Shown here in pieces: positions 1 to 64,000 of a stretch of 64,000 nt of DNA (the first letter of the stretch is position 1; each line of letters begins with the position of its first letter). A program made the translations under genes and the position numbers. A model generated the notes under the pieces. That model was not told where the DNA came from. It searched no databases and was given only the letters and a program-made list of their open reading frames with translations. The stretch comes from an uncultured Actinomycetes bacterium (lineage in GTDB: Bacteria > Actinomycetota > Acidimicrobiia > Acidimicrobiales > RAAP-2), in NCBI GenBank assembly GCA_903825305.1, contig CAIKAC010000023.1, positions 20,464-84,463 on the forward strand, read 5' to 3'.

Positions 1-224
1 TGTGCGCCGACCACAGTTGCAGGGGCGATGACGCTGGTCAAGGGACTGGCAATGAAATCGGTGTAGGCCGCACGGAAGAGGCGCGCAGGGTACGAACGGG
101 CCCAATCGGTCTCATAGTCAACACCAACTCGTCGCTTTGGATTGGGACGAGGAATTGATGAGGGCCAGGTTGGCTTGGAGAGCGGAAACTTCATGGCCCC
201 CAACTTGGCGGTGTACTTCGACAT
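1..224 (-). CDS. N-terminal fragment of a CDS running off the window edge, possibly a lysophospholipid (PlsC-type) acyltransferase
   Basis: A reverse-strand ATG at 224-222 overlaps the stop of the upstream larA-like gene (ATGA), and the frame stays open to position 1. The translation is MSKYTAKLGAMKFPLSKPTWPSSIPRPNPKRRVGVDYETDWARSYPARLFRAAYTDF. The product call rests only on remembered similarity to actinobacterial acyltransferase N-termini. Confidence 0.4.
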   Translation of the reverse strand, partial: MSKYTAKLGAMKFPLSKPTWPSSIPRPNPKRRVGVDYETDWARSYPARLFRAAYTDFIASPLTSVIAPATVVGA

Positions 225-1813
225 CATTGAACGTCAGCCATGAACAGCGGTGGGTTGTGCAAGTGGGTGAGCGTCGGTGATGGCCCTACAACGTCCTTGG
301 CCATTTCGAGTGCGTCGTCGAGCGTGGATGCTGGGTGGAAACCCATCCGACGTACTGATTTGGGATCACCGCCAACAATGATGACGCGCCCCAAGTGCTC
401 CATGGCATGGCTGCACCAGTACCACATGTAAAAGGGGTGAACCCCGTGATACGCATGGCCAGTCCGGTATAAGTGGATGTACCAAGGGTCGGTTGCAAAG
501 GCCTCCTCGAACTCCTTGTGCATGACCTCTGGGTCGGTGGTTTGGGTGAGCACTTGTTCGAAGAAGTCGATGTAGCTGGGGTGGTGACCCGGGTGGAACT
601 CAGGCTGTGTGGGGTGGAACATGATCGCCACGCCACCTTCGCGTACAACGGGTTTACCGCGGTACATGTTGAAGAAGTAGCCAAGACCCAAGCATGCGAC
701 CAAAATCGGATTCAAGATTGAGTTCACGTTGTAGGGACTGATGTAGGGCAGCCCCATGGTCACAATGTCAGTTTGGCCTTCAACGCGGACGCCTTGTTGC
801 GCCCACACATCTTCAAGGATCTTCTCGTGGACGGCCTCCACCTCGCCGGCGTAAACGCTTCGCAATGCGTGCGGGGCGCGGATGCCTTGCAAGATATTGC
901 GAGCCAACTTGGTGGGAGCAAGCGAAAGTGCACTCGATGACGCTGCGTAGGCGGCACGGTCTCGAAGTGTCCATTCCCACTCTCGCTTTTGCAAGAACGA
1001 GAAATTGGAGGGAAAGGTGTCGGTGTTCAAGGTGGTCTCAATCTGGAAGATTTTGATGCCTGAATCTTTAATCAAGCGACCCATGCGCCAGTTGGCACTG
1101 TGGAGCTCAGAGCTTGGTGCATGCATGAAGGATTTGGAATGCGTCATGGTCTTTGGGTTGTGGTGATGGCGCAGACTTCGATATGACGCCAAACCCGTAG
1201 CAACAGACTTGTGGCCGCCATCCATGGCAACCAGGTTGATGTTGACGTAGACCAACAGATCGCTCTCAGCGGCGCGCTTGTTGATTTCAACTTCTTCGCC
1301 ATGGGGGGTCTCACCGATGAACAGCAAGTTTTCTGGGTCCTCGGCATCGTGTTGAAGCAATTGTCCATTGGGAGCAAAGGCGTCATAAACGCGGTTGCCA
1401 AGGGCGTGGCGAAGTTCTGGTTCGGTCATGCGGCGATGGAGGGCCAAAGCAGCGATTAAGACCACGTCATCGACACCTGCCGCAGCTGCTTGATCGAGCA
1501 CTGCTTCGATAACCATTTGGCGAATATCGGGTGCCACCATCGGGGGCAGGGGTAATGAGATGTCGTCAAAACAAATGGTGAGCTTCATCCCGGCATGTAG
1601 CAAAGCATGCAAGGGCTCCGATTCGCCGGTGGGGTGGTTGAGTGCGTCGCGAATGGCACCTTCTGGGTCGTTCAATGCATCAAACGGCTCTGGTGCGTAG
1701 ACGATTCGGCTTCCGGTGGGAAGTTGTTGCAAGCCAAATTTCTCACCATTCCACATCAAGGTGGGAGGTGTTGAACGGTCGGTTTCGAGGACGAAGCCCG
1801 GACGAGGACTCAT
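224..1813 (-). CDS. LarA-like (DUF2088, lactate racemase N-terminal domain) family protein, divergent and long (529 aa)
   Basis: The N-terminal region (LPTGSRIVYAPEPFDAL...PEGAIRDALNHPTGSEPL...GMKLTICFDDISLPLP) and the central DLLVYVNINLVAMDGGHKS segment resemble the LarA/DUF2088 architecture. The start has an ATGA overlap with the upstream ADH gene. Confidence 0.7.
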   Translation of the reverse strand: MSPRPGFVLETDRSTPPTLMWNGEKFGLQQLPTGSRIVYAPEPFDALNDPEGAIRDALNHPTGESEPLHALLHAGMKLTICFDDISLPLPPMVAPDIRQMVIEAVLDQAAAAGVDDVVLIAALALHRRMTEPELRHALGNRVYDAFAPNGQLLQHDAEDPENLLFIGETPHGEEVEINKRAAESDLLVYVNINLVAMDGGHKSVATGLASYRSLRHHHNPKTMTHSKSFMHAPSSELHSANWRMGRLIKDSGIKIFQIETTLNTDTFPSNFSFLQKREWEWTLRDRAAYAASSSALSLAPTKLARNILQGIRAPHALRSVYAGEVEAVHEKILEDVWAQQGVRVEGQTDIVTMGLPYISPYNVNSILNPILVACLGLGYFFNMYRGKPVVREGGVAIMFHPTQPEFHPGHHPSYIDFFEQVLTQTTDPEVMHKEFEEAFATDPWYIHLYRTGHAYHGVHPFYMWYWCSHAMEHLGRVIIVGGDPKSVRRMGFHPASTLDDALEMAKDVVGPSPTLTHLHNPPLFMADVQ

Positions 1814-3069
1814 GCGTCATCCTTTCGATGCTTAGTGGAGCGTGAAGATTCAAAGACGATCTTGGTGGCGCCCCGGCTGCCGGCTTGGCCGGCATGGGCG
1901 AGTGCTTCTTCGAAGCGATCAATGGGGTAGCGCGCCGAGACGAGGTTCCCTAGCCCCTTGGCAACCACGAATTCGAAGGCAAGGTCGAAGGTAGGTATCG
2001 AGACGTCTCCGAGCTGTTCTACGCCATAGGCATAGGCACCGATAAGTTCGATTTCGCGTCGCCAGAGTGGAGCAAGATCCACAGAGATTTTCCCAGGCAT
2101 GCCGACGAGCACAATCCGACCGCCAGGAGCGGTAATGCGAAGGGCTTGAGCAATCGAATCTGCCGACCCAACGCAGTCAAAGGTGACGTTCGCTCCGCCT
2201 GAGAGCTCTCCAAGATGTCCGGAGAACCCCATGGAGCCGGCGTGAACCGCCGCCCGCACTGCACGGTCGAGTTGCTTGGGCTCTACGACATCCGTGGCAC
2301 CGAGATCCTTTGCGCTGCGTTGCTGATGCGAATACTTGGCTCCCACGATGATCTTGTGTGGTCGTGCGAGTCCGTAGGCGTCACTAAGGAAATTAAGAGC
2401 GCCAATTACGCCGAGGCCAAGCGTGCCTGCACCAATCACGGCCACCGTGTCGGTGACATCAATCGGGCAACGCAGTGCTGCATGGAGCGCACACGCCATG
2501 GGCTCAACCATGACTGCTTCATCGTCAGTCAGTACTTCGGGCACCACGAAGATTTGACTCTGGTGGGCCATCAAGGGACCGTCTGACCAACCACCACCCG
2601 TGTCAGCGCAGTACCCAGTTTGAAGACCCGGACGCAGGTGCCCGTGTGCCAAGTTTCCACATCGTCCCACCTCGCCAGCTTGGCAAAATCGACACAGCGC
2701 GAGACCTCGGGCGGCACACCCGAGTACTGGCTGGATGGCGATACGAGTTCCCGCCTCAAAAGCTTGGCCGTGGGCATCAATGCCTGCACGCTCGGCCAGG
2801 GCCACGATCTCGTGGCCAGGAATGAAGGGAAACGAAACGATGGACTCAAAGCTGCGAGAGGCTCGCCCATCAACCGTCGCTAGGTCACTGCCGCAGATAC
2901 CAGCGAGCAATGGCGTAACCGGCGTCCATCCCGGACCGAGATCACGAGGACTCGGACCATCGCCGAGCCGCAGCGGTCCCACGCCCGCCCCTCGGCCGCT
3001 GCCAAAGGTTGAGGCAAGGTAGGCCGCAACAAATCGCGTAGGCCGACGCTCCATGCGCAGGGCTTTCAT
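1810..3069 (-). CDS. zinc-dependent alcohol dehydrogenase (MDR superfamily)
   Basis: Contains GICGSDL and PGHE catalytic-zinc motifs, a structural-zinc Cys cluster (CRFCQAGEVGRC) and a GAGTLGLG Rossmann motif. I chose the ATG at 3069, which is preceded by AGGAGG and overlaps the upstream stop (ATGA), rather than the longest ORF (3093). Confidence 0.85.
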   Translation of the reverse strand: MKALRMERRPTRFVAAYLASTFGSGRGAGVGPLRLGDGPSPRDLGPGWTPVTPLLAGICGSDLATVDGRASRSFESIVSFPFIPGHEIVALAERAGIDAHGQAFEAGTRIAIQPVLGCAARGLALCRFCQAGEVGRCGNLAHGHLRPGLQTGYCADTGGGWSDGPLMAHQSQIFVVPEVLTDDEAVMVEPMACALHAALRCPIDVTDTVAVIGAGTLGLGVIGALNFLSDAYGLARPHKIIVGAKYSHQQRSAKDLGATDVVEPKQLDRAVRAAVHAGSMGFSGHLGELSGGANVTFDCVGSADSIAQALRITAPGGRIVLVGMPGKISVDLAPLWRREIELIGAYAYGVEQLGDVSIPTFDLAFEFVVAKGLGNLVSARYPIDRFEEALAHAGQAGSRGATKIVFESSRSTKHRKDDA

Positions 3070-5480
3070 CGACTCCTCCTTGAACTCCGCCAAGCGCCCC
3101 CTGGGCGAATGCTGTCAAATGGCCCAAGTGGCAACAGTCGCGAGGAACCGCCCTCAGCACGGGACCAATTCTCAACAAGCCAGCCTCGTTTGCGAGCGAT
3201 GAGTGCGAGGCGAGACTCGGGGTTCACGGCAACGGGGAAGCCCACGGCTTCCAACATGGCCAAGTCTGATGTCCCATCGGCGTACGCCACAGTCTCTTCC
3301 AAGGAAATGCCGTGGTCACGGGCATAATCTTCAAGGACGTTCGCGCGCGCCTCTCCGATGGGCGGTAGATACTCCATACGCCCCGTGAGCCGTCCGTTTC
3401 GCTCGCCAAGGGTGGCGCAGATGACGTCGTCAAACAAGGGGGCAAGGGGCTCAATAATTAAGTCGAGCGCTCCCGTGATGAGCAAGGTTCGATGACCGAG
3501 GCGCCGGTGCTCTCGCACTCGGGCGATGCCAGCGGGGAAACTGCGGAGCATCAACTGTTCATGAAAGAGTTGCCAAGCGTCGGCACGAATTTGATCCACG
3601 CGAGCGCCTTGGTACTTGAGGTAGAAGCTTCTCAAGAAGTCACCGCGATCTCTGCGGTCCATGGCAAGCAACTGAGGCCCTTGGCGAACCAAATCGGCGA
3701 CGAATGCGGTGCGCGCCGAGAGTGGCAGGTGACGGCTGGCGAGCCATGCATAGGTATCGACCACGTTGGAAGCCATCAACGTGTTCTCAAGGTCAAAGAC
3801 GGCAAGTTGGCGATCGGGGGAGAGGACGTTGGCTCGTGAACGATCAGCACGATCGGCCATAACGGGCTTGCCGGGACTGGTGCGAACTCGAGCGTGCTTG
3901 ACAACGCTGGGTAGGTGGGTATCGCACACATAATGTGCCCAGTCGATGTCAGAAGGATCAAAGGCAAAGGCAGCTTGTGATGCCGGCGTGAGATCGGCAA
4001 AGAGACTCAAACTGCGATCAATGCGGTATCGCGCGTCTGTTTCGGTGTACGCACCGTAGAGCTCGACGTAACCGAGAGCACGTTTGGCCACCACGTTGCG
4101 TTCTTCGAGTTTGGCGCCAATGTCGGCTCGCTCCCCTCGAAGCGGAAGGGCTCCAAGAAACTTTTCGAGTGCGTCAATACCAGTCGTGGCTCGCTTGAGT
4201 TGGCGTTGTACGCGACCACGACCGGGGAAATTCCATGCGGGAACCGAAATGGGCTGGCCTTGGTCGTCGTACAGCGGGTGGGCAGTGAACCATCCTTCAA
4301 CTAACTCGACCAAGCGTCCATACCGCAATGGATTGCGAACACCAGAGGCAATTTGGTACACCGCGACGTGATCTTCGGGACCCTTGGCGGCAACTGCGAT
4401 GACATCGGCCACCACCATGTCGACCGGGATGACGTCCACGATGCCTTCGGGCACGCCCGGGAACTCTTTGAGGAGTCCGCGGGCATAAGAGACGATGATG
4501 GGTTCGGCCATGCGGAATCCACGGATCCAACCAGGCGCAGGTTCACTCAGTGCGGATTCGATAATGGAAGGCCGAACGATGGAAATGGGCAAGGGGTCTG
4601 CGGAGCGAGGTCCGTGGTTCTCTACAAGCGCACGCTCGCCGAGTGCCTTGGTATAGGGGTAAGCATCGGGCCATCCCAGTGCTTGCGATCTTGTGGTTCC
4701 CGCGGTTACGAGCTGATCTTTGATCCACTCTTGTCGGAGTTTTTCGGCGCGAATCGCGATGACGTGGCTGCCGGCGGATCCCAATTCTTGGGTGGCGCGT
4801 TTCACGAATTCGTCTTGGGTGGGGGAGAGTCGCGATTGCGCTTCGAGGTCTTGGCGCAGTCTGCGGGCTGAGGCGACCTCTTGGCGCCAGTCAACTTCGA
4901 CATCAAAGCGATGGTCACCGAGGAGATGCTCCTTGGCTTCGCCCTGGAAGGTAGAGGCCACGTAGCACGTTGAAATGGCAATCAGGTGACGAGGGCCGCT
5001 CACTCCGGCCTGGGCGGCATGTGCCTTTGCCGCCGCCATGGCATCTGCCACTCGACTAGGGCCGAGCAAATTGATCTCAATGGCCTGATCAAGGGGGGAG
5101 TCGAAGGCCACGGCTGCTGCTGAGTGAATGACGGTGTCACAGCCGGCCATCTCCGCAATGCCGGCATCATCGAGTCCAAGGCACTCACGGGTGACGTCGC
5201 CTGGTACGGCTCGAATGCGCGCGGCCATCTGTTGCGTGAATTGGTCCCCAAGCTCAGCGCGCAAGCGGTCGAAACAGTCGTTGCGAACGATTTCTTTCAT
5301 GGCGCGATCAAGGGCAGAACTGCGTCGGCCTGGCCTAATGAGGAGAACGACTTCAGACTCGGGGATCCCCCGCAAAATGCGCTCGATGAGTGCGGTGCCC
5401 AAAAAGCCGGTGCCGCCAGTAATGAAGAACCGTCGACCGCGAAGAGTTGCTGCGATATCCACGGTCACATGGTCTAGCAC
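3066..5480 (-). CDS. fusion protein: fatty acyl-CoA/ACP reductase-like SDR (NAD_binding_4, male-sterility type) N-terminal domain plus HAD-IB (SerB-like) hydrolase C-terminal domain
   Basis: The N-terminus has FFITGGTGFLGTALIERIL and YPYTKALGE (YxxxK), typical of FAR/thioester reductases. From about aa 560 the C-terminus has HAD motifs: VFDLENTLM (motif I, with Glu at the D+2 position), LITGALDLI, and YADGTSDLAMLEAVGFPVAVNP. The start is GTG at 5480 or 5468. Confidence 0.8.
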   Translation of the reverse strand: MLDHVTVDIAATLRGRRFFITGGTGFLGTALIERILRGIPESEVVLLIRPGRRSSALDRAMKEIVRNDCFDRLRAELGDQFTQQMAARIRAVPGDVTRECLGLDDAGIAEMAGCDTVIHSAAAVAFDSPLDQAIEINLLGPSRVADAMAAAKAHAAQAGVSGPRHLIAISTCYVASTFQGEAKEHLLGDHRFDVEVDWRQEVASARRLRQDLEAQSRLSPTQDEFVKRATQELGSAGSHVIAIRAEKLRQEWIKDQLVTAGTTRSQALGWPDAYPYTKALGERALVENHGPRSADPLPISIVRPSIIESALSEPAPGWIRGFRMAEPIIVSYARGLLKEFPGVPEGIVDVIPVDMVVADVIAVAAKGPEDHVAVYQIASGVRNPLRYGRLVELVEGWFTAHPLYDDQGQPISVPAWNFPGRGRVQRQLKRATTGIDALEKFLGALPLRGERADIGAKLEERNVVAKRALGYVELYGAYTETDARYRIDRSLSLFADLTPASQAAFAFDPSDIDWAHYVCDTHLPSVVKHARVRTSPGKPVMADRADRSRANVLSPDRQLAVFDLENTLMASNVVDTYAWLASRHLPLSARTAFVADLVRQGPQLLAMDRRDRGDFLRSFYLKYQGARVDQIRADAWQLFHEQLMLRSFPAGIARVREHRRLGHRTLLITGALDLIIEPLAPLFDDVICATLGERNGRLTGRMEYLPPIGEARANVLEDYARDHGISLEETVAYADGTSDLAMLEAVGFPVAVNPESRLALIARKRGWLVENWSRAEGGSSRLLPLGPFDSIRPGGAWRSSRRSR

Positions 5481-5497
5481 TTCTTCGAGATTTTGTC

Positions 5498-5509
5498 TAC
5501 CATTTGGTA
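5498..5509. promoter_or_regulatory. inverted repeat TACCA-TT-TGGTA in the 30-nt divergent intergenic region, a candidate TetR operator
   Basis: Read directly from the sequence. It lies immediately upstream of the tetR GTG (5511) and about 20 nt upstream of the reductase-fusion start. The arms are short, so it could be chance. Confidence 0.2.
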
Positions 5510-5510
5510 A

Positions 5511-6098
5511 GTGAGCCCCAGCACATCAGACCGAATCCTCGAGGCGGCCTTATCCGCATTTGCTTCGAGGGGATATGAGGTCGTCTCGCTTGACGCCTTG
5601 GCGAGCGAGTTGGGCGTATCAAAACAAACCATCTTGTATTGGTTTGAATCAAAAGATGCACTGCTCTCCGCGGTCATAGAGCGGGGGGCCGCAGAACTCA
5701 GCAATGAGCTAGAACTCGCCCTCCAAGTTGACGCCAAAGGTTTTGACCGTGTCGAGATTGTGGTGCGCGCCGTCTTTCGGATGGCAGCGCAGCGCCCTGA
5801 ACTTCTTGGCCTCTTGCGTGAGGTTGCCCGGCTCGGTCCACCACCAGCTGCTCAGATGACGCAAGCCTTGGATCCCTTAGTGCAACGAGCCGCCACCTTT
5901 CTTGAAGCGCAAATGGACGAAGGCGCAATGCGAAAGAGTGACCCGAAGCTTTTGCTGCTCGCCATGTACTCAACTGTGATTGGCATGGTGACCGAGGTAG
6001 AGGTCCTCAGAGCCCTTGGTGAAGAAACAGATGCTCGAAGTTTGGTCAGGCGACGCAGAGACGTTATTGAGTTGCTCCGCTCAGCCCTCAGCACCTAG
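5511..6098 (+). CDS. TetR/AcrR family transcriptional regulator
   Basis: The N-terminal HTH is ILEAALSAFASRGYEVVSLDALASELGVSKQTILYWFESKDALL. The gene is divergent from the reductase operon. Confidence 0.85.
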   Translation: MSPSTSDRILEAALSAFASRGYEVVSLDALASELGVSKQTILYWFESKDALLSAVIERGAAELSNELELALQVDAKGFDRVEIVVRAVFRMAAQRPELLGLLREVARLGPPPAAQMTQALDPLVQRAATFLEAQMDEGAMRKSDPKLLLLAMYSTVIGMVTEVEVLRALGEETDARSLVRRRRDVIELLRSALST

Positions 6099-6928
6099 GC
6101 GGACTCATCGCCTTTGAGCCACTTGGAAACTTTCGATTGCGGCTTAGGGGCCGGAGGTGGCGTGGGCTTCTTGGGTGCTGGTTTCTTCGGGGTGTAGCGC
6201 TTGGATTCGCTGGAAGTGCTTGCGCTGGTTTTCGAGGTGCTGGCTTTGGCGGAACTTCGTGAAGAGGGTTCAGCAAAACTTGGCTTTACGCCATTTTTTC
6301 TGTCGGCTCTTGCCTGAGCATTGAGTTTGGCCACGGTGCGAGCGTCAGTAGTCCCAAACTTCTGCATTCTCCACGCGCGGAGCATCAACCAACCACCCAT
6401 CAAAATGAACGGCACGGCCACGCTCAGGCCAGCTCCGGCACTGAGTGCGAATCCACTCATGAGCACCGTGAAAGCAAGGGCCACTCGACGCTTCATCCGG
6501 GCGGCGACTGCGATGGAAAGCGAGAAGACCACCATGACGACCAAGGTGAAGACATAGTGCTGCTTGTAGTGGGGGTTCAGTGAGCAAACATTGATGACTT
6601 TGCCGGCAGCGTCTTTACCCTTGATCAAGGTGTAGTCGAGGGCACACTTGCCTTTAACCGGGGCAGCAATGGGCTGATGCTTAGTGAAAATGCCAACGAG
6701 TGAATAAAACGTGCCGAAAATCAAGGCCAAGACAGCGGCGGCGTAGCCCAGTTTGCGCTCGAAGGGTTCGAGCGAGCGCATCGCGGCCTTGCGATCAGCG
6801 CCATAGACAATGACGACTTCGGGCTTTTCCGTTGCGACCGAAGGCTTCTTGGGCTTCAAAAAGCCCCGAGAAGTCGATGGTTGGGTTGCCGATGCGTTGT
6901 CTTGGGGAGGGGTTTGGTCGTCAGTCAC
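6095..6928 (-). CDS. hypothetical integral membrane protein with a Ser/Lys/Pro-rich C-terminal tail
   Basis: Four hydrophobic segments, an extracytoplasmic loop with two Cys, and a C-terminal KKPAPKKPTPPPAPKP low-complexity region. GTG start. I recognise no family. Confidence 0.55.
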   Translation of the reverse strand: MTDDQTPPQDNASATQPSTSRGFLKPKKPSVATEKPEVVIVYGADRKAAMRSLEPFERKLGYAAAVLALIFGTFYSLVGIFTKHQPIAAPVKGKCALDYTLIKGKDAAGKVINVCSLNPHYKQHYVFTLVVMVVFSLSIAVAARMKRRVALAFTVLMSGFALSAGAGLSVAVPFILMGGWLMLRAWRMQKFGTTDARTVAKLNAQARADRKNGVKPSFAEPSSRSSAKASTSKTSASTSSESKRYTPKKPAPKKPTPPPAPKPQSKVSKWLKGDESA

Positions 6929-7007
6929 AGAATCGAAGGCTACCCCCGATCACCCCGCGAGCCATTCATCGAACACATCGGGCTATCCTTAGGGTCCCGA
7001 AATTTTC

Positions 7008-7084
7008 GGGCGCTTAGCTCAGCTGGTTAGAGCGCTGCCTTCACACGGCAGAGGTCGTGGGTTCGAGTCCCGCAGCGCCCACCA
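7008..7084 (+). tRNA. tRNA-Val (anticodon CAC) with encoded CCA
   Basis: Cloverleaf folded by hand: acceptor GGGCGCT/AGCGCCC, D stem GCTC/GAGC, anticodon stem CTGCC/GGCAG with loop TTCACAC, T stem GTGGG/CCCGC with TTCGAGT loop, discriminator A, then CCA. Confidence 0.95.
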
Positions 7085-7105
7085 CTCACACCGAAACGAG
7101 GAGCC

Positions 7106-7324
7106 ATGGGATCACAAGGGTCAGGATCACGCAAGAAGCGCAACCATCTTCCCAAGGTGCCCAAATACGAAGAGCCCAACGTGGCCCCTCTCTCAGGCTT
7201 GGCTCCGGAACATGCAATCAATGCAGGCCGAGAAGGCCACGAACTGAGCCATGCGAAGCAGCCTGGAAAATTTGGTCAGTTCCTACTTCGACTCTTGGGC
7301 AAGAAGCCAGGCGAGCACATCTAG
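7106..7324 (+). CDS. hypothetical small basic protein (72 aa)
   Basis: This is the only ORF that fills the 255-nt gap between the tRNA and the cfa stop in an otherwise gap-free genome. GAGGAG lies just upstream, but the spacing to the ATG is short. No family recognised. Confidence 0.35.
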   Translation: MGSQGSGSRKKRNHLPKVPKYEEPNVAPLSGLAPEHAINAGREGHELSHAKQPGKFGQFLLRLLGKKPGEHI

Positions 7325-7339
7325 CGCGATGAGGAAGCC

Positions 7340-8638
7340 TTAGTGGCGACGAGTACTCAGTGACGCTTGGCGCCACTGCGGTTTGGCCAGGATGATTTGC
7401 ACCACGCTGACGTGTCGCTCCCGAAAGCCGGCCTCACAGTAGGCAAGGTAGAAATCCCACAGGCGCGCCATCTCTTGGCTGAGACCCAGTGATGCAAGTT
7501 CATTCCACTTGCGGTGCAGTCTGCGCCGCCATCGCCACAGCGTCTCGGCGTAGTGCAGTCCTATGTCCTCAAGGTCGATAATTCGCATATCGGTATTCTC
7601 GGCAACGTCACTGGCAATAGAGGAAATTGAAGGTAGCGATCCTCCAGGAAAAATCCAGTCAGTGATGAAATCCGTAGTTGCACGAACTCGGTGATAACGC
7701 TGATCCGCCACCACGATGGCTTGAAGTCCCATCAGACCGTCTGGCTTGAGCAACTTCGAGCAGGTGGCAAAAAAGATTGGTACATCTCGCCAGTCCACCG
7801 CTTCAATCATCTCAACTGAAACCAAGCGGTCGTAGTGGCCATCGAGGTCGCGATAGTCCTCTTCGCGCAGATCAATTCGATTGGAAAGACCCTCGTTTGC
7901 AATACGCTCGCGCGCCAAGGCGGCCTGATTAGCCGAGATGGTCGTCGTCGTCACAGAAGCACCATGGGTACCGGCCGCTCGAATAGCGAAGCTTCCCCAT
8001 CCGGTTCCAATTTCCAAGAGCGACGTAGCGCTTGTCACGCCGAGCTTTTCACAAAGACGGTCAATTTTCGCCCTCGAAGCGTCAGCCAACTTCGTGTCGC
8101 CTGACTCAAATACGCCTGAGGAATAGGTCATCGTCTCATCGAGAAACAATTCAAAGAATTCGTTGCTCAAGTCATAGTGGGCGCGAACATTTTTGCGATC
8201 GCGGTGCTTGTCGGACCTACGAAGTTTGCGTATCGGGTCAAAGAGAGGGCGGAAGCGGTGGTGAATACGGTTGCGTCGTTCATCAAGCTCGGCTTGGGCT
8301 CGAATCATCGCCCGGAGTGCGGCAACGACATCATCGCTGTCCCACCATCCGCGAAAATACGCTTCTCCGAGTCCTGAACTTCCTCCGCGTGCAACACAGG
8401 AATAGGCCCGCGCGTCGAGGATCCACACGCTCACCGGGTGAGTGTCACTCGCTAATTCATGGTCACGATGGTGAAGGGGAGGGTCGAGGGGCTGCTCGCC
8501 GAGTCGCTCTATGAGCGCTACGCCTTCGAGTTGTCGAGCAAAGCGTCGGAGAACGCGACGCTCAGTACGCGAACGGAATCCCCGTTTTGCCTTGAGTGTG
8601 GCGGCCTTGGGGCCGATGAGCTCAATCTCTTGGTCCAT
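7340..8638 (-). CDS. cfa: cyclopropane-fatty-acyl-phospholipid synthase family SAM-dependent methyltransferase
   Basis: Contains HYDLSNEFFELFLDETMTYSSGVF and LLEIGTGWG (SAM motif I), and the C-terminal WRRRL...WDFYLAYCEAGF is typical of the CFA/mycolic acid methyltransferase family. Confidence 0.9.
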   Translation of the reverse strand: MDQEIELIGPKAATLKAKRGFRSRTERRVLRRFARQLEGVALIERLGEQPLDPPLHHRDHELASDTHPVSVWILDARAYSCVARGGSSGLGEAYFRGWWDSDDVVAALRAMIRAQAELDERRNRIHHRFRPLFDPIRKLRRSDKHRDRKNVRAHYDLSNEFFELFLDETMTYSSGVFESGDTKLADASRAKIDRLCEKLGVTSATSLLEIGTGWGSFAIRAAGTHGASVTTTTISANQAALARERIANEGLSNRIDLREEDYRDLDGHYDRLVSVEMIEAVDWRDVPIFFATCSKLLKPDGLMGLQAIVVADQRYHRVRATTDFITDWIFPGGSLPSISSIASDVAENTDMRIIDLEDIGLHYAETLWRWRRRLHRKWNELASLGLSQEMARLWDFYLAYCEAGFRERHVSVVQIILAKPQWRQASLSTRRH

Positions 8639-9383
8639 GTGGTGGCAGCTCCATGTGCTTCTTGGGGTGGGGGACGAAGCGAGTCCCTTTGGCCCTCAAT
8701 CTTGCTGCATGAGCGTAGATGCCAAGTGACACCTTTTGTGTCGGTGTCTGCGTAAGCAGTTTGACCAGATTGCCATTCGTGAGTGGCATGCGCTTGGCCT
8801 GCATGCTGGCTCCAAAGGCGACGGACCCAGTGGAGTCAAGGAGATCGAGGCCGAGGCTGATGTGGTCGTGAGGCAGGCTTGCGTGGAACCGATAAGTGAA
8901 ATCCATCTCAAAAAAAGGCGAGACATGGAGGGCTTTTGGAAAGGTCCACGGCTGTTGAGTTGAGTCGACCCAAGGCAAAACGTATGCATGGTGTTCATGC
9001 CATGGCGTGTTGGTGACGCTGAGCACGAGGGCTACACAGCCGCCCTCGCGGTTAAAGCACCAATAGGTAACGATGGGATTGAAGCACCACCACAGGGTTC
9101 TGAGACTGGCCAGCATGACCACGGAGCCCGTCACCGAGATGCCGAGGCGAGTCTTCACGAGATCGCACACATCATCTTTGAGTGCGTGGGTCGGATCTCC
9201 CAAGTAGTCGGCTCTGCGCCACTGGATAGGTCGAGATGGACCGCGACCAAGAAGGGGTGAGACATCGTCGAGTTCATCGAGATGGTCAAGATTGATACAG
9301 GCCATAATTGCGCGCTGGCGCAGGAGATGGTCAGGGGCGTATCGATGGTGCGTTATGCGTGCGTCATAGAGGGCATGGTGCAT
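8622..9383 (-). CDS. DUF1365 family protein
   Basis: The N-terminus LYDARITHHRYAPDHLLRQRAIMACINLDHLDEL matches the DUF1365 signature. The gene overlaps cfa by 17 nt and the upstream oxidoreductase by 1 nt. Confidence 0.8.
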   Translation of the reverse strand: MHHALYDARITHHRYAPDHLLRQRAIMACINLDHLDELDDVSPLLGRGPSRPIQWRRADYLGDPTHALKDDVCDLVKTRLGISVTGSVVMLASLRTLWWCFNPIVTYWCFNREGGCVALVLSVTNTPWHEHHAYVLPWVDSTQQPWTFPKALHVSPFFEMDFTYRFHASLPHDHISLGLDLLDSTGSVAFGASMQAKRMPLTNGNLVKLLTQTPTQKVSLGIYAHAARLRAKGTRFVPHPKKHMELPPHGPRD

Positions 9384-10639
9384 TAGTCATGCCCCAACGC
9401 ATCGGCCACACGCCGGGCCGATCGCGCTCCGTCTTCGTGGAAGCCGTTGAACCAATAGGCACCGGCAAACCAGGTGCGGCGTGTTCCGTTGATGTCGCGC
9501 CAGCGATGCTGAGCACGGAGTGCATCACCGTTAAAGACGGGATGGACATAGTCCCGTTGCTTGAGTACTCGCTGTGGAGCAATGTCTCGATCGCAGTTCA
9601 AGGTAACGAGCGCCGGACTCGGTGCATCGAGTCGTTGCAGCAAGTTCATCCAATAGGTCAAGGTTGCTTGGGTGCTGTCGCCAGATTGGCGGTGGTAATT
9701 CCATGCGCCCCAGGCCTTTCGTGATTGTGGCATGAGCGTGGTGTCGGTATGGAGGGTCACCGCATTGGGAATGGTGGTGAAGCAACTCAAGACACTACGT
9801 TCGATCTCGCTCGCGTCACCCAAGAGCGACAAAGCAATGGGGGCGGGAACGGCAAATACGACATGGTCAAAAGATTCGCTTGAGCTTCCCGATGAGATGC
9901 TTACCCCGTGATCGTGGCGAAGCACCCTGTCTATGGGGCTATTGACTCTCGAGGCAAAACGCCCCGATGCTTGCATCCGTTCTACATAGGTTCGCGAACC
10001 ACCCACGATGGTTTCCCAGGTTGGTCGCTCGCGAAAATCCAAAATTCCGTGGTTGCTGAAAAATCGCAAGAGCGAAGCAGCGGGATAGTCAAGGAAATGC
10101 TGAGGATCGGCAGACCAAATCGAGGCCCCAAAGGGAATCAGATAGGCATTGGCGAGTTGGTCACTAAAGCTGTGGAGCTCCAAGTACTCAGCCATGCTCA
10201 TTTCTTCTGACAACTTCCCGTGGGTGAGCGCATGACGGCCAACTCGCCCGAAGCGAAGAATTTCACGCATCAATTTCAAAAAACGCGGCCGAAGCAGATT
10301 GCGAGGTTGAGACAAGATGCCACGGATGCCGTCACGCCCACAGAATTCCCATCCTTCTACGTCATCCATCACTCCAAAAGACATATCGGTGGCCTGAGAT
10401 TCAACGCCAAGTTCTTGGAGGAGATCACAAAACAAGGGATAGGTCCTGCGATTGAAGACAATGAAACCGGTATCAACGTGTTGCTTCGTTCCGTCAATGG
10501 TGACGTGATGAGTGTCGACGTGCCCACCTAAGCGACCGTGACGCTCAAAGACGGTGACGTCATAACGTTCTCCGAGCCAATAGGCGCAGGCCAATCCGGA
10601 AATTCCAGATCCAATGACTGCAACGCTTTCTTTGGGCAT
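9383..10639 (-). CDS. NAD(P)/FAD-dependent oxidoreductase (amine oxidase / phytoene desaturase-like)
   Basis: Dinucleotide-binding motif VAVIGSGISGLACAYWL...VTVFERHGRLGGH. It is the first gene of the oxidoreductase-DUF1365-cfa trio. Confidence 0.85.
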   Translation of the reverse strand: MPKESVAVIGSGISGLACAYWLGERYDVTVFERHGRLGGHVDTHHVTIDGTKQHVDTGFIVFNRRTYPLFCDLLQELGVESQATDMSFGVMDDVEGWEFCGRDGIRGILSQPRNLLRPRFLKLMREILRFGRVGRHALTHGKLSEEMSMAEYLELHSFSDQLANAYLIPFGASIWSADPQHFLDYPAASLLRFFSNHGILDFRERPTWETIVGGSRTYVERMQASGRFASRVNSPIDRVLRHDHGVSISSGSSSESFDHVVFAVPAPIALSLLGDASEIERSVLSCFTTIPNAVTLHTDTTLMPQSRKAWGAWNYHRQSGDSTQATLTYWMNLLQRLDAPSPALVTLNCDRDIAPQRVLKQRDYVHPVFNGDALRAQHRWRDINGTRRTWFAGAYWFNGFHEDGARSARRVADALGHD

Positions 10640-10732
10640 TCTTCTCCTCTGAGGCTGATGGCCTTCGCACCGACGCTATCGCCCGACTGCCCGGCATAGG
10701 CTCGCGAGCCCTGAACACTACGATGCGTAACC

Positions 10733-11512
10733 GTGGGAATCCTTGTGGCATCAGTCTCGACGACCGTAACTTCGGGGTCACTGGTGTTGGCGATCCCCAT
10801 TGCCTTCATGGCAGGGCTCTTGTCATTTTTGTCTCCATGCGTCTTGCCGCTCCTTCCTGGTTACCTGTCGTTTCTCGGAGGGGCGGTGGGGGCCGGTGCA
10901 AGTGGTGGCAGCCAAGAGATTTCTCGGTCTCGTGTGGTTCTTGGAGCTTTGGCCTTCGTTGCGGGGTTCACCATTGTGTTCGTGTCCTTCGGCGCAGCGT
11001 TCGGCGAGGTGGGACGAGTGTTCCATCGAGACCAGCGAGTGCTGGCGATCATCTTTGGCACCCTCACTGTGTTGCTCGGTCTTTTTTTCGCGGGAGCGAT
11101 TCCTGGGCTCTCGTTATTGAATCGCGATGTCCGCGTCCACTGGTTGCCTAAGGCCACTGTGGGCGGGGCGTTTTTGCTGGGCTTGTTGTTTTCTCTGGGT
11201 TGGACGCCCTGCATCGGACCAACGCTGGCCGCAATTTTGGGCCTATCCGCTTCGGCGGGAAGCTCCGCAGCGCGAGGGTCCTTCCTCACGGTTTTTTACT
11301 GCCTGGGGCTTGGGATTCCCTTCATTCTCGCGGCACTGGTCACCACTCGGGTCCAGGTCGTCACGAGATTCTTGTCTCGCCACGCCGTCTGGGTGATGCG
11401 CATTGGGGGAGGCATGCTCATCGTTGTTGGCTTGCTTGAAGTGACGGGCTTGTGGGGATCACTCGTGACCAGCATTCAAGATCACTTTTCAGGCTTTAAC
11501 GTGCCCCTCTAG
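10733..11512 (+). CDS. ccdA: cytochrome c biogenesis protein CcdA (DsbD-family thiol-disulfide electron transfer membrane protein)
   Basis: LSFLSPCVLPLLPGYLSFL and GWTPCIGP motifs, six hydrophobic segments. Confidence 0.85.
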   Translation: MGILVASVSTTVTSGSLVLAIPIAFMAGLLSFLSPCVLPLLPGYLSFLGGAVGAGASGGSQEISRSRVVLGALAFVAGFTIVFVSFGAAFGEVGRVFHRDQRVLAIIFGTLTVLLGLFFAGAIPGLSLLNRDVRVHWLPKATVGGAFLLGLLFSLGWTPCIGPTLAAILGLSASAGSSAARGSFLTVFYCLGLGIPFILAALVTTRVQVVTRFLSRHAVWVMRIGGGMLIVVGLLEVTGLWGSLVTSIQDHFSGFNVPL

Positions 11513-11527
11513 CAAGGACCGCGCAAC

Positions 11528-11920
11528 TCAGGTGCAGGTGAACGGAATGTTCTGCGGCGTAACGCTCTGAGCTTGAGGCCGAAGCAACGATCGGGTGACG
11601 GAGATTGATTCGGTTTGTCCTGCAGCGAGGGTGAGCGTTACGCGGCGTGGATAGGCCAGCGGATCGGCGGGCTCCAACACGCCGATCAAGCACGTGATCG
11701 TGGCCGTGTGGTCAGACAAGTTAGTCACCGTTCCTGAAATTTTGAGGGTGCTCGGATTAATCACCGTGAGAGACGTCACCGTGACGGCAGTTGGAGTTTT
11801 GGTTGAGTGATGAAGCGCGTGGTACACCACATTGCCGATCAGGAGTGAGAAGAATCCCACGACGGCGATGACCACGGCAGCTATGGCGATACGAAACGGA
11901 GTCTGAGACGGCTGGGCCAT
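11528..11920 (-). CDS. hypothetical membrane-anchored small protein (130 aa) with a predicted beta-rich ectodomain and two Cys
   Basis: N-terminal TM segment (IAIAAVVIAVVGFFSLLIGNVV) followed by a Thr/Val-rich domain with TITC...FTCT. Convergent with ccdA across a 15-nt gap. Confidence 0.5.
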   Translation of the reverse strand: MAQPSQTPFRIAIAAVVIAVVGFFSLLIGNVVYHALHHSTKTPTAVTVTSLTVINPSTLKISGTVTNLSDHTATITCLIGVLEPADPLAYPRRVTLTLAAGQTESISVTRSLLRPQAQSVTPQNIPFTCT

Positions 11921-11931
11921 GATTCAACGGT

Positions 11932-11949
11932 ATCGGATCAGAATCCGAT
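11932..11949. promoter_or_regulatory. perfect inverted repeat ATCGGAT-CAGA-ATCCGAT in a divergent promoter region
   Basis: Read directly from the sequence. It lies 11 nt upstream of the 11920 start and 45 nt upstream of the ABC exporter start. Confidence 0.2.
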
Positions 11950-11993
11950 CTCATCCCTACGATGGATGCAGAGTCTGAACGCGAGGTACTGAT

Positions 11994-13895
11994 ATGTCTA
12001 TGCATTCAATGGGAGGTGGCGGCGGGGCGTGGTCCGGGATGAAGTCGCTGCGCAAGGACGCCTCGGTGAAACATCATCGGATTGCGAAAGGAACCATCAA
12101 GCGCATTCTCTCGTTCTCGCGGCCCTATCGATCATCACTCGTGGTCTTTTTGATCGCTGTGATTATCGACGCGGTCATCGTTTCGATTAATCCACTGATT
12201 TTGCGAGCCATTATCGACAAGGGGATTATGGGTCGAAATGCTGGTCTCGTTGTCACCTTGGCTCTCGTAGTCGCAGGTATCGCGATTGCCGACGCTGGAC
12301 TCTCTATCGTCCAACGCTGGATTTCAGCAGTCATTGGTGAACGCTTGATATTTGACATGAGGGCCAAAGTATTTGCCCACATTCAAGAGATGCCCATCGC
12401 ATTTTTTTCTCGCACGCAAACCGGTGCCTTGATTAGCCGTTTGAATAACGACATCATCGGGGCGCAGCAGGCATTTACTGACCTGCTGAGCAATGTGGTG
12501 GGAAACATCATTTTGGTGGCCATCACCTTGGCGGCGATGTTTTTCTTGTCCTGGCCCATCACGCTGGTTGCCCTCGTGTTGCTACCCGTTTTCTTGATTC
12601 CCGCTCGGCGCATGGGCCAAAAGCTCGGAACCCTGATGCGAGAGGGCTTCGGGCTCAACGCAGAGATGAATCAGATGATGACGGAACGCTTCAACGTTTC
12701 AGGAGCCATGCTCGCGAAGCTCTATGGCAACCCCGAGTCTGAATTGACGAGGTTTAATGCCAAAGCGGGGCGAGTGCGCGACATCGGCATAACGCAAGCG
12801 GCGTATCAGCGAATCTTCTTTGTCTGCCTGTCGCTCACTGCATCACTGGCTACGGCCTTTGTGTACGGATTCGGAGGAATCGCGGCACTCCACGGAGCAT
12901 TGATCATCGGTACCTTGGTGGCGCTGACTGCCTATCTTGCGAGGCTCTATGGCCCCTTGACTGCCTTGAGTTCGCTGCAAGTCGATGTGATGTCAACCGT
13001 AGTGTCCTTTGAGCGTGTCTTCGAGGTGCTCGATCTTCAACCCATGATTGTGGATGCTGTCGATGCCCTCGAGATCCCTGATGGCCCAGCGACCGTGTCC
13101 TTCGACTCGGTGTCGTTCCGTTACCCCACGGCTGATCAAGTGTCACTTGCCAGCCTCGAAAGCGTGGCTGCTCTCGATAGGACGGCGAATGCCATTGCGC
13201 TCGAGGACGTGAGTTTTGTCGTGGAACCCGGGACGATGACCGCCATCGTGGGGCCATCGGGTGCGGGTAAAACCACTCTGTCGATGCTGCTGCCTCGGTT
13301 GTACGACGTGACCGGTGGATCAATCAGCATTAATGGGATGGACATTAAGAGCGCAACGATTGAATCGGTGCGCTCGGCAATTGGCGTCGTAACCCAAGAT
13401 GCTCACCTCTTTCATGAGACCCTCGGAGCTAATTTGCGTTTTGCTCGAGAGGATGCGACGGATGAAGAACTTGAAGAGGCACTGCGTCTCGCCCAGTTAG
13501 GCGACTTGCTGGCAGGTCTTCCCGATGGACTCGAAACTGTAGTGGGCGAGCGCGGCTATCGACTCAGTGGCGGTGAGAAGCAGCGGGTTGCCATTGCGCG
13601 GCTACTGCTGAAGGCTCCCCGCATTGTCATTCTCGATGAGGCGACTGCGCACCTTGACTCTGAATCGGAAGTAGCGGTTCAGCGAGCGCTCGATCAGACG
13701 TTTGCCGGCAGAACGGCAATCGTGATTGCACACCGACTCTCCACCGTTCGCGGTGCCGATCAGATCTTGGTGCTTGATGCTGGCCGAGTGGTTGAACGCG
13801 GCACCCACGCCGAATTACTTCGTTTGGGCGGCCTATACGCCGAACTGTATGAAACACAATTTGCGAACGAATCGCCAACCGCTGATCTTGGCTAG
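11994..13895 (+). CDS. ABC transporter, fused permease/ATP-binding exporter (MsbA/MdlB type)
   Basis: Six-TM ABC exporter domain followed by Walker A GPSGAGKTT, signature LSGGEKQR and Walker B IVILDEAT. Confidence 0.9.
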   Translation: MSMHSMGGGGGAWSGMKSLRKDASVKHHRIAKGTIKRILSFSRPYRSSLVVFLIAVIIDAVIVSINPLILRAIIDKGIMGRNAGLVVTLALVVAGIAIADAGLSIVQRWISAVIGERLIFDMRAKVFAHIQEMPIAFFSRTQTGALISRLNNDIIGAQQAFTDLLSNVVGNIILVAITLAAMFFLSWPITLVALVLLPVFLIPARRMGQKLGTLMREGFGLNAEMNQMMTERFNVSGAMLAKLYGNPESELTRFNAKAGRVRDIGITQAAYQRIFFVCLSLTASLATAFVYGFGGIAALHGALIIGTLVALTAYLARLYGPLTALSSLQVDVMSTVVSFERVFEVLDLQPMIVDAVDALEIPDGPATVSFDSVSFRYPTADQVSLASLESVAALDRTANAIALEDVSFVVEPGTMTAIVGPSGAGKTTLSMLLPRLYDVTGGSISINGMDIKSATIESVRSAIGVVTQDAHLFHETLGANLRFAREDATDEELEEALRLAQLGDLLAGLPDGLETVVGERGYRLSGGEKQRVAIARLLLKAPRIVILDEATAHLDSESEVAVQRALDQTFAGRTAIVIAHRLSTVRGADQILVLDAGRVVERGTHAELLRLGGLYAELYETQFANESPTADLG

Positions 13896-14680
13896 CGCTG
13901 AGGAGTAATCGCGCCGATGGCGTGGATACCGCCGTCAACGTGGAGCATCTCGCCGGTAGTGGCCGGAAACAAATCACTCAACAGCGCTACCGTGGCCGAA
14001 GCAACCGGACCGGCGTCGCTGACATCCCACCCCAAGGGGGCACCCGCAGCCCAGGTGTCTTCGAAGGTGGCAAAACCAGGAATGGACTTGGCGGCCATGG
14101 TGCGGATGGGTCCGGCTGCGACAAGGTTGACTCGAATGCCCTGAGGCCCAAGGTCACGGGCCAAGTAGCGAGTCAACGATTCGAGGCCCGCTTTCGCCAC
14201 GCCCATCCAGTCATACAGCGGCCATGCCACGGTGGCGTCAAAGTCGAGGCCGACGACTGACGCAGAACCAGCCGCCTCAAGAAGCGGCAAGAAGCCGCGG
14301 CAGAGGGCGGCAAGCGAATAGGTGGAAATGGTGAAGGCAGTTGACACGTCGCTAGCCGAAGCCTTGAGCATGCCTGAGCCCAAGCAGTCTTCGGGGGCAA
14401 AGCCAATGGCGTGCACGAGGCCATCGAGTCGCGGCGTCAACGCTGCTACATCGCGAGCAGCTGTCGTCAGTTGTTCTTCGTCCGTGACGTCGAGTTCGAT
14501 GAGTGCTGGCTCCACGGGAAGTTTGCGAATTACGCGTTTGGTGAGCGAAAGGCCACGACCAAATCCGCTCGCAATCACGGTTGCTCCCTCTTGCTGAGCT
14601 CGCTCAGCAATAGAAAAGGCCAAGGAGGCATCGGTGAGGATGCCGGTAACCAAAATGCACTTGCCATCAAGAAGTCCCAT
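13892..14680 (-). CDS. fabI: enoyl-[acyl-carrier-protein] reductase, NADH-dependent (FabI/InhA type)
   Basis: LLDGKCILVTGILTDASLAFSIA at the N-terminus, Y...K catalytic region (YDWMGVAKAGLES) and AGPIRTMAAKSI. Confidence 0.85.
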   Translation of the reverse strand: MGLLDGKCILVTGILTDASLAFSIAERAQQEGATVIASGFGRGLSLTKRVIRKLPVEPALIELDVTDEEQLTTAARDVAALTPRLDGLVHAIGFAPEDCLGSGMLKASASDVSTAFTISTYSLAALCRGFLPLLEAAGSASVVGLDFDATVAWPLYDWMGVAKAGLESLTRYLARDLGPQGIRVNLVAAGPIRTMAAKSIPGFATFEDTWAAGAPLGWDVSDAGPVASATVALLSDLFPATTGEMLHVDGGIHAIGAITPQR

Positions 14681-14724
14681 ACGATCAGGCTAACGCTTAG
14701 AGACAACCTGAGAGGTGTGCGAAC

Positions 14725-15387
14725 ATGGCTGCTATGAACATCGCCATTATTGGAGGAACAGGGCCTGCGGGTCGAGGACTCGCGATCCGAAGCGCAGCTG
14801 CTGGGCATCAGGTTACGATCGGATCTCGAGAAGCCGACCGTGCACAAGAGGTTGCAGCGGCACTTCTCGAGGCGAACGCCCCGGTGCCGGGAGGCATTTC
14901 AGGCGCGGCGAACGAAGATCTCGCTGCCGGTGCTGATCTCATTGTCGTTGCGACCCCATGGGATGGGGCCGTGGCCACCGTGTCGAAGTTGCGTGAACAA
15001 CTTGAAGGTCGAGTTGTCGTCTCCATGGTGAACGCGCTGATGAAAGAGGGCCGAGAGATGCTGCCGCTGTATCCACCGCGCGGCTCGATGGCTGGACAGA
15101 TCGCCGCCGCACTGCCCGGCGCGAAGGTCGCAGCAGCATTTCACCATTTGCCAGCAGCCGACATGGAAAAGCTCGATTCGGGACTCGAAGCAGACGTGTT
15201 GGTGTGCGGTGACGCTGTAGAGGCCAAAGAAGCAACCGTTGCGCTCATTAACTCGATTGATGGTCTGCGCGGTATTGACGCTGGAAGTTTGGCGCAGGCC
15301 TCGCCCATTGAGGCATTCACTGCAGTGTGCATCACGATGAATATCAAGCACAAGGCACACTCGACCTTGCGCATTGCTGGTCTCTAG
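14725..15387 (+). CDS. npdG: NADPH-dependent F420 reductase (NpdG/Fno family)
   Basis: MNIAIIGGTGPAGRGLA...GHQVTIGSR Rossmann N-terminus and the length are typical of the F420:NADP oxidoreductase family. Confidence 0.7.
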   Translation: MAAMNIAIIGGTGPAGRGLAIRSAAAGHQVTIGSREADRAQEVAAALLEANAPVPGGISGAANEDLAAGADLIVVATPWDGAVATVSKLREQLEGRVVVSMVNALMKEGREMLPLYPPRGSMAGQIAAALPGAKVAAAFHHLPAADMEKLDSGLEADVLVCGDAVEAKEATVALINSIDGLRGIDAGSLAQASPIEAFTAVCITMNIKHKAHSTLRIAGL

Positions 15388-15393
15388 ACAGCC

Positions 15394-16515
15394 GTGAGCG
15401 TTCATCTCTACGATTCGCGTCGCCGAGGGATTTTCCCCATCGAGGCAACGAATACTGCGACGCTGTACAGCTGCGGGATCACGCCGTATGACTCGGCGCA
15501 CCTTGGTCACGCTTTTGTGTACTTGGTCTTCGATGTATTGGTTCGTCGCCTCCAAGACGATGGGATTGCCACTCGCTTAGTTCGAAACGTAACGGACGTA
15601 GACGACGACATTTTGCGGAAGGCTCGATCTTTGGGCGTGCACTATCTGGATCTCGCGGCTGAGCAGATGGTGATTTTTGACAAGGCGATGAAATCGTTGG
15701 GTTTGCTCGACGCCGCTGTTGAACCACGGGCTACGTCGGCGATCTCGGAAATTTTGAGTCTGATTGATGCTGCGTTTGTGGCCGGGGCGGCCTACGCCGA
15801 AGGCGGCGCCGTGTATTTCGATGTCTCGCGATTCCCGGATTTTGGCGAGGTGTCGGGCTACGACCGCGATCGCATGCTGGAGTTGGCTGCTGAGCACGGG
15901 GGGAACGTCGACGACCCGAACAAGCGCGACCCCTTGGACTTTGTGCTGTGGCAACCGAGTTTGCCAGATGAGCCAGCATGGGAATCGCGGTGGGGGCCAG
16001 GTCGTCCCGGATGGCACATTGAATGTTCAGCATTGGCACTTCGAGAGCTTGGGGAGACCATCGATGTCCACGGTGGTGGGCGTGACTTGATCTTTCCTCA
16101 CCACGAATGTGAAACGGCGCAGTCTGAAACGGCAACGGGGGAGCCCTTTGTTCGTCATTGGCTTCACGTCGGTCTCGTCGGCCTTGAGGGCACCAAGATG
16201 AGCAAGTCTTTGGGCAACTTGGTCTTCGTAGAGGACTTGATTGCACGCAGTGAATGTGCGGCAGTTCGAATCGCCTTGCTCGAACACCACTATCGAGACG
16301 ACTGGTCTTGGACTGATGAGATGCTGGGAGAAGCGGTCAATCGGCTGGCCTCATGGCGATCCGTGTCGGGCGATGACCTTTCGCTGCTCGACGAAGTTCG
16401 AGCCTGCATCGACAACGACCTCGACACCCCAGGCGCACTTCGTGCCATCGATGGTGGCGTGGCGCAGGGTCGTGGTGCTCGCTCGGCAGCGGCTTTGCTC
16501 GGCATCAATCTTTAG
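15394..16515 (+). CDS. mshC: L-cysteine:1D-myo-inositol 2-amino-2-deoxy-alpha-D-glucopyranoside ligase (mycothiol ligase)
   Basis: Class I aaRS-like HIGH (SAHLGHAF) and KMSKS motifs. MshC-specific blocks match M. tuberculosis MshC: GYDRDRMLELAAEHGGN, LDFVLWQ, WGPGRPGWHIECSALA, GGGRDLIFPHHE, LDTPGALRAID. Confidence 0.85.
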   Translation: MSVHLYDSRRRGIFPIEATNTATLYSCGITPYDSAHLGHAFVYLVFDVLVRRLQDDGIATRLVRNVTDVDDDILRKARSLGVHYLDLAAEQMVIFDKAMKSLGLLDAAVEPRATSAISEILSLIDAAFVAGAAYAEGGAVYFDVSRFPDFGEVSGYDRDRMLELAAEHGGNVDDPNKRDPLDFVLWQPSLPDEPAWESRWGPGRPGWHIECSALALRELGETIDVHGGGRDLIFPHHECETAQSETATGEPFVRHWLHVGLVGLEGTKMSKSLGNLVFVEDLIARSECAAVRIALLEHHYRDDWSWTDEMLGEAVNRLASWRSVSGDDLSLLDEVRACIDNDLDTPGALRAIDGGVAQGRGARSAAALLGINL

Positions 16516-16593
16516 ATCACTCAATGGCGCTGTGTCCGTTAGCCTGATCTGACGTTTCCAACTGCGCCCATCGTGAGGGCGAGAAAGGCAGCT

Positions 16594-18567
16594 ATGACCC
16601 CCCAAACCACCGTCCGTTTGCCCGACGGCTCCGTTCGCGACCTCGAAGTTGGCGCCACGGGAGCTGATCTCGCGGCCTCGATTGGCAAGAGATTGGCCAA
16701 AGACGCGCTCGCCGTTGTCGTCGATGGTCACGAGACCGACCTCAGCATTTCACTTCCTGATGGTGCGAGCGTCGAAATTGTGACGCCGACCACATCGCGT
16801 GGCCGTGACATATTGCGTCACTCAACAGCCCATGTGCTGGCTCAAGCAGTATTGCGATTGTGGCCCGGCGCAAAATTTGCCATTGGTCCCGTGATTGAAG
16901 ACGGCTTTTACTACGACTTTGATTTGCCAGGGGGTGCACACTTCTCGGATGACGATCTGGTGCGTATCGAAGCCGAGATGCGCGCCATTATCGAGGAGGA
17001 CCAGCCCTTTATCCGTGAAGAGCATGGAATTGAAGAGGGATTGACGCTGTTCGCCGAGCAGCCCTACAAGAGCGAAATTATCGTCAAAGTTTCATCGGGT
17101 GAAGATGAGGTTGATGCGCTCCCTGGGGCGACGACGGTCAGCACGTATCGAAATTCTGAGTTGTTTACTGACTTGTGCCGTGGCCCCCATGTTCCATCGA
17201 CGGGTCGACTTGGTCACTTCAAATTGATGCGCGTTGCTGGTGCGTATTGGAGAGGTGACGTTTCTCGACCGCAGCTACAGCGAATTTATGGCACGGCCTT
17301 TGAATCGAAGCAAGCGCTCGAGGAACACCTGTTCCGGCTCGAAGAAGCGGAACGGCGCGACCATCGCGTGCTTGGAGCACAGTTGGATCTGTTTAGTTTC
17401 CCTGACGAAGTTGGTCCTGGCCTAGCTGTGTTCCATCCCAAGGGCGGCATCGTTCGACGAGTGATGGAGGAGTACTCGCGCAGTCGCCACGAGCGAGAAG
17501 GCTATGAGTTCGTCTATACGCCCCACGTCTCCAAATCAGACCTCTTCGAAATTTCAGGTCACCTGGGTTGGTATGCGGACGCGATGTATCCACCAATGGA
17601 GCTCGATGACGGTCAGCGTTACTACCTGAAGCCGATGAACTGTCCGTTTCACATTTTGATTTACCGCTCACGGCAACGCTCGTATCGAGAACTGCCCCTG
17701 CGCTTCTTCGAATTCGGTTCGGTGTATCGCTATGAACTTTCGGGCGCGGTTCACGGCCTCACGCGCGTTCGGGGGATGACCCAAGATGACGCCCATATCT
17801 TCTGCACCCGGGAGCAGATGCAGGCTGAACTGACCAGCGTATTGAGTTTCGTTCTCGATTTGTTGCGAGCTTTTGGTCTCCAAGACTTCTACCTCGAACT
17901 GTCGACGAAGCCCGAAGGCAAAGCAGTGGGCTCAGATGAAGACTGGTCCGTTGCCACCGAAACCTTGGCCACGGTGGCCGAAGGAGCAGGGCTGACCTTG
18001 GTGCTCGACGAAGGAGGAGGCGCCTTCTATGGCCCTAAGATCTCCGTACAAGCCCGAGATGCCATTGGTCGTACCCATCAGATGTCCACCATTCAGCTGG
18101 ACTTTCAGCTGCCCCAACGTTTCGAAATGGAGTACGTGGGAGCCGACAATCAGCGCCATCGACCCATCATGATCCACCGAGCCTTGTTTGGTTCTGTGGA
18201 GCGTTTCATGGCCATCTTGGTTGAGCACTACGCGGGTGCATTGCCTACGTGGCTCAGTCCAGAGCAGGTTCGAGTGCTGCCGGTGCGCGATGACCACGAC
18301 GCTTATTGCCGAGACATTGCTCGAACCATGACCGGCGAGGGACTCAGAGTGAGCGTTGATGAAGCATCTGAACCTCTCGGCGCGCGCATTCGACGCGCCA
18401 AGCTCGACAAAGTGCCCTATGTCTTAGTTGCGGGCGACGCTGACCTTGAGAACCAGACTGTCGGAGTAAACCGACGAGGACATGCTGATCCTGAACGAGA
18501 CGTCTCAGTTGCTGCCTTCATCGCCGATGCACTCCGTGATGTTGCTAATCACGGGATTGACGCCTAA
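16594..18567 (+). CDS. thrS: threonine--tRNA ligase
   Basis: TGS domain, second additional domain (HSTAHVLAQAV), class II core and anticodon-binding domain. I chose the ATG at 16594, which is preceded by GAAAGG; the longest ORF starts at GTG 16573. Confidence 0.95.
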   Translation: MTPQTTVRLPDGSVRDLEVGATGADLAASIGKRLAKDALAVVVDGHETDLSISLPDGASVEIVTPTTSRGRDILRHSTAHVLAQAVLRLWPGAKFAIGPVIEDGFYYDFDLPGGAHFSDDDLVRIEAEMRAIIEEDQPFIREEHGIEEGLTLFAEQPYKSEIIVKVSSGEDEVDALPGATTVSTYRNSELFTDLCRGPHVPSTGRLGHFKLMRVAGAYWRGDVSRPQLQRIYGTAFESKQALEEHLFRLEEAERRDHRVLGAQLDLFSFPDEVGPGLAVFHPKGGIVRRVMEEYSRSRHEREGYEFVYTPHVSKSDLFEISGHLGWYADAMYPPMELDDGQRYYLKPMNCPFHILIYRSRQRSYRELPLRFFEFGSVYRYELSGAVHGLTRVRGMTQDDAHIFCTREQMQAELTSVLSFVLDLLRAFGLQDFYLELSTKPEGKAVGSDEDWSVATETLATVAEGAGLTLVLDEGGGAFYGPKISVQARDAIGRTHQMSTIQLDFQLPQRFEMEYVGADNQRHRPIMIHRALFGSVERFMAILVEHYAGALPTWLSPEQVRVLPVRDDHDAYCRDIARTMTGEGLRVSVDEASEPLGARIRRAKLDKVPYVLVAGDADLENQTVGVNRRGHADPERDVSVAAFIADALRDVANHGIDA

Positions 18568-19070
18568 TGCCGCTTGATCGACTTGGTGCTGCCTGGCGAC
18601 AGCACTACATCGAAACCGCCGCACATAAGCCAGTTGGGGATCGGGCCTGTGTGTTCTGTGGCTTGATTGCTGAGGGGGTGAGTGAACGGACGGGCATTGT
18701 GGCTATCGAAGATGGCAGTTGCGTGATCTTGAATGCCTATCCCTATGGATCCGGTCACTTGTTGATTTTGCCGCTTCGCCATGGTGGAGATCTCAGCACC
18801 TTGGAACCAAAAGAACAGGTCTCATTATTCTCAGCAGCTACGAAAGCGGTCGCCGCAGTGGAGAAGGCCTATCGACCAGACGGAGTAAACATGGGCGCCA
18901 ATTTGGGCCGTGCGGCAGGTGCAGGCATCCCTGAGCACCTGCACCTGCATGTGTTACCCCGTTGGAATGGCGATACCAACTTCATCACTACGATCGGCGA
19001 GGCCCGGGTGCTCCCTGAGTCGCTGGAAACGACCTATCACAAGGTCTCAGCCGCTTGGGCTGACTTATAG
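18567..19070 (+). CDS. HIT family protein (ortholog by position of mycobacterial Rv2613c Ap4A phosphorylase)
   Basis: Histidine triad HLHLHVLPRW, a TAATG overlap with thrS, and conserved thrS-HIT-pgsA1 synteny. Confidence 0.85.
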   Translation: MPLDRLGAAWRQHYIETAAHKPVGDRACVFCGLIAEGVSERTGIVAIEDGSCVILNAYPYGSGHLLILPLRHGGDLSTLEPKEQVSLFSAATKAVAAVEKAYRPDGVNMGANLGRAAGAGIPEHLHLHVLPRWNGDTNFITTIGEARVLPESLETTYHKVSAAWADL

Positions 19071-19168
19071 CGATCCGATACAAAGGTCTCAATCACTGAT
19101 ATCCTTGAACCACGGTCAGGAATGGCCCGCACGGCTCATCATGCGTGCGCAAGGAGGATGTTCTCTCG

Positions 19169-19963
19169 ATGTTTGATGGACGCTGGCGAGGGGCTGTGGA
19201 TGCCCGAACCGCCCCAATTGGCTCATGGCTCACTCGTCATGGCATTACTGCTGACGTACTGACCGCGACTGGCTTGGTTTCGGCTGCGGCAACCGCCGTT
19301 GCCATCGGTGCCGGGTATTTTCTGCTGGCAATCTTTCTTCTCACCTTGACGGGTGCACACGACTTGTTCGATGGCCCTGTGGCCAAGGCCTCGGGTACCG
19401 CGTCCATTCGAGGGGCCTTTTTTGACTCGGTTACCGATCGCGTGGCCGACGCCCTCTTGATGGGTGGTTGTGCTTGGTATCTGATTTCCGCCAACGAGGG
19501 CCGACTGATCATGATTCCTCTCGCCATTATGGCGGTGACGGCCCTCATTTCTTACGAGCGCGCAAAAGCTGAGACGCTTGGCATTCCCGCCAAGGGTGGC
19601 TTGATGGAGCGCGCCGAACGCATGATCTTGCTCGGCGTGGCGCTCTTGGGTCACGCGGTGTTTGTGCCGGTGCTCATCATCATGCTGGCCTTGACGTCGC
19701 TTACCGCTGCTGGTCGATTTGTTCGAATCTGGCAAGCAGCGTCTGCTCCCGATCAGAAGTGGGCCATCAAGCGTCGCAACGAGCTTTCAGAGGCGCGACT
19801 TCGCGAATGGCGCAATCGTCCTGGCGCAACGCGTCGCCGAGAACGACGTACTACTCCACCCGCTTGGCGTTCGCGTATCGCGCGTGAGCGCAGTGACACG
19901 ATGGCCACCCCTTCGGGTCGGTGGACGTGGCGTCGTGGTGAATCTTCACGTTCTCAGCAATAG
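19169..19963 (+). CDS. pgsA1: CDP-alcohol phosphatidyltransferase (phosphatidylinositol phosphate synthase, PgsA1-like) with an Arg-rich C-terminal extension
   Basis: CDP-OH transferase motif DLFDGPVAKASGTASIRGAFFDSVTDRVAD, plus synteny with Rv2612c. I chose the ATG at 19169, which follows AAGGAGG. Confidence 0.8.
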   Translation: MFDGRWRGAVDARTAPIGSWLTRHGITADVLTATGLVSAAATAVAIGAGYFLLAIFLLTLTGAHDLFDGPVAKASGTASIRGAFFDSVTDRVADALLMGGCAWYLISANEGRLIMIPLAIMAVTALISYERAKAETLGIPAKGGLMERAERMILLGVALLGHAVFVPVLIIMLALTSLTAAGRFVRIWQAASAPDQKWAIKRRNELSEARLREWRNRPGATRRRERRTTPPAWRSRIARERSDTMATPSGRWTWRRGESSRSQQ

Positions 19964-19975
19964 GTTCGGACCTCG

Positions 19976-20875
19976 ATGAGTAACGCAAGGGGCACCAGAT
20001 GGGTGCTGCGTGGTGGACTTTCGGCGGCCAGATATGTTCCGATCAATGTGGCTGTCGCCATCGGCCAAAGCTTGGGCTGGGCGGCATCATGGTTTCCATC
20101 GGATACTCGTCGTCGAGTGGCGCTGAACTTAAAGACGGTGATGGCGTATCGCGGAGAACATTTGACACCACCCCACCACAAGCGTCTGGTGCGAAAGGCC
20201 TTTGCGAGCTATGGCCGATACTACGCAGAGGCGGCAACACTTCCCGGGGCATCGCAAGCACGCATCCTTGCCGGTATCGAATGGGAGTCTGGCGAAGACA
20301 TTTTGCGCACCGCATGGCAAGAGGGCAATGGCGTCGTGTTGGCCCTGCCCCATGTGGGCAGCTGGGAGTGGGGTGGTTCTATGTTGGGCCTCACGATGAC
20401 GCCCATGGTGGCCGCTGCTGAGGTGCTTGAGCCGCCCGAGCTCTTTGCTTGGTTTAAACAAGGCCGCGAACGTATCGGTATTGACGTCGAGGGTCTCGAC
20501 GCATCCATTGGAAGTCGACTGATGAAGCATCTACGCGATGGACGCGTCGTGGGTTTGCTGTGTGATCGAGACCTTACTCACGATGGCATTGCCGTTACGT
20601 TGCTTGGAGTCAAGACCACTATGCCCGCTGGACCGGCCATGTTGGCGCTTCGAACCGGAGCTGCCCTCGCCTGTGGCGTCGTCTACTCAGGACCTTCAAG
20701 TTCGCATCGAGCCAAAGTGGTGGGTCCCATCGACGCGACGCGAAAGGGAAGTCTGCGAGAAGATGTGGCGCGGGTAACGCAGCTCATCGCTGATCAACTG
20801 AGTGAACTGATCGCCGCCAAACCAGAGCAATGGCACGTGTTTGCCGAAACGATTGGAGCCACCGATGGCTCTTGA
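19976..20875 (+). CDS. phosphatidylinositol mannoside acyltransferase (LpxL/HtrB-type lipid A biosynthesis acyltransferase family)
   Basis: Aligns with M. tuberculosis Rv2611c (VLALPHVGSWEWGG, LLCDRDLT, MPAGPAMLALRTGAAL), and the synteny matches. Confidence 0.8.
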   Translation: MSNARGTRWVLRGGLSAARYVPINVAVAIGQSLGWAASWFPSDTRRRVALNLKTVMAYRGEHLTPPHHKRLVRKAFASYGRYYAEAATLPGASQARILAGIEWESGEDILRTAWQEGNGVVLALPHVGSWEWGGSMLGLTMTPMVAAAEVLEPPELFAWFKQGRERIGIDVEGLDASIGSRLMKHLRDGRVVGLLCDRDLTHDGIAVTLLGVKTTMPAGPAMLALRTGAALACGVVYSGPSSSHRAKVVGPIDATRKGSLREDVARVTQLIADQLSELIAAKPEQWHVFAETIGATDGS

Positions 20876-21950
20876 TGTGTTGATGGTGTGTCCCTATGAC
20901 GTTGCGGTTCCTGGAGGAGTACAGAATCAGGCGATGGCGATGAGTCGGGAACTCGTGCGTCGAGGCTATCGCGTGGGCTTGTTCAGTCCAGGTCATCAGG
21001 TGGATGAGGCACTGGTGAGCGAAGGCATTGACCACCTCGTGGCAGGAACAGTTCGATCCGTCGCTGCCAATGGCTCTAATGCTCCGATCACGTTGTCTTA
21101 TGGCCAAGTGCGAGCAGCAAGCCGACGTATCGACCTTGCGGCCAATGCGGTGATCCACATTCACGAACCCATCGCTCCGGTCATGGCCTGGCCCCTCCTA
21201 GCGAGGCATCAGCGAGCCACGGTCGCAACGCTGCATCGCTCGGGGGTTGATCGGGCCTATCGGGTGGCGGGCAGCGTATTACAACGTCGGCTGGCTCGTC
21301 TCGACGCCGTGTGTTCGGTGAGTGAAGCGGCACGGCGCACGGGACAAGCAGCCATGGGCCTCGAAAGTCAGGTCTTGTTCAATGGTGTGGATCTTCACGG
21401 TATCGACGTAGCGAATGCATGGACAAAAACTGGACCGACCGTGATGTTTGTTGGACGAGACGAGCCACGCAAAGGTCGCGATGTGCTGCTTGAAGCCGCG
21501 ACATTGTTACCCCACACGGTGACGCTTTGGGTGACGGGACACGCTCCCGAGGGCTTCGAATCTCGGGGAGCACGGGTTGAGTTTCTCGGAGTCATAGATG
21601 AAGCGGAAAAGGCATCTCGCCTCCGAGCTGCTGATGTGCTGTGTGCGCCATCGCTCGGAGGGGAGTCCTTTGGCATCGTACTGATTGAAGGGTTGGCCGC
21701 TTCGTGCGCGGTGGTGGCGTCAGATATCGATGGATACCGGCAAGCGCTGTCAGGACACGGCGTGTTAGTCCCGCCTTCGAACCCCCAAGTCTTGGCAGAG
21801 GCGCTTTCATTGGCCCTACGCCCCGATTCAGTTTCGCGAGAAGCGGGAAAGACTTATGCAGCTTCGTGGTCTGTGGCCAATCTTGTTACTTCCTACGAAG
21901 CCGTCTACGAGACAGCGAGATCGCGGTTTCACCATCGCGTCACCGCCTAG
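20865..21950 (+). CDS. pimA: GT4 glycosyltransferase, probable phosphatidylinositol alpha-mannosyltransferase
   Basis: GT-B/GT4 features (GGVQNQ, EPRKG, C-terminal ESFGIVLIEGLA), plus synteny with Rv2610c. The ATG at 20865 overlaps the upstream gene by 11 nt. Confidence 0.8.
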   Translation: MALDVLMVCPYDVAVPGGVQNQAMAMSRELVRRGYRVGLFSPGHQVDEALVSEGIDHLVAGTVRSVAANGSNAPITLSYGQVRAASRRIDLAANAVIHIHEPIAPVMAWPLLARHQRATVATLHRSGVDRAYRVAGSVLQRRLARLDAVCSVSEAARRTGQAAMGLESQVLFNGVDLHGIDVANAWTKTGPTVMFVGRDEPRKGRDVLLEAATLLPHTVTLWVTGHAPEGFESRGARVEFLGVIDEAEKASRLRAADVLCAPSLGGESFGIVLIEGLAASCAVVASDIDGYRQALSGHGVLVPPSNPQVLAEALSLALRPDSVSREAGKTYAASWSVANLVTSYEAVYETARSRFHHRVTA

Positions 21951-21961
21951 ATTGGATCCCT

Positions 21962-22885
21962 ATGGCACAGAGCACCTCAAAAAGCCGCGGAAACTCCGGA
22001 GGGAATCGTCGTTCGCGCGGTCGGGGCCGTCAGAACATGCGTCACGCTGAACGACCACTATCAGCCATTGCCCCTTCAGAAATGCTCCATGGCCCCTTGA
22101 CACGGATTGACGACACGCGACGCCGCAATCATCGTTGGCCGATGCTGGCGTATCTCGGATTCGGCGTGATCTTCGGTCTGGTGGGAGCACTTATATGTCT
22201 GCCCATCTCCATGGTCGCGTTTATACCGCTCGGGGTGCTCATTACCTTGTTCGTTGCATGGCTGCTCTCGAAATGGGCTCCCGGTGGACCAGGTCGAGTG
22301 ATTGGTGGTGCTTCTGTCCAGCTCGGCCAATTGCCTCGAGTAGATGTTTTGCTTGACGCGCTTTCCACCAGTTTTGGGGTCATGACACCTGGCATCACCA
22401 TCTTGGATGATCCGGTGAGAAACGCCGGTATCTATGGGAACAGGATGGCGCCGACCATTGTCGTGACCACTGGTTTGTTGTCAAGTCTTGATCTGATTGA
22501 ACTCGAAGGCGTGCTTGCCCACCTGCTTGCCCATGAGCGACTCGATGCGGTGCAGCGCGGAAGTGCAGGCGCAGGTTTGGCATTACTGCTCGGCCCCGTG
22601 GGCCAAAAGGCTTCCGTTGCGCACCGGCTCACCGGCAGGAACCGATTGTGGGAGGCCGACGAAATTGCTGTTTTGACTGTTCGCTACCCCAAGGGTTTGG
22701 CAGCAGCTCTGCTCAAGATTGAGAATGGCCCACTTCCCGAGGCGAATTCGTTTTTTGCTTCGCGCTACTACGCATCATTGCGCTGGCTCTTTATCGATCC
22801 GTCCATCCTCCGACGCAGCGACGAGGAGATCATCGGGGATCTTGATGCCACGTCCGTTCGCCGCCGAGCCTTGAACGAACGCTAA
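21962..22885 (+). CDS. M48 (HtpX-like) peptidase homolog with a degenerate active site (HLLAH instead of HEXXH), membrane protein
   Basis: Arg/Gly-rich N-terminus and two TM segments, followed by an M48-like core: IVVTTGLLSSLDLIELEGVLAHLLAHERLD and EADEIAVLTVRYPKGLAAALLKIENG. I chose the ATG at 21962, just after the pimA stop; the longer ORF from 21704 overlaps pimA. Confidence 0.65.
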   Translation: MAQSTSKSRGNSGGNRRSRGRGRQNMRHAERPLSAIAPSEMLHGPLTRIDDTRRRNHRWPMLAYLGFGVIFGLVGALICLPISMVAFIPLGVLITLFVAWLLSKWAPGGPGRVIGGASVQLGQLPRVDVLLDALSTSFGVMTPGITILDDPVRNAGIYGNRMAPTIVVTTGLLSSLDLIELEGVLAHLLAHERLDAVQRGSAGAGLALLLGPVGQKASVAHRLTGRNRLWEADEIAVLTVRYPKGLAAALLKIENGPLPEANSFFASRYYASLRWLFIDPSILRRSDEEIIGDLDATSVRRRALNER

Positions 22886-22920
22886 ACACGACATTTGTAG
22901 TCACCTATTAGGATGGATTC

Positions 22921-23826
22921 ATGAGTTCAGACTCCAACACCCAAAATTCCCGTACCACTGGCACCTTCCGTGTAAAGCGTGGGCTCGCAGACATGTTGCG
23001 CGGTGGCGTCATCATGGACGTGGTCAACCCCACGCAGGCCAAAATCGCTGAAGATGCTGGCGCCGTGGCGGTCATGGCGCTCGAGCGCGTTCCTTCTGAC
23101 ATTCGTCGAGATGGTGGCGTCGCACGCATGAGCGATCCCCAAATGATTGTGGAGATCCAAGAAGCAGTCACCATTCCCGTGATGGCCAAAGCTCGTATCG
23201 GCCACTTTGCAGAAGCGCAGATCTTGGCGTCTTTGGACGTGGACTACATCGATGAGTCTGAAGTGTTGACTCCAGCTGACGAGGCCAACCACATCGATAA
23301 GTGGGCTTTTGAGGTTCCCTTCGTATGTGGAGCCACCAACCTGGGAGAAGCGCTGCGCCGCATCTCTGAAGGCGCGTGCATGATTCGCTCCAAGGGTGAA
23401 GCGGGAACCGGCAACGTGGTCGAAGCAGTGCGCCACCTTCGCTCCATCATGGGGGACATCAAGAAAATTGGTGTAGCCGATGAGGTCGAGTTGTACCAGT
23501 GGGCCAAGGAGCTCCGCGCTCCGATTGAGGCCATCCAAGAGATCGCTGAGACGGGAAAGCTTCCGGTTCCCATGTTCTGTGCGGGTGGGATTTCCACGCC
23601 AGCTGACGCGAGTTTGGTGATGCAACTTGGTGCCGAGGCGTGCTTCGTTGGATCCGGTATCTTCAAGAGCTCACAGCCTGAACTGATGGCGCGAGCCATT
23701 GTGGAAGCAACGACTCATTACGAGGACGCTTCGGTTGTGGCCAAGGTGTCTACCGGTCTCGGCGAGGCAATGAAGGGCCTCGAAGTTGCAACCTTGGAGA
23801 CTCGTTTGGCCGAACGCGGCTGGTAA
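22921..23826 (+). CDS. pdxS: pyridoxal 5'-phosphate synthase lyase subunit PdxS
   Basis: Highly conserved PdxS sequence ([42 protein letters not shown]). Confidence 0.95.
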
Positions 23827-23831
23827 GTAGC

Positions 23832-24437
23832 GTGAAGGTAGGCGTGCTGGCTCTGCAAGGCGATGTGCGTGAGCATGCGGCGGCATTAGAGAAGCTTGGC
23901 CACGAAGTTGTTCTCGTCAAGCGTCCAGAACACTTCGAGGATCTTGCAGCCATGGTGTTGCCTGGCGGGGAATCCACCACCTTGTCCATGCTGCTTGACA
24001 GCTCGGGAGTGCGCGACCCCTTGGAAGCTTGGGTGCAGGGAAATCGACCAACGTTTGGCACCTGTGCTGGTCTTGTCATGCTGGCTTCGACCGTGGAAGA
24101 CGGAAGAAGCGACCAAAAGACGATGGCTGGACTTGGCATCAGTGCTCGACGCAACGGTTATGGCCGACAGCGGTTCAGTTTTGAGACCCTGGCGGCGATT
24201 CCTGCCTTGGGCGAACCCATGGAAGCGGTCTTCATCCGTGCACCACGCATCACGTCGGTGGCAGACGACACCGAAGTGCTGGCAACGATTGACACCGATC
24301 ATGGGGCAGAACCCGTCGCGGTGAGGCGAGGCAACGTGATTGCGTGCTCGTTTCACCCCGAGCTCACCGACGACACAAGATTCCATGCACTGCTCATGGA
24401 AATTGCTCGTTCTGCCAGCGGCGCCGAGGATCACTAG
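23832..24437 (+). CDS. pdxT: pyridoxal 5'-phosphate synthase glutaminase subunit PdxT
   Basis: VGVLALQGDVREH and GTCAG (catalytic Cys) with FHPE, immediately downstream of pdxS. Confidence 0.9.
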   Translation: MKVGVLALQGDVREHAAALEKLGHEVVLVKRPEHFEDLAAMVLPGGESTTLSMLLDSSGVRDPLEAWVQGNRPTFGTCAGLVMLASTVEDGRSDQKTMAGLGISARRNGYGRQRFSFETLAAIPALGEPMEAVFIRAPRITSVADDTEVLATIDTDHGAEPVAVRRGNVIACSFHPELTDDTRFHALLMEIARSASGAEDH

Positions 24438-24490
24438 CATCAAGGGCAACTTTGGGAGCCGAAACGCGGCTTTCATGGGAAAGGATTACC

Positions 24491-25240
24491 GTGTCAGGCC
24501 ACTCCAAATGGGCAACGACGAAACACAAGAAGGGTGCCAAAGACGCAGCCCGAGCTAAGTCGTTTGCGAAACTCATTCGTCAAGTCGAAGTAGCCGCTCG
24601 TGAAGGCGGAGGAGACCTTGCTTCCAATGCAAGTCTGCGCACCATGTACCAAAAGGCTCGTGACGCTTCCGTTCCGCTTGACACCATTGAGCGTGCGGTC
24701 AAACGGGGGACAGGTGAGCTCGAAGGTGTTCGCTATGAATCGGTGACCTATGAAGGCTATGGCGTTGGCGGCGTGGCCGTGATCGTAGAGACCTTGACCG
24801 ATAACCGCAATCGAACTGGTGCAGAGATGCGCAACATCTTTAAATCATCAGGTGGTTCGATGGCCGAACCCGGCGCAGTTTCTTGGCAGTTTGAACGCCG
24901 AGGAATCATGTTGTTTGACAAGGACATTGCCGAAGACACGCTTTTGGAAGCGGCGCTCGAGGCAGGAGCCGATGATGTCAGCGATGTGGGCGAACACTGG
25001 AAAGTGACCTGCGCGCCAAGCGATTTGCATGCGGTGCGCGATGCGCTCGAAGCCGCAGGTTTCACCCCTAGTTCAGCTGAAGCTTCGCTTGAGCCAACCC
25101 AGATGGTGGAAGTGGGTGATGCAGACGAAGCGAAGAAGGTACTTCGACTTCTTGACGCGATTGATGATCACGATGACGTTCAAGATGTCCACGCCAACTG
25201 CGATATTCCTGACGAGATTCTCGCAAGTTACGAGGGCTGA
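24491..25240 (+). CDS. yebC: YebC/PmpR family DNA-binding transcriptional regulator
   Basis: (V)SGHSKWATTKHKKGAKDAARAK N-terminus. I chose the GTG at 24491, preceded by GAAAGGA; the longer ORF from 24344 overlaps pdxT. Confidence 0.9.
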   Translation: MSGHSKWATTKHKKGAKDAARAKSFAKLIRQVEVAAREGGGDLASNASLRTMYQKARDASVPLDTIERAVKRGTGELEGVRYESVTYEGYGVGGVAVIVETLTDNRNRTGAEMRNIFKSSGGSMAEPGAVSWQFERRGIMLFDKDIAEDTLLEAALEAGADDVSDVGEHWKVTCAPSDLHAVRDALEAAGFTPSSAEASLEPTQMVEVGDADEAKKVLRLLDAIDDHDDVQDVHANCDIPDEILASYEG

Positions 25241-25287
25241 CAAGGCATCCTCGCATCGCGGTGCGTGGAGAGGGTACTATCGAACGC

Positions 25288-25794
25288 ATGTTCGTCTTAG
25301 GGATTGATCCTGGCCTCACGCGATGTGGCTTCGGGGTGGTAAAGCGCGCCGGCGGCACGCCACATTTCGAAGTTCTCACGGCTGGGCTGCTCGAGACGTC
25401 TGTGGAACAGCCAATGGAGCAGCGTTTGGCGACCCTGCATGGAGACATCGCAGCGCTCCTTGATGACACGAAGCCAGACGTCGTGGCGATCGAGAGAATC
25501 TTTTCGCAAGCGAACGTGAAGTCAGTGGTGTCGGTGGCGCAAGCTTCAGGCTTTGTCCTGGCCTTGGCCACCATGCGCAAGATTCCAATTGCCCAGTACT
25601 CGCCTAATGAGGTGAAACTCAATGTGGCGGGGTCTGGCTCGGCTGACAAACGAGACGTTCAAGACATGGTGGCCCGTCTTTGCGGCCTTGACATTGCGCC
25701 TTCGCCGCCCGACGTAGCTGATGCCATCGCGGTTGCGATCTGCCACCTTTCTGCGTCGCCATTGTTGAGCGCAGTTCACGCTGGTGAAGCATGA
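25288..25794 (+). CDS. ruvC: crossover junction endodeoxyribonuclease RuvC
   Basis: MFVLGIDPGLTRCGFGVV N-terminus and DVADAIAVAICH near the C-terminus. Confidence 0.9.
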   Translation: MFVLGIDPGLTRCGFGVVKRAGGTPHFEVLTAGLLETSVEQPMEQRLATLHGDIAALLDDTKPDVVAIERIFSQANVKSVVSVAQASGFVLALATMRKIPIAQYSPNEVKLNVAGSGSADKRDVQDMVARLCGLDIAPSPPDVADAIAVAICHLSASPLLSAVHAGEA

Positions 25795-26381
25795 TCGGTC
25801 TTGTTAGGGGAACCATCGCCAGTTTTGCTGGCAACAGTGTCATTATCGACACGGGGGGCGTGGGTTATCGCGTCACGCTCACCCCATCAACGATTGCGGC
25901 ACTGTCGAGTGAGACGGAGCCGGTAACGCTCTTTACCTACACCCATGTTCGTGAAGATGCCCTTGAGCTCTTTGGCTTTTTGAGTGATGCCGAGCGAGGC
26001 GTGTTTGAGACGCTCCTTGGTACTCACGGTGTAGGTCCATCGCTCGCTCTGTCTATTCTGGGCACGCTTGGCGCCAATGAAGTTGTCCGAGCCGTGCAAG
26101 ATCAGGACTCGTCGAGTTTTGAATTGGTTTCAGGCGTTGGGAAAAAGACTGCTGCTCGTTTGATTCTTGAGCTCCAAGGATCCATGGCCGCAACAAGCGT
26201 GATGCCGTCGAAGGTGGCTGGATTGAGCGGGGGGCCGACTACACGATCTGATGTAGCAGCGGCCCTCGAGGCACTGGGATATGCGATGGATGAAATTCAA
26301 GCCGCAACAGCGAGCCTCGACGGAACCGAGTCTGTGGAGCATGGGCTCCGCCTTGCACTCCAAGCGATGGGGTCACGATGA
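25791..26381 (+). CDS. ruvA: Holliday junction branch migration protein RuvA
   Basis: MIGLVRGT...GVGYRV and the HhH region LLGTHGVGPSLALSIL. ATGA overlaps on both sides. Confidence 0.9.
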   Translation: MIGLVRGTIASFAGNSVIIDTGGVGYRVTLTPSTIAALSSETEPVTLFTYTHVREDALELFGFLSDAERGVFETLLGTHGVGPSLALSILGTLGANEVVRAVQDQDSSSFELVSGVGKKTAARLILELQGSMAATSVMPSKVAGLSGGPTTRSDVAAALEALGYAMDEIQAATASLDGTESVEHGLRLALQAMGSR

Positions 26382-27418
26382 GTCCGCGTCGAGAGATCGT
26401 TTCCAATGAGCAAACCCGAGCCGTGGATCCCGTAGCTCATGAAGTGGAAGAGCGAGACGAGACATCGTTGCGCCCCCATGCTCTCGATGATTTCATCGGC
26501 CAAGCTGATCTCATTGAGCATCTGCGTATTCTCTTGGGAGCCGCAAGGGCGAGAGGTCACGTGGTCGACCACATTTTGTTCGCTGGACCTCCAGGGTTGG
26601 GCAAGACCTCCTTGGCTGGAATCGTGGCAAGTGAAGTGGGTGTGGGGCTTCGGGTGACGTCTGGTCCCGTACTCAGCCGACCAGGGGACCTTGCCTCGAT
26701 TTTGACGGATCTAAGTAATGACGACGTGTTGTTTGTTGATGAGATTCATCGCCTCCCTCGAGCAGTGGAGGAAGTGCTTTACCCAGCTATGGAGGATGGG
26801 CGCATTGACATTGTCATCGGCAAAGGCCCAACGGCTCGATCGATTCGGTTGGAACTCCCCAGATTCACGCTTGTTGGAGCCACCACTCGGATTGGACTCG
26901 TTGCGCCGCCGCTGAGAGACCGTTTTGGCTTTATCGGCCGTGTTGATCTCTATGAACCAGACGAACTCAAAGCAATCGTGCTGCGTTCTGCGGCCCTGCT
27001 TGGCGTGACGATTGATGATGCAGGTGCTGCGATCATCGCCGGAAGATCCCGAGGCACCCCCCGAATTGCCAATCGCTTACTGCGTCGGGTCAGAGATTTC
27101 GCCGACGTTCGGGGGGACGGCAGCGTCTCGGAGGAACTTGCTAATGACGCACTCGATCTCTTTGGCGTCGATGGCCTTGGTCTTGACAAGGTGGACCGCA
27201 TGATTCTTGATGTTTTGTGCCGTCGATTCGTTGGAAATCCAGTCGGACTGACAACGCTGTCGCAATCCATAGGCGAAGAACCAAGCACCATTGAGGACGC
27301 TTATGAGCCTTTCTTGGTGCAACAGGGCTTGATTCTGAGAACCCCACGGGGCCGGGTGGGCACCGATCGAGCGTTCGCTCACTTGGGCCTCGACCGAGAA
27401 ACCGGCACCCTTCTCTAG
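26378..27418 (+). CDS. ruvB: Holliday junction branch migration DNA helicase RuvB
   Basis: LRPHALDDFIGQ, Walker A GPPGLGKTS, Walker B LFVDEIHRL and the RGTPRIANRLLRRVRD motif. Confidence 0.95.
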   Translation: MSPRREIVSNEQTRAVDPVAHEVEERDETSLRPHALDDFIGQADLIEHLRILLGAARARGHVVDHILFAGPPGLGKTSLAGIVASEVGVGLRVTSGPVLSRPGDLASILTDLSNDDVLFVDEIHRLPRAVEEVLYPAMEDGRIDIVIGKGPTARSIRLELPRFTLVGATTRIGLVAPPLRDRFGFIGRVDLYEPDELKAIVLRSAALLGVTIDDAGAAIIAGRSRGTPRIANRLLRRVRDFADVRGDGSVSEELANDALDLFGVDGLGLDKVDRMILDVLCRRFVGNPVGLTTLSQSIGEEPSTIEDAYEPFLVQQGLILRTPRGRVGTDRAFAHLGLDRETGTLL

Positions 27419-27501
27419 GTTTTCGGTCTTAGCGACACAGGTGGCTTGGCTGATTGGGCTAAGTTTTGCGTTCGCACCTTTGCACCGTTAAGTGAGGATT
27501 C

Positions 27502-27945
27502 ATGATCGCTCTGCTCCTAGTTGCCGCCACCACAAAGTCTGGATCGAGCAGTTTTCTCCTGCCCGTCATGTTGGTCGGTTTTGCCCTGATCTATTTCTTC
27601 GTTCTGCGGCCTCGCCAACGCAAAATGAAAGAACAGCAGGCCCAGACTCGCAAGGCAAGTGTTGGAGACACCATTGAGACCATTGGTGGCGTCCGCGGTG
27701 TCGTGCTCTCTGAGGATGAGAAGTACATCGTGATTGCAACCGGTGGCCTTCCTGGAGAATCGGTCCCACAACCCACGACCTTGACTTTTTTGAAGCAAGC
27801 CATTGCCCGCAAAGTTGAAGATGAGGCTCCGGTGGAAGCTGATTCGGCCTCTGCGGCCACTCCTCCAAGCACGTCGGCTGTTGAGAACCCCGTGGCAGAG
27901 CTCGAAGCTGACGGATCAGCTGAAGGTGAGGACGACCAGAAGTGA
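27502..27945 (+). CDS. yajC: preprotein translocase subunit YajC with an acidic C-terminal extension
   Basis: Single TM segment followed by FFVLRPRQRKMKEQQ and GDTIETIGGVRGVV. Located upstream of secDF. Confidence 0.8.
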   Translation: MIALLLVAATTKSGSSSFLLPVMLVGFALIYFFVLRPRQRKMKEQQAQTRKASVGDTIETIGGVRGVVLSEDEKYIVIATGGLPGESVPQPTTLTFLKQAIARKVEDEAPVEADSASAATPPSTSAVENPVAELEADGSAEGEDDQK

Positions 27946-29525
27946 GCGCCCGAAACGCTGGAGTGAATCGAGCGTCCCGCCGAGGGCTGATCACCAGTTT
28001 GTTGGTGGTGCTGATTTCAGTCATCGCCACCTTTGGTGTAGTCCTTGGCCTCCAATGGTCTCCGAAGTTAGGCCTTGACTTGGCCGGTGGCCTGAGCGTC
28101 GTGTACCAGCCTCAGGGCAATCCGAGCAAGGCGGATCTCGCCCAAACAGTCACCATCATCAATAACCGCGTGAACTCTTTGGGAGTTTCGGGGGCCACGG
28201 TCGTCCAACAGGGAAGTGACATTGTCGTGTCTGTTCCTGGTGTTACTGATGCTCGCGCCGTATTGGCAACCGTTGGTCAAACGGCGCAGCTGCTCTTTCG
28301 CCCGGTGATGTGTTATGCACCAGCCTTTATCGGGGCGAAGTCCAAATACGCAGCTCCTGTTGGCACACCGCTTCCGACGAAGTGTGGGGCGAGTTACGCG
28401 TTAACCCAGGCCAATTTGGCGGTAACGCCGAACTCCAGTCTCCCTGCTGGCTACTCGGCAAATAATGTTTCCCCAGATCCCACGCTTGAGGTGTATCGAA
28501 CCACCCTGCCGGCCAACGATGTGGCAACGCAAGAAGTGTTGTTGCCTGGCCTCGGGGGAGAGAAGCAAGGTCGCTATCTCCTCGGCGCAGCGCAGTTGAC
28601 GGGTCGCGTCATCAAGTCTGCTCAAGCAACCCAGAATCAAGTTGGACAATGGGTGGTGAACTACACCCTTACGTCTGCTGGTTCGACGCAATGGGATGCC
28701 GTTGCTCAAGCGAACTTCCACCAGATTGTCGCGATTGAGCTCGACGGCGTTGTGCAGTCGGCACCACTTATTCAGCCGACTCAAACGACCTTCTCCTCGT
28801 TTGGTGGCCAAGGCGAAATCTCGGGCTCCATGACGCAATCTCAGGCACAGAATCTTGCTCGAGCGATGCAGTTTGGTGCCCTGCCAGTGCGCTTGACTGC
28901 ATTGACCACGGAGACCGTGTCGCCCACGTTGGGCCACTCATCACTCGTGGCTGGTCTCGCCGCCGGCATTGTCGGTCTGTTGCTGGTGTTGCTCTACACC
29001 GTGATTTATTACCGAGCCCTAGGACTGGTCATTATTGCTGGTTTGGCTTTGACAGCTATGGCGTTGTGGACGATCGTGTCGGCTCTTGGTCACACGTCAT
29101 TGGCTCCGAGTTTTACCTTGGCGGGTATCACGGGTCTGATTGTGTCTATTGGTATCACGGTCGACTCCTACATCGTCTACTTCGAGCGTTTGAAGGATGA
29201 AGCTAGATCCGGTAGATCGGTGCGCACATCGGTTGACCGAGGCTTCCAATCAGCATGGAGAACGGTGCTCGCAGCAGACTTTGTGTCCCTGCTCGCGGCC
29301 GTGATCTTGTATCTCGTGGCTCTCGGGGACGTGCGAGGGTTTGCATTCTTCCTCGGGCTCTCAACCATTCTTGACATCATCTTCACCTATTTCTTCACGA
29401 GACCCTTGGTGATCTTGTTGGGACGTCGCGCAGAGAAGCAGTCCGAAGGAGCCTTCTCTATCTCGCGCGGTTTGCTTGCTGAGGCCGATGCGAATGACGA
29501 AGCTGATGAGATGGAGGTCGTGTGA
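27942..29525 (+). CDS. secD: protein translocase subunit SecD
   Basis: LGLDLAGGLSVVYQ, a large periplasmic domain, and a C-terminal 5-TM block with GITVDSYIVYFERLKDE. Confidence 0.9.
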   Translation: MSARNAGVNRASRRGLITSLLVVLISVIATFGVVLGLQWSPKLGLDLAGGLSVVYQPQGNPSKADLAQTVTIINNRVNSLGVSGATVVQQGSDIVVSVPGVTDARAVLATVGQTAQLLFRPVMCYAPAFIGAKSKYAAPVGTPLPTKCGASYALTQANLAVTPNSSLPAGYSANNVSPDPTLEVYRTTLPANDVATQEVLLPGLGGEKQGRYLLGAAQLTGRVIKSAQATQNQVGQWVVNYTLTSAGSTQWDAVAQANFHQIVAIELDGVVQSAPLIQPTQTTFSSFGGQGEISGSMTQSQAQNLARAMQFGALPVRLTALTTETVSPTLGHSSLVAGLAAGIVGLLLVLLYTVIYYRALGLVIIAGLALTAMALWTIVSALGHTSLAPSFTLAGITGLIVSIGITVDSYIVYFERLKDEARSGRSVRTSVDRGFQSAWRTVLAADFVSLLAAVILYLVALGDVRGFAFFLGLSTILDIIFTYFFTRPLVILLGRRAEKQSEGAFSISRGLLAEADANDEADEMEVV

Positions 29526-30703
29526 TGAGCACGGTGGAGACCACGGCACCGGAGCAGAAGGCTCCTGGCGCGTTTGCTCGCCTCTACCGCGGCCAAACTC
29601 GCTTTGATTTTGTGGGTCGTCGACGCTGGTGGTTTGGTGTGTCCATGGCGATCATCATCATCGGCATTGTCGCTATTTCGGTTCGCGGGTTGAACCTTGG
29701 CATTGACTTCAAGGGTGGCGCCTCATGGGAAGTCCAAGCCAAGAATCTCACGGTGCAGCAGGTGACGACAGCAGTGGAGGCTGATGGCCTCTCGCAGCCT
29801 GTCGTGACGATTCTTGGTGGGCGAACTGTCCAAGTACAAGCCGACATCAACTCATTGAGCGCTTCTGAGCAGGCGCAGGTATCCGCCAAAGTTGTCGCAA
29901 CCTTGGCATCACTAGCGCACACCAATCAGAACAACGTGTCGCAATCGACGGTGGGACCAACGTGGGGAGGTGATGTCACGTCTCGAGCAATTTGGGCCTT
30001 GGCAATCTTCTTCATCGCCGTGGTGATCTACATCAGTTTCCGTTTCGAGCCGAAGATGGCTCTTGCCGCCTTCTTGGCCATGATTCACGACATTTTGGTC
30101 ACCGTTGGTGTGTATGCAATTTTTGGCTTCCAGGTAACCCCTGACACGGTGGTCGCCATTTTGACCATTTTGGGTTACTCGCTCTATGACACCGTGGTGT
30201 TGTTCGACCGAGTTCGTGACAATGTGAAAAACCTTGGCGGGGGTCGACTGAGTTACTCGGAAATTGTCAATCTCTCCATGAATCAGACCTTGGCTCGCTC
30301 TATCAACACCTCACTTGTGGCGATCTTGCCTGTGCTTGCCGTGCTGGTGGTGGGCGCGGAGATCTTGGGTGCGACAACCCTCTTGAACTACGGTGTCGCG
30401 CTGTTCGTGGGACTGCTCTCTGGTGCTTACTCCTCAATCTTCATCGCCGCGCCACTCTTGGCAATCATGAAAGAGCGGGAACAAAAATGGCGTGCTGTTC
30501 GCCAACGCCTTGATGCTCGTGGCGCTCGAGGAGAGACCATGTCTCCCGTGGAAGCTGCACGGACCAAAGCCTCGGCTTCGGTCGGCGGTTCAGCGACCGT
30601 GTCTGGTGTGATTGTTCCCGGTTCAGCGGCAGCGCGTGCGCAAGCAGGGCTGCCCCCTAGTGATGTTCCGCGGCCGCGCAAGAGCAAGCGCCGCAAAAAC
30701 TGA
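29522..30703 (+). CDS. secF: protein translocase subunit SecF
   Basis: FDFVGRRRWWFGVS, GIDFKGG, and a TM block with ILGYSLYDTVVLFDRVRDN. Overlaps the secD stop. Confidence 0.9.
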   Translation: MMSTVETTAPEQKAPGAFARLYRGQTRFDFVGRRRWWFGVSMAIIIIGIVAISVRGLNLGIDFKGGASWEVQAKNLTVQQVTTAVEADGLSQPVVTILGGRTVQVQADINSLSASEQAQVSAKVVATLASLAHTNQNNVSQSTVGPTWGGDVTSRAIWALAIFFIAVVIYISFRFEPKMALAAFLAMIHDILVTVGVYAIFGFQVTPDTVVAILTILGYSLYDTVVLFDRVRDNVKNLGGGRLSYSEIVNLSMNQTLARSINTSLVAILPVLAVLVVGAEILGATTLLNYGVALFVGLLSGAYSSIFIAAPLLAIMKEREQKWRAVRQRLDARGARGETMSPVEAARTKASASVGGSATVSGVIVPGSAAARAQAGLPPSDVPRPRKSKRRKN

Positions 30704-30737
30704 GCACTCTTCGTCCTCGGACGGCTAGCGTAAAGAA

Positions 30738-32954
30738 ATGACGAGCCTGACGGCGCCTTCTAGTGCGGGTGACGCCACCACGGGTGTGGTGGCTGAACTC
30801 CTTGAACCCGTCCTCGTAGCGTTTTCGAAGCAGCACGCGGGGGCTGAGACCCTTGAGATCGTACGAGCGGCTCGAGTGGCCGCCGAGGCGCACCATGGGC
30901 AGTTTCGACGCTCAGGAGAGCCCTACGTATCCCACCCTGTGGCAGTGGCAGGCATTGCAGCTGATTTAGGCCTTGATGAAACAACGGTAGTGGCGGCACT
31001 GTTGCATGATGCCGTCGAAGACACGGGTATCACCCTCGAAGATCTCGAGCGTGACTTTGGTGCCGATGTGGCCGCCGTTGTGGATGGGGTCACCAAGCTC
31101 GACCGGCTGGCCTTTGATTCGAAAGAGGCCCAGCAGGCGGCCACGATTCGCAAAATGTTTATTGCGATGGCATCAGACTGGCGCGTCTTACTCATCAAGT
31201 TGGCTGACCGGCTACACAATATGCGGACCCTGGCGGTTATGCCCGTGACCAAGCAACAGCGGATCGCTCAAGAGACGCTCGATGTGTACGCTCCCTTGGC
31301 TCACCGACTCGGTGTCCAACAAGTCAAGTGGCAGCTTGAGGACCTGTGTTTTGCAACCCTGCACCCAAAGCGTTACGCCGAGATCGAGCAAATGGTGGCA
31401 GCTCGGGCTCCAGAACGTGACGCCTACGTTGGCAATGTCCTTGATCAGCTGCGTGGACAACTCGCCGAAGCGGGAGTGGCTTGTGAAGTTTCGGGACGAT
31501 CGAAGCACCTGTGGAGTATCTACGAAAAAATGGTGGTTCGTGGCAAAGAGTTCGATGACATCTTCGATCTCGTGGGGCTTCGAATCATCACCACAGAGGA
31601 ACGAGATTGCTGGGCGGCCCTTGGCGTCATCCACGCGTTATGGCGCCCCGTGCAAGGTCGATTCAAGGACTACATCAACTCGCCGAAGTTCAACTTGTAT
31701 CAATCACTTCACACCACCGTCATCGGACCCGGTGGCAAGCCGGTAGAGATTCAAATTCGAACCACCGATATGCACGCCAAGGCCGAATATGGCATTGCCG
31801 CCCACTGGTCCTATAAAGAAGCAGCATCGGCCGCGGAATTGGCCTGGATGCAACGAATCACCGATGCTGATGTGGAGTCAAGCGACCCGGTCCGATTCCT
31901 CGAATCGATCAAGGCTGACCTTGAGCAAGACGAGGTCTACGTCTTCACACCTAAGGGTCGGGTAATTGCGTTGAGTGCTGATTCGACCCCGGTCGACTTC
32001 GCTTATGCGGTGCACACTGAAATTGGGCACCGATGCATTGGGGCGAAGGTCAATGGACGACTCGTCCCCCTCGATTCTCGACTGGCTTCTGCCGATACGG
32101 TTGAGATTTTCACCTCTAAGTCCGAAAATGCCGGGCCTTCGAGAGACTGGGTGAACTTCGTCGCCTCCTCGCGAGCTAGAAACAAGATTCGTCAATGGTT
32201 CTCACGCGAGCGTCGAGAAGATGCTCTGGAGTCAGGCCGCGAAGCGATGACAAGAGAGTTGCGACGCGAGTCGATGCCCATTGCGACGACACTGTCCTCA
32301 GCGGCGTTCTCGGCAGTGGCAGAGTCGCTGAATCTCGCTGATGACGAGTCATTGTTTGTGGCGATTGGCGAGGGTCAGATCTCTGCTTCTTCGGTTGTGC
32401 AGCGGCTCCTGCGTGAGATGCGAGGCGGCGAGGAGCAGATTGCCACGACCGTCACACGGTCCTCGCGCACGCCGCGTTCTCCGCATCGCCGCACCGCTGG
32501 CATTTGGGTTGAAGGCCTTGATGACGTCATGGTGCATTTGGCGCGCTGTTGTACCCCCGTGCCGGGTGATCAGATTATTGGATTCGTGACCCAGGGGCGT
32601 GGTGTCTCTGTTCACCGTTCGGATTGTTCAAACGCTGAGGCGTTGGGGGAGCGAAGTCAGGATCGAGTTATCGAAGTGGAGTGGGATGCTTCAGGAGAAG
32701 GAGTATTCCGAGCAACCCTTGAGGTGTTGGCGTTTGACCGCTCACGGCTCTTGGCTGACATTACCCAAACGGTCTCCGAACATCGGCTCAATATTGTGGC
32801 GGCGCGCACTGCAACAACGGCCGACCGGGTGAGTCGTATGACTTTTGACATTGAGTTGGCGGACCCCAATCACCTCGAAGCGCTGATTAACTCCATCAGA
32901 TTGCTCGATGGTGTCTTCGATGCGTATCGAGTGCTCCCGGGTGCGAGAAGATAG
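30738..32954 (+). CDS. relA: bifunctional (p)ppGpp synthetase/hydrolase RelA/SpoT (Rel)
   Basis: HD domain (HPVAVAGIAADLGLDETTVVAALLHDAVEDT), synthetase domain (RSKHLWSIYEKM, YQSLHTTV), TGS and ACT domains. Confidence 0.95.
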   Translation: MTSLTAPSSAGDATTGVVAELLEPVLVAFSKQHAGAETLEIVRAARVAAEAHHGQFRRSGEPYVSHPVAVAGIAADLGLDETTVVAALLHDAVEDTGITLEDLERDFGADVAAVVDGVTKLDRLAFDSKEAQQAATIRKMFIAMASDWRVLLIKLADRLHNMRTLAVMPVTKQQRIAQETLDVYAPLAHRLGVQQVKWQLEDLCFATLHPKRYAEIEQMVAARAPERDAYVGNVLDQLRGQLAEAGVACEVSGRSKHLWSIYEKMVVRGKEFDDIFDLVGLRIITTEERDCWAALGVIHALWRPVQGRFKDYINSPKFNLYQSLHTTVIGPGGKPVEIQIRTTDMHAKAEYGIAAHWSYKEAASAAELAWMQRITDADVESSDPVRFLESIKADLEQDEVYVFTPKGRVIALSADSTPVDFAYAVHTEIGHRCIGAKVNGRLVPLDSRLASADTVEIFTSKSENAGPSRDWVNFVASSRARNKIRQWFSRERREDALESGREAMTRELRRESMPIATTLSSAAFSAVAESLNLADDESLFVAIGEGQISASSVVQRLLREMRGGEEQIATTVTRSSRTPRSPHRRTAGIWVEGLDDVMVHLARCCTPVPGDQIIGFVTQGRGVSVHRSDCSNAEALGERSQDRVIEVEWDASGEGVFRATLEVLAFDRSRLLADITQTVSEHRLNIVAARTATTADRVSRMTFDIELADPNHLEALINSIRLLDGVFDAYRVLPGARR

Positions 32955-32958
32955 ATCT

Positions 32959-34230
32959 ATGTCCGAGGAGCAATTCACCCCCCAAGCCCCTACGGGCACC
33001 CATGACGTCATGCCGCCAGAGTCCTTCAGGTGGCAAGCACTCGTTGCCAAATTTGCCTCCATGGCGACTGCTTATGGTTTCGGCTTGGTGCACACGCCGA
33101 TGTTCGAAGACGTTCGGGTGTTCCACCGTGGATTGGGCGATGCCGCAGAAGTGGTGTCCAAAGAAATGTACGATTTTGAAGACAGGGGCGGTCGGCACTT
33201 GGCCTTGCGGCCAGAGGGCACGGCGCCGGTGGTTCGGGCATTCATTCAGCACCGTCCAGCCACCCCTTTCAAAGCTTGGTACGCCAGTCCCAGTTTTCGC
33301 TATGAGCGCCCTCAGGCCGGTCGATACCGTCAGCATCACCAATTAGGTGTGGAGGTCATCGGGAGTGATGACGCCGATCTCGACATTGAAGTTATTGAAC
33401 TCGCTTCCAGATTTTTTCGAGACCTGGGACTTCAACACGTCGTGCTCAAGATCAACTCCATGGGCTGTAGCGCTTGTCGTCCCGCCTACGTAGAGCAACT
33501 CAAGGTTCATTTGCAAGCGCACGAGGTGGACCTCTGCGACGAACATGGTGAACGATGGGCTTCCAACCCGTTGCGAGTCCTTGACTGCAAGAAACCCGGG
33601 TGCATTGGCGTGACCACTATTGGACCCATGCTGCGGGACCATCTTTGTGCTGCGTGCGCTGAGCACCATCACCATGTGGTTGCGGGGCTCGCTGAGGTTG
33701 GTGTGGACTCAGTGCAAGATGATCGACTCGTGCGAGGTTTTGACTACTACACGAGAACCACCTTCGAATTTGCGGCCACCTCACTAGAGAGTGCACAAAA
33801 TGCCATTGGTGGCGGAGGTCGTTACGACGGCCTAGTTGAACTGCTCGGAGGCCCTGCGACTCCAGGTATTGGCTTTGGTGTCGGCATGGAACGGGTCTTG
33901 CTCGCTTGTGACGCCGAGACCACGTTCTCCGTAGCAGCCCCTACGCCTCGTGTCTTCGTCGTTGATGTGACCGGTGGCACTCACGCGCGAACGTTGGTGG
34001 CCACATTGCGTCAAGCAGGGGTGTTCGCTGAGCGAGCCTATGACAGTCGATCCATGAAGAGCCAACTCAAAGTGGCGGATCGTTCGGGAGCTGCCTTTGC
34101 CGCCATCATTGGCGAGCAGGAGGCAGCCAGCGGATCCGTTACGATTCGAGCCTTGCGCCACGAGGCAGACCAAGAAACCCTCAGCGTCGAGGAATTTCTC
34201 ACGCGTTTTACCTCCCAAGGAGATCAGTAG
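32959..34230 (+). CDS. hisS: histidine--tRNA ligase
   Basis: GTHDVMP, LRPEGTAPVVRA, FRYERPQAGRYRQHHQLGVE and GGGRYDGL. The ATG at 32959 follows the relA stop; the longer ORF overlaps relA. Confidence 0.95.
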   Translation: MSEEQFTPQAPTGTHDVMPPESFRWQALVAKFASMATAYGFGLVHTPMFEDVRVFHRGLGDAAEVVSKEMYDFEDRGGRHLALRPEGTAPVVRAFIQHRPATPFKAWYASPSFRYERPQAGRYRQHHQLGVEVIGSDDADLDIEVIELASRFFRDLGLQHVVLKINSMGCSACRPAYVEQLKVHLQAHEVDLCDEHGERWASNPLRVLDCKKPGCIGVTTIGPMLRDHLCAACAEHHHHVVAGLAEVGVDSVQDDRLVRGFDYYTRTTFEFAATSLESAQNAIGGGGRYDGLVELLGGPATPGIGFGVGMERVLLACDAETTFSVAAPTPRVFVVDVTGGTHARTLVATLRQAGVFAERAYDSRSMKSQLKVADRSGAAFAAIIGEQEAASGSVTIRALRHEADQETLSVEEFLTRFTSQGDQ

Positions 34231-35996
34231 TGACTACCAGTAATGAGCAAACAGTTGCCGGCGTTCTTGCCACGTCTATGAGGGACCTCTTGTGTGGCGC
34301 ATTGAGGCCCGAACATGTGGGCCAGCAGGTGAGAGTTTGTGGCTGGGTTGCTCGGCGTCGCGAACACGGCGAACACCTTGCGTTCATTGACCTTCGCGAT
34401 CGCAGTGGCATCGTTCAGTGCGTCGTCGACGGTTCAGTCGACTTGCGGAGCGAGTACGTCGTCCAAGTAACCGGCACCGTGCGTCCGAGGCCTGAGGGCA
34501 CGCTAAACGAAACCATCGCAACCGGAGCCGTTGAGATTGGCGATTGCAAGGTTGAGGTACTAGCCGCTGCTGAACCACCGCCGTTCGGTCTCGAAGATCG
34601 CAGCGAGGTGGATGAACAAATTCGCCTTCGGTATCGCTACCTTGATTTGCGCAGGCCTCGCATGCAGCGCAATTTGCGAATTCGTGCAGCGGTGAACCGA
34701 GCTTTGCGAGCCGCCATGGACCGTCAAGGCTTTGTGGAAGTCGAAACGCCTATCTTGTGGGCTCCGACCCCAGAAGGTGCACGAGAGTTTGCTGTACCGT
34801 CCCGCTTGCACCACGGGTCGTTCTACGTACTGCCACAAAGCCCTCAATTGGCAAAGCAGTTACTCATGGTGGGAGGTATCGACCGGTACTACCAAATCGC
34901 TCGATGCATGCGAGACGAAGATTTGCGCGCTGATCGACAGTTTGAGTTCACCCAGTTGGACCTTGAAGCGAGCTTCGTAACGCAAGATGATGTCATGGCA
35001 TTCGTGTCTGAAGCAGTGCTCGATGCTGCTGAAGTAGCGACCGGTGTTCGACCTGGCGCCATTCCTCGAATGACTTGGCACGAAGCAATGGATCGATTCG
35101 GTGTCGATAAGCCCGACTTGCGAGTTGAGATCGAGCTCACGGACCTTTCAGAAACCTTCCAAGACTCGGAGGTTCGTGCCTTCTCTGCACCCGTGGTCAA
35201 AGCACTTCGTATTCCAGACGGTGCCACGTTCACTCGATCAAAGCTCGATACCCTGACCGAGAAGGCCAAGTCGCTTGGAGCTCAAGGGCTCGCATGGTTC
35301 CGAGTTCAAGACGATGGCAGCCTTGATTCTCCGCTCGATCGCTTTTTGGCTGACACAGAACGAGCAGCGATTGTGGAGCGTAGTCATGCTCAAGCGGGGG
35401 ATCTTGTGTTGATTGTCGCCGATGAGTGGCGTCGAGCCGTCGAAGTCCTTGGTGCACTCCGAGCCCAATTGCTCTCGCCTCCCGTGGGAGAAGGGGAACC
35501 CCGCTACGTATGGGTCATGGACTTCCCCATGTTTGATGGTGTTGATGCAGATGGCAACCCAATCTCAGCGCACCACCCCTTCACCATGCCCCACCCCGAT
35601 GATTTCGAATTAATGAAGACCGATCCGCTCAAAGCACGGAGTCAGGCTTACGACTTGGTACTCAATGGCTGGGAACTTGGCTCTGGGTCGGTGCGTATCC
35701 ACCGACCCGACCTCCAGAGTGAGGTGTTTCGAGCTCTTGGTATTTCCGAGGAAGACGCGGAACAGCGTTTCGGGTTTCTCCTGGGAGCGTTTCGTCATGG
35801 TGCTCCGCCCCATGCAGGCTTTGCCTTTGGCATTGATCGTTTGGTGGCGATTTTCACTGGGGCTGACACCATTCGCGAAGTCATCGCATTCCCAAAGACC
35901 CAATCGGGTACAGACTTGATGACGCAGGCACCCTCGACCATCTCCAATAGTGCGCTCCTTGAGTTGGGCATCAGAACTATCCCCAAGGAGTCCTGA
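34230..35996 (+). CDS. aspS: aspartate--tRNA ligase (possibly non-discriminating)
   Basis: OB-fold N-domain (GWVARRREHGEHLAFIDLRDRSG), FYVLPQSPQLAKQLLM, QIARCMRDEDLRADRQ and GFAFGIDRL. TAGTG overlap with hisS. Confidence 0.95.
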   Translation: MTTSNEQTVAGVLATSMRDLLCGALRPEHVGQQVRVCGWVARRREHGEHLAFIDLRDRSGIVQCVVDGSVDLRSEYVVQVTGTVRPRPEGTLNETIATGAVEIGDCKVEVLAAAEPPPFGLEDRSEVDEQIRLRYRYLDLRRPRMQRNLRIRAAVNRALRAAMDRQGFVEVETPILWAPTPEGAREFAVPSRLHHGSFYVLPQSPQLAKQLLMVGGIDRYYQIARCMRDEDLRADRQFEFTQLDLEASFVTQDDVMAFVSEAVLDAAEVATGVRPGAIPRMTWHEAMDRFGVDKPDLRVEIELTDLSETFQDSEVRAFSAPVVKALRIPDGATFTRSKLDTLTEKAKSLGAQGLAWFRVQDDGSLDSPLDRFLADTERAAIVERSHAQAGDLVLIVADEWRRAVEVLGALRAQLLSPPVGEGEPRYVWVMDFPMFDGVDADGNPISAHHPFTMPHPDDFELMKTDPLKARSQAYDLVLNGWELGSGSVRIHRPDLQSEVFRALGISEEDAEQRFGFLLGAFRHGAPPHAGFAFGIDRLVAIFTGADTIREVIAFPKTQSGTDLMTQAPSTISNSALLELGIRTIPKES

Positions 35997-36016
35997 TCCC
36001 TGAGGATCTTTTTGCT

Positions 36017-37309
36017 GTGGCCGCCGAGGAGCGACTGGCCGCTCGAGGTCCACTGGCGGCCCGATTGCGCCCCACCACCCTGGACGATGTCGTAGGGCAA
36101 CGTCATCTCGTTGGTCCCAACGGTGCGTTGCGATTGCTGGCACAGCAAGATCGTCTGACGTCGTTGATTTTGTGGGGACCACCAGGATCCGGCAAGACAA
36201 CCATGGCGTCGCTGCTTGCCTCGACGACGAACAAGCACTTCGTGAGTCTCTCGGCAGTGGTTGCTGGGGTGAAAGACGTTCGTGACGTTCTCGAAGAAGC
36301 AAAACAACGCATTGGTGAGCGCGGACAGGGGACGTTGCTGTTCGTGGACGAAGTTCACCGCTTCAATAAGGCACAGCAAGATGTCTTGCTTCCTGGTGTT
36401 GAGTCAGGACTCATCACCTTGGTTGGAGCGACGACTGAAAATCCCTATTTCGAAGTCAATGCACCACTGCTAAGTCGCTCCACCCTGTGGCGTCTTCAAC
36501 CCCTGGATCTCGATGATCTTGTGATGGTGGTGCAACGGGGCCTCGATGTCGAAGCGTTCAACGCCGATCCCGAAGCCGTGCAGTTGATCGCCTCAGTTGC
36601 TGCTGGGGATGCTCGAAGTGCGTTGACCACCTTGGAGGTTGCTATCGCTATCGCCCGGGGAAGAAAGCAAGCAGCGGTGACGACTCAAGACGTCGTGGAT
36701 GCTCGAGATGGAGTAGTCCTCCATCAGGGGGAAGATGAACACTACGACCAGACCTCCGCCCTTATTAAATCGGTCAGAGGATCTGATCCTGACGCCGCGC
36801 TGTTTTGGCTCGTACGGCTTCTCGAGGCAGGTGAATCTCCACGCTTCTTGGCCCGCAGGATGGTGATTTTGGCATCGGAAGACATTGGCATGGCTGATCC
36901 TTGGGCGCTGGTGTTCGCCGATGCTGCATCGCGATCGGTAGAGCTCATCGGCATGCCAGAAGCTCAGTTGACCCTCGCACATCTCGTCATTCGGTTGGCT
37001 ACGGCGCCCAAGTCGAATTCAGCCACCACGGCTCTGGCGCGAGCAAAGACTGCGGTGCAAGCCCATCCAGGCGCTCGGGTACCTGAACACCTCCGAGACT
37101 CTCACTATGAGGGAGCGAAACACCTAGGGCATGGCGAGGGGTATCGCTATCCCCACGATGATCCTTCGGGCTGGGTGAAACAGGATTATCTACCTGATGA
37201 ACTTCGTGGGCGACGCTTCTATGAGCCAAGCACGCATGGCCGAGAGGCTGAAGCTCAAAACTGGCGCTTGAGGGCCATGGAGGCCAATTCGGGGCAAGAC
37301 GACCGGTAG
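36017..37309 (+). CDS. rarA: replication-associated recombination protein A (RarA/MgsA AAA+ ATPase)
   Basis: LRPTTLDDVVGQRHL, Walker A GPPGSGKTT, Walker B LFVDEVHRFNKAQQD, and the C-terminal HYD..SALIKSVRGSDPDAALFWL. Confidence 0.9.
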   Translation: MAAEERLAARGPLAARLRPTTLDDVVGQRHLVGPNGALRLLAQQDRLTSLILWGPPGSGKTTMASLLASTTNKHFVSLSAVVAGVKDVRDVLEEAKQRIGERGQGTLLFVDEVHRFNKAQQDVLLPGVESGLITLVGATTENPYFEVNAPLLSRSTLWRLQPLDLDDLVMVVQRGLDVEAFNADPEAVQLIASVAAGDARSALTTLEVAIAIARGRKQAAVTTQDVVDARDGVVLHQGEDEHYDQTSALIKSVRGSDPDAALFWLVRLLEAGESPRFLARRMVILASEDIGMADPWALVFADAASRSVELIGMPEAQLTLAHLVIRLATAPKSNSATTALARAKTAVQAHPGARVPEHLRDSHYEGAKHLGHGEGYRYPHDDPSGWVKQDYLPDELRGRRFYEPSTHGREAEAQNWRLRAMEANSGQDDR

Positions 37310-37318
37310 GATTGCTGC

Positions 37319-39883
37319 ATGGACGCCAAGACACTTCGTCGGGAGTTCCTTGCGTTCTTTGAGAGCCGGGGACACCAAATCGTGCCGTCAGCCAGCCTGA
37401 TTCCGCACGACCCAAGCATTTTGTTCACCATCGCTGGCATGGTTCCCTTCAAGCCGTATTTCCTCGGCGATGAAACCCCGCCGTGGCCCCGCGCTACGTC
37501 GGTGCAAAAGTGCTTCCGTACCTTGGACATCGACATCATTGGTACGACATCTCGGCACTGCACCTTTTTCGAAATGCTTGGAAATTTCTCCTTCGGCGAC
37601 TATTTCAAAGAAGGCGCCATCACGATGGCCTGGGACCTCGTTACCGAAGTCATGGGTATTGATCCAGATCGCTTATGGGTGACAGTTCACGAGAGCGACG
37701 ATGAGGCGGAAGCACTCTGGCGAGACGGCGTTGGTGTGTCGCCAACTCGTATTCAGCGCCTCGGGGAAGACAATTTCTGGAAGGTGGGAGACACGGGTCC
37801 TTGTGGCCCGAGTTCGGAGATTTTCTTCGACAAGGGGGAGCGCTACGGCGCCGATGGGGGTCCGGCATTTGGTGGCGACGAGCGGTTTGTTGAGATCTGG
37901 AACCTGGTGTTCATGCAGTTCTCGCGACAGCTCGACGGCACGCTTGAGCCACTGCCAAAGACCAACATCGATACCGGGGCGGGTCTTGAACGACTCATCC
38001 CCACCCTAAACGGCACGGATTCAGTCTTCGCGACCGACATCTTCGCTGGTTTGCTCGATACCGCTCAGTCGATCACTGGCAAGACTTATGGCGCCCATGA
38101 GGCCGATGACGTGCAACTTCGCATTCTCGCGGATCACGGTCGAGCCATGACCATGTTGGTCGCAGATGGCGTGTTGCCATCGAATGAGTCGCGTGGCTAT
38201 GTGTTGCGACGCATCGTGCGACGAGCTGTCTTGGCGGCACGCCGAGCTGGCGCAACGGGCGAGATCACGTCTCGACTCGTTGAAGCCACGATCGAAAGCC
38301 TGGGCGATGATTATCCGGCGCTTCGAACAGAGTCGGACCTCGTGATGCAAGTGCTTGCTCGAGAAGAAGAGGGATTTGGACGCACCCTCAGAGCAGGAAT
38401 GGCGTTACTCGAAGAGGCCACCGCTGAGGTAAAGCGGGGCGGCGGCTCCTCTCTTGGTGGCGATGTTGCTTTTTTGCTTCACGACACCCATGGCTTTCCC
38501 ATCGAGCTGACGCAAGAGTTGGCGGCCGAACAAGATCTTGAAGTTTCGCGGAGTGAATTTGACGCCCTGATGACTGATCAGCGCGATCGCGCTCGCGCTG
38601 CTTCGAAACTGCCTCGCTCTGCCGATGAAGAGTCATACCGAAAAATTGTTGATGCCAACGGCCCCAGTGTGTTCGTGGGTCGCCGACGCGAAGAATATGA
38701 AGCCGCCGCAACGGTGGTAGCCGTTTTGGAGGGCGCCGAGGGAACCACCGAGGTGTTTCTTGATCGAACGCCGTTCTATGCCGAGAGTGGTGGGCAAATG
38801 GGTGACACGGGCGTGATTGCTAGCGCTACGGGTCGATGCATTGTCACTAACACCATTGCACCGATGCCCGGCCTTCACGCCCATCGAGGGCACATGGAAG
38901 GAACGATTGAAGTCGGCCAAGAGGTGGTGGCTACCATCGATGGAGATCGACGTGATGCTCTGCGTCGCAACCATACGGCCACTCACTTGCTTCACGCTGC
39001 TTTGCGGGAAGTACTCGGCGACCACGTTCGCCAGCAAGGCTCGTTAGTCGCACCAGATCGACTTCGTTTTGACTTTTCGCACCACGGAGCGCCGACGAGA
39101 AACGAATTGGCAGAGGTGACTCGATTGGTGAACGCGCGGATTATCAGCGACGAGGCAGTGGAGACTACGGAGACCTCTCGACAAGAGGCAGAAGCTATGG
39201 GTGCCATTGCCTTTTTCGGCGACAAATATGGAGACACGGTGCGAGTAGTGAGAGCGGGTTCGCATTCGTTGGAGTTTTGTGGCGGGACACACGTAGGGGC
39301 GCTGGGTTCTATTGGCAGTTTCTCGATCCTGTCAGAGGGATCCATTGGATCCAACACCAGGAGAATTGAAGCGGTCACCGGATTCGAAGCTATTGATCGA
39401 CTACTGCACCTTGATGAAACGGTGTCTAGCGTTGCGGCTGCCTTGCGAGCAGAGCCCGACGCGATTGTAGACAGTATTGATCGTCTCAACGAACGTCTCA
39501 AAGCAGTCGAGAAAGAACGCGACAGTTTGCGTCAAGCGGCCCTAAGTGCTTCCGCCGCCTCGTTGATGGACCAGGTCAAAAGTGGTGTCATCGTGGCTGA
39601 GCTCGAAGGTGTCGCTGCAGATGATCTTCGCAGCCTGGCAAGCGACCTTCAGAGACGCGACGCTGTGGTGGCAGTGGCCTTGGGAAGTGTGTGTGAGGAC
39701 AAGGTTGCGATTGCTGTTGCCACCGATGGTTCCTTGAATGCAAAAGACGTAGTCAAAGAAGTTGGCCCCCTGATTGGCGGCGGCGGCGGCGGATCACCGA
39801 CGTTGGCGGTAGCTGGTGGGAAGCAGCCTGGTGGGCTTGCTGCGGGTCTTGAGCGTGCTGGCTCGCTCCTGCGGGGCCAATGA
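37319..39883 (+). CDS. alaS: alanine--tRNA ligase
   Basis: FLAFFESRGH, FTIAGM, FFEMLGNFSFGDYFK, editing domain HTATHLLHAALR, and a C-terminal DHHA1 with a GGGGG run. Confidence 0.95.
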   Translation: MDAKTLRREFLAFFESRGHQIVPSASLIPHDPSILFTIAGMVPFKPYFLGDETPPWPRATSVQKCFRTLDIDIIGTTSRHCTFFEMLGNFSFGDYFKEGAITMAWDLVTEVMGIDPDRLWVTVHESDDEAEALWRDGVGVSPTRIQRLGEDNFWKVGDTGPCGPSSEIFFDKGERYGADGGPAFGGDERFVEIWNLVFMQFSRQLDGTLEPLPKTNIDTGAGLERLIPTLNGTDSVFATDIFAGLLDTAQSITGKTYGAHEADDVQLRILADHGRAMTMLVADGVLPSNESRGYVLRRIVRRAVLAARRAGATGEITSRLVEATIESLGDDYPALRTESDLVMQVLAREEEGFGRTLRAGMALLEEATAEVKRGGGSSLGGDVAFLLHDTHGFPIELTQELAAEQDLEVSRSEFDALMTDQRDRARAASKLPRSADEESYRKIVDANGPSVFVGRRREEYEAAATVVAVLEGAEGTTEVFLDRTPFYAESGGQMGDTGVIASATGRCIVTNTIAPMPGLHAHRGHMEGTIEVGQEVVATIDGDRRDALRRNHTATHLLHAALREVLGDHVRQQGSLVAPDRLRFDFSHHGAPTRNELAEVTRLVNARIISDEAVETTETSRQEAEAMGAIAFFGDKYGDTVRVVRAGSHSLEFCGGTHVGALGSIGSFSILSEGSIGSNTRRIEAVTGFEAIDRLLHLDETVSSVAAALRAEPDAIVDSIDRLNERLKAVEKERDSLRQAALSASAASLMDQVKSGVIVAELEGVAADDLRSLASDLQRRDAVVAVALGSVCEDKVAIAVATDGSLNAKDVVKEVGPLIGGGGGGSPTLAVAGGKQPGGLAAGLERAGSLLRGQ

Positions 39884-40308
39884 CTCAAGCGCCTGGCCGT
39901 GTGCTCGCTTTGGATCTCGGGGAACGGCGAACCGGGGTAGCGATCTCTGATAGCCAAAGATCGATGGCGCTTGCCCGACCGACATTTGGCGGCCTCATGG
40001 AGCAAGATTTATTGGTGCGCCAAATTGTCGAATGTGCCGAAGAAGAGCGGGTTACGACCTTGGTCGTGGGGCTGCCGAGAAGCCTCAACGGCAAAGAGTC
40101 GAGTCGGGCGGGTGCGACCCGGCGATTCGTGGCGCAGCTAGCACCTTCGCTGCCTGAAGTCCCCATTGACCTCTTCGATGAGCGCCTTACGACTGTGGAG
40201 GCGTCACGATCGCTCCACGAGGCAGGATTGTCGGCAAAATCCCAAAAAGGTCTGATTGATTCGCAATCGGCGGTCATTCTTTTGGAAGGCTGGTTGGCGT
40301 GTCAATAG
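39880..40308 (+). CDS. ruvX: Holliday junction resolvase-like pre-16S rRNA nuclease RuvX (YqgF)
   Basis: VLALDLGERRTGVAISD and VVGLPRSLNGKES...DERLTTVEA. ATGA overlap with alaS. Confidence 0.85.
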   Translation: MTQAPGRVLALDLGERRTGVAISDSQRSMALARPTFGGLMEQDLLVRQIVECAEEERVTTLVVGLPRSLNGKESSRAGATRRFVAQLAPSLPEVPIDLFDERLTTVEASRSLHEAGLSAKSQKGLIDSQSAVILLEGWLACQ

Positions 40309-41378
40309 ACAACCCAAATCTTGACCTAGACGTAGGCTCATCGACGACGCCTCGACATCGCCACGCGCGCGAACAACGCCGACCACTCCGTTGGATCATC
40401 CTCGGCATCGTGGTTCTGTTTGTGATCATCATTGGCTATTACGAAGTTGAGAACCACGCCATCATTGCCTCGGGATCGGGAAGCAGCGTGATCACGGTGA
40501 GTTCTGGCGAATCTGCTTCTCAAGTTTTTGGCGATATGGCCAACAAAAACATCATCGGGTCGGCGACCATGATGCGCCTGTACGTGACGATCCATGGTAC
40601 GCCGACAATTTTGCCGGGGAGTTACCAAATGCCCCAAGCATCAACCTTTGGCGCCGCTTCGACTCTGTTGAACGCCGGACCCAACATCATTCCTGTTGAG
40701 GTACCAGCTGGCTTTACCTTCAAAGAAATTGTAAATCGCATTGCTGCATTCGGAGCCACCAAGGTGGCGGATGCCATGGTGGCGGCGGAAAAATCTGGGG
40801 CAGTTCGGTCACCCTTTGAATCTGCGTCAATGAATAATCTCGAAGGCCTCTTGGCACCAGGTGAGTACCTCATCAAACCAACTGATACCGGAGCAGGCGT
40901 GCTTCAGCTCATGGTGAATCGTTTTGTATCGTTGGCCGCTGCCAACGGCTTGACACCATCGACCAAGGTGAGTGGCCTCGACGCCTACGAACTTGTCACC
41001 GCTGCCTCGATTGTTGAAAAAGAGGGCTATTTTGCCGTGAACATGCCCAAAGTGGCACGAGTGATTTACAACCGGCTCGCCAAGGCAATGCCGCTGCAGA
41101 TGGACTCAACCATCCTCTATGCGCTGGGCCGAGATGGGGGAACGGTGACGTCAGCCGATCTCGCAATTCATTCGCCCTACAACACCTACCTCAACGCAGG
41201 CTTGCCGCCGACTCCTACATGTATGGCTTCGGGAGAGGCCATACATGCCGTGATGAATGCCCCGGAAGGTGCCTGGCTGTATTTCGTGGTCATTAACAAA
41301 GCTGGCGTGGAAGCGTTCTCGAACACCTATGCCGAACAACTTGCCAATGAGGCACTTGCGAGAGCGGCAGGCGTATGA
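40299..41378 (+). CDS. mltG: endolytic murein transglycosylase MltG (YceG family)
   Basis: N-terminal TM segment, YceG core (LEGLLAPGEYLI, SIVEKE, VIYNRL, LQMDSTILYA, PYNTYLNAGLPPTP). Confidence 0.85.
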   Translation: MSIDNPNLDLDVGSSTTPRHRHAREQRRPLRWIILGIVVLFVIIIGYYEVENHAIIASGSGSSVITVSSGESASQVFGDMANKNIIGSATMMRLYVTIHGTPTILPGSYQMPQASTFGAASTLLNAGPNIIPVEVPAGFTFKEIVNRIAAFGATKVADAMVAAEKSGAVRSPFESASMNNLEGLLAPGEYLIKPTDTGAGVLQLMVNRFVSLAAANGLTPSTKVSGLDAYELVTAASIVEKEGYFAVNMPKVARVIYNRLAKAMPLQMDSTILYALGRDGGTVTSADLAIHSPYNTYLNAGLPPTPTCMASGEAIHAVMNAPEGAWLYFVVINKAGVEAFSNTYAEQLANEALARAAGV

Positions 41379-42211
41379 GTACCCCGATAGTCAAAGCCGG
41401 CGTTGCAGGTTCGCCCATCGAGCATTCGCTCTCGCCTACCTTGCACGAAGCGGCATTTCAGGCCCTTGGCCTCCCTTGGCGCTCTGAACGTCTTGAATTT
41501 GGGCTGGGAGAAGGCCAAGCACTGCTCGAATTGATTCGAGACCGCGACTTGCGAGGTGTGTCCGTTACCATGCCGCTCAAGGCGGAATTGGTGCATCTTT
41601 TGGACTGGGTCGCCACTGAAGCGTGGCGGCTGCAGTCGGTGAATTGCGTGGTCTCAGAAGATGGGCACCTCACGGGCTACTCAACAGATGGTGAAGGATT
41701 CGTCAATTGGTTGCACTATGAAGACCAGGTTCACCTCGAAGGAAAAAAATGCCTGGTTATCGGTTCTGGGGGAGCAGCCAGAGCAGTGGCAGCAGCGCTG
41801 AATGATGCTCAGGCTGCTGAAATTGTTGTTTCGGCACGAAGCGAAGAACGAGCACGGGATCTCGTTGAGCTCTTAGGCCCCACAGGCAGAATCGCGACTG
41901 ACGATGATGTTAGGGATGCCGACATCATCGTCAATGCGACGCCGCAAGGCATGGCTGGTACCAACACCGAGCATGAGATGCCGTGTGACCCATCTCAGAT
42001 CAGCTTGAGCGCCATTGCTGTCGATTTGGTGTACCACCCGCTCGAAACGGCTTGGCTTCGACAATTACAGCAACGAGGCGTGGCCGGACATGGGGGCTTG
42101 GGAATGTTGGTGCACCAAGCAGCTATTCAGATCGAATTGTGGACCGGTGCTGAAGCTCCGATTCCCGAAATGCTGACAGCTGCCAAGCAGGCAATGCTGG
42201 GTCGATCATGA
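41375..42211 (+). CDS. aroE: shikimate dehydrogenase
   Basis: AGVAGSPIEHSLSPTLH, VTMPLK, GSGGAARA, and the C-terminal GLGMLVHQAAIQIELWTG. Confidence 0.85.
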   Translation: MSTPIVKAGVAGSPIEHSLSPTLHEAAFQALGLPWRSERLEFGLGEGQALLELIRDRDLRGVSVTMPLKAELVHLLDWVATEAWRLQSVNCVVSEDGHLTGYSTDGEGFVNWLHYEDQVHLEGKKCLVIGSGGAARAVAAALNDAQAAEIVVSARSEERARDLVELLGPTGRIATDDDVRDADIIVNATPQGMAGTNTEHEMPCDPSQISLSAIAVDLVYHPLETAWLRQLQQRGVAGHGGLGMLVHQAAIQIELWTGAEAPIPEMLTAAKQAMLGRS

Positions 42212-43359
42212 CGTTGCTGCAAAGCCCTCGCACCGCTCGCTCCACGGGCGGATCTACCGATTGGTGGCTGGTCCTCGCTTGTATCGGAGCCTCGCTTATT
42301 GGCATGGTCATGATCTATACGGCGACTCGTACCGGATTGGCCGTCAACGGTCTAGCTGGTACTTATTTCGTAAAGCGACAGGCAATCTTCGTGTTTATGG
42401 GGATTGTCGCGATGTTGATTCTCACCATGCTTGATTATCGAATTTTTGAGCAGTTTGCTACGGCCACCTACATTGTGATGGTGGGCATGTTGCTCATGGT
42501 GTTGTCTCCATTTGGCAGTCATGCCCTCGGGGCGCAGCGATGGTTCTCGCTCGGCTTTGTGCAAATTCAACCCTCTGAATTTGCCTTGCTCGCCCTTATT
42601 TTGGCTGTAGCAACCTATTGCTCAAGACGTCCAGAGGGTTTGAGCCTTCGAGATGTATCTCGACTCCTGCTCATGGCGGGATTCATGATGGTGTTGATCC
42701 TGGTTCAGCCAGACCTGGGCACCTCGATCATTATGGGCATCACCTTGCTCGTTATGTTGACCGTGGCGGGATTGCCAGGCCGCATTCTGACCCTGCTGTT
42801 GCTAGGAACCGTTTTGCTCGGCATCGTGGTGTTCGCCGGCGGCATTTTGAGTCACTATCAAATTCTTCGGATTACGAGCTTTTTGCACCAAGACTCCTCC
42901 AGTCCAGGCTTGGCGCAATACATCTACAACGTCAATCAAGCCAAAACAGCTATCGGGGCCGGTGGCTTGTTTGGTACGGGCATTGGTCACGGGGGTCTTA
43001 CGAACCTTGGTTATGTGCCGGAACAACAGACCGACTTCATCTTCACTGCCGTTGGTGAACAACTTGGATTTATTGGTTCCGCCGCCGTGTTGGCGTTGCT
43101 TGGTTTCATCTCATGGCGAGTGCTGCGCATCGCCATGCAAGCCAAAGACATCCTTGGTCGACTTATCGCCATCGGTGTGTTTACCTTCTTCACCTTCTCT
43201 GTCTTTCAAAATGCCGGCATGACCATGGGCATTATGCCTGTCACCGGCATTCCGCTGCCCTTCTTTAGTTACGGCGGATCGAGTGCGCTGGTGTTCTTCA
43301 TCGCGATCGGCCTTGCGCTTTCGGTAGGCGCTCGCAGGGGTGGAGTCGCAGGCCCGTGA
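42208..43359 (+). CDS. SEDS family peptidoglycan glycosyltransferase (FtsW/RodA/SpoVE), 383 aa
   Basis: Ten-TM SEDS layout with PSEFA, QPDLGT, EQQTDFIFTAVGEQLGFIG and GIPLPFFSYGGSS. ATGA overlap with aroE. Confidence 0.85.
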   Translation: MTLLQSPRTARSTGGSTDWWLVLACIGASLIGMVMIYTATRTGLAVNGLAGTYFVKRQAIFVFMGIVAMLILTMLDYRIFEQFATATYIVMVGMLLMVLSPFGSHALGAQRWFSLGFVQIQPSEFALLALILAVATYCSRRPEGLSLRDVSRLLLMAGFMMVLILVQPDLGTSIIMGITLLVMLTVAGLPGRILTLLLLGTVLLGIVVFAGGILSHYQILRITSFLHQDSSSPGLAQYIYNVNQAKTAIGAGGLFGTGIGHGGLTNLGYVPEQQTDFIFTAVGEQLGFIGSAAVLALLGFISWRVLRIAMQAKDILGRLIAIGVFTFFTFSVFQNAGMTMGIMPVTGIPLPFFSYGGSSALVFFIAIGLALSVGARRGGVAGP

Positions 43360-43805
43360 GCGAGATGATGGAACCAGGTGATGCTGAAGATCTCGAGACC
43401 GTATGGATTCTCTGTGATGTCGTGGATGTAGGGGTTTCTCTGAGTACTGAAGCTGGCTTTGTCACATTGAGAGAGCAGGGCGGCGCTCAGCGTGAAGTGT
43501 CTATGGCCATTGGTATGGCTGAAGCGGTGGGTCTCCAGCGCGCCCGTGAAGTTCGGGCGGGGCAGCGGCCGAGCACACACGAACTCTTTGTGGATGTGCT
43601 CCAAAGCTTGCGCGTAGAAGTGGTTGCTGCACGCATTCACCGATTCACACGTGATGCCTATCGAGCAAAACTGGTCCTTATGGCGCAACAAGAGTCAATC
43701 GTTGTCGATGCAAGACCCTCAGACGCCCTGATCCTTGCCGCTCGGCAAGTCGTACCCTCGCCGATCTTGGTATCTGATCAAAGCTTTTCGCAGTTCGCCA
43801 ACTAA
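43356..43805 (+). CDS. bifunctional nuclease (BFN, DUF151) domain protein
   Basis: Aligns with M. tuberculosis Rv1829-type BFN proteins (IGMAEAVGL, RPSTHELFVDVL, ARPSDALILA). GTGA overlap with the upstream SEDS gene. Confidence 0.75.
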   Translation: MSEMMEPGDAEDLETVWILCDVVDVGVSLSTEAGFVTLREQGGAQREVSMAIGMAEAVGLQRAREVRAGQRPSTHELFVDVLQSLRVEVVAARIHRFTRDAYRAKLVLMAQQESIVVDARPSDALILAARQVVPSPILVSDQSFSQFAN

Positions 43806-45202
43806 GAGCGAGCAACGACGAGCGTGGCATCGTCAGAGCTCAATGCGTCAGTCTCAATCCAGTCAGGACCGGTTTCTGATGAGATGCGCGACAGCACGGC
43901 AATCAAGACATAGTTCGCTACCAGTGACGATCCACCGCGTGCAACAAATGGCAAGGTGATGCCTGTGAAGGGCAAGATTCGGAGAATGCCGGCAAAGATG
44001 AAGAAGGCTTGAAACCCAAGGATGATGGTCAGACCCATAGCGCAGAGTCGCGCAAACTCGGAGCGGGCGCGCTGAGCAATGTTGAAACCCGCTCCAACGA
44101 GCAAGGTGTAAGTGATGACCAAGATCGCGGTACCCATGAACCCCAGTTCCTCGGCAATTGCTACATAAATCAAGTCCGAGGTGAGGTAGGGGATAGAGCC
44201 TGATTGGCCGAGACCAAGTCCCGAACCACCAATGCCTCCGGATCCCAGGGAATACCAAGACTGGACCAACTGCTGACCTTTTCCTTGTGCGTAGCGCCAA
44301 GGGTCAAGCCAAATATCCACTCGTTGGTGCACTTGGCCGAAGAAATGGAACGCAAAAATGGCGCCGATCACAAACAGGCCGATGCCGATCACGAGGTAGA
44401 AGGCTCTGCCAGTTGCCACCCACAACATGGCGATGAAGAGGGTGAACATGAGCATGGCAAAGCCAATGTCATTTTCCATGCCCAAAATCGCCATCGCGAA
44501 CAGCCACATTCCCAAAACTGGAATCAAGGGCTTAGGACTTAGCACGAGGCGATTGCCGATTCGGGCAGTGGGAATCGAAAGCAATTCCTTCTTGTCGGCA
44601 AAATAACTCGCGAAGAAGATAACGAGCAAAATCTTGGCGATCTCTACGGGTTGAAAAACGAACGGTCCCCCGAAGCTAACCCATAGCGAAGCGCCATTGA
44701 CGTTGAGGCCGATGATGGGGAACAGCGGCGCCAACATCAACAGGATGGCGATGAGCAAAATGATGTATCGAAAGCGGTCAAGATCCCTGGTTCTGCGAAC
44801 AATGAGCAAGGATGCGGCGTAGAGCACCACACCGAGCGCGGTCCACATGGCCTGAGCTTGGGCCGCGGGCGGATTCCACCGAACGATCTCCACGTAACCA
44901 ATCCCATTGAGCAAAACACACAGGGGAACCACCATGGCGTTGGCATGGGGTGCAAGCCAGCGGTTGATGATGTTCAGCGAGAAGCTGATTCCGGCCAGCA
45001 TGGCCAAAAACGTCACCGTATGGGCGGGAAGGTGATTTTTGGCTCCGAGAGACGCGAGAAGGTACAACGCCGAGATGATGACCCAAACGAAGACCAATAA
45101 GCCCAGTTCTGTACGACGCCGTGGCTTGGGGATCCTCTGGAACGGAGGCAGAATCGAGCCTCTCTTCGCAAGAAATTCACCTGCCGATGTCTCAGTTACC
45201 AC
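43802..45202 (-). CDS. rodA: SEDS family peptidoglycan glycosyltransferase, actinobacterial RodA-like, 466 aa
   Basis: The long N-terminus with RRRTELGLLVF, LLNGIGYVEI, QPVEIAKI, TSDLIYVAIAEELGFMG and GITLPFVARGGSS resembles mycobacterial RodA. Confidence 0.8.
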   Translation of the reverse strand: MVTETSAGEFLAKRGSILPPFQRIPKPRRRTELGLLVFVWVIISALYLLASLGAKNHLPAHTVTFLAMLAGISFSLNIINRWLAPHANAMVVPLCVLLNGIGYVEIVRWNPPAAQAQAMWTALGVVLYAASLLIVRRTRDLDRFRYIILLIAILLMLAPLFPIIGLNVNGASLWVSFGGPFVFQPVEIAKILLVIFFASYFADKKELLSIPTARIGNRLVLSPKPLIPVLGMWLFAMAILGMENDIGFAMLMFTLFIAMLWVATGRAFYLVIGIGLFVIGAIFAFHFFGQVHQRVDIWLDPWRYAQGKGQQLVQSWYSLGSGGIGGSGLGLGQSGSIPYLTSDLIYVAIAEELGFMGTAILVITYTLLVGAGFNIAQRARSEFARLCAMGLTIILGFQAFFIFAGILRILPFTGITLPFVARGGSSLVANYVLIAVLSRISSETGPDWIETDALSSDDATLVVARS

Positions 45203-45260
45203 GTTGGAAGCGTACCTGTCTCGGTAGACTCAATGTGGCACACCTAGCGAGGAAACATCA

Positions 45261-47372
45261 GTGGATGATCAAGTTCAGACCGAAGCGTCGATTGAGGAGC
45301 ACTCCGTAGATTCCTTCGGGACGCAGCGCTTCGCTAACCGAGAGCTTTCTCGCCTTGATTTTGGGGCTCGTTTGCTTGATCTTGCAGAAGATCCCAACCA
45401 AAAATTGCTGGAAAGGGTCAAGTTTCTGGCGATTTTCTCTGAATTGCTCGATGAGTTTTTCCAAGTACGCGTTGCGAACTTAGAAGACCAGGCCGAAGCC
45501 AATGTTCGGCGGACTTCCGTCGATGGATTGACACCAGCCGAGCAACTGCCCTTAATGAGGGCTCGTGTATTGGAATTGGCGGCTCGAGTTGATGAAATCT
45601 TCCTCAACCAACTGATTCCTGCTCTGAAGCAAGCTGGCATCCGCTTGTCGAAGTGGAGTGAACTTGACGCGGTAGATCAAGCCTTCCTCTCTAATTTCTT
45701 TGATGACCTGATCTTTCCCGTGTTGACTCCTCTTTCGGTCGACCCAGGCCATCCCTTCCCAATTATTTCCAACCTCTCTCTCAATCTGGCCATTGTCGTC
45801 AAAGACTCTCAAAGTGGCGAGGAGCGGGTAGCGCGCGTAAAGGTGCCTGCGAATTTGCCCCGCTTCGTGGTGATGCCCGACGGCGAGCGGTTTGTCGGCC
45901 TAGAGGATGTCATCTCAGCCAACTTGGCCGAGTTATTCCCTGGCATGGAGATCGGCGAACACAACGCGTTTAGGGTCACAAGAAATGCTGACCTTGCTCT
46001 AGCGGAAGAGGAAGCGGACGATCTTCTCGTGGCTCTTGAGCAAGAGCTGGCTCGTCGGCGCTTCGGTGAAGCTGTTCGCCTCGAAGTCACCGCTGACTCG
46101 AGCGCAGAGACTCGAGCCATGCTCGCGAGTGAACTCGGATTGCCGCCCGAGAGCGTGTATGTATCATCTGCTCCTTTAGGCCTTGGTGGACTTTGGGCGC
46201 TGTACGGGCTTGACCGCCCGGATCTCAAGGGGCAATCGTGGAAACCAATCACACCTCATCAGTTAAAGAACGCCGATGGAAGTAAGGCTGACATTTTTGA
46301 GGTGCTCCGCAAGGGGGATCTTTTGGTTCATCACCCCTACGATTCATTCTCGGCTTCGGTAGAGCAATTTGTAGCCCAGGCCGCTCACGATCCTGACGTG
46401 CTCGGTATCAAACAGACCTTGTATCGCACCTCGGGCGACAGTCCCATCGTTGCCTCACTCATCGAGGCAGCAGCTGCAGGAAAGCAAGTTGCTGCGCTCG
46501 TTGAACTTAAAGCCCGGTTCGATGAAGAGGCCAATATCGGCTGGGCAAAGGCGTTAGAAGACGCTGGCGTCCACGTCGTCTACGGCATCGTGGGATACAA
46601 GACACACTCAAAAACCGCACTCGTACTTCGCCGCGAGGGAAACCGCATTCGTCGCTATTGCCACATTGGTACCGGGAACTACAACTCGAGGACCGCTCGC
46701 ATCTACGAGGATCTAGGCCTGTTGACTGCCGACGAGGACATTGCGCAAGACGTGGGTGAACTCTTCAATTATTTGACTGGTTTCGCTCGGTTGGGCGAAT
46801 TCAACAAAATCCTGGTGTCGCCGGTGACGATGCGTTCTGGCATCGTGGAAGAAATCGAACATCAGGCTGCGCTAGGTCCCAAGGGGCGCATCACGATCAA
46901 GTGCAATGGCTTGACCGACCCTGCATCCATTGATGCGCTCTACCGCGCTTCGATGGCAGGGGTTCCGATTGATCTTGCCGTTCGGGGCATGTGCTGTTTG
47001 CGCCCAGGGATACCTGGTCTTTCTGAGACCATCACGGTTCGCTCCATCGTGGGTGAGTTCTTGGAACACAGTCGCATTTTTGCCTTTGGCGATCCCAACG
47101 GCATTGAGCCTGTGCGAGTCTTCATTGGCTCGGCTGACCTGATGGAGCGCAACTTAGATCGCCGAATTGAAGCCGCGGCACCCATTGGTGATCCCACCCT
47201 CATCCACAAGGTGCTGCACATTCTTGATTTAGTGTTCCACGACGACACCAATACTTGGCTGCTGGGGCCAGACCAGCGCTGGCGACGCTTGGTGGGCACC
47301 GGTGAGCACAGTCTCCATGAGACGCTGAGGCGCGAAGCGCTCGATGCGTCTCGCCGAAATGAAACTGCTTAA
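45261..47372 (+). CDS. ppk: polyphosphate kinase 1
   Basis: FANRELSRLDFGARLL, autophosphorylation-region KTHSKTALV, and two PLD-like C domains. GTG start. Confidence 0.95.
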   Translation: MDDQVQTEASIEEHSVDSFGTQRFANRELSRLDFGARLLDLAEDPNQKLLERVKFLAIFSELLDEFFQVRVANLEDQAEANVRRTSVDGLTPAEQLPLMRARVLELAARVDEIFLNQLIPALKQAGIRLSKWSELDAVDQAFLSNFFDDLIFPVLTPLSVDPGHPFPIISNLSLNLAIVVKDSQSGEERVARVKVPANLPRFVVMPDGERFVGLEDVISANLAELFPGMEIGEHNAFRVTRNADLALAEEEADDLLVALEQELARRRFGEAVRLEVTADSSAETRAMLASELGLPPESVYVSSAPLGLGGLWALYGLDRPDLKGQSWKPITPHQLKNADGSKADIFEVLRKGDLLVHHPYDSFSASVEQFVAQAAHDPDVLGIKQTLYRTSGDSPIVASLIEAAAAGKQVAALVELKARFDEEANIGWAKALEDAGVHVVYGIVGYKTHSKTALVLRREGNRIRRYCHIGTGNYNSRTARIYEDLGLLTADEDIAQDVGELFNYLTGFARLGEFNKILVSPVTMRSGIVEEIEHQAALGPKGRITIKCNGLTDPASIDALYRASMAGVPIDLAVRGMCCLRPGIPGLSETITVRSIVGEFLEHSRIFAFGDPNGIEPVRVFIGSADLMERNLDRRIEAAAPIGDPTLIHKVLHILDLVFHDDTNTWLLGPDQRWRRLVGTGEHSLHETLRREALDASRRNETA

Positions 47373-48454
47373 CCCTCTTGAAGTCGTAAGTTTTTCATTC
47401 GTCTCGCCGATACTCGCAAGCTGAGATAGGCAGCGCCCCCAAGGGGGATAGGAAGCCAGAAATTAATCAGGCGCCAGGAGATAACGCCGAGATAGGCGAT
47501 TGATGCGGGCACTCCAAAGCCGACAAGCGCTCCGGACAGGGTGAATTCTATGACGCCAAGGCCGCCCGGGGTAAGAGGAATGGCCGCCAAAATATTTGCG
47601 AGTCCATACGCCACCAAGAGGTTGATGGGCATCACGGATTGACCGAACGCCAACAGGATGAACCACAGACATGCTGCATCGAGCAGCCAGTTCGCGGCCG
47701 CCCATGCCAGTGCTTTTCCGAGCAGCCTCCGGTTCGAGAACAGAATATTGAGTCGATCTGCAACATGCTGAATGAGACTCGCTACTCGATCCTCACTGAG
47801 AAATGGCACCTTTCGGGCAATAGCTCTAATCCAATCATCGGCGTGACGCTGACCCTTGGTTAACAACAACACGGTGCCGCCGAATGCGGCCAGGAGGAGG
47901 ACCCCAAGCAGTGCCGCATAGCCGTACACCCGGTTAATGCCATGGAGCGGAATCGAAATGAGGAGGCAAATCCAGAACATGATGTTCAATACGAGGGCCG
48001 AGCCCACTCCTTGGGTGGCCAGGCCATAGGCAGCCGTTGAGCCCGGCACATCTTGGGCCGTCAACAGCCGGTATCCGAGCGCACCGCCTGCAGCCGTACC
48101 CCCTGGGACGACGTGACTGATGGCGAGGGAACTCATATTGATCCTCAGCATGGTCCACCGACGAGGCGACGTTGGGGAGAACACCGTGCGCGACAACTCG
48201 GCGTAGGCCAAAAGAGCAGCTATTTCGAGGACAATGGCAATAACGAGCAGCCAAATGTTGGCCCTCGTCAGAATGTGGACGTTCTTCCTCGCTGACGCAA
48301 TCTCAGGCAGCAGAAGATATTCAAAGACAAAGAGAAAAATGACAGCGGAGAGGGTGTAGCGGATTTCAGGACGAAGCCATCGCTTTTTGGGAGGCGATGC
48401 TGGGGAGGCCACCTCTTCGGGGTGCTCTGGCGCTGATGCCTGCTCGTCTTCCAC
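47369..48454 (-). CDS. YbhN/UPF0104 (lysylphosphatidylglycerol synthase transmembrane region-like) flippase-like membrane protein
   Basis: Multi-TM protein with an LTPGGLGVIE motif near the C-terminus, typical of the UPF0104 family. The start is uncertain. I list the GTG at 48454 because the longest ORF (ATG 48601) has a junk-like N-terminus and overlaps the divergent gene. Confidence 0.6.
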   Translation of the reverse strand: MEDEQASAPEHPEEVASPASPPKKRWLRPEIRYTLSAVIFLFVFEYLLLPEIASARKNVHILTRANIWLLVIAIVLEIAALLAYAELSRTVFSPTSPRRWTMLRINMSSLAISHVVPGGTAAGGALGYRLLTAQDVPGSTAAYGLATQGVGSALVLNIMFWICLLISIPLHGINRVYGYAALLGVLLLAAFGGTVLLLTKGQRHADDWIRAIARKVPFLSEDRVASLIQHVADRLNILFSNRRLLGKALAWAAANWLLDAACLWFILLAFGQSVMPINLLVAYGLANILAAIPLTPGGLGVIEFTLSGALVGFGVPASIAYLGVISWRLINFWLPIPLGGAAYLSLRVSARRMKNLRLQEG

Positions 48455-48504
48455 TGTTCTATGTTTCCACGGTCTTTGGGCAGATCGGTGCCATGCTGGG
48501 AGGG

Positions 48505-49650
48505 ATGGATGAAAATCAGGCGCCAGAGGATGAATCAACGGCTCGAGGACTATCGCGTCGCGTGAGCGAATCTGCGGCCGCTCGAGGTGTGCCGCTCGCA
48601 ACCATCGCGACCACCGTATTTGTTGTGACGGGTACGGTCCTGGCGATCATTCTGCTCTGGACGCTGCGCACCATTGTGCTGTACGTCATTGTCGCGGTGT
48701 TCTTTGCAGTATTGCTGGCCCCAGCCGTTGGCCTCTTAGAGCGTCGAGGTATGCGACGATCACTTGCCACTACGATCATTTTCCTTATTGGCGTCGCTTG
48801 CGTCGTTGGCCTTGGCGTCCTATTCGGTCAACCTCTGGTCAATGCTGTAACGCGATTTAGCCATCAAGCACCTTCGCTCGTGAGCCAAGCCGAACGCGGC
48901 AAGGGTCCTATTGGACACCTCGTGCGTCGATTTCATCTTCAACATTGGGTCGATAGCCATGCGCCACAATTGTCAAAGTACGCCACGTCGCTCTCTAAGC
49001 CGCTTATCAGCATTGGGGCTGCCGCAATATCGACCATCGTTGCCCTGCTCACCATGGTGGTGTTGAGTTTCTACGTGTTGCTTGAACTTCCCTCCCTGTG
49101 GAAGGCAGTGCTCAACACGATGAGCCAAGCGCGCGCAGCACGAGTTGACGCAATTGCTCACCACGCTTCTCGCGCGGTGAGCGGCTACATGCTGGGCAAC
49201 ATCGTCACCTCGGTCATCGCCGGCATCATTGTGTTTATTACCCTGAGCATTCTTGGTGTGCCCTTTGCTGCGCTCCTTGCCCTGTGGGTGGCCATTATCG
49301 ATCTGCTGCCGTTGGTTGGTGGTTTGCTTGCGGGCGTGCCCACGGTGTTAATCGCCAGTCTGCATTCGTTGACTGCCGGCATTGTCACGTTGATTGTGTT
49401 CTTGGTCTATCAGCAAGTGGAAAATCACGTGCTCAACCCGCTCGTCATGTCCAAGACGGTAAAAATGCGTCCGGCGTTGGTGCTCCTAGCGGTCTTAGTT
49501 GGAGCCGAGCTCGGGGGGAGACTCCATGGTGGATTCGGGACCGTAATTGGAGCGCTCATTGGTATCCCGGCTGGCTCAGCCTTGCAAGTCATCGTTGGGG
49601 ATTTGCGGCTTGATAGCGGACGATCGCCAGAGCGCAACTCGCTGTCCTAG
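48505..49650 (+). CDS. AI-2E family transporter (PerM/UPF0118)
   Basis: Eight-TM layout with WVAIIDLLPLVGG and ENHVLNPLVMSK. The start is uncertain (ATG 48505 or 48493; the longest ORF starts at 48397). Confidence 0.75.
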   Translation: MDENQAPEDESTARGLSRRVSESAAARGVPLATIATTVFVVTGTVLAIILLWTLRTIVLYVIVAVFFAVLLAPAVGLLERRGMRRSLATTIIFLIGVACVVGLGVLFGQPLVNAVTRFSHQAPSLVSQAERGKGPIGHLVRRFHLQHWVDSHAPQLSKYATSLSKPLISIGAAAISTIVALLTMVVLSFYVLLELPSLWKAVLNTMSQARAARVDAIAHHASRAVSGYMLGNIVTSVIAGIIVFITLSILGVPFAALLALWVAIIDLLPLVGGLLAGVPTVLIASLHSLTAGIVTLIVFLVYQQVENHVLNPLVMSKTVKMRPALVLLAVLVGAELGGRLHGGFGTVIGALIGIPAGSALQVIVGDLRLDSGRSPERNSLS

Positions 49651-49660
49651 GCTGTTTGCG

Positions 49661-50419
49661 ATGAAGACGCTAGTGGTACTGCCCACATATAACGAGTCAC
49701 TCAATGTGGTGTCCATGCTTGAGGCGATACGTGGCCATGCCCCCCACGCTTCCGTGCTCGTCGTGGACGACGGCAGTCCCGATGGAACTGCGGACCTAGC
49801 GCAATCGGTAGCGGAACGTCTCGGGGCAATCTCCGTGATGCGTCGAACCGGCAAGGGTGGTCTCGGGAGCGCCTATCGAGATGGATTTGCGTGGGGCATT
49901 GAAGAAGGTTTCGATGCCCTCGTGGAGATAGACGCTGATTTCAGTCATGATCCCGCAGCCTTGCCGTCGCTTCTCGACGCAGCTATGGCCGGTGCAGACG
50001 TGGTGATCGGTTCGCGATACACGGCCGGTGGCTCAATCCCGGCCTGGAAGTGGCACCGACGGCTGCTGAGCAAAGGCGGCAACATGTATGCATCGATGAC
50101 CTTGGGTCTTGGGGTCAAAGATGCGACCGCAGGATTTCGTGTTTACAAAGCAACAGCACTTTCCAAAATGGGTTACCGAAGTGTGCAGGCAGATGGATAC
50201 GGCTTTCAGATTGAAATGACCTACCGAGCTCGGCGAGCAGGACTGACGATCAAGGAAGTCCCGATTTCCTTTGTGGATCGCACACTTGGCGAGTCCAAGA
50301 TGTCAGGAACCATCGTGATTGAGGCCTTGTGGCTTTGCACTAAGTGGGGCATGGAGCGCTGCACGGGTCGAGCCTGGAAACCATCAGCCGACGTGGTTAC
50401 GACCGGATCAGGCGCTTAA
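49661..50419 (+). CDS. ppm1: polyprenol monophosphomannose synthase (GT2, Ppm1/DPM1-like)
   Basis: LVVLPTYNESLN, VVDDGSPDGT, DADFSHDP and GFRVY. The ATG at 49661 follows the upstream stop. Confidence 0.85.
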   Translation: MKTLVVLPTYNESLNVVSMLEAIRGHAPHASVLVVDDGSPDGTADLAQSVAERLGAISVMRRTGKGGLGSAYRDGFAWGIEEGFDALVEIDADFSHDPAALPSLLDAAMAGADVVIGSRYTAGGSIPAWKWHRRLLSKGGNMYASMTLGLGVKDATAGFRVYKATALSKMGYRSVQADGYGFQIEMTYRARRAGLTIKEVPISFVDRTLGESKMSGTIVIEALWLCTKWGMERCTGRAWKPSADVVTTGSGA

Positions 50420-51642
50420 GGCAAGAACGTAGAGGCTTCAGGAGCCGCCGCATCAAGGATGGATCTGAGTTTCATTTCGGTCTCAGCGACTTCTGCTTGG
50501 GGGTCGGAATCCGCCACGATGCCCGCACCGGCAATAGCCGTAAGCGAATCGCCTTGTAGAAATACGCCACGAATGGCGAGCACGAAGGCGCCGTTGCCTG
50601 AGCGATCCATCCAACCCATCGCACCAGCGAAAAAACCTCGATCCACAGGTTCGAGTTCAGCGATGAGCGAGCGAGCGGTATCGATAGGCCTTCCTGACAC
50701 CGCTGGCGTTGGACAGATCGCGGCGAGCAGATCTAGCGCCGAGGTCGAGGAATCCTGCAAGGTGCCCGTAATTCTTGTGGCCAAGTGGATGACGCTTCGC
50801 AGTGCCATTACCTCAGGGTAGGAGGGGTACTCCAGGGTTTCGGCGAATGGATCAAGGCGCTCCACGATCTCTTCAACCACAATCCGATGCTCAGCATTGT
50901 CTTTGTTGGATTCAATCAATTCTTCAACGAGAGCTCGTGCCGATGCGGTGCCGGCTAGTGGCTGGGAACTGAAGTGAGATCCCGAGCGACGAATAAGTAA
51001 TTCTGGTGAGGCGCCGATAAAGCGAACTCCGTCGAGTGTTTGCGCATAACGAGTGCAAAAAGGCTCCCGGTCGGCCATGGTTCTCAAGATCAAAGCTGGG
51101 TCAGCGCTGTGAGTCAATTGAACCGTCATGGATCTCGCCAGCACGACTTTGTCGAAGCCTGTATCGAATCGAGATTTGGCAATGGTTACTGCTTGGGCGT
51201 ATTCCTGCGGCGAGGGATGTTGGAGCACGGTGAGAACATCCGGGTCGCCAGTGACCGCAGATACCGCTTCGAGATCACGAAGAAAGGCATCAAACAGCGA
51301 GCGACCCTCGTCTTCATCGGCTGCAACAACCAGGACTGATGCGACCCCACGAGTGATGGTGACTTGTATTTGAGGAATCCGTGCCGTCGCTGCTTGGTTG
51401 ATGTCAAAGGGGACAGCTAGGTGGGCTCGTACGCTGCGCACCTGTGAGTCAATGGAGGCCAATCGCTGCTCAATCAGCATTCGGAACGAGGCATCTGCAA
51501 TGGATCCAACAAGGGGTTCGAAGGCATCACCAAAGCCGTAGATCTGCGTGCCATGTTCCGCGTGCACGACGCCAAGCCGACTGGCGTGAATGACCAGAGC
51601 TTCGACCAAGTCCTCTTCCACGACTCCAAGAACGGTGATCAC
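50416..51642 (-). CDS. menF: isochorismate synthase (chorismate-binding enzyme, MenF-like)
   Basis: Chorismate-utilising C-terminal block (HPTPAVSG-like [42 protein letters not shown]), no amidotransferase partner, and located next to menG. Confidence 0.8.
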   Translation of the reverse strand: MITVLGVVEEDLVEALVIHASRLGVVHAEHGTQIYGFGDAFEPLVGSIADASFRMLIEQRLASIDSQVRSVRAHLAVPFDINQAATARIPQIQVTITRGVASVLVVAADEDEGRSLFDAFLRDLEAVSAVTGDPDVLTVLQHPSPQEYAQAVTIAKSRFDTGFDKVVLARSMTVQLTHSADPALILRTMADREPFCTRYAQTLDGVRFIGASPELLIRRSGSHFSSQPLAGTASARALVEELIESNKDNAEHRIVVEEIVERLDPFAETLEYPSYPEVMALRSVIHLATRITGTLQDSSTSALDLLAAICPTPAVSGRPIDTARSLIAELEPVDRGFFAGAMGWMDRSGNGAFVLAIRGVFLQGDSLTAIAGAGIVADSDPQAEVAETEMKLRSILDAAAPEASTFLP

Positions 51643-51645
51643 TGC

Positions 51646-52353
51646 TCAGATTTCTTTGGTCGCGGTATAGAGCTGACTCAGTCCTCCCGAAAGCACGTGA
51701 TGATTAACACCCGAGAAGTGATGAGTGTTGAGCATGGCTCGAAACGACGCTGGCTCCGGTAGGTACACCGTCGAGTCTGGCAGGTACTGATAAGCAGCAG
51801 CATCGCTGAGTAAACCGCCAATGATGGGCACGCAGCGCCTGAACCAAAGGTCATAACCGGTGCGCATCAGTTTCGAAGTCGGTTCTGCAACATCGAGGAG
51901 GGCAATACGGCCACCGGGGCGAACTATGCGACCCATCTCGGCAACGCAGGCCTCGAGATCCGTAAAATTCCTCAGCGCATAGCCGCAGACCAGGCCATCG
52001 AAGGAGCCACGCTCGAATGGCAGGCGAGAGGCATCACTCTGTACGGTGGCGGCCATGTCATGACCAGCGTCAAGCATTCCGAAACTCAAATCAGCACTGA
52101 CAACGTCGAATCCGCGGTCAATCAGAGATCTCGTCAGATCTCCGGTTCCACTCGCGAGATCCAAAACCCGATTTCCTTTTGCGAGGCCAAGTGAATCCAA
52201 GCAACGCTTGCGCCATTGTGCATCAAGTCCAAAGGTCATGAGCCGATTTACCAACTCATAGCGTGGCGCAATTGCGTCGAACATGGTTCGAACGGCCTCG
52301 GTCTTGTGCTCAGCATCAGGAAGCGAAGTGGGGGAGCGGCGCAAAAAGTTCAC
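51646..52353 (-). CDS. menG: demethylmenaquinone methyltransferase (UbiE/MenG family)
   Basis: VRTMFDAIAPRYELVNRLMTFGLDAQWRK and VLDLASGTGD (SAM motif I). Confidence 0.85.
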   Translation of the reverse strand: MNFLRRSPTSLPDAEHKTEAVRTMFDAIAPRYELVNRLMTFGLDAQWRKRCLDSLGLAKGNRVLDLASGTGDLTRSLIDRGFDVVSADLSFGMLDAGHDMAATVQSDASRLPFERGSFDGLVCGYALRNFTDLEACVAEMGRIVRPGGRIALLDVAEPTSKLMRTGYDLWFRRCVPIIGGLLSDAAAYQYLPDSTVYLPEPASFRAMLNTHHFSGVNHHVLSGGLSQLYTATKEI

Positions 52354-52360
52354 GGCACGC

Positions 52361-52717
52361 CTACCGGAAATATGAACGCTGATATGTCCTGCTCGTTACA
52401 TTGAACAGAAGCGCGATGAGGAAGATGCTGAAGACCAAATTGATCATGGAACCAAAGCCAAAGCCGTAGGTGGCAAAGATTAGGAGTTGAAGCAAAAAGT
52501 TAATGATGGCTACAGCACAGGCCAATCGGTAACCCCATTTTCGCTGATTCGCCATACCGACGGCCCCTAGTGCTCCCACGAGCAAGATCAGGTCAAAAGC
52601 ATTGCCGATGCCGGTAATGATGCCAAAGATGGCAAATCCGGCGTTGAGGTAGGAGAAGAGAATTGCCCCCTGCAGGGTCTCGGGGAGACGAGGATTGAAC
52701 CAGACCTTGTTTGCCAC
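52361..52717 (-). CDS. hypothetical small membrane protein (118 aa, four predicted TM segments)
   Basis: A hydrophobic ORF that fills the space exactly, 7 nt upstream of menG. No family recognised. Confidence 0.55.
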   Translation of the reverse strand: MANKVWFNPRLPETLQGAILFSYLNAGFAIFGIITGIGNAFDLILLVGALGAVGMANQRKWGYRLACAVAIINFLLQLLIFATYGFGFGSMINLVFSIFLIALLFNVTSRTYQRSYFR

Positions 52718-52765
52718 CTCTCCACTCTAGGCTTCTCGTTCGCATTTGAGGTTGCTCCGGTAGAA

Positions 52766-53482
52766 TTGGCTTCCATGGAGGTATACGCGCACGAAGAGGA
52801 ACACCGAGATATCACCGGTGGGCAGTATCGAGCAGCAGTATTTGGTATTTCTGATGGTCTTGTTACCAACGTCTCTTTAATTTTGGGATTCGCTGGAGCG
52901 CACCCTGCGAGTTCAGTCGTTCGCCTCGCGGGCGTTGCGGGATTGCTCGCCGGCGCTTTCTCAATGGCCTCTGGTGAATATCTCTCCATGAAGGCCCAGC
53001 AGGAGCTCTTCGAGCGTGAGTTAACGATTGAGCGCAATGCCATTGCTTCAGCCCCCGACCTTGAGCGCGAGGAATTGGCGGAAATTTACGTGTCTCAAGG
53101 CGTGGAGCCCGAATTGGCGGAACGTCTCGCAGCGTCGATGATGCGCACCCCAGAATTGGCACTCGCAACGCACGCCAAAGAGGAACTCGGGGTGTCGCCT
53201 GAATCGACGGGTTCACCCTTGTTGGCGGCCGTGACGTCGTTCATTACCTTTGCCCTTGGAGCATTTATTCCTTTGGCCCCGTGGCTCTTTATGAGCGCCC
53301 CCGGAGCCATTTGGTTGTCGATCGCTCTCTCGGGAATCGCGGCCTTGTCCGTTGGGGGTGTACTTGGACGCTTCACGGGACGCTCAATTGCTTGGAGTGC
53401 GCTTAGACAATTGCTGGTGGCGGCTCTGGCAGCAGGAGTGACCTTTGGAGTTGGTCACCTCATAGGCGTATCGACGTCTTAG
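52766..53482 (+). CDS. VIT1/CCC1 family iron/manganese transporter
   Basis: RAAVFGISDGLVTNVSLILG, SMASGEYLS, a cytoplasmic acidic helix region and C-terminal TM segments. The start is TTG 52766 or ATG 52775. Confidence 0.8.
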   Translation: MASMEVYAHEEEHRDITGGQYRAAVFGISDGLVTNVSLILGFAGAHPASSVVRLAGVAGLLAGAFSMASGEYLSMKAQQELFERELTIERNAIASAPDLEREELAEIYVSQGVEPELAERLAASMMRTPELALATHAKEELGVSPESTGSPLLAAVTSFITFALGAFIPLAPWLFMSAPGAIWLSIALSGIAALSVGGVLGRFTGRSIAWSALRQLLVAALAAGVTFGVGHLIGVSTS

Positions 53483-54333
53483 GGTTCGCGCGAAATCCGA
53501 ACATCGCGGGACACTTCGCTGAAACCCAATCCCTCGTAGAGCGATAGAGCTGCTTCATTGTCGTTTTCCACATAGAGCGTTGCTCGCGACGCACCTCTTC
53601 GGTGCATAGCGTTGAGGCCACTCAACACGAGATAGCGACCTAGACCTTGACCACCGAATCCGGGATCGACTGCGATCACATAGATCTCGCCGCGATCCGG
53701 ATGCTCTGGCTCCATCTTGACCCAGCAAAACCCAATCATGTCCTGATCGTTCATCAATACCAAGAACAGGCGTGGGTCAAACCAGGATGAGGCCAGTCGA
53801 GCGTCAAGATCAGCACGGGTCCACCCACCCTGATCCGGGTGACCGGCAAAGGCTCGCGCATTGATCTCAAGCCAGGAATCCTCGTCCCGACCGACGATGA
53901 AGGTGCGCAGTAAGTAGTTCGTGGAGCCAGGTTCAAGGCTGGGTAGATCGATGCTCATCAGGCGCAACGCTCGATCAATGGTGTAACCGGGGGGCGTGAT
54001 GATCGGTGTCGCTTGTCCGTGGAGCCACATCGAGATTCGACCAGCGTTGAGGTGCTCTGCCTCCAAGAGGTCATCGAATTCTGGTGTCCAGTGATCACCC
54101 ATGAGTTGAAGTTCAATGCCACCGAGTACGGAATGCGCCTGCGCATAGGCCGCAATACTGCCGTCATCGGTAGTCACGAGCAGATGCCAGATGCCTGGTT
54201 TGCCGTGACTCAAGGCAATGCGGGCCTGTTCGGGGAGCGCTTCACGGTGCTCAGCATTCGTTAAAGCATCAACCTGACTCAAGACGGCCTGGGTCAACGC
54301 TTCATTGAGCGACGATGTGATCATGGACGGCAC
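53479..54333 (-). CDS. mshD: mycothiol synthase (tandem GNAT acetyltransferase)
   Basis: Aligns with M. tuberculosis MshD: NARAFAGHPDQGGWT, SWFDP, GEIYVIAVDPGFGGQGLG and LYVENDNEAALSLYEGLGF. The start is GTG 54333 or ATG 54324. Confidence 0.85.
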   Translation of the reverse strand: MPSMITSSLNEALTQAVLSQVDALTNAEHREALPEQARIALSHGKPGIWHLLVTTDDGSIAAYAQAHSVLGGIELQLMGDHWTPEFDDLLEAEHLNAGRISMWLHGQATPIITPPGYTIDRALRLMSIDLPSLEPGSTNYLLRTFIVGRDEDSWLEINARAFAGHPDQGGWTRADLDARLASSWFDPRLFLVLMNDQDMIGFCWVKMEPEHPDRGEIYVIAVDPGFGGQGLGRYLVLSGLNAMHRRGASRATLYVENDNEAALSLYEGLGFSEVSRDVRISREP

Positions 54334-54364
54334 ACTCAGAGGCTAGCGAGGCTCGGTAGTCTTC

Positions 54365-55030
54365 TTGACTATGGCCAAGCCGCGAAGTCCCAAGGGTCGT
54401 GCTCAAGAAGTTGATCGACGATTGGAACACCTTTTTCCGGGCAGTGCTTCTGAATTGTGCGAACTGAATCACGACACGCCATTTCAGTTGTTGGCCGCAA
54501 CGATCTTGTCGGCTCAATGCACTGACATTCGTGTCAATGCAGTGACTCCAGCCCTCTTTGCCGCCTTTCCAAATGCAAACGCATTAGCGAGTGCAGATCC
54601 TTTGGTGGTGGAAGAACTGATACACACCACTGGTTTCTTCCGGGCGAAAGCCAAGAGCCTGATTGGAATGGCTCAAGCGGTTGAGGAACGATTTTTTGGA
54701 GAAGTGCCCGAGCAGCTCGCCGACCTCGTCACCTTGCCTGGCGTCGGAAGAAAGACTGCCAATGTCGTTCGATCAGTCGCCTTCGATGCACCGGGCTTGC
54801 CGGTCGATACCCATGTCATTCGACTTTCGGGTCGTCTTGGGTTGAGCGAAGAACGTGACCCCGTCAAGCTGGAATTGATACTTAACTCATTCATTGCACC
54901 TAAGAGGCGGGGAACGTTCTCCCTCCGGATGATCTTGCATGGCCGGCGCACCTGTAAGGCAAGATCACCTGAGTGCCTGCGGTGTGAACTCGCTGATTTC
55001 TGTCCCTCTACGAGCGCTGGGCGGTCTTGA
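54365..55030 (+). CDS. nth: endonuclease III
   Basis: LLAATILSAQCTD, HhH-GPD LPGVGRKTANVV, catalytic VDTH, and the FeS cluster CX6CX2CX5C (CKARSPECLRCELADFC). The start is TTG 54365 or ATG 54371. Confidence 0.9.
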   Translation: MTMAKPRSPKGRAQEVDRRLEHLFPGSASELCELNHDTPFQLLAATILSAQCTDIRVNAVTPALFAAFPNANALASADPLVVEELIHTTGFFRAKAKSLIGMAQAVEERFFGEVPEQLADLVTLPGVGRKTANVVRSVAFDAPGLPVDTHVIRLSGRLGLSEERDPVKLELILNSFIAPKRRGTFSLRMILHGRRTCKARSPECLRCELADFCPSTSAGRS

Positions 55031-55196
55031 GCGCACGGCGAAGCCGCCGAAGCGATCCCGTGAGTGAGCGCTCGAGCTGGACGAGCTCGCCGTCGACTCC
55101 TTCTTCGCTTTCACTCGACTCCACAAGTCTGGTCACTCGAGCCGTGATCTCTTCCAAGGTGGCTAGGAGCGAGGAAAGTTCAGATGAGGTGTCCAT
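55008..55196 (-). CDS. hypothetical small acidic, predicted helical protein (62 aa)
   Basis: It is the only plausible ORF in the 236-nt gap between nth and hisD, and its composition is more protein-like than the Ser/Arg-rich ORF on the opposite strand. It overlaps the nth 3' end by 23 nt. No clear Shine-Dalgarno sequence. Confidence 0.35.
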   Translation of the reverse strand: MDTSSELSSLLATLEEITARVTRLVESSESEEGVDGELVQLERSLTGSLRRLRRALKTAQRS

Positions 55197-55266
55197 ATAT
55201 CCATTCTGCCTTGGGCGACGTAGCCAACGAGAATAGGCACCGAGCAGGGCAAACTACGATGTATCC

Positions 55267-56544
55267 ATGCTGAAGCGTTTGGACTTGCGGGGTCATGGAT
55301 GTGATGTCGAACACCTGCTGCCTGCTCCTCAGGATCCAGGCTCCAATGTTGCGGAGGCGGTCAGCGAGATAATCGCTGACGTTAGGGTGCGGGGAGATCA
55401 AGCCCTGCTCGACTTGACGAAGCGCTTTGATCGAGTGGACCTTGTAATTATTCGCGTAGCTGACGCTGACATTGCAGCGGCCGTGGCCCGCGTTGATCCA
55501 ACCATCCTCGCGGCGCTTGAGGTTGCGTACGCCAATATTTACGCTTACCACGCCGACGAGGCGGCTTCGCCGTCGCCGCATGTCACTGATGGAGTCGTCG
55601 TGACCCATCGTGATGTTCCCGTAGAGCGCGCTGGTTGCTATGCGCCGGGCGGTCTTGCTCGCTATCCGTCATCGGTCTTGATGTGTGCGGCGCCAGCACA
55701 TGTGGCTGGGGTGCAAGAAGTCATTTTGTGCGTACCACCTACGCCTTCAGGGGCCATTGATGATGTGACGCTCGCTGCCGCCCATGTGGCGGGCATTGAT
55801 GAGGTCTACGCCATTGGAGGAGCCCAAGCCATCGCAGCGATGGCCCTCGGGACGCAAAGCATTCGTGCCGTTGATGTCATTGTAGGTCCCGGCAACTCCT
55901 ACGTCGCTGAAGCAAAGCGTCAACTCAACGGCATTGTTGGAGTGGCATCGTCATTTGCTGGCCCTTCGGAGATTGCTGTGATCGCCGATCACACGACTCC
56001 ACCCACCTATGCCGCCATTGACCTTATGGTCCAAGCAGAACATGGCCCCGACGGCATGGCATGGTTGATTACGAGCGACGAAGATGTCGCGGTAGCGGTG
56101 GAAGAAGAACTTGCGAAGATGGTTGCGGCTTCGCCACGCAAAGCCTTGCTCGAATCGACACTGACTAGCCAAGGCGTGAGTTGCCTAGTGGACAGTAGGG
56201 AAGCGGCCATGGCGGTTTCGAATTTGGTGGCGCCAGAGCATCTTGAACTGCTCGTTGAGCACTACGATGACCTGCTGGTGAATCTGAGGGCAGCCGGCGC
56301 AGTTTTTTGTGGACTCGATGCTCCTGCAAGCCTTGGCGACTATGCCGCGGGGCCGAACCACATTCTCCCTACGAACCGATCAGCTCGCTTTTCAAGCGCT
56401 TTGCGAGCCGACGACTTTCGTCGGCACATTCACGTAGTTGAAGTCTCAAGATCGGGATTCGAACGACTCGCCCCTACCGTGATGACGCTGGCGCAAGCAG
56501 AGGGACTCATAGCCCATGTCGACTCGGTGAGATTGCGATCATGA
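55267..56544 (+). CDS. hisD: histidinol dehydrogenase
   Basis: Typical HisD blocks (VSEIIADVRVRGDQALLDLTKRFD, GGAQAIAAMA, GPGNSYV, QAEHGPD, APEHLEL, GDYAAGPNHILPT). Confidence 0.95.
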   Translation: MLKRLDLRGHGCDVEHLLPAPQDPGSNVAEAVSEIIADVRVRGDQALLDLTKRFDRVDLVIIRVADADIAAAVARVDPTILAALEVAYANIYAYHADEAASPSPHVTDGVVVTHRDVPVERAGCYAPGGLARYPSSVLMCAAPAHVAGVQEVILCVPPTPSGAIDDVTLAAAHVAGIDEVYAIGGAQAIAAMALGTQSIRAVDVIVGPGNSYVAEAKRQLNGIVGVASSFAGPSEIAVIADHTTPPTYAAIDLMVQAEHGPDGMAWLITSDEDVAVAVEEELAKMVAASPRKALLESTLTSQGVSCLVDSREAAMAVSNLVAPEHLELLVEHYDDLLVNLRAAGAVFCGLDAPASLGDYAAGPNHILPTNRSARFSSALRADDFRRHIHVVEVSRSGFERLAPTVMTLAQAEGLIAHVDSVRLRS

Positions 56545-57599
56545 GCCGGATACGCGCTGATCTCTCCGCGATGGAGGGATATCACAGTGCTCAAGTAGAG
56601 GTGGCGGTGCGTCTCAACACCAACGAGTCGCCGATCGGCCTTCCTGAGCAGTACTCGGTCGCCTTGTCGCAAGCCGTTCTTGGTCAAGCGTTACACCGCT
56701 ATCCGGATCGCCAAGCGATTGCCTTGCGAACTGCGATTGCCAATATCGAGGGAGTGGACCTTTCGGAAATCTACGCCGCCAACGGTTCCAATGAGGTCAT
56801 CGAGAATCTCCTTCTGGCATTTGGTGGAGCCGGGCGATCAGCGCTGGTCTTTGAACCGAGTTATGCCCTTCACGCTCACTTGGCCCGAACAACGGCCACA
56901 GAGGTGATCGAGGTGGAGCGTCGTGATGAATTCTCACTCGACGCTCAATTGGTGGGGTTATCGGTCGCCAAGCACCAACCAGCCATTACCTTTTTGTGCT
57001 CTCCGAATAACCCCACTGGCGAAGTTGTGGACGCCAGCGTGGTCAATGCTGCGCTTGCCAACGGCCCGGGACTAGTGGTCGTGGACGAGGCCTACGTACA
57101 ATTTGCCGATTTCTCGGCAATGGCTGTACGTAATGAACAGAACCGCGATCGTTTGGTTATTCTTCGAACCTTTTCCAAAACCTGGGCCCTCGCCGGCATT
57201 CGGCTCGGGTTCTGCATCGCATCACCAGAAATAGTCTCAGGACTCGACATCGTGACCCTGCCGTATCACCTGTCAAATCTGACGCAGTTAGCTGGCGAAT
57301 TGGCGCTCGGTTTCTTGGACGATATGGCATCGCGCGTGGCCATGATTATCTCAGAACGTGAGCGAATTAGCGAAGCGTTGCTGGCCCTCGGTTTTCACGT
57401 ATGGCCAAGTCACGCGAACTTCGTCTTGTTTCGGCCACCAGACGGACAAGGGCACGCTCTCTGGGAGTCCCTAGTTCGTAGTTCAGTACTCGTTCGAGAT
57501 TGTTCAAGCTGGCCCAGGCTTGAAGGTTGTTTGCGGGTGACGGTTGGTACCCACGAAGAGAACAGTCGATTTCTTGAAGCCCTGAAGGAGGCATCATGA
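56541..57599 (+). CDS. hisC: histidinol-phosphate aminotransferase
   Basis: LNTNESP, YPD, NGSNEVI, CSPNNPTG and the FSKTWALAGIRLG PLP-lysine motif. ATGA overlaps on both sides. Confidence 0.9.
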   Translation: MSRIRADLSAMEGYHSAQVEVAVRLNTNESPIGLPEQYSVALSQAVLGQALHRYPDRQAIALRTAIANIEGVDLSEIYAANGSNEVIENLLLAFGGAGRSALVFEPSYALHAHLARTTATEVIEVERRDEFSLDAQLVGLSVAKHQPAITFLCSPNNPTGEVVDASVVNAALANGPGLVVVDEAYVQFADFSAMAVRNEQNRDRLVILRTFSKTWALAGIRLGFCIASPEIVSGLDIVTLPYHLSNLTQLAGELALGFLDDMASRVAMIISERERISEALLALGFHVWPSHANFVLFRPPDGQGHALWESLVRSSVLVRDCSSWPRLEGCLRVTVGTHEENSRFLEALKEAS

Positions 57600-58189
57600 C
57601 GAGAAGCGCGTCCACGAGTCGAAGCACGAAGGAAACGACGATTTCTGCGTCGCTTGATTTGGATGGCAGCGGCAATGCGTCAATTGCCACCGGTATTTCC
57701 TTCTTTGACCACATGTTGGAGCAGATTGCTCGTCATGGCAGCTTTGATTTGACCATTGAAGCGTCGGGAGATTTGCACGTCGATACTCACCACACCATTG
57801 AAGACGTGGGCATAGTGCTCGGCGAACTCATTGCTACCGCCCTGGGTGACAAAGTTGGTATTGCGCGGTACGCATCTCGCGTCGTCCCCCTTGACGAAGC
57901 AGCTGTCGAGGTAGTGCTTGACGTATCGGGAAGACCCTATGTCGTCTACGAGAGCGACTTCCCGGCCGACACACCTGGCCTCGGGTCACCACCTTTTGAC
58001 CCGCAATTGGCGGAAGAATTCTTTCGTGCTGTGGCGGGAAGCGGGGGCTTGACCCTGCACGTCATCAGGCAACGGGGCAAAAACGTGCATCACATCATTG
58101 AGGCCACGTTTAAGGGTTTCGCCCGAGTCCTTCATGATGCGACGCGTATTGTCAACACGCAATTGCCCTCCACCAAAGGCTCACTGTAG
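57596..58189 (+). CDS. hisB: imidazoleglycerol-phosphate dehydratase
   Basis: TKETTISASLDLDG, FFDHMLEQIARHG, GDLHVDTHHTIEDVGI, and NVHHIIEATFKGFARV. Confidence 0.95.
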   Translation: MTRSASTSRSTKETTISASLDLDGSGNASIATGISFFDHMLEQIARHGSFDLTIEASGDLHVDTHHTIEDVGIVLGELIATALGDKVGIARYASRVVPLDEAAVEVVLDVSGRPYVVYESDFPADTPGLGSPPFDPQLAEEFFRAVAGSGGLTLHVIRQRGKNVHHIIEATFKGFARVLHDATRIVNTQLPSTKGSL

Positions 58190-58200
58190 GTCGTCGTTGC

Positions 58201-58806
58201 GTGATTCACATCGTCGATTACGGGATTGGCAATTTGCGCTCAGCCGAGAAGGCACTTCAGCACTCGGGAGTCAACGCCCGACTCGTTGACGATCCTCGCG
58301 AGCTTGCTTCTGCTACTGCCGTTGTGCTGCCCGGCGTGGGTAGTTACGGCACCTGCATCGCTGCGCTTGATGCGTCGGGGTGGCGAGAACCCATTCTCGA
58401 GGTGCTCGGCGCCGGGGTGCCGTTTTTGGGCATCTGCGTAGGGTTCCAAATGCTCTTTGAGGGATCTGAAGAATCGCCCGATGCTCGTGGCCTCGGTGTG
58501 GTGAGAGGTCAAGTGCGCAAGCTTGAAGGCGCACCTAAATTGCCTCACATTCAATGGAATCGTCTTGATATCGAGCGATCATCGCGTCTGTTTCCAGTAG
58601 ATCTCGACGAGCAGTGGATGTATTTCGTCCACTCCTACGCGGCTCCGGTAACTGCAGAGACGGTGGCTACTGCGACCTATGGTTCAACGTTTAGTGCAGC
58701 GATTGAGCGAGACAACATTATGGGCGTGCAATTTCATCCCGAGAAATCTGGCAGTCAGGGCCTCGCTATGTTGGCCCGTTTCGCCGCCATGACTGGAGAG
58801 ATCTAG
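58201..58806 (+). CDS. hisH: imidazole glycerol phosphate synthase glutaminase subunit HisH
   Basis: IVDYGIGNLRSAEKAL, LPGVGSYG, GICVGFQML, and HSY...GVQFHPEKS. Confidence 0.9.
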   Translation: MIHIVDYGIGNLRSAEKALQHSGVNARLVDDPRELASATAVVLPGVGSYGTCIAALDASGWREPILEVLGAGVPFLGICVGFQMLFEGSEESPDARGLGVVRGQVRKLEGAPKLPHIQWNRLDIERSSRLFPVDLDEQWMYFVHSYAAPVTAETVATATYGSTFSAAIERDNIMGVQFHPEKSGSQGLAMLARFAAMTGEI

Positions 58807-59528
58807 TGGAACTCCTTGCAGCCATTGATTTACGAGGCGGCCAAGCAGTTCGCCTGCTTCAAGGCCGTTACGAAGATGAGACGACTTATGGGGATCCAGT
58901 CGCCCTCGCTCAGAGTTTCATCGACCAAGGTGCTTCGTGGTTGCATCTGGTGGATCTCGATGCAGCTCGAGATGGAGGACAAGCGAACCGTCCCATCATC
59001 AAAGAAATAGCCGCGATGAGTCACCTTCCCGTCGAAACCGGTGGGGGTGTGAGAAGCGTGGCCGATGTGGCTCAGCTCGTCGACGCTGGGGTGCAGCGAG
59101 TCATCGTGGGTACTGCAGCCCTCATGGATCCCGACGAATTTACCGCGATGGTTGCGGCCTTCCCAGAGCACGTAGCCGTAGGTCTTGACTACCGGATTAA
59201 GGGTGCCATGCGTGAAGTTGCCGTGCGGGGTTGGCTTGAAGGCGCTGGGCGAGATCTCCTTGATGCCCTTCGTCAGGTGGAGCAAGCTGGTGCGACGGCG
59301 GTCATCACGACGGCGATCGACCGTGATGGAACCTTGCAAGGCCCAGACCTTGACGGCCTACGAGCAGCAATGGACCTGGCCGCCATTCCGGTGATCGCTT
59401 CAGGTGGCGTTGGATCGCTTGATGACCTGACGGCTTTGCGTGAAGCGGGATGCCCTGGGGTGGTCGTCGGCAAGGCTTTGGTGGAAGGAGCCTTTTCGGT
59501 CGGCGATGCGGTAGCGCGATGCAGGTAG
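58806..59528 (+). CDS. hisA: phosphoribosyl isomerase HisA, probably the dual-substrate PriA type common in actinobacteria
   Basis: [24 protein letters not shown], and [12 protein letters not shown]. No trpF is seen among the adjacent trp genes, so PriA is an inference. Confidence 0.85.
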
Positions 59529-60289
59529 TTCGTGTGATCCCGTGCCTCGACGTTACCGACGGTCGAGTGGTCAAGGGCGTGCAATTTGTCGATCTTATTG
59601 ACGCAGGTGATCCCGTTGAACTGGCTCGACGTTATGCGGCAGAGGGTGCAGACGAAATTACCTTTCTTGACATCACCGCATCGTCTGATGGGCGAAGCAC
59701 CATGGTGGATGTGGTTCGTCGGTGTGCCGAAGAGGTCTTCGTGCCGTTAACGGTGGGTGGGGGGGTACGCAGCGTCGAAGACGCTCGCTTGCTCTTGCGA
59801 GCTGGGGCCGAAAAGGTTGGCATTAACTCAGCCGCAGTAAACGACCCATCGCTAATCACGGCCATTGCGGACGAGTTCGGATGCCAATGTGTGGTGGTGG
59901 CCATCGACGTTCGTCGCTCGGCACAGGGTTATGAGGTCTACACCCACGGTGGTCGCAGCGCCACGGGTCTCGATGCCCTTAGGTGGGTTGAGGAGGTCTG
60001 TGATCGTGGAGCTGGAGAATTGCTGGTTACTTCCATGGACCGCGATGGAACCAGAGAGGGCTATGACCTTGCATTACTCAGAGCAGTTTCGGATATTTCT
60101 TCGGTACCCCTCATCGCTTCTGGAGGCGTAGGCGGTCTTGACGACTTGGTTCGAGGTGTGAGTGAAGGCCACGCGGATGCAGTGTTGGCGGCATCCATTT
60201 TTCACTTACAAGAAGCGACGATTCAAGAGGCGAAGGACCAACTCGCTAAGGCTGGATTGAAGGTTCGACCACCAAGTGCCTCCAAGTAG
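59519..60289 (+). CDS. hisF: imidazole glycerol phosphate synthase cyclase subunit HisF
   Basis: [27 protein letters not shown], and IASGGVG. The ATG at 59519 overlaps hisA by 10 nt; the longer ORF from 59450 has a junk-like N-terminus. Confidence 0.95.
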
Positions 60290-60299
60290 TTTGTAGACC

Positions 60300-60632
60300 A
60301 TGGCAACCGCACAATCCCATGCATATGAACATGTCAGTGTTCTGTTTGATCGAGTCATGGTGAAACTAGATGGACCTGAAGGCGAGCGTCGCAGTAGGGC
60401 TGGCATTTTGATTCCAGCAACGGCCCAGATGTCGCGTCGTCTCACCCAGGCAACCGCTGTGGCCATCGGACCACATGTGAGAGCCGTCAAGATCGGGGAC
60501 GAAGTGTTCTTCAATCCTGAAGATCGCTTCGAGATTGAGATTGACGGAGAAGAATTCGTGGTGCTTCGAGAGAGGGATATCCACGCGGTGAAAGCAGCGC
60601 CCGAGGTGGGCGGAACAGGACAGTATCTCTAA
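60300..60632 (+). CDS. Cpn10/GroES-family paralog (110 aa) lacking the roof hairpin, with a C-terminal extension ending in GQYL
   Basis: Aligns by eye with M. tuberculosis and E. coli GroES: FDRVMVK vs [15 protein letters not shown] vs [18 protein letters not shown] vs GTVVAVGPG, and [32 protein letters not shown] vs [32 protein letters not shown]. It starts 10 nt after hisF and has a TAATG overlap with hisI. Confidence 0.7.
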
Positions 60633-60997
60633 TGGATGTGGTGACGCAGGGTGAATTGATGGACCTTGTGGTCTACGACGATAAGGGCCTCGTTCCCGCC
60701 GTCGTGCAAGGTCTCGACGGAACGGTCTTGATGGTGGCGTACATGAACGAAGCATCCCTTGAGCTCACGATTTCATCCGGGCGAACTTGGTTCTATTCGC
60801 GAAGTCGCCAAGAACTGTGGCCCAAAGGCGAGACCTCTGGTGAAGTGCAGCTCGTCAAGGAACTACGAATTGATTGTGATGGGGATTGCCTATTAGTAGT
60901 TGTTGAGCAACTCGGGGGCGGAGCATGTCACACGGGTGCCGTTTCGTGCTTTTTTCGCTCCCTTGACGGTGATTCGGTAGCGTCATCAGATGCTTGA
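60632..60997 (+). CDS. hisI: phosphoribosyl-AMP cyclohydrolase
   Basis: [35 protein letters not shown], and [22 protein letters not shown]. Confidence 0.9.
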
Positions 60998-62504
60998 GCT
61001 TGGCGTCACCCCCTCTCGCGAGGAGTTCCATGCCTTGGCGCAAGAGCACAACATCGTTCCTGTATTGGCTGAATTCATCGCTGACACAGTGACGCCGGTC
61101 GGCGTACTCATGGCTCTTGAATCCGAAGGTGACACTTTTTTGCTCGAATCTGTCGAGGGTGGCGATCGATGGGGCCGCTACTCGTTCGTCGGCTGTAAGC
61201 CGCTAGCGACCATCATCGCGAGAGACGGTGCCGTATCGATAGATGGTCCATTATTGGCGACCAAGGGACCGAGCATGCTGGGCGTGCTTGATGAATTGGT
61301 GGGGTCACTGCGCGTGGCTCCGGTACCGGGAATGCCGCCGCTTCATAGTGGATTTGTCGGAGCGCTGGGTTGGGAAACCGTTCGCGAAATCGAGCGCTTG
61401 GAGTCCTCGTCGATTCGAGAATCATCTCTGTTCGACTCAGCGATGATGTTGATAGGCGATGTGGTGGCTTTTGATCACTGGCGCCAAAGCGTCACCTTGT
61501 TGTCCAATGTACTCATCCCCGAGAATGCGAATCAGGCACAACTCGACCAGGCGTATGATGCCGCACTTGAGGCGATTGCGTTTCTCTTCGAACGTTGCGG
61601 CAATACGGATGTGCCGCTTGTGGCCAGTATCGATGTGTCGCACTCAGGGACAGCGGTTGCAACACCCCGCATTGATTCAGATGAATACCAGCAGTGGGTG
61701 AATGCGGCGAAGGACTTGATTCATGCTGGTGACATCTTCCAAGTTGTGCTTTCGCAGCGTTTTGACATTGTGGATACGGTGGATCCGCTGGCGGTCTATC
61801 GAGCGCTTCGCCTGTTGAATCCCAGCCCATACCTATATTTCTTTGCGTTACAGGGTGTTCACATTGTGGGCTCCTCGCCAGAAGCCATGGTTCGAGTTCG
61901 AGATGGCGTCGCCATATCGCGACCAATTGCCGGTTCTCGACCTCGAGGCGCCACGGACGAAGAGGATGTTCGCTTGTCGGGAGAGCTCCTTGAAGACCCC
62001 AAGGAGATCGCCGAACACGTCATGCTGGTGGATCTAGCCCGAAATGACTTGGGCCGTATTTGTGATTTCGGCTCCCAACACGTGGATGAGTTGATGGTCA
62101 TCGAGCGCTATAGCCACATCATGCATCTCACCAGCCAGGTTTCTGGTCGCGTTAAGGATGGACTGTCGCCAGTTGATGTGCTGAGGGCAACATTTCCTGC
62201 GGGCACTTTGTCAGGCGCCCCAAAGGTTCGAGCCATGGAAATCATTGAAGATCTAGAGCCCTCCCATCGGGGCCTCTATGGCGGTGCTGTTGGTTACATT
62301 GACCTTTCAGGGAACCTCGATATGGCCATCGCGATTCGCACCATGGTGGTAGACGACCAAGGCGCTGCATCGGTGCAGGCCGGGGCCGGCATCGTGGCCG
62401 ATTCGGATCCCCTGTCTGAAGATCGAGAATGTCACGCTAAATCAGCAGCAATTTTGGCGGCTGTGGCAGTCTCAAAAGCCTTCGAAGGAACTGCTCAACG
62501 ATGA
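60990..62504 (+). CDS. trpE: anthranilate synthase component I
   Basis: [54 protein letters not shown], and [10 protein letters not shown]. Overlaps hisI by 8 nt. Confidence 0.95.
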
Positions 62505-63328
62505 GCATCACCTCGCCGGGCGCGTGGGCCACGTTGCAACGAGGCGTGGTGCGCGTTAGCGGTTCTGGCGCTCAGGCATATCTTCAATCACAGCTCAGTC
62601 AAGATCTCACAAGCTTGGCAGACGAGGCCGCTTGCTGGGCGTTGCTTCTCTCGCCAGAAGGTCGACTTGGCTTTCTGGTGAGAGCAGTCAAAGTCCGAGA
62701 CACTGACTGGTTGGTACTTGGGCCTCGAGGGGCTGATGACGCGATCAAGGCAAGGTTGAAGCGCTTTGCCATCCGCGTTGATGCCACCTTCGAGCTCGAA
62801 ACCTGGTGGCACCTTGTGGTGGGTCCAAATACGCAAGAGGTTGCTGGCAGTTTTGCTATCCCCTCCGCATTGGAAAGCTATGGATGTTCTGAATGGCTTA
62901 CTGCTGAGGAAGTGAGCCTTGGTGGCGACCGAGAGGACTACGAGCGTGCGATGCAGCAACATCTCGCGCTGCCAAGCATTGACGACAGCGATGTCCGCGA
63001 GTCAATGGTCCCCGCAGAGCTAGGCCCGTCGGTAATGGCTCAGGCGGTGTCTTTCACCAAAGGTTGCTACCCTGGCCAAGAATTGGTGGCACGCATTGAT
63101 GCGCGCTCAGCATTGCCGCCGAATCCAGTTGTGGGAATCGAGGCTTCGCTAGCGCTCAATGACGGTGAGGAGATTCTGGTTGGCTCAGATGTCGTGGGCT
63201 CTGTCCTCGGCACGTTGGTGAGCAATGGCGAAGGTTCGTGGCGTGGTCTTGGTGTCGTGAAGCGATCTGCGGTGGCCGAGCGGCTTGCGTACCGGGCTGG
63301 CACTCTTCAAACTTTGCCCCTCGTTTGA
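62501..63328 (+). CDS. ygfZ: YgfZ/CAF17-type folate-binding protein (GcvT-like fold)
   Basis: VRVSGSGAQAYLQSQLSQDL N-terminus and the family signature FTKGCYPGQELVARIDARS. ATGA overlap with trpE. Confidence 0.75.
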   Translation: MSITSPGAWATLQRGVVRVSGSGAQAYLQSQLSQDLTSLADEAACWALLLSPEGRLGFLVRAVKVRDTDWLVLGPRGADDAIKARLKRFAIRVDATFELETWWHLVVGPNTQEVAGSFAIPSALESYGCSEWLTAEEVSLGGDREDYERAMQQHLALPSIDDSDVRESMVPAELGPSVMAQAVSFTKGCYPGQELVARIDARSALPPNPVVGIEASLALNDGEEILVGSDVVGSVLGTLVSNGEGSWRGLGVVKRSAVAERLAYRAGTLQTLPLV

Positions 63329-63365
63329 GCCCAATTCAGGCGACGAGCGCCACTACGCTGGAAAA

Positions 63366-64000
63366 GTGGCAACCTACCTCGACTCCATCCTGGCGTATCA
63401 CCGTGATCAAGCCGCAAGCGATGCCCGGGATGCAGATGCCTTACGCGAACAAGCACTGGGGTGTGGACGTTCTCGCCCCTTTGCAGCCAACCTCAGGTCA
63501 GAAGGGTTATCGGTAATCGCGGAGCTCAAGCGCCAAAGCCCGTCAAAAGGAATCCTTGGAGGTGCCATCGACGCGGCAACGGTTGCCGCTGAGTATGAAC
63601 GAGGTGGCGCTCGAGCTATCAGTGTGCTCACCGATGAACCTCACTTTGGTGGCAGCGCCCGAGACGTAATCACGGTTAAGGCGTCCTGTGAGTTGCCTGT
63701 ACTTCGTAAGGACTTTTGCGTCGATATTCGCCACATCTATGACGCCAAGATCATGGGAGCCGACGCCATTTTGCTCATCGTTGCGGCTCTCGAGCAGCAC
63801 GAACTTCAAGAGATGGCACAAGTGGCAAGAGACGTCGGTGTGGCGGCACTGGTGGAGGTTCACGATGAGGACGAAGCACGACGAGCACTTGATATCGGCG
63901 CGGACATTATCGGGGTGAACCAACGTGATCTGGTTACGTTCACGGTTGATCATGAGCGAGCATGTCGCGTGGCTGCATCACTGCCTTCTTCGGTCATTCG
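63366..64000 (+). CDS. trpC: indole-3-glycerol phosphate synthase (partial, runs off the window end)
   Basis: I translated this myself because it is not in the ORF track: VATYLDSILAYHRDQAA...LSVIAELKRQSPSKG...ISVLTDEPHFGGS...PVLRKDF...GADAILLIVAAL...VEVHDEDE...IGVNQRDL. The GTG start at 63366 is tentative. Confidence 0.85.
   Translation, partial: MATYLDSILAYHRDQAASDARDADALREQALGCGRSRPFAANLRSEGLSVIAELKRQSPSKGILGGAIDAATVAAEYERGGARAISVLTDEPHFGGSARDVITVKASCELPVLRKDFCVDIRHIYDAKIMGADAILLIVAALEQHELQEMAQVARDVGVAALVEVHDEDEARRALDIGADIIGVNQRDLVTFTVDHERACRVAASLPSSVI

What the first reader, a model, noticed from the sequence alone, without database searches (positions are those of the whole stretch)
60300..60632. 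GroES/Cpn10 paralog inside the his operon ends in GQYL, the actinobacterial 20S proteasome docking motif
Seen in sequence:
- The 110-aa ORF between hisF and hisI is clearly Cpn10-like. The mobile-loop region AGILIP and the C-terminal beta strands both align with GroES.
- The roof hairpin is deleted.
- After the last Cpn10 strand there is a Gly/Pro-rich linker followed by the terminal residues GQYL (…[15 protein letters not shown]).
- It is the only protein in the window with this terminus.

Established knowledge:
- Mycobacterial Mpa/ARC and the ATP-independent activator Bpa (PafE) both end in GQYL. They need this motif to insert into pockets between alpha subunits of the 20S core particle.
- GroES assembles as a heptamer, and the 20S alpha ring is also heptameric.

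Inference: a Cpn10-fold heptamer carrying seven flexible GQYL tails would match the symmetry of the proteasome alpha ring. The hexameric Mpa and the dodecameric Bpa do not. It could therefore be an undescribed proteasome cap, gate regulator or adaptor rather than a GroEL co-chaperonin.

Speculation: its tight translational coupling to histidine biosynthesis genes would fit the proposed role of the actinobacterial proteasome in amino acid recycling during starvation.
Basis: partly seen in the sequence, partly recalled or inferred. Interest (0 to 1): 0.8.

Follow-up and report, generated by a model that had tools for sequence, protein, structure and literature searches.

The report
Roofless GroES paralog with proteasome-docking tail
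A small, widely conserved GroES-like protein of Acidimicrobiia has lost the roof of the GroES dome and gained a flexible tail ending in the motif that bacterial proteasome activators use to dock, so it is probably an undescribed seven-fold cap or adaptor for the 20S proteasome, though binding is untested.

Summary
The 110-aa ORF (60300-60632, +) is real and has a Cpn10 fold (Pfam 58.7 bits; Foldseek hits to GroES/Hsp10). Compared with canonical GroES it has:
- a 10-residue roof-hairpin deletion;
- an intact GroEL-type mobile loop (GILIPATA);
- a 13-residue low-confidence tail ending GTGQYL.

It is one member of a large family. At least 584 GTDB species carry a relative, and the best 80 are all Acidimicrobiia. 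Of 423 retrieved sequences, 362 end G-x-Y-L; the rest look like truncated or frameshifted gene calls. Tail length is almost fixed at 13-14 aa, while the linker sequence varies. The last six residues equal those of M. tuberculosis Bpa.

Acidimicrobiia encode complete ARC-Dop-Pup-PrcB-PrcA-PafA clusters. Their ARC ends TGQYL, and the PrcA pocket lysine is invariant in six Acidimicrobiia-clade sequences.

The gene is never next to groEL, misses every NCBIfam GroES cut-off, and no paper I found describes it.

Not shown: prcAB in the same genome, heptamer formation, or any binding. The his-operon position holds only in Acidimicrobiia.

Best reading (about 0.5): a Cpn10-derived, ATP-independent 20S cap or adaptor. 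The preserved mobile loop keeps a GroEL-linked role open.

The parts
60300..60632 (+). Cpn10-like ORF ('cpn10L'), 110 aa plus stop codon
   Evidence: ORF list and sequence. Pfam PF00166 at 58.7 bits. AF2 model with core pLDDT about 90. Foldseek top hits are Hsp10/GroES, TM about 0.6.
60369..60443 (+). Mobile loop (residues 24-48, [25 protein letters not shown]). It is 2+2 residues longer than in canonical GroES.
   Evidence: Alignment with three canonical GroES. Low pLDDT of 48-64. G28, E29, R30, G35, I36, I38, P39, A40 and T41 are invariant in 61 sequences.
60405..60413 (+). Hydrophobic tripeptide I36-L37-I38, at the position of the GroEL-contacting IVL/LVI of GroES
   Evidence: Alignment. 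Invariant or nearly invariant columns. That this tripeptide contacts GroEL in canonical GroES is established knowledge.
60468..60482 (+). Site of the roof-hairpin deletion (G57-P58-H59 | V60-R61). Ten residues present in canonical GroES are missing here.
   Evidence: Alignment A4. The same gap is present in all family members shown.
60591..60629 (+). C-terminal tail (residues 98-110, [13 protein letters not shown]): a variable linker followed by a conserved end
   Evidence: pLDDT about 51. The linker columns vary while G105, T106, G107, Y109 and L110 are invariant or nearly so. Tail length is 13 aa in 298 and 14 aa in 44 of 352 measured sequences.
60618..60629 (+). Terminal motif G107-Q108-Y109-L110
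   Evidence: 362 of 423 family sequences end G-x-Y-L and 343 end T-G-x-Y-L. The last six residues are identical to those of M. tuberculosis Bpa (PDB 6bgl). Mpa ends LGQYL.
59534..60289 (+). hisF, the upstream neighbour, 10 bases before the ORF
   Evidence: NCBIfam TIGR00735 at 343 bits. Gene call in L081.
60632..60997 (+). hisI, the downstream neighbour. Its ATG overlaps the stop codon of the ORF (TAATG).
   Evidence: NCBIfam NF000768 at 148 bits. Sequence.

Best explanation
The gene encodes a diverged Cpn10 (GroES) paralog that most likely still forms the seven-membered Cpn10 ring. Loss of the roof hairpin would leave a wide central opening. Each subunit carries a flexible 13-residue tail ending in T-G-(L/Q)-Y-L-COOH.

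I propose that the seven tails insert into the seven pockets between alpha subunits of the actinobacterial 20S proteasome (PrcA ring). Mpa/ARC and Bpa/PafE dock in the same way through their GQYL ends. On this reading the ring is an ATP-independent, symmetry-matched cap, gate regulator or adaptor.

The strongly conserved mobile loops would then do one of three things: recruit substrates, contact the alpha ring, or bind GroEL.

- **Shown:** the fold; the roof deletion; conservation of the tail and its fixed length; presence of the complete Pup-proteasome system with a conserved pocket lysine in the same class and families.
- **Inferred:** heptamer formation, docking, and any effect on degradation.
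For: 1. **Motif conservation.** The motif is at the extreme C-terminus in 362 of 423 family sequences and the penultimate Tyr is invariant. The other 59 look like truncated, fused or frameshifted gene calls.
2. **Docking-tail pattern.** The linker sequence varies but tail length is fixed at 13-14 aa, and the model has low confidence there.
3. **Match to known docking ends.**
   - GTGQYL equals the last six residues of Bpa.
   - ARC proteins of Acidimicrobiia end (S/T)GQYL.
   - GLYL fits the hydrophobic-Tyr-X rule.
   - Gln is reported as dispensable (PMC12288473).
4. **Proteasome in the lineage.**
   - PrcA clusters are named Acidimicrobiia, Acidimicrobiaceae, Ilumatobacteraceae, IMCC26256 and IMCC26207.
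   - A PrcA profile found 8000 hits, including one named Microthrixaceae.
   - ARC-Dop-Pup-PrcB-PrcA-PafA clusters were seen in NCBI genome assemblies (GCA accessions).
   - cpn10L occurs under the same family names.
5. **Docking pocket.** The PrcA lysine that pairs with the activator's C-terminus (Mtb K52, LxKISE) is invariant in six Acidimicrobiia-clade PrcA sequences taken from metagenome contigs.
6. **Tail loss elsewhere.** ARC proteins on low-GC actinobacterial loci with no prcAB in the fetched stretch have lost the YL end (NPFA, NSFA, NQFL, GQIH). This fits a motif that is kept only where a 20S core is present.
7. **Not the housekeeping GroES.** It falls below all NCBIfam GroES cut-offs. 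None of 96 loci has groEL. The roof is deleted.
8. **Precedent.** A Cpn10 ring caps a seven-fold protease ring: chloroplast Cpn11/20/23 on ClpP (PDB 7ekq).
Against: - No genome was shown to hold both cpn10L and prcAB. Co-occurrence is established only at class and family level.
- No proteasome gene lies within 10 kb of cpn10L in 83 loci or in the 64-kb window. Neighbours in four contexts are biosynthetic or redox genes.
- The GroEL-type mobile loop is one of the best conserved parts of the protein. That argues for a retained chaperonin-linked function.
- Heptamer formation and the direction in which the tails leave the ring were not modelled.
- A conserved aromatic C-terminus could bind another partner or a neighbouring subunit.
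Confidence: 0.5

Rival explanations
1. It is a specialised GroEL co-chaperonin. The ring binds GroEL through its canonical mobile loops. The open roof and the tail modify the folding chamber or recruit particular clients, with no link to the proteasome.
For: The central mobile-loop sequence G-I-L/V-I-P-x-T-A matches canonical GroES and is nearly invariant. All structural motifs of Cpn10 are kept. A roofless co-chaperonin that works with GroEL exists: T4 Gp31, a Foldseek hit. C-terminal extensions on GroES also exist: H. pylori HspA (PMC5116745).
Against: It does not explain why the extreme C-terminus matches the proteasome docking motif residue for residue, with the tail fixed in length. The gene is never adjacent to groEL. 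It scores far below the GroES equivalog cut-offs.
Confidence: 0.22
2. It caps ClpP1P2 rather than the 20S. The seven mobile loops insert into the seven hydrophobic clefts of a ClpP ring, as the chloroplast Cpn11/20/23 complex does, and regulate Clp proteolysis.
For: The best PDB sequence match of the window protein is Chlamydomonas Cpn20 from the ClpP-co-chaperonin complex (7ekq_R, E=4.4e-15, against about 2e-8 for bacterial GroES). That complex binds ClpP through its mobile loops and inhibits proteolysis.
Against: ClpP docking uses internal loops, not C-terminal ends. The conserved G-x-Y-L-COOH has no known role at ClpP. In that study E. coli GroES had no effect on the chloroplast ClpP. An open roof would not block the pore.
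Confidence: 0.06
3. The tail serves something else. It may pack into a neighbouring subunit to stabilise a ring that lost its roof, or it may bind a non-protease partner such as an enzyme of the His/Trp cluster in which the gene is embedded.
For: The hisF-cpn10L-hisI-trpE order is kept in more than 70 of 80 Acidimicrobiia genomes, and start and stop codons overlap or abut. No proteasome gene is ever adjacent.
Against: The his context is absent in the Actinocrinis assembly and in two unassigned divergent members, yet the tail is kept there. The monomer model gives the tail low confidence rather than a packed position. The identity with Bpa/ARC ends would have to be coincidence.
Confidence: 0.15
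4. The GQYL ending is a chance feature of one divergent GroES copy or of a miscalled ORF.
For: A single G-x-Y-L terminus is expected roughly once in every 6000 proteins, so a lone case in a whole genome would not be remarkable.
Against: The family has 420 clusters at 50% identity with E<1e-10 and relatives in at least 584 species. The motif is kept in all intact members down to 47% identity.
Confidence: 0.01

Closest known systems
GroES / Cpn10 co-chaperonin (Pfam PF00166)
   Same: Same fold and the same strand motifs (LxDRVLV, GD.V.F, EEY.IL.E.DI.AV). Mobile loop with a hydrophobic tripeptide.
   Different: Roof hairpin deleted. Loop 2+2 residues longer and rich in Arg. A 10-residue C-terminal extension ending G-x-Y-L. 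Below all NCBIfam GroES cut-offs. Not in a groESL operon.
Bpa / PafE (Rv3780), the ATP-independent bacterial proteasome activator
   Same: Small, non-enzymatic protein expected to form a ring, with a flexible C-terminal tail. The last six residues are identical (GTGQYL). Its gene is also not linked to the proteasome genes.
   Different: Unrelated fold: Bpa is a helical bundle that forms a dodecamer (review text). cpn10L is a beta-barrel expected to form a heptamer. Most family members end GLYL.
Mpa / ARC proteasomal ATPase
   Same: C-terminal (S/T)-G-Q-Y-L end, including in Acidimicrobiia.
   Different: ARC is a hexameric AAA+ unfoldase of about 570-610 aa that recognises Pup. cpn10L has no ATPase domain.
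11S activators (PA26 / PA28) of eukaryotic proteasomes (from my own knowledge)
   Same: Heptameric, ATP-independent rings with a central channel, docked through seven C-terminal tails in the alpha-ring pockets. This is the same symmetry logic proposed here.
   Different: No sequence or fold relationship. 11S tails lack the Hb-Y-X motif, and gate opening needs an activation loop.
Chloroplast Cpn11/20/23 co-chaperonin capping ClpP (PDB 7ekq)
   Same: A Cpn10-type seven-fold dome sits on a seven-fold self-compartmentalising protease. Best PDB sequence match to the window protein.
   Different: That contact is made by mobile loops in ClpP clefts and inhibits proteolysis. It has no C-terminal docking motif, and the roof is present.
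Bacteriophage T4 Gp31 and H. pylori HspA
   Same: Gp31 is a co-chaperonin without the roof hairpin (a Foldseek hit; the roof loss is from my own knowledge). HspA is a GroES with a functional C-terminal extension that projects radially from the heptamer.
   Different: Gp31 has no tail motif. The HspA extension is a His/Cys-rich nickel-binding domain.

Membership tests
Cpn10 / GroES superfamily (PF00166) | Match to the Pfam Cpn10 model above the gathering score | tested here: met
   58.7 bits against 21.1; covers profile positions 3-92 of 93.
Cpn10 / GroES superfamily (PF00166) | GroES beta-barrel fold | tested here: met
   AF2 model with core pLDDT about 90. The top 35 Foldseek hits are all Cpn10/Hsp10/Gp31, TM about 0.55-0.64.
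Canonical GroES (GroEL co-chaperonin, NCBIfam equivalogs) | Score above the curated GroES equivalog or subfamily cut-offs | tested here: not met
   Best is 44.4 bits against a cut-off of 96. All 15 GroES models are missed.
Canonical GroES (GroEL co-chaperonin, NCBIfam equivalogs) | Mobile loop with a hydrophobic tripeptide for GroEL binding | tested here: met
   GILIPATA aligns with SGLVIPDTA and GGIVLTGSA and is nearly invariant. Actual binding was not tested.
Canonical GroES (GroEL co-chaperonin, NCBIfam equivalogs) | Roof beta-hairpin closing the dome | tested here: not met
   A 10-residue gap at this position in all members aligned.
Canonical GroES (GroEL co-chaperonin, NCBIfam equivalogs) | Gene immediately upstream of groEL | tested here: not met
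   No GroEL match in the window or in any of 245 fetched loci, 96 of which carry cpn10L.
Canonical GroES (GroEL co-chaperonin, NCBIfam equivalogs) | Homo-heptameric ring | not testable with these tools
   Only monomer prediction is available. The N- and C-terminal interface strands are conserved.
Bacterial proteasome interactors with a GQYL / Hb-Y-X end (functional class of Mpa/ARC and Bpa/PafE) | G-Q-Y-L or hydrophobic-Tyr-X at the extreme C-terminus, conserved in orthologs | tested here: met
   362 of 423 sequences end G-x-Y-L (320 TGLYL, 19 TGQYL). Identical to the Bpa end.
Bacterial proteasome interactors with a GQYL / Hb-Y-X end (functional class of Mpa/ARC and Bpa/PafE) | Motif carried on a flexible, exposed segment | tested here: met
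   pLDDT about 51 for residues 101-110. Linker sequence is variable.
Bacterial proteasome interactors with a GQYL / Hb-Y-X end (functional class of Mpa/ARC and Bpa/PafE) | Occurs only in organisms that encode prcA/prcB | tested here: inconclusive
   Both are found in Acidimicrobiia, Acidimicrobiaceae and Ilumatobacteraceae. No single genome or contig was shown to hold both, and the attempts failed.
Bacterial proteasome interactors with a GQYL / Hb-Y-X end (functional class of Mpa/ARC and Bpa/PafE) | Physical, motif-dependent binding to the 20S alpha ring and stimulation of degradation | not testable with these tools
   Needs biochemistry or a multimer model.
Bpa/PafE protein family or ARC AAA+ family (homology) | Sequence or fold homology to Bpa or to ARC | tested here: not met
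   The only family matched is Cpn10. Similarity to Bpa is limited to the last six residues.

The most novel reading that the evidence does not exclude
The ring is a physical coupler between the chaperonin and the proteasome.
- Its preserved mobile loops bind the seven apical domains of GroEL.
- Its seven G-x-Y-L tails bind the seven alpha-subunit pockets of the 20S.
- The missing roof turns the GroES dome into an open conduit.

Proteins that fail to fold in GroEL could then be handed directly to the proteasome without ATP-dependent unfoldases or Pup. From the strand order I infer that the C-terminus leaves the subunit on the side opposite the mobile loop. This was not modelled.
Probability: 0.12. 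Interest if true: 0.95.

Novelty: new variant of a known kind. Interest (0 to 1): 0.78.

Why it matters
Only three bacterial proteasome interactors are described (Mpa/ARC, Bpa/PafE, Cpa), and all were found in mycobacteria. Reviews up to March 2026 list no others.

Mpa is a hexamer and Bpa a dodecamer on a seven-fold alpha ring, and reviews describe restricted or weak engagement of both with 20S in vitro. A Cpn10-derived ring with seven docking tails would be the first symmetry-matched bacterial activator.

It would also be a second independent case, after chloroplast Cpn20-ClpP, of a co-chaperonin fold recruited to a protease. It would link folding and degradation in a large, mostly uncultured actinobacterial class.

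The hypothesis is directly testable with recombinant proteins. The family is annotated everywhere as 'co-chaperone GroES', which hides it.

Tried and rejected
1. **Proteasome genes near the gene.** tblastn with M. tuberculosis PrcA, PrcB, Mpa, Pup and Bpa found nothing in the window or in 83 cpn10L loci. The Bpa and Mpa queries were checked against PDB entries and were exact.
2. **Same-contig proof by matching contig lengths** between cpn10L hits and ARC/PrcA hits. No length at megabase scale is shared. The one match, 28,971 bp for L093 and P0025, turned out to be two different records.
3. **Same-assembly proof by looking up plausible pairs.** P0019 against P0610 and P0635 share no sample or assembly.
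4. **Tetranucleotide similarity to pick the window organism's ARC locus**. It was misleading: the top locus, L085, is Nitrospira.
5. **Literature.** GQYL or HbYX combined with GroES or Cpn10, and bacterial proteasome activator combined with GroES and heptamer, returned only general reviews.
6. **Canonical groES/groEL in the fetched DNA.** None was present, so 'a second, canonical GroES exists in the same genome' could not be checked.
7. **Rejected: a universal functional link to histidine synthesis.** It fails in the Actinocrinis assembly and in two unassigned divergent members.
8. **Rejected: chance.**

Full report
**1. The observation**

The ORF at 60300-60632 (+) is real and encodes 110 aa ending ...[15 protein letters not shown].
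- It starts 10 bases after hisF (59534-60289), and its TAA overlaps the ATG of hisI (TAATG). Both neighbours pass their NCBIfam cut-offs.
- Downstream come trpE, a YgfZ-like gene, trpC, trpF, trpB and trpA. The gene therefore sits inside a long his/trp gene string.
- It matches Pfam Cpn10 over almost the whole model (58.7 bits, E=5.8e-16).
- Its PDB sequence matches with E below 0.05 are all Cpn10/GroES proteins.
- It is the only ORF of at least 60 codons in any frame of the window that ends in Tyr plus a hydrophobic residue.

**2. Anatomy**

I aligned it with GroES of M. tuberculosis, E. coli and T. thermophilus. The alignment shows four things:
- The strand motifs of Cpn10 are all kept.
- The mobile loop is kept, is 2+2 residues longer, and is Arg-rich. 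Its hydrophobic centre, GILIPATA, is preserved.
- Ten residues of the roof hairpin are missing.
- The chain extends 10 residues beyond the canonical C-terminus.

An AlphaFold2 model built from 61 family sequences gives the beta core a pLDDT of about 90, the mobile loop 48-64 and the last ten residues about 51. Foldseek returns only Hsp10/GroES structures at the top (TM about 0.6). T4 Gp31 and the Cpn11/20/23 chains of the Chlamydomonas ClpP complex also appear.

**3. It is a family, and the tail is its hallmark**

*Size and spread*
- A search of 5.8 billion proteins gave 3236 hits. All 120 best hits (64-95% identity) end GLYL (108) or GQYL (12).
- An exhaustive profile search of 50%-identity representatives gave 420 clusters with E<1e-10. 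Every intact one ends TG(L/Q/M)YL. The exceptions look like frameshifted, fused or truncated calls.
- A scan of one genome per GTDB species found relatives in at least 584 species. The best 80 are all Acidimicrobiia genomes assembled from metagenomes.
- A more distant branch is Ilumatobacteraceae, and one member is from Actinocrinis, class Actinomycetes.

*Tail statistics over all 423 family sequences fetched*
- 362 end G-x-Y-L and 343 end T-G-x-Y-L.
- The distance from the last strand to the C-terminus is 13 residues in 298 sequences and 14 in 44.
- The residues between the strand and the motif vary freely.

A variable linker of fixed length, carrying an invariant end at the very C-terminus, is what a docking tail looks like.

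**4. Comparison with known docking ends**
- M. tuberculosis Bpa ends ...GHGTGQYL and Mpa ends ...NLGQYL. I confirmed both against PDB sequences.
- The window protein therefore shares its last six residues with Bpa.
- The family's commoner ending, GLYL, fits the hydrophobic-Tyr-X rule of archaeal and eukaryotic activators.
- The Gln of GQYL is reported to be dispensable (PMC12288473).

**5. Does the lineage have a proteasome?**

The window and the 83 loci then held contain no proteasome gene. I therefore fetched ARC loci from metagenomes with a Walker-A DNA pattern biased towards mid-GC genomes.
- Most loci carry ARC followed by dop, pup, prcB and prcA.
- Cluster look-ups placed several of their PrcA proteins in Acidimicrobiia: 'Acidimicrobiia bacterium', strains IMCC26256 and IMCC26207, Ilumatobacteraceae/BACL27 and Acidimicrobiaceae.
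- A profile of six Acidimicrobiia-clade PrcA sequences found 8000 relatives, including one named Microthrixaceae.
- Two look-ups showed the full TrmI-ferredoxin-ARC-Dop-Pup-PrcB-PrcA-...-PafA cluster in NCBI genome assemblies (GCA accessions).
- Acidimicrobiia ARC proteins end (S/T)GQYL.
- The PrcA lysine that pairs with the activator's C-terminus (Mtb K52) is invariant in the six sequences.
- As an internal control, ARC proteins on low-GC actinobacterial loci with no prcAB in the fetched stretch have lost the YL end.

So the class, and the named families in which cpn10L occurs, do encode 20S. What I could not obtain is one genome or contig shown to hold both genes. Length matching and paired look-ups failed, and one apparent match was a coincidence.

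**6. Evidence about a GroEL role**

*Against a housekeeping role*
- The protein scores 44 bits against NCBIfam GroES cut-offs of 96-215.
- No groEL lies next to it in any of 96 loci.
- The roof is gone.

*For a retained GroEL contact*
- The mobile loop, the element that contacts GroEL in canonical GroES, is one of the most conserved parts of the family. G28, E29, R30, G35, I36, I38, P39, A40 and T41 are invariant in 61 sequences.

A retained contact with GroEL, or use of the loop on another hydrophobic groove, is therefore a live possibility. It is compatible with proteasome docking.

**7. Gene context**

In more than 70 of 80 Acidimicrobiia genomes the order is hisD-C-B-H-A-F, cpn10L, hisI, trpE. 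Outside that class the context changes:
- In Actinocrinis and in another divergent member (lineage not determined), the gene lies beside a divergently transcribed AhpC/Bcp peroxiredoxin gene and a small gene.
- In a third divergent member it lies between a DtxR-type repressor gene and an aminotransferase gene.

M. tuberculosis has bcpB between hisI and trpE (my own knowledge), so the bcp neighbourhood may be a relic of the same ancestral region. The his position thus looks like inherited synteny, not evidence for a role in amino-acid recycling. The bpa gene is likewise unlinked to proteasome genes in M. tuberculosis (my own knowledge).

**8. Precedent and literature**
- The best PDB sequence match is Chlamydomonas Cpn20 from entry 7ekq. 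In that structure the Cpn11/20/23 dome caps the seven-fold chloroplast ClpP ring through its mobile loops and slows proteolysis (bioRxiv 10.1101/2021.07.26.453741). A Cpn10 ring on a protease ring is therefore not without precedent.
- H. pylori HspA shows that C-terminal extensions project radially from the GroES heptamer (PMC5116745).
- Full-text searches for GQYL or HbYX together with GroES or Cpn10 found no description of this family.
- Reviews of 2021, 2025 and 2026 list only Mpa/ARC, Bpa/PafE and Cpa.
- Databases call these proteins 'co-chaperone GroES'.

**9. Verdict**

The tail is the defining, length-constrained feature of a large Cpn10 subfamily centred on Acidimicrobiia, a class that has the complete Pup-proteasome system.

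| Reading | Probability |
|---|---|
| Cpn10-derived, probably heptameric, ATP-independent cap or adaptor docking on the 20S alpha ring through its G-x-Y-L tails | about 0.5 |
| Purely GroEL-linked role | about 0.22 |
| Another partner, or a structural role for the tail | about 0.15 |
| ClpP cap | about 0.06 |

The most novel reading still open is a GroEL-to-proteasome coupler (about 0.12). Docking, ring formation and same-genome co-occurrence remain to be shown.

Noticed in passing
window 55267-64000 and L081 (10 kb beyond the window): A single long string of biosynthetic genes: hisD-hisC-hisB-hisH-hisA-hisF-cpn10L-hisI-trpE-(YgfZ/CAF17-like, 62501-63328)-trpC-trpF-trpB-trpA. Many starts and stops overlap. 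The YgfZ-like gene between trpE and trpC is kept in most Acidimicrobiia loci.
   Followed up: partly
L084-L203 (ARC loci from metagenomes): ARC C-termini sort by lineage. Acidimicrobiia and Actinomycetes end (S/T)GQYL. Nitrospira ends TGHYL (26 loci). Low-GC actinobacterial loci with no prcAB in the fetched stretch end NPFA, NSFA, NQFL or GQIH, so the docking motif is lost there.
   Followed up: partly
L224-L241 (Acidimicrobiia Pup-proteasome loci): Three 5-oxoprolinase-like genes (LamB_YcsF, CT_C_D, CT_A_B) lie between prcA and pafA. A ThiS/SAMP2-like small protein with a TtuA-like ATPase and a Lon substrate-binding-domain protein lie upstream of ARC.
   Followed up: no
L242 (Actinocrinis sp., GCA_036501535.1) and L245: Outside Acidimicrobiia the cpn10L gene sits next to a divergently transcribed AhpC/Bcp peroxiredoxin gene and a small gene (DUF3618 in L242). 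This is a second recurring context, possibly a relic of the hisI-bcpB-trpE region seen in M. tuberculosis.
   Followed up: partly
L093 versus L212: Two unrelated metagenome contigs have exactly the same length (28,971 bp). One carries ARC and the other cpn10L. Matching contigs by length alone is unsafe at this size.
   Followed up: yes
clusters 2 and 3: A PrcA cluster from the ARC scan carries the label 'Candidatus Saccharimonadia'. Another cluster mixes 232-aa alpha subunits with 462-aa PafA proteins labelled 'Candidatus Entotheonellia'. These point to Pup-proteasome loci, or to mis-binned contigs, outside Actinomycetota and Nitrospirota.
   Followed up: no
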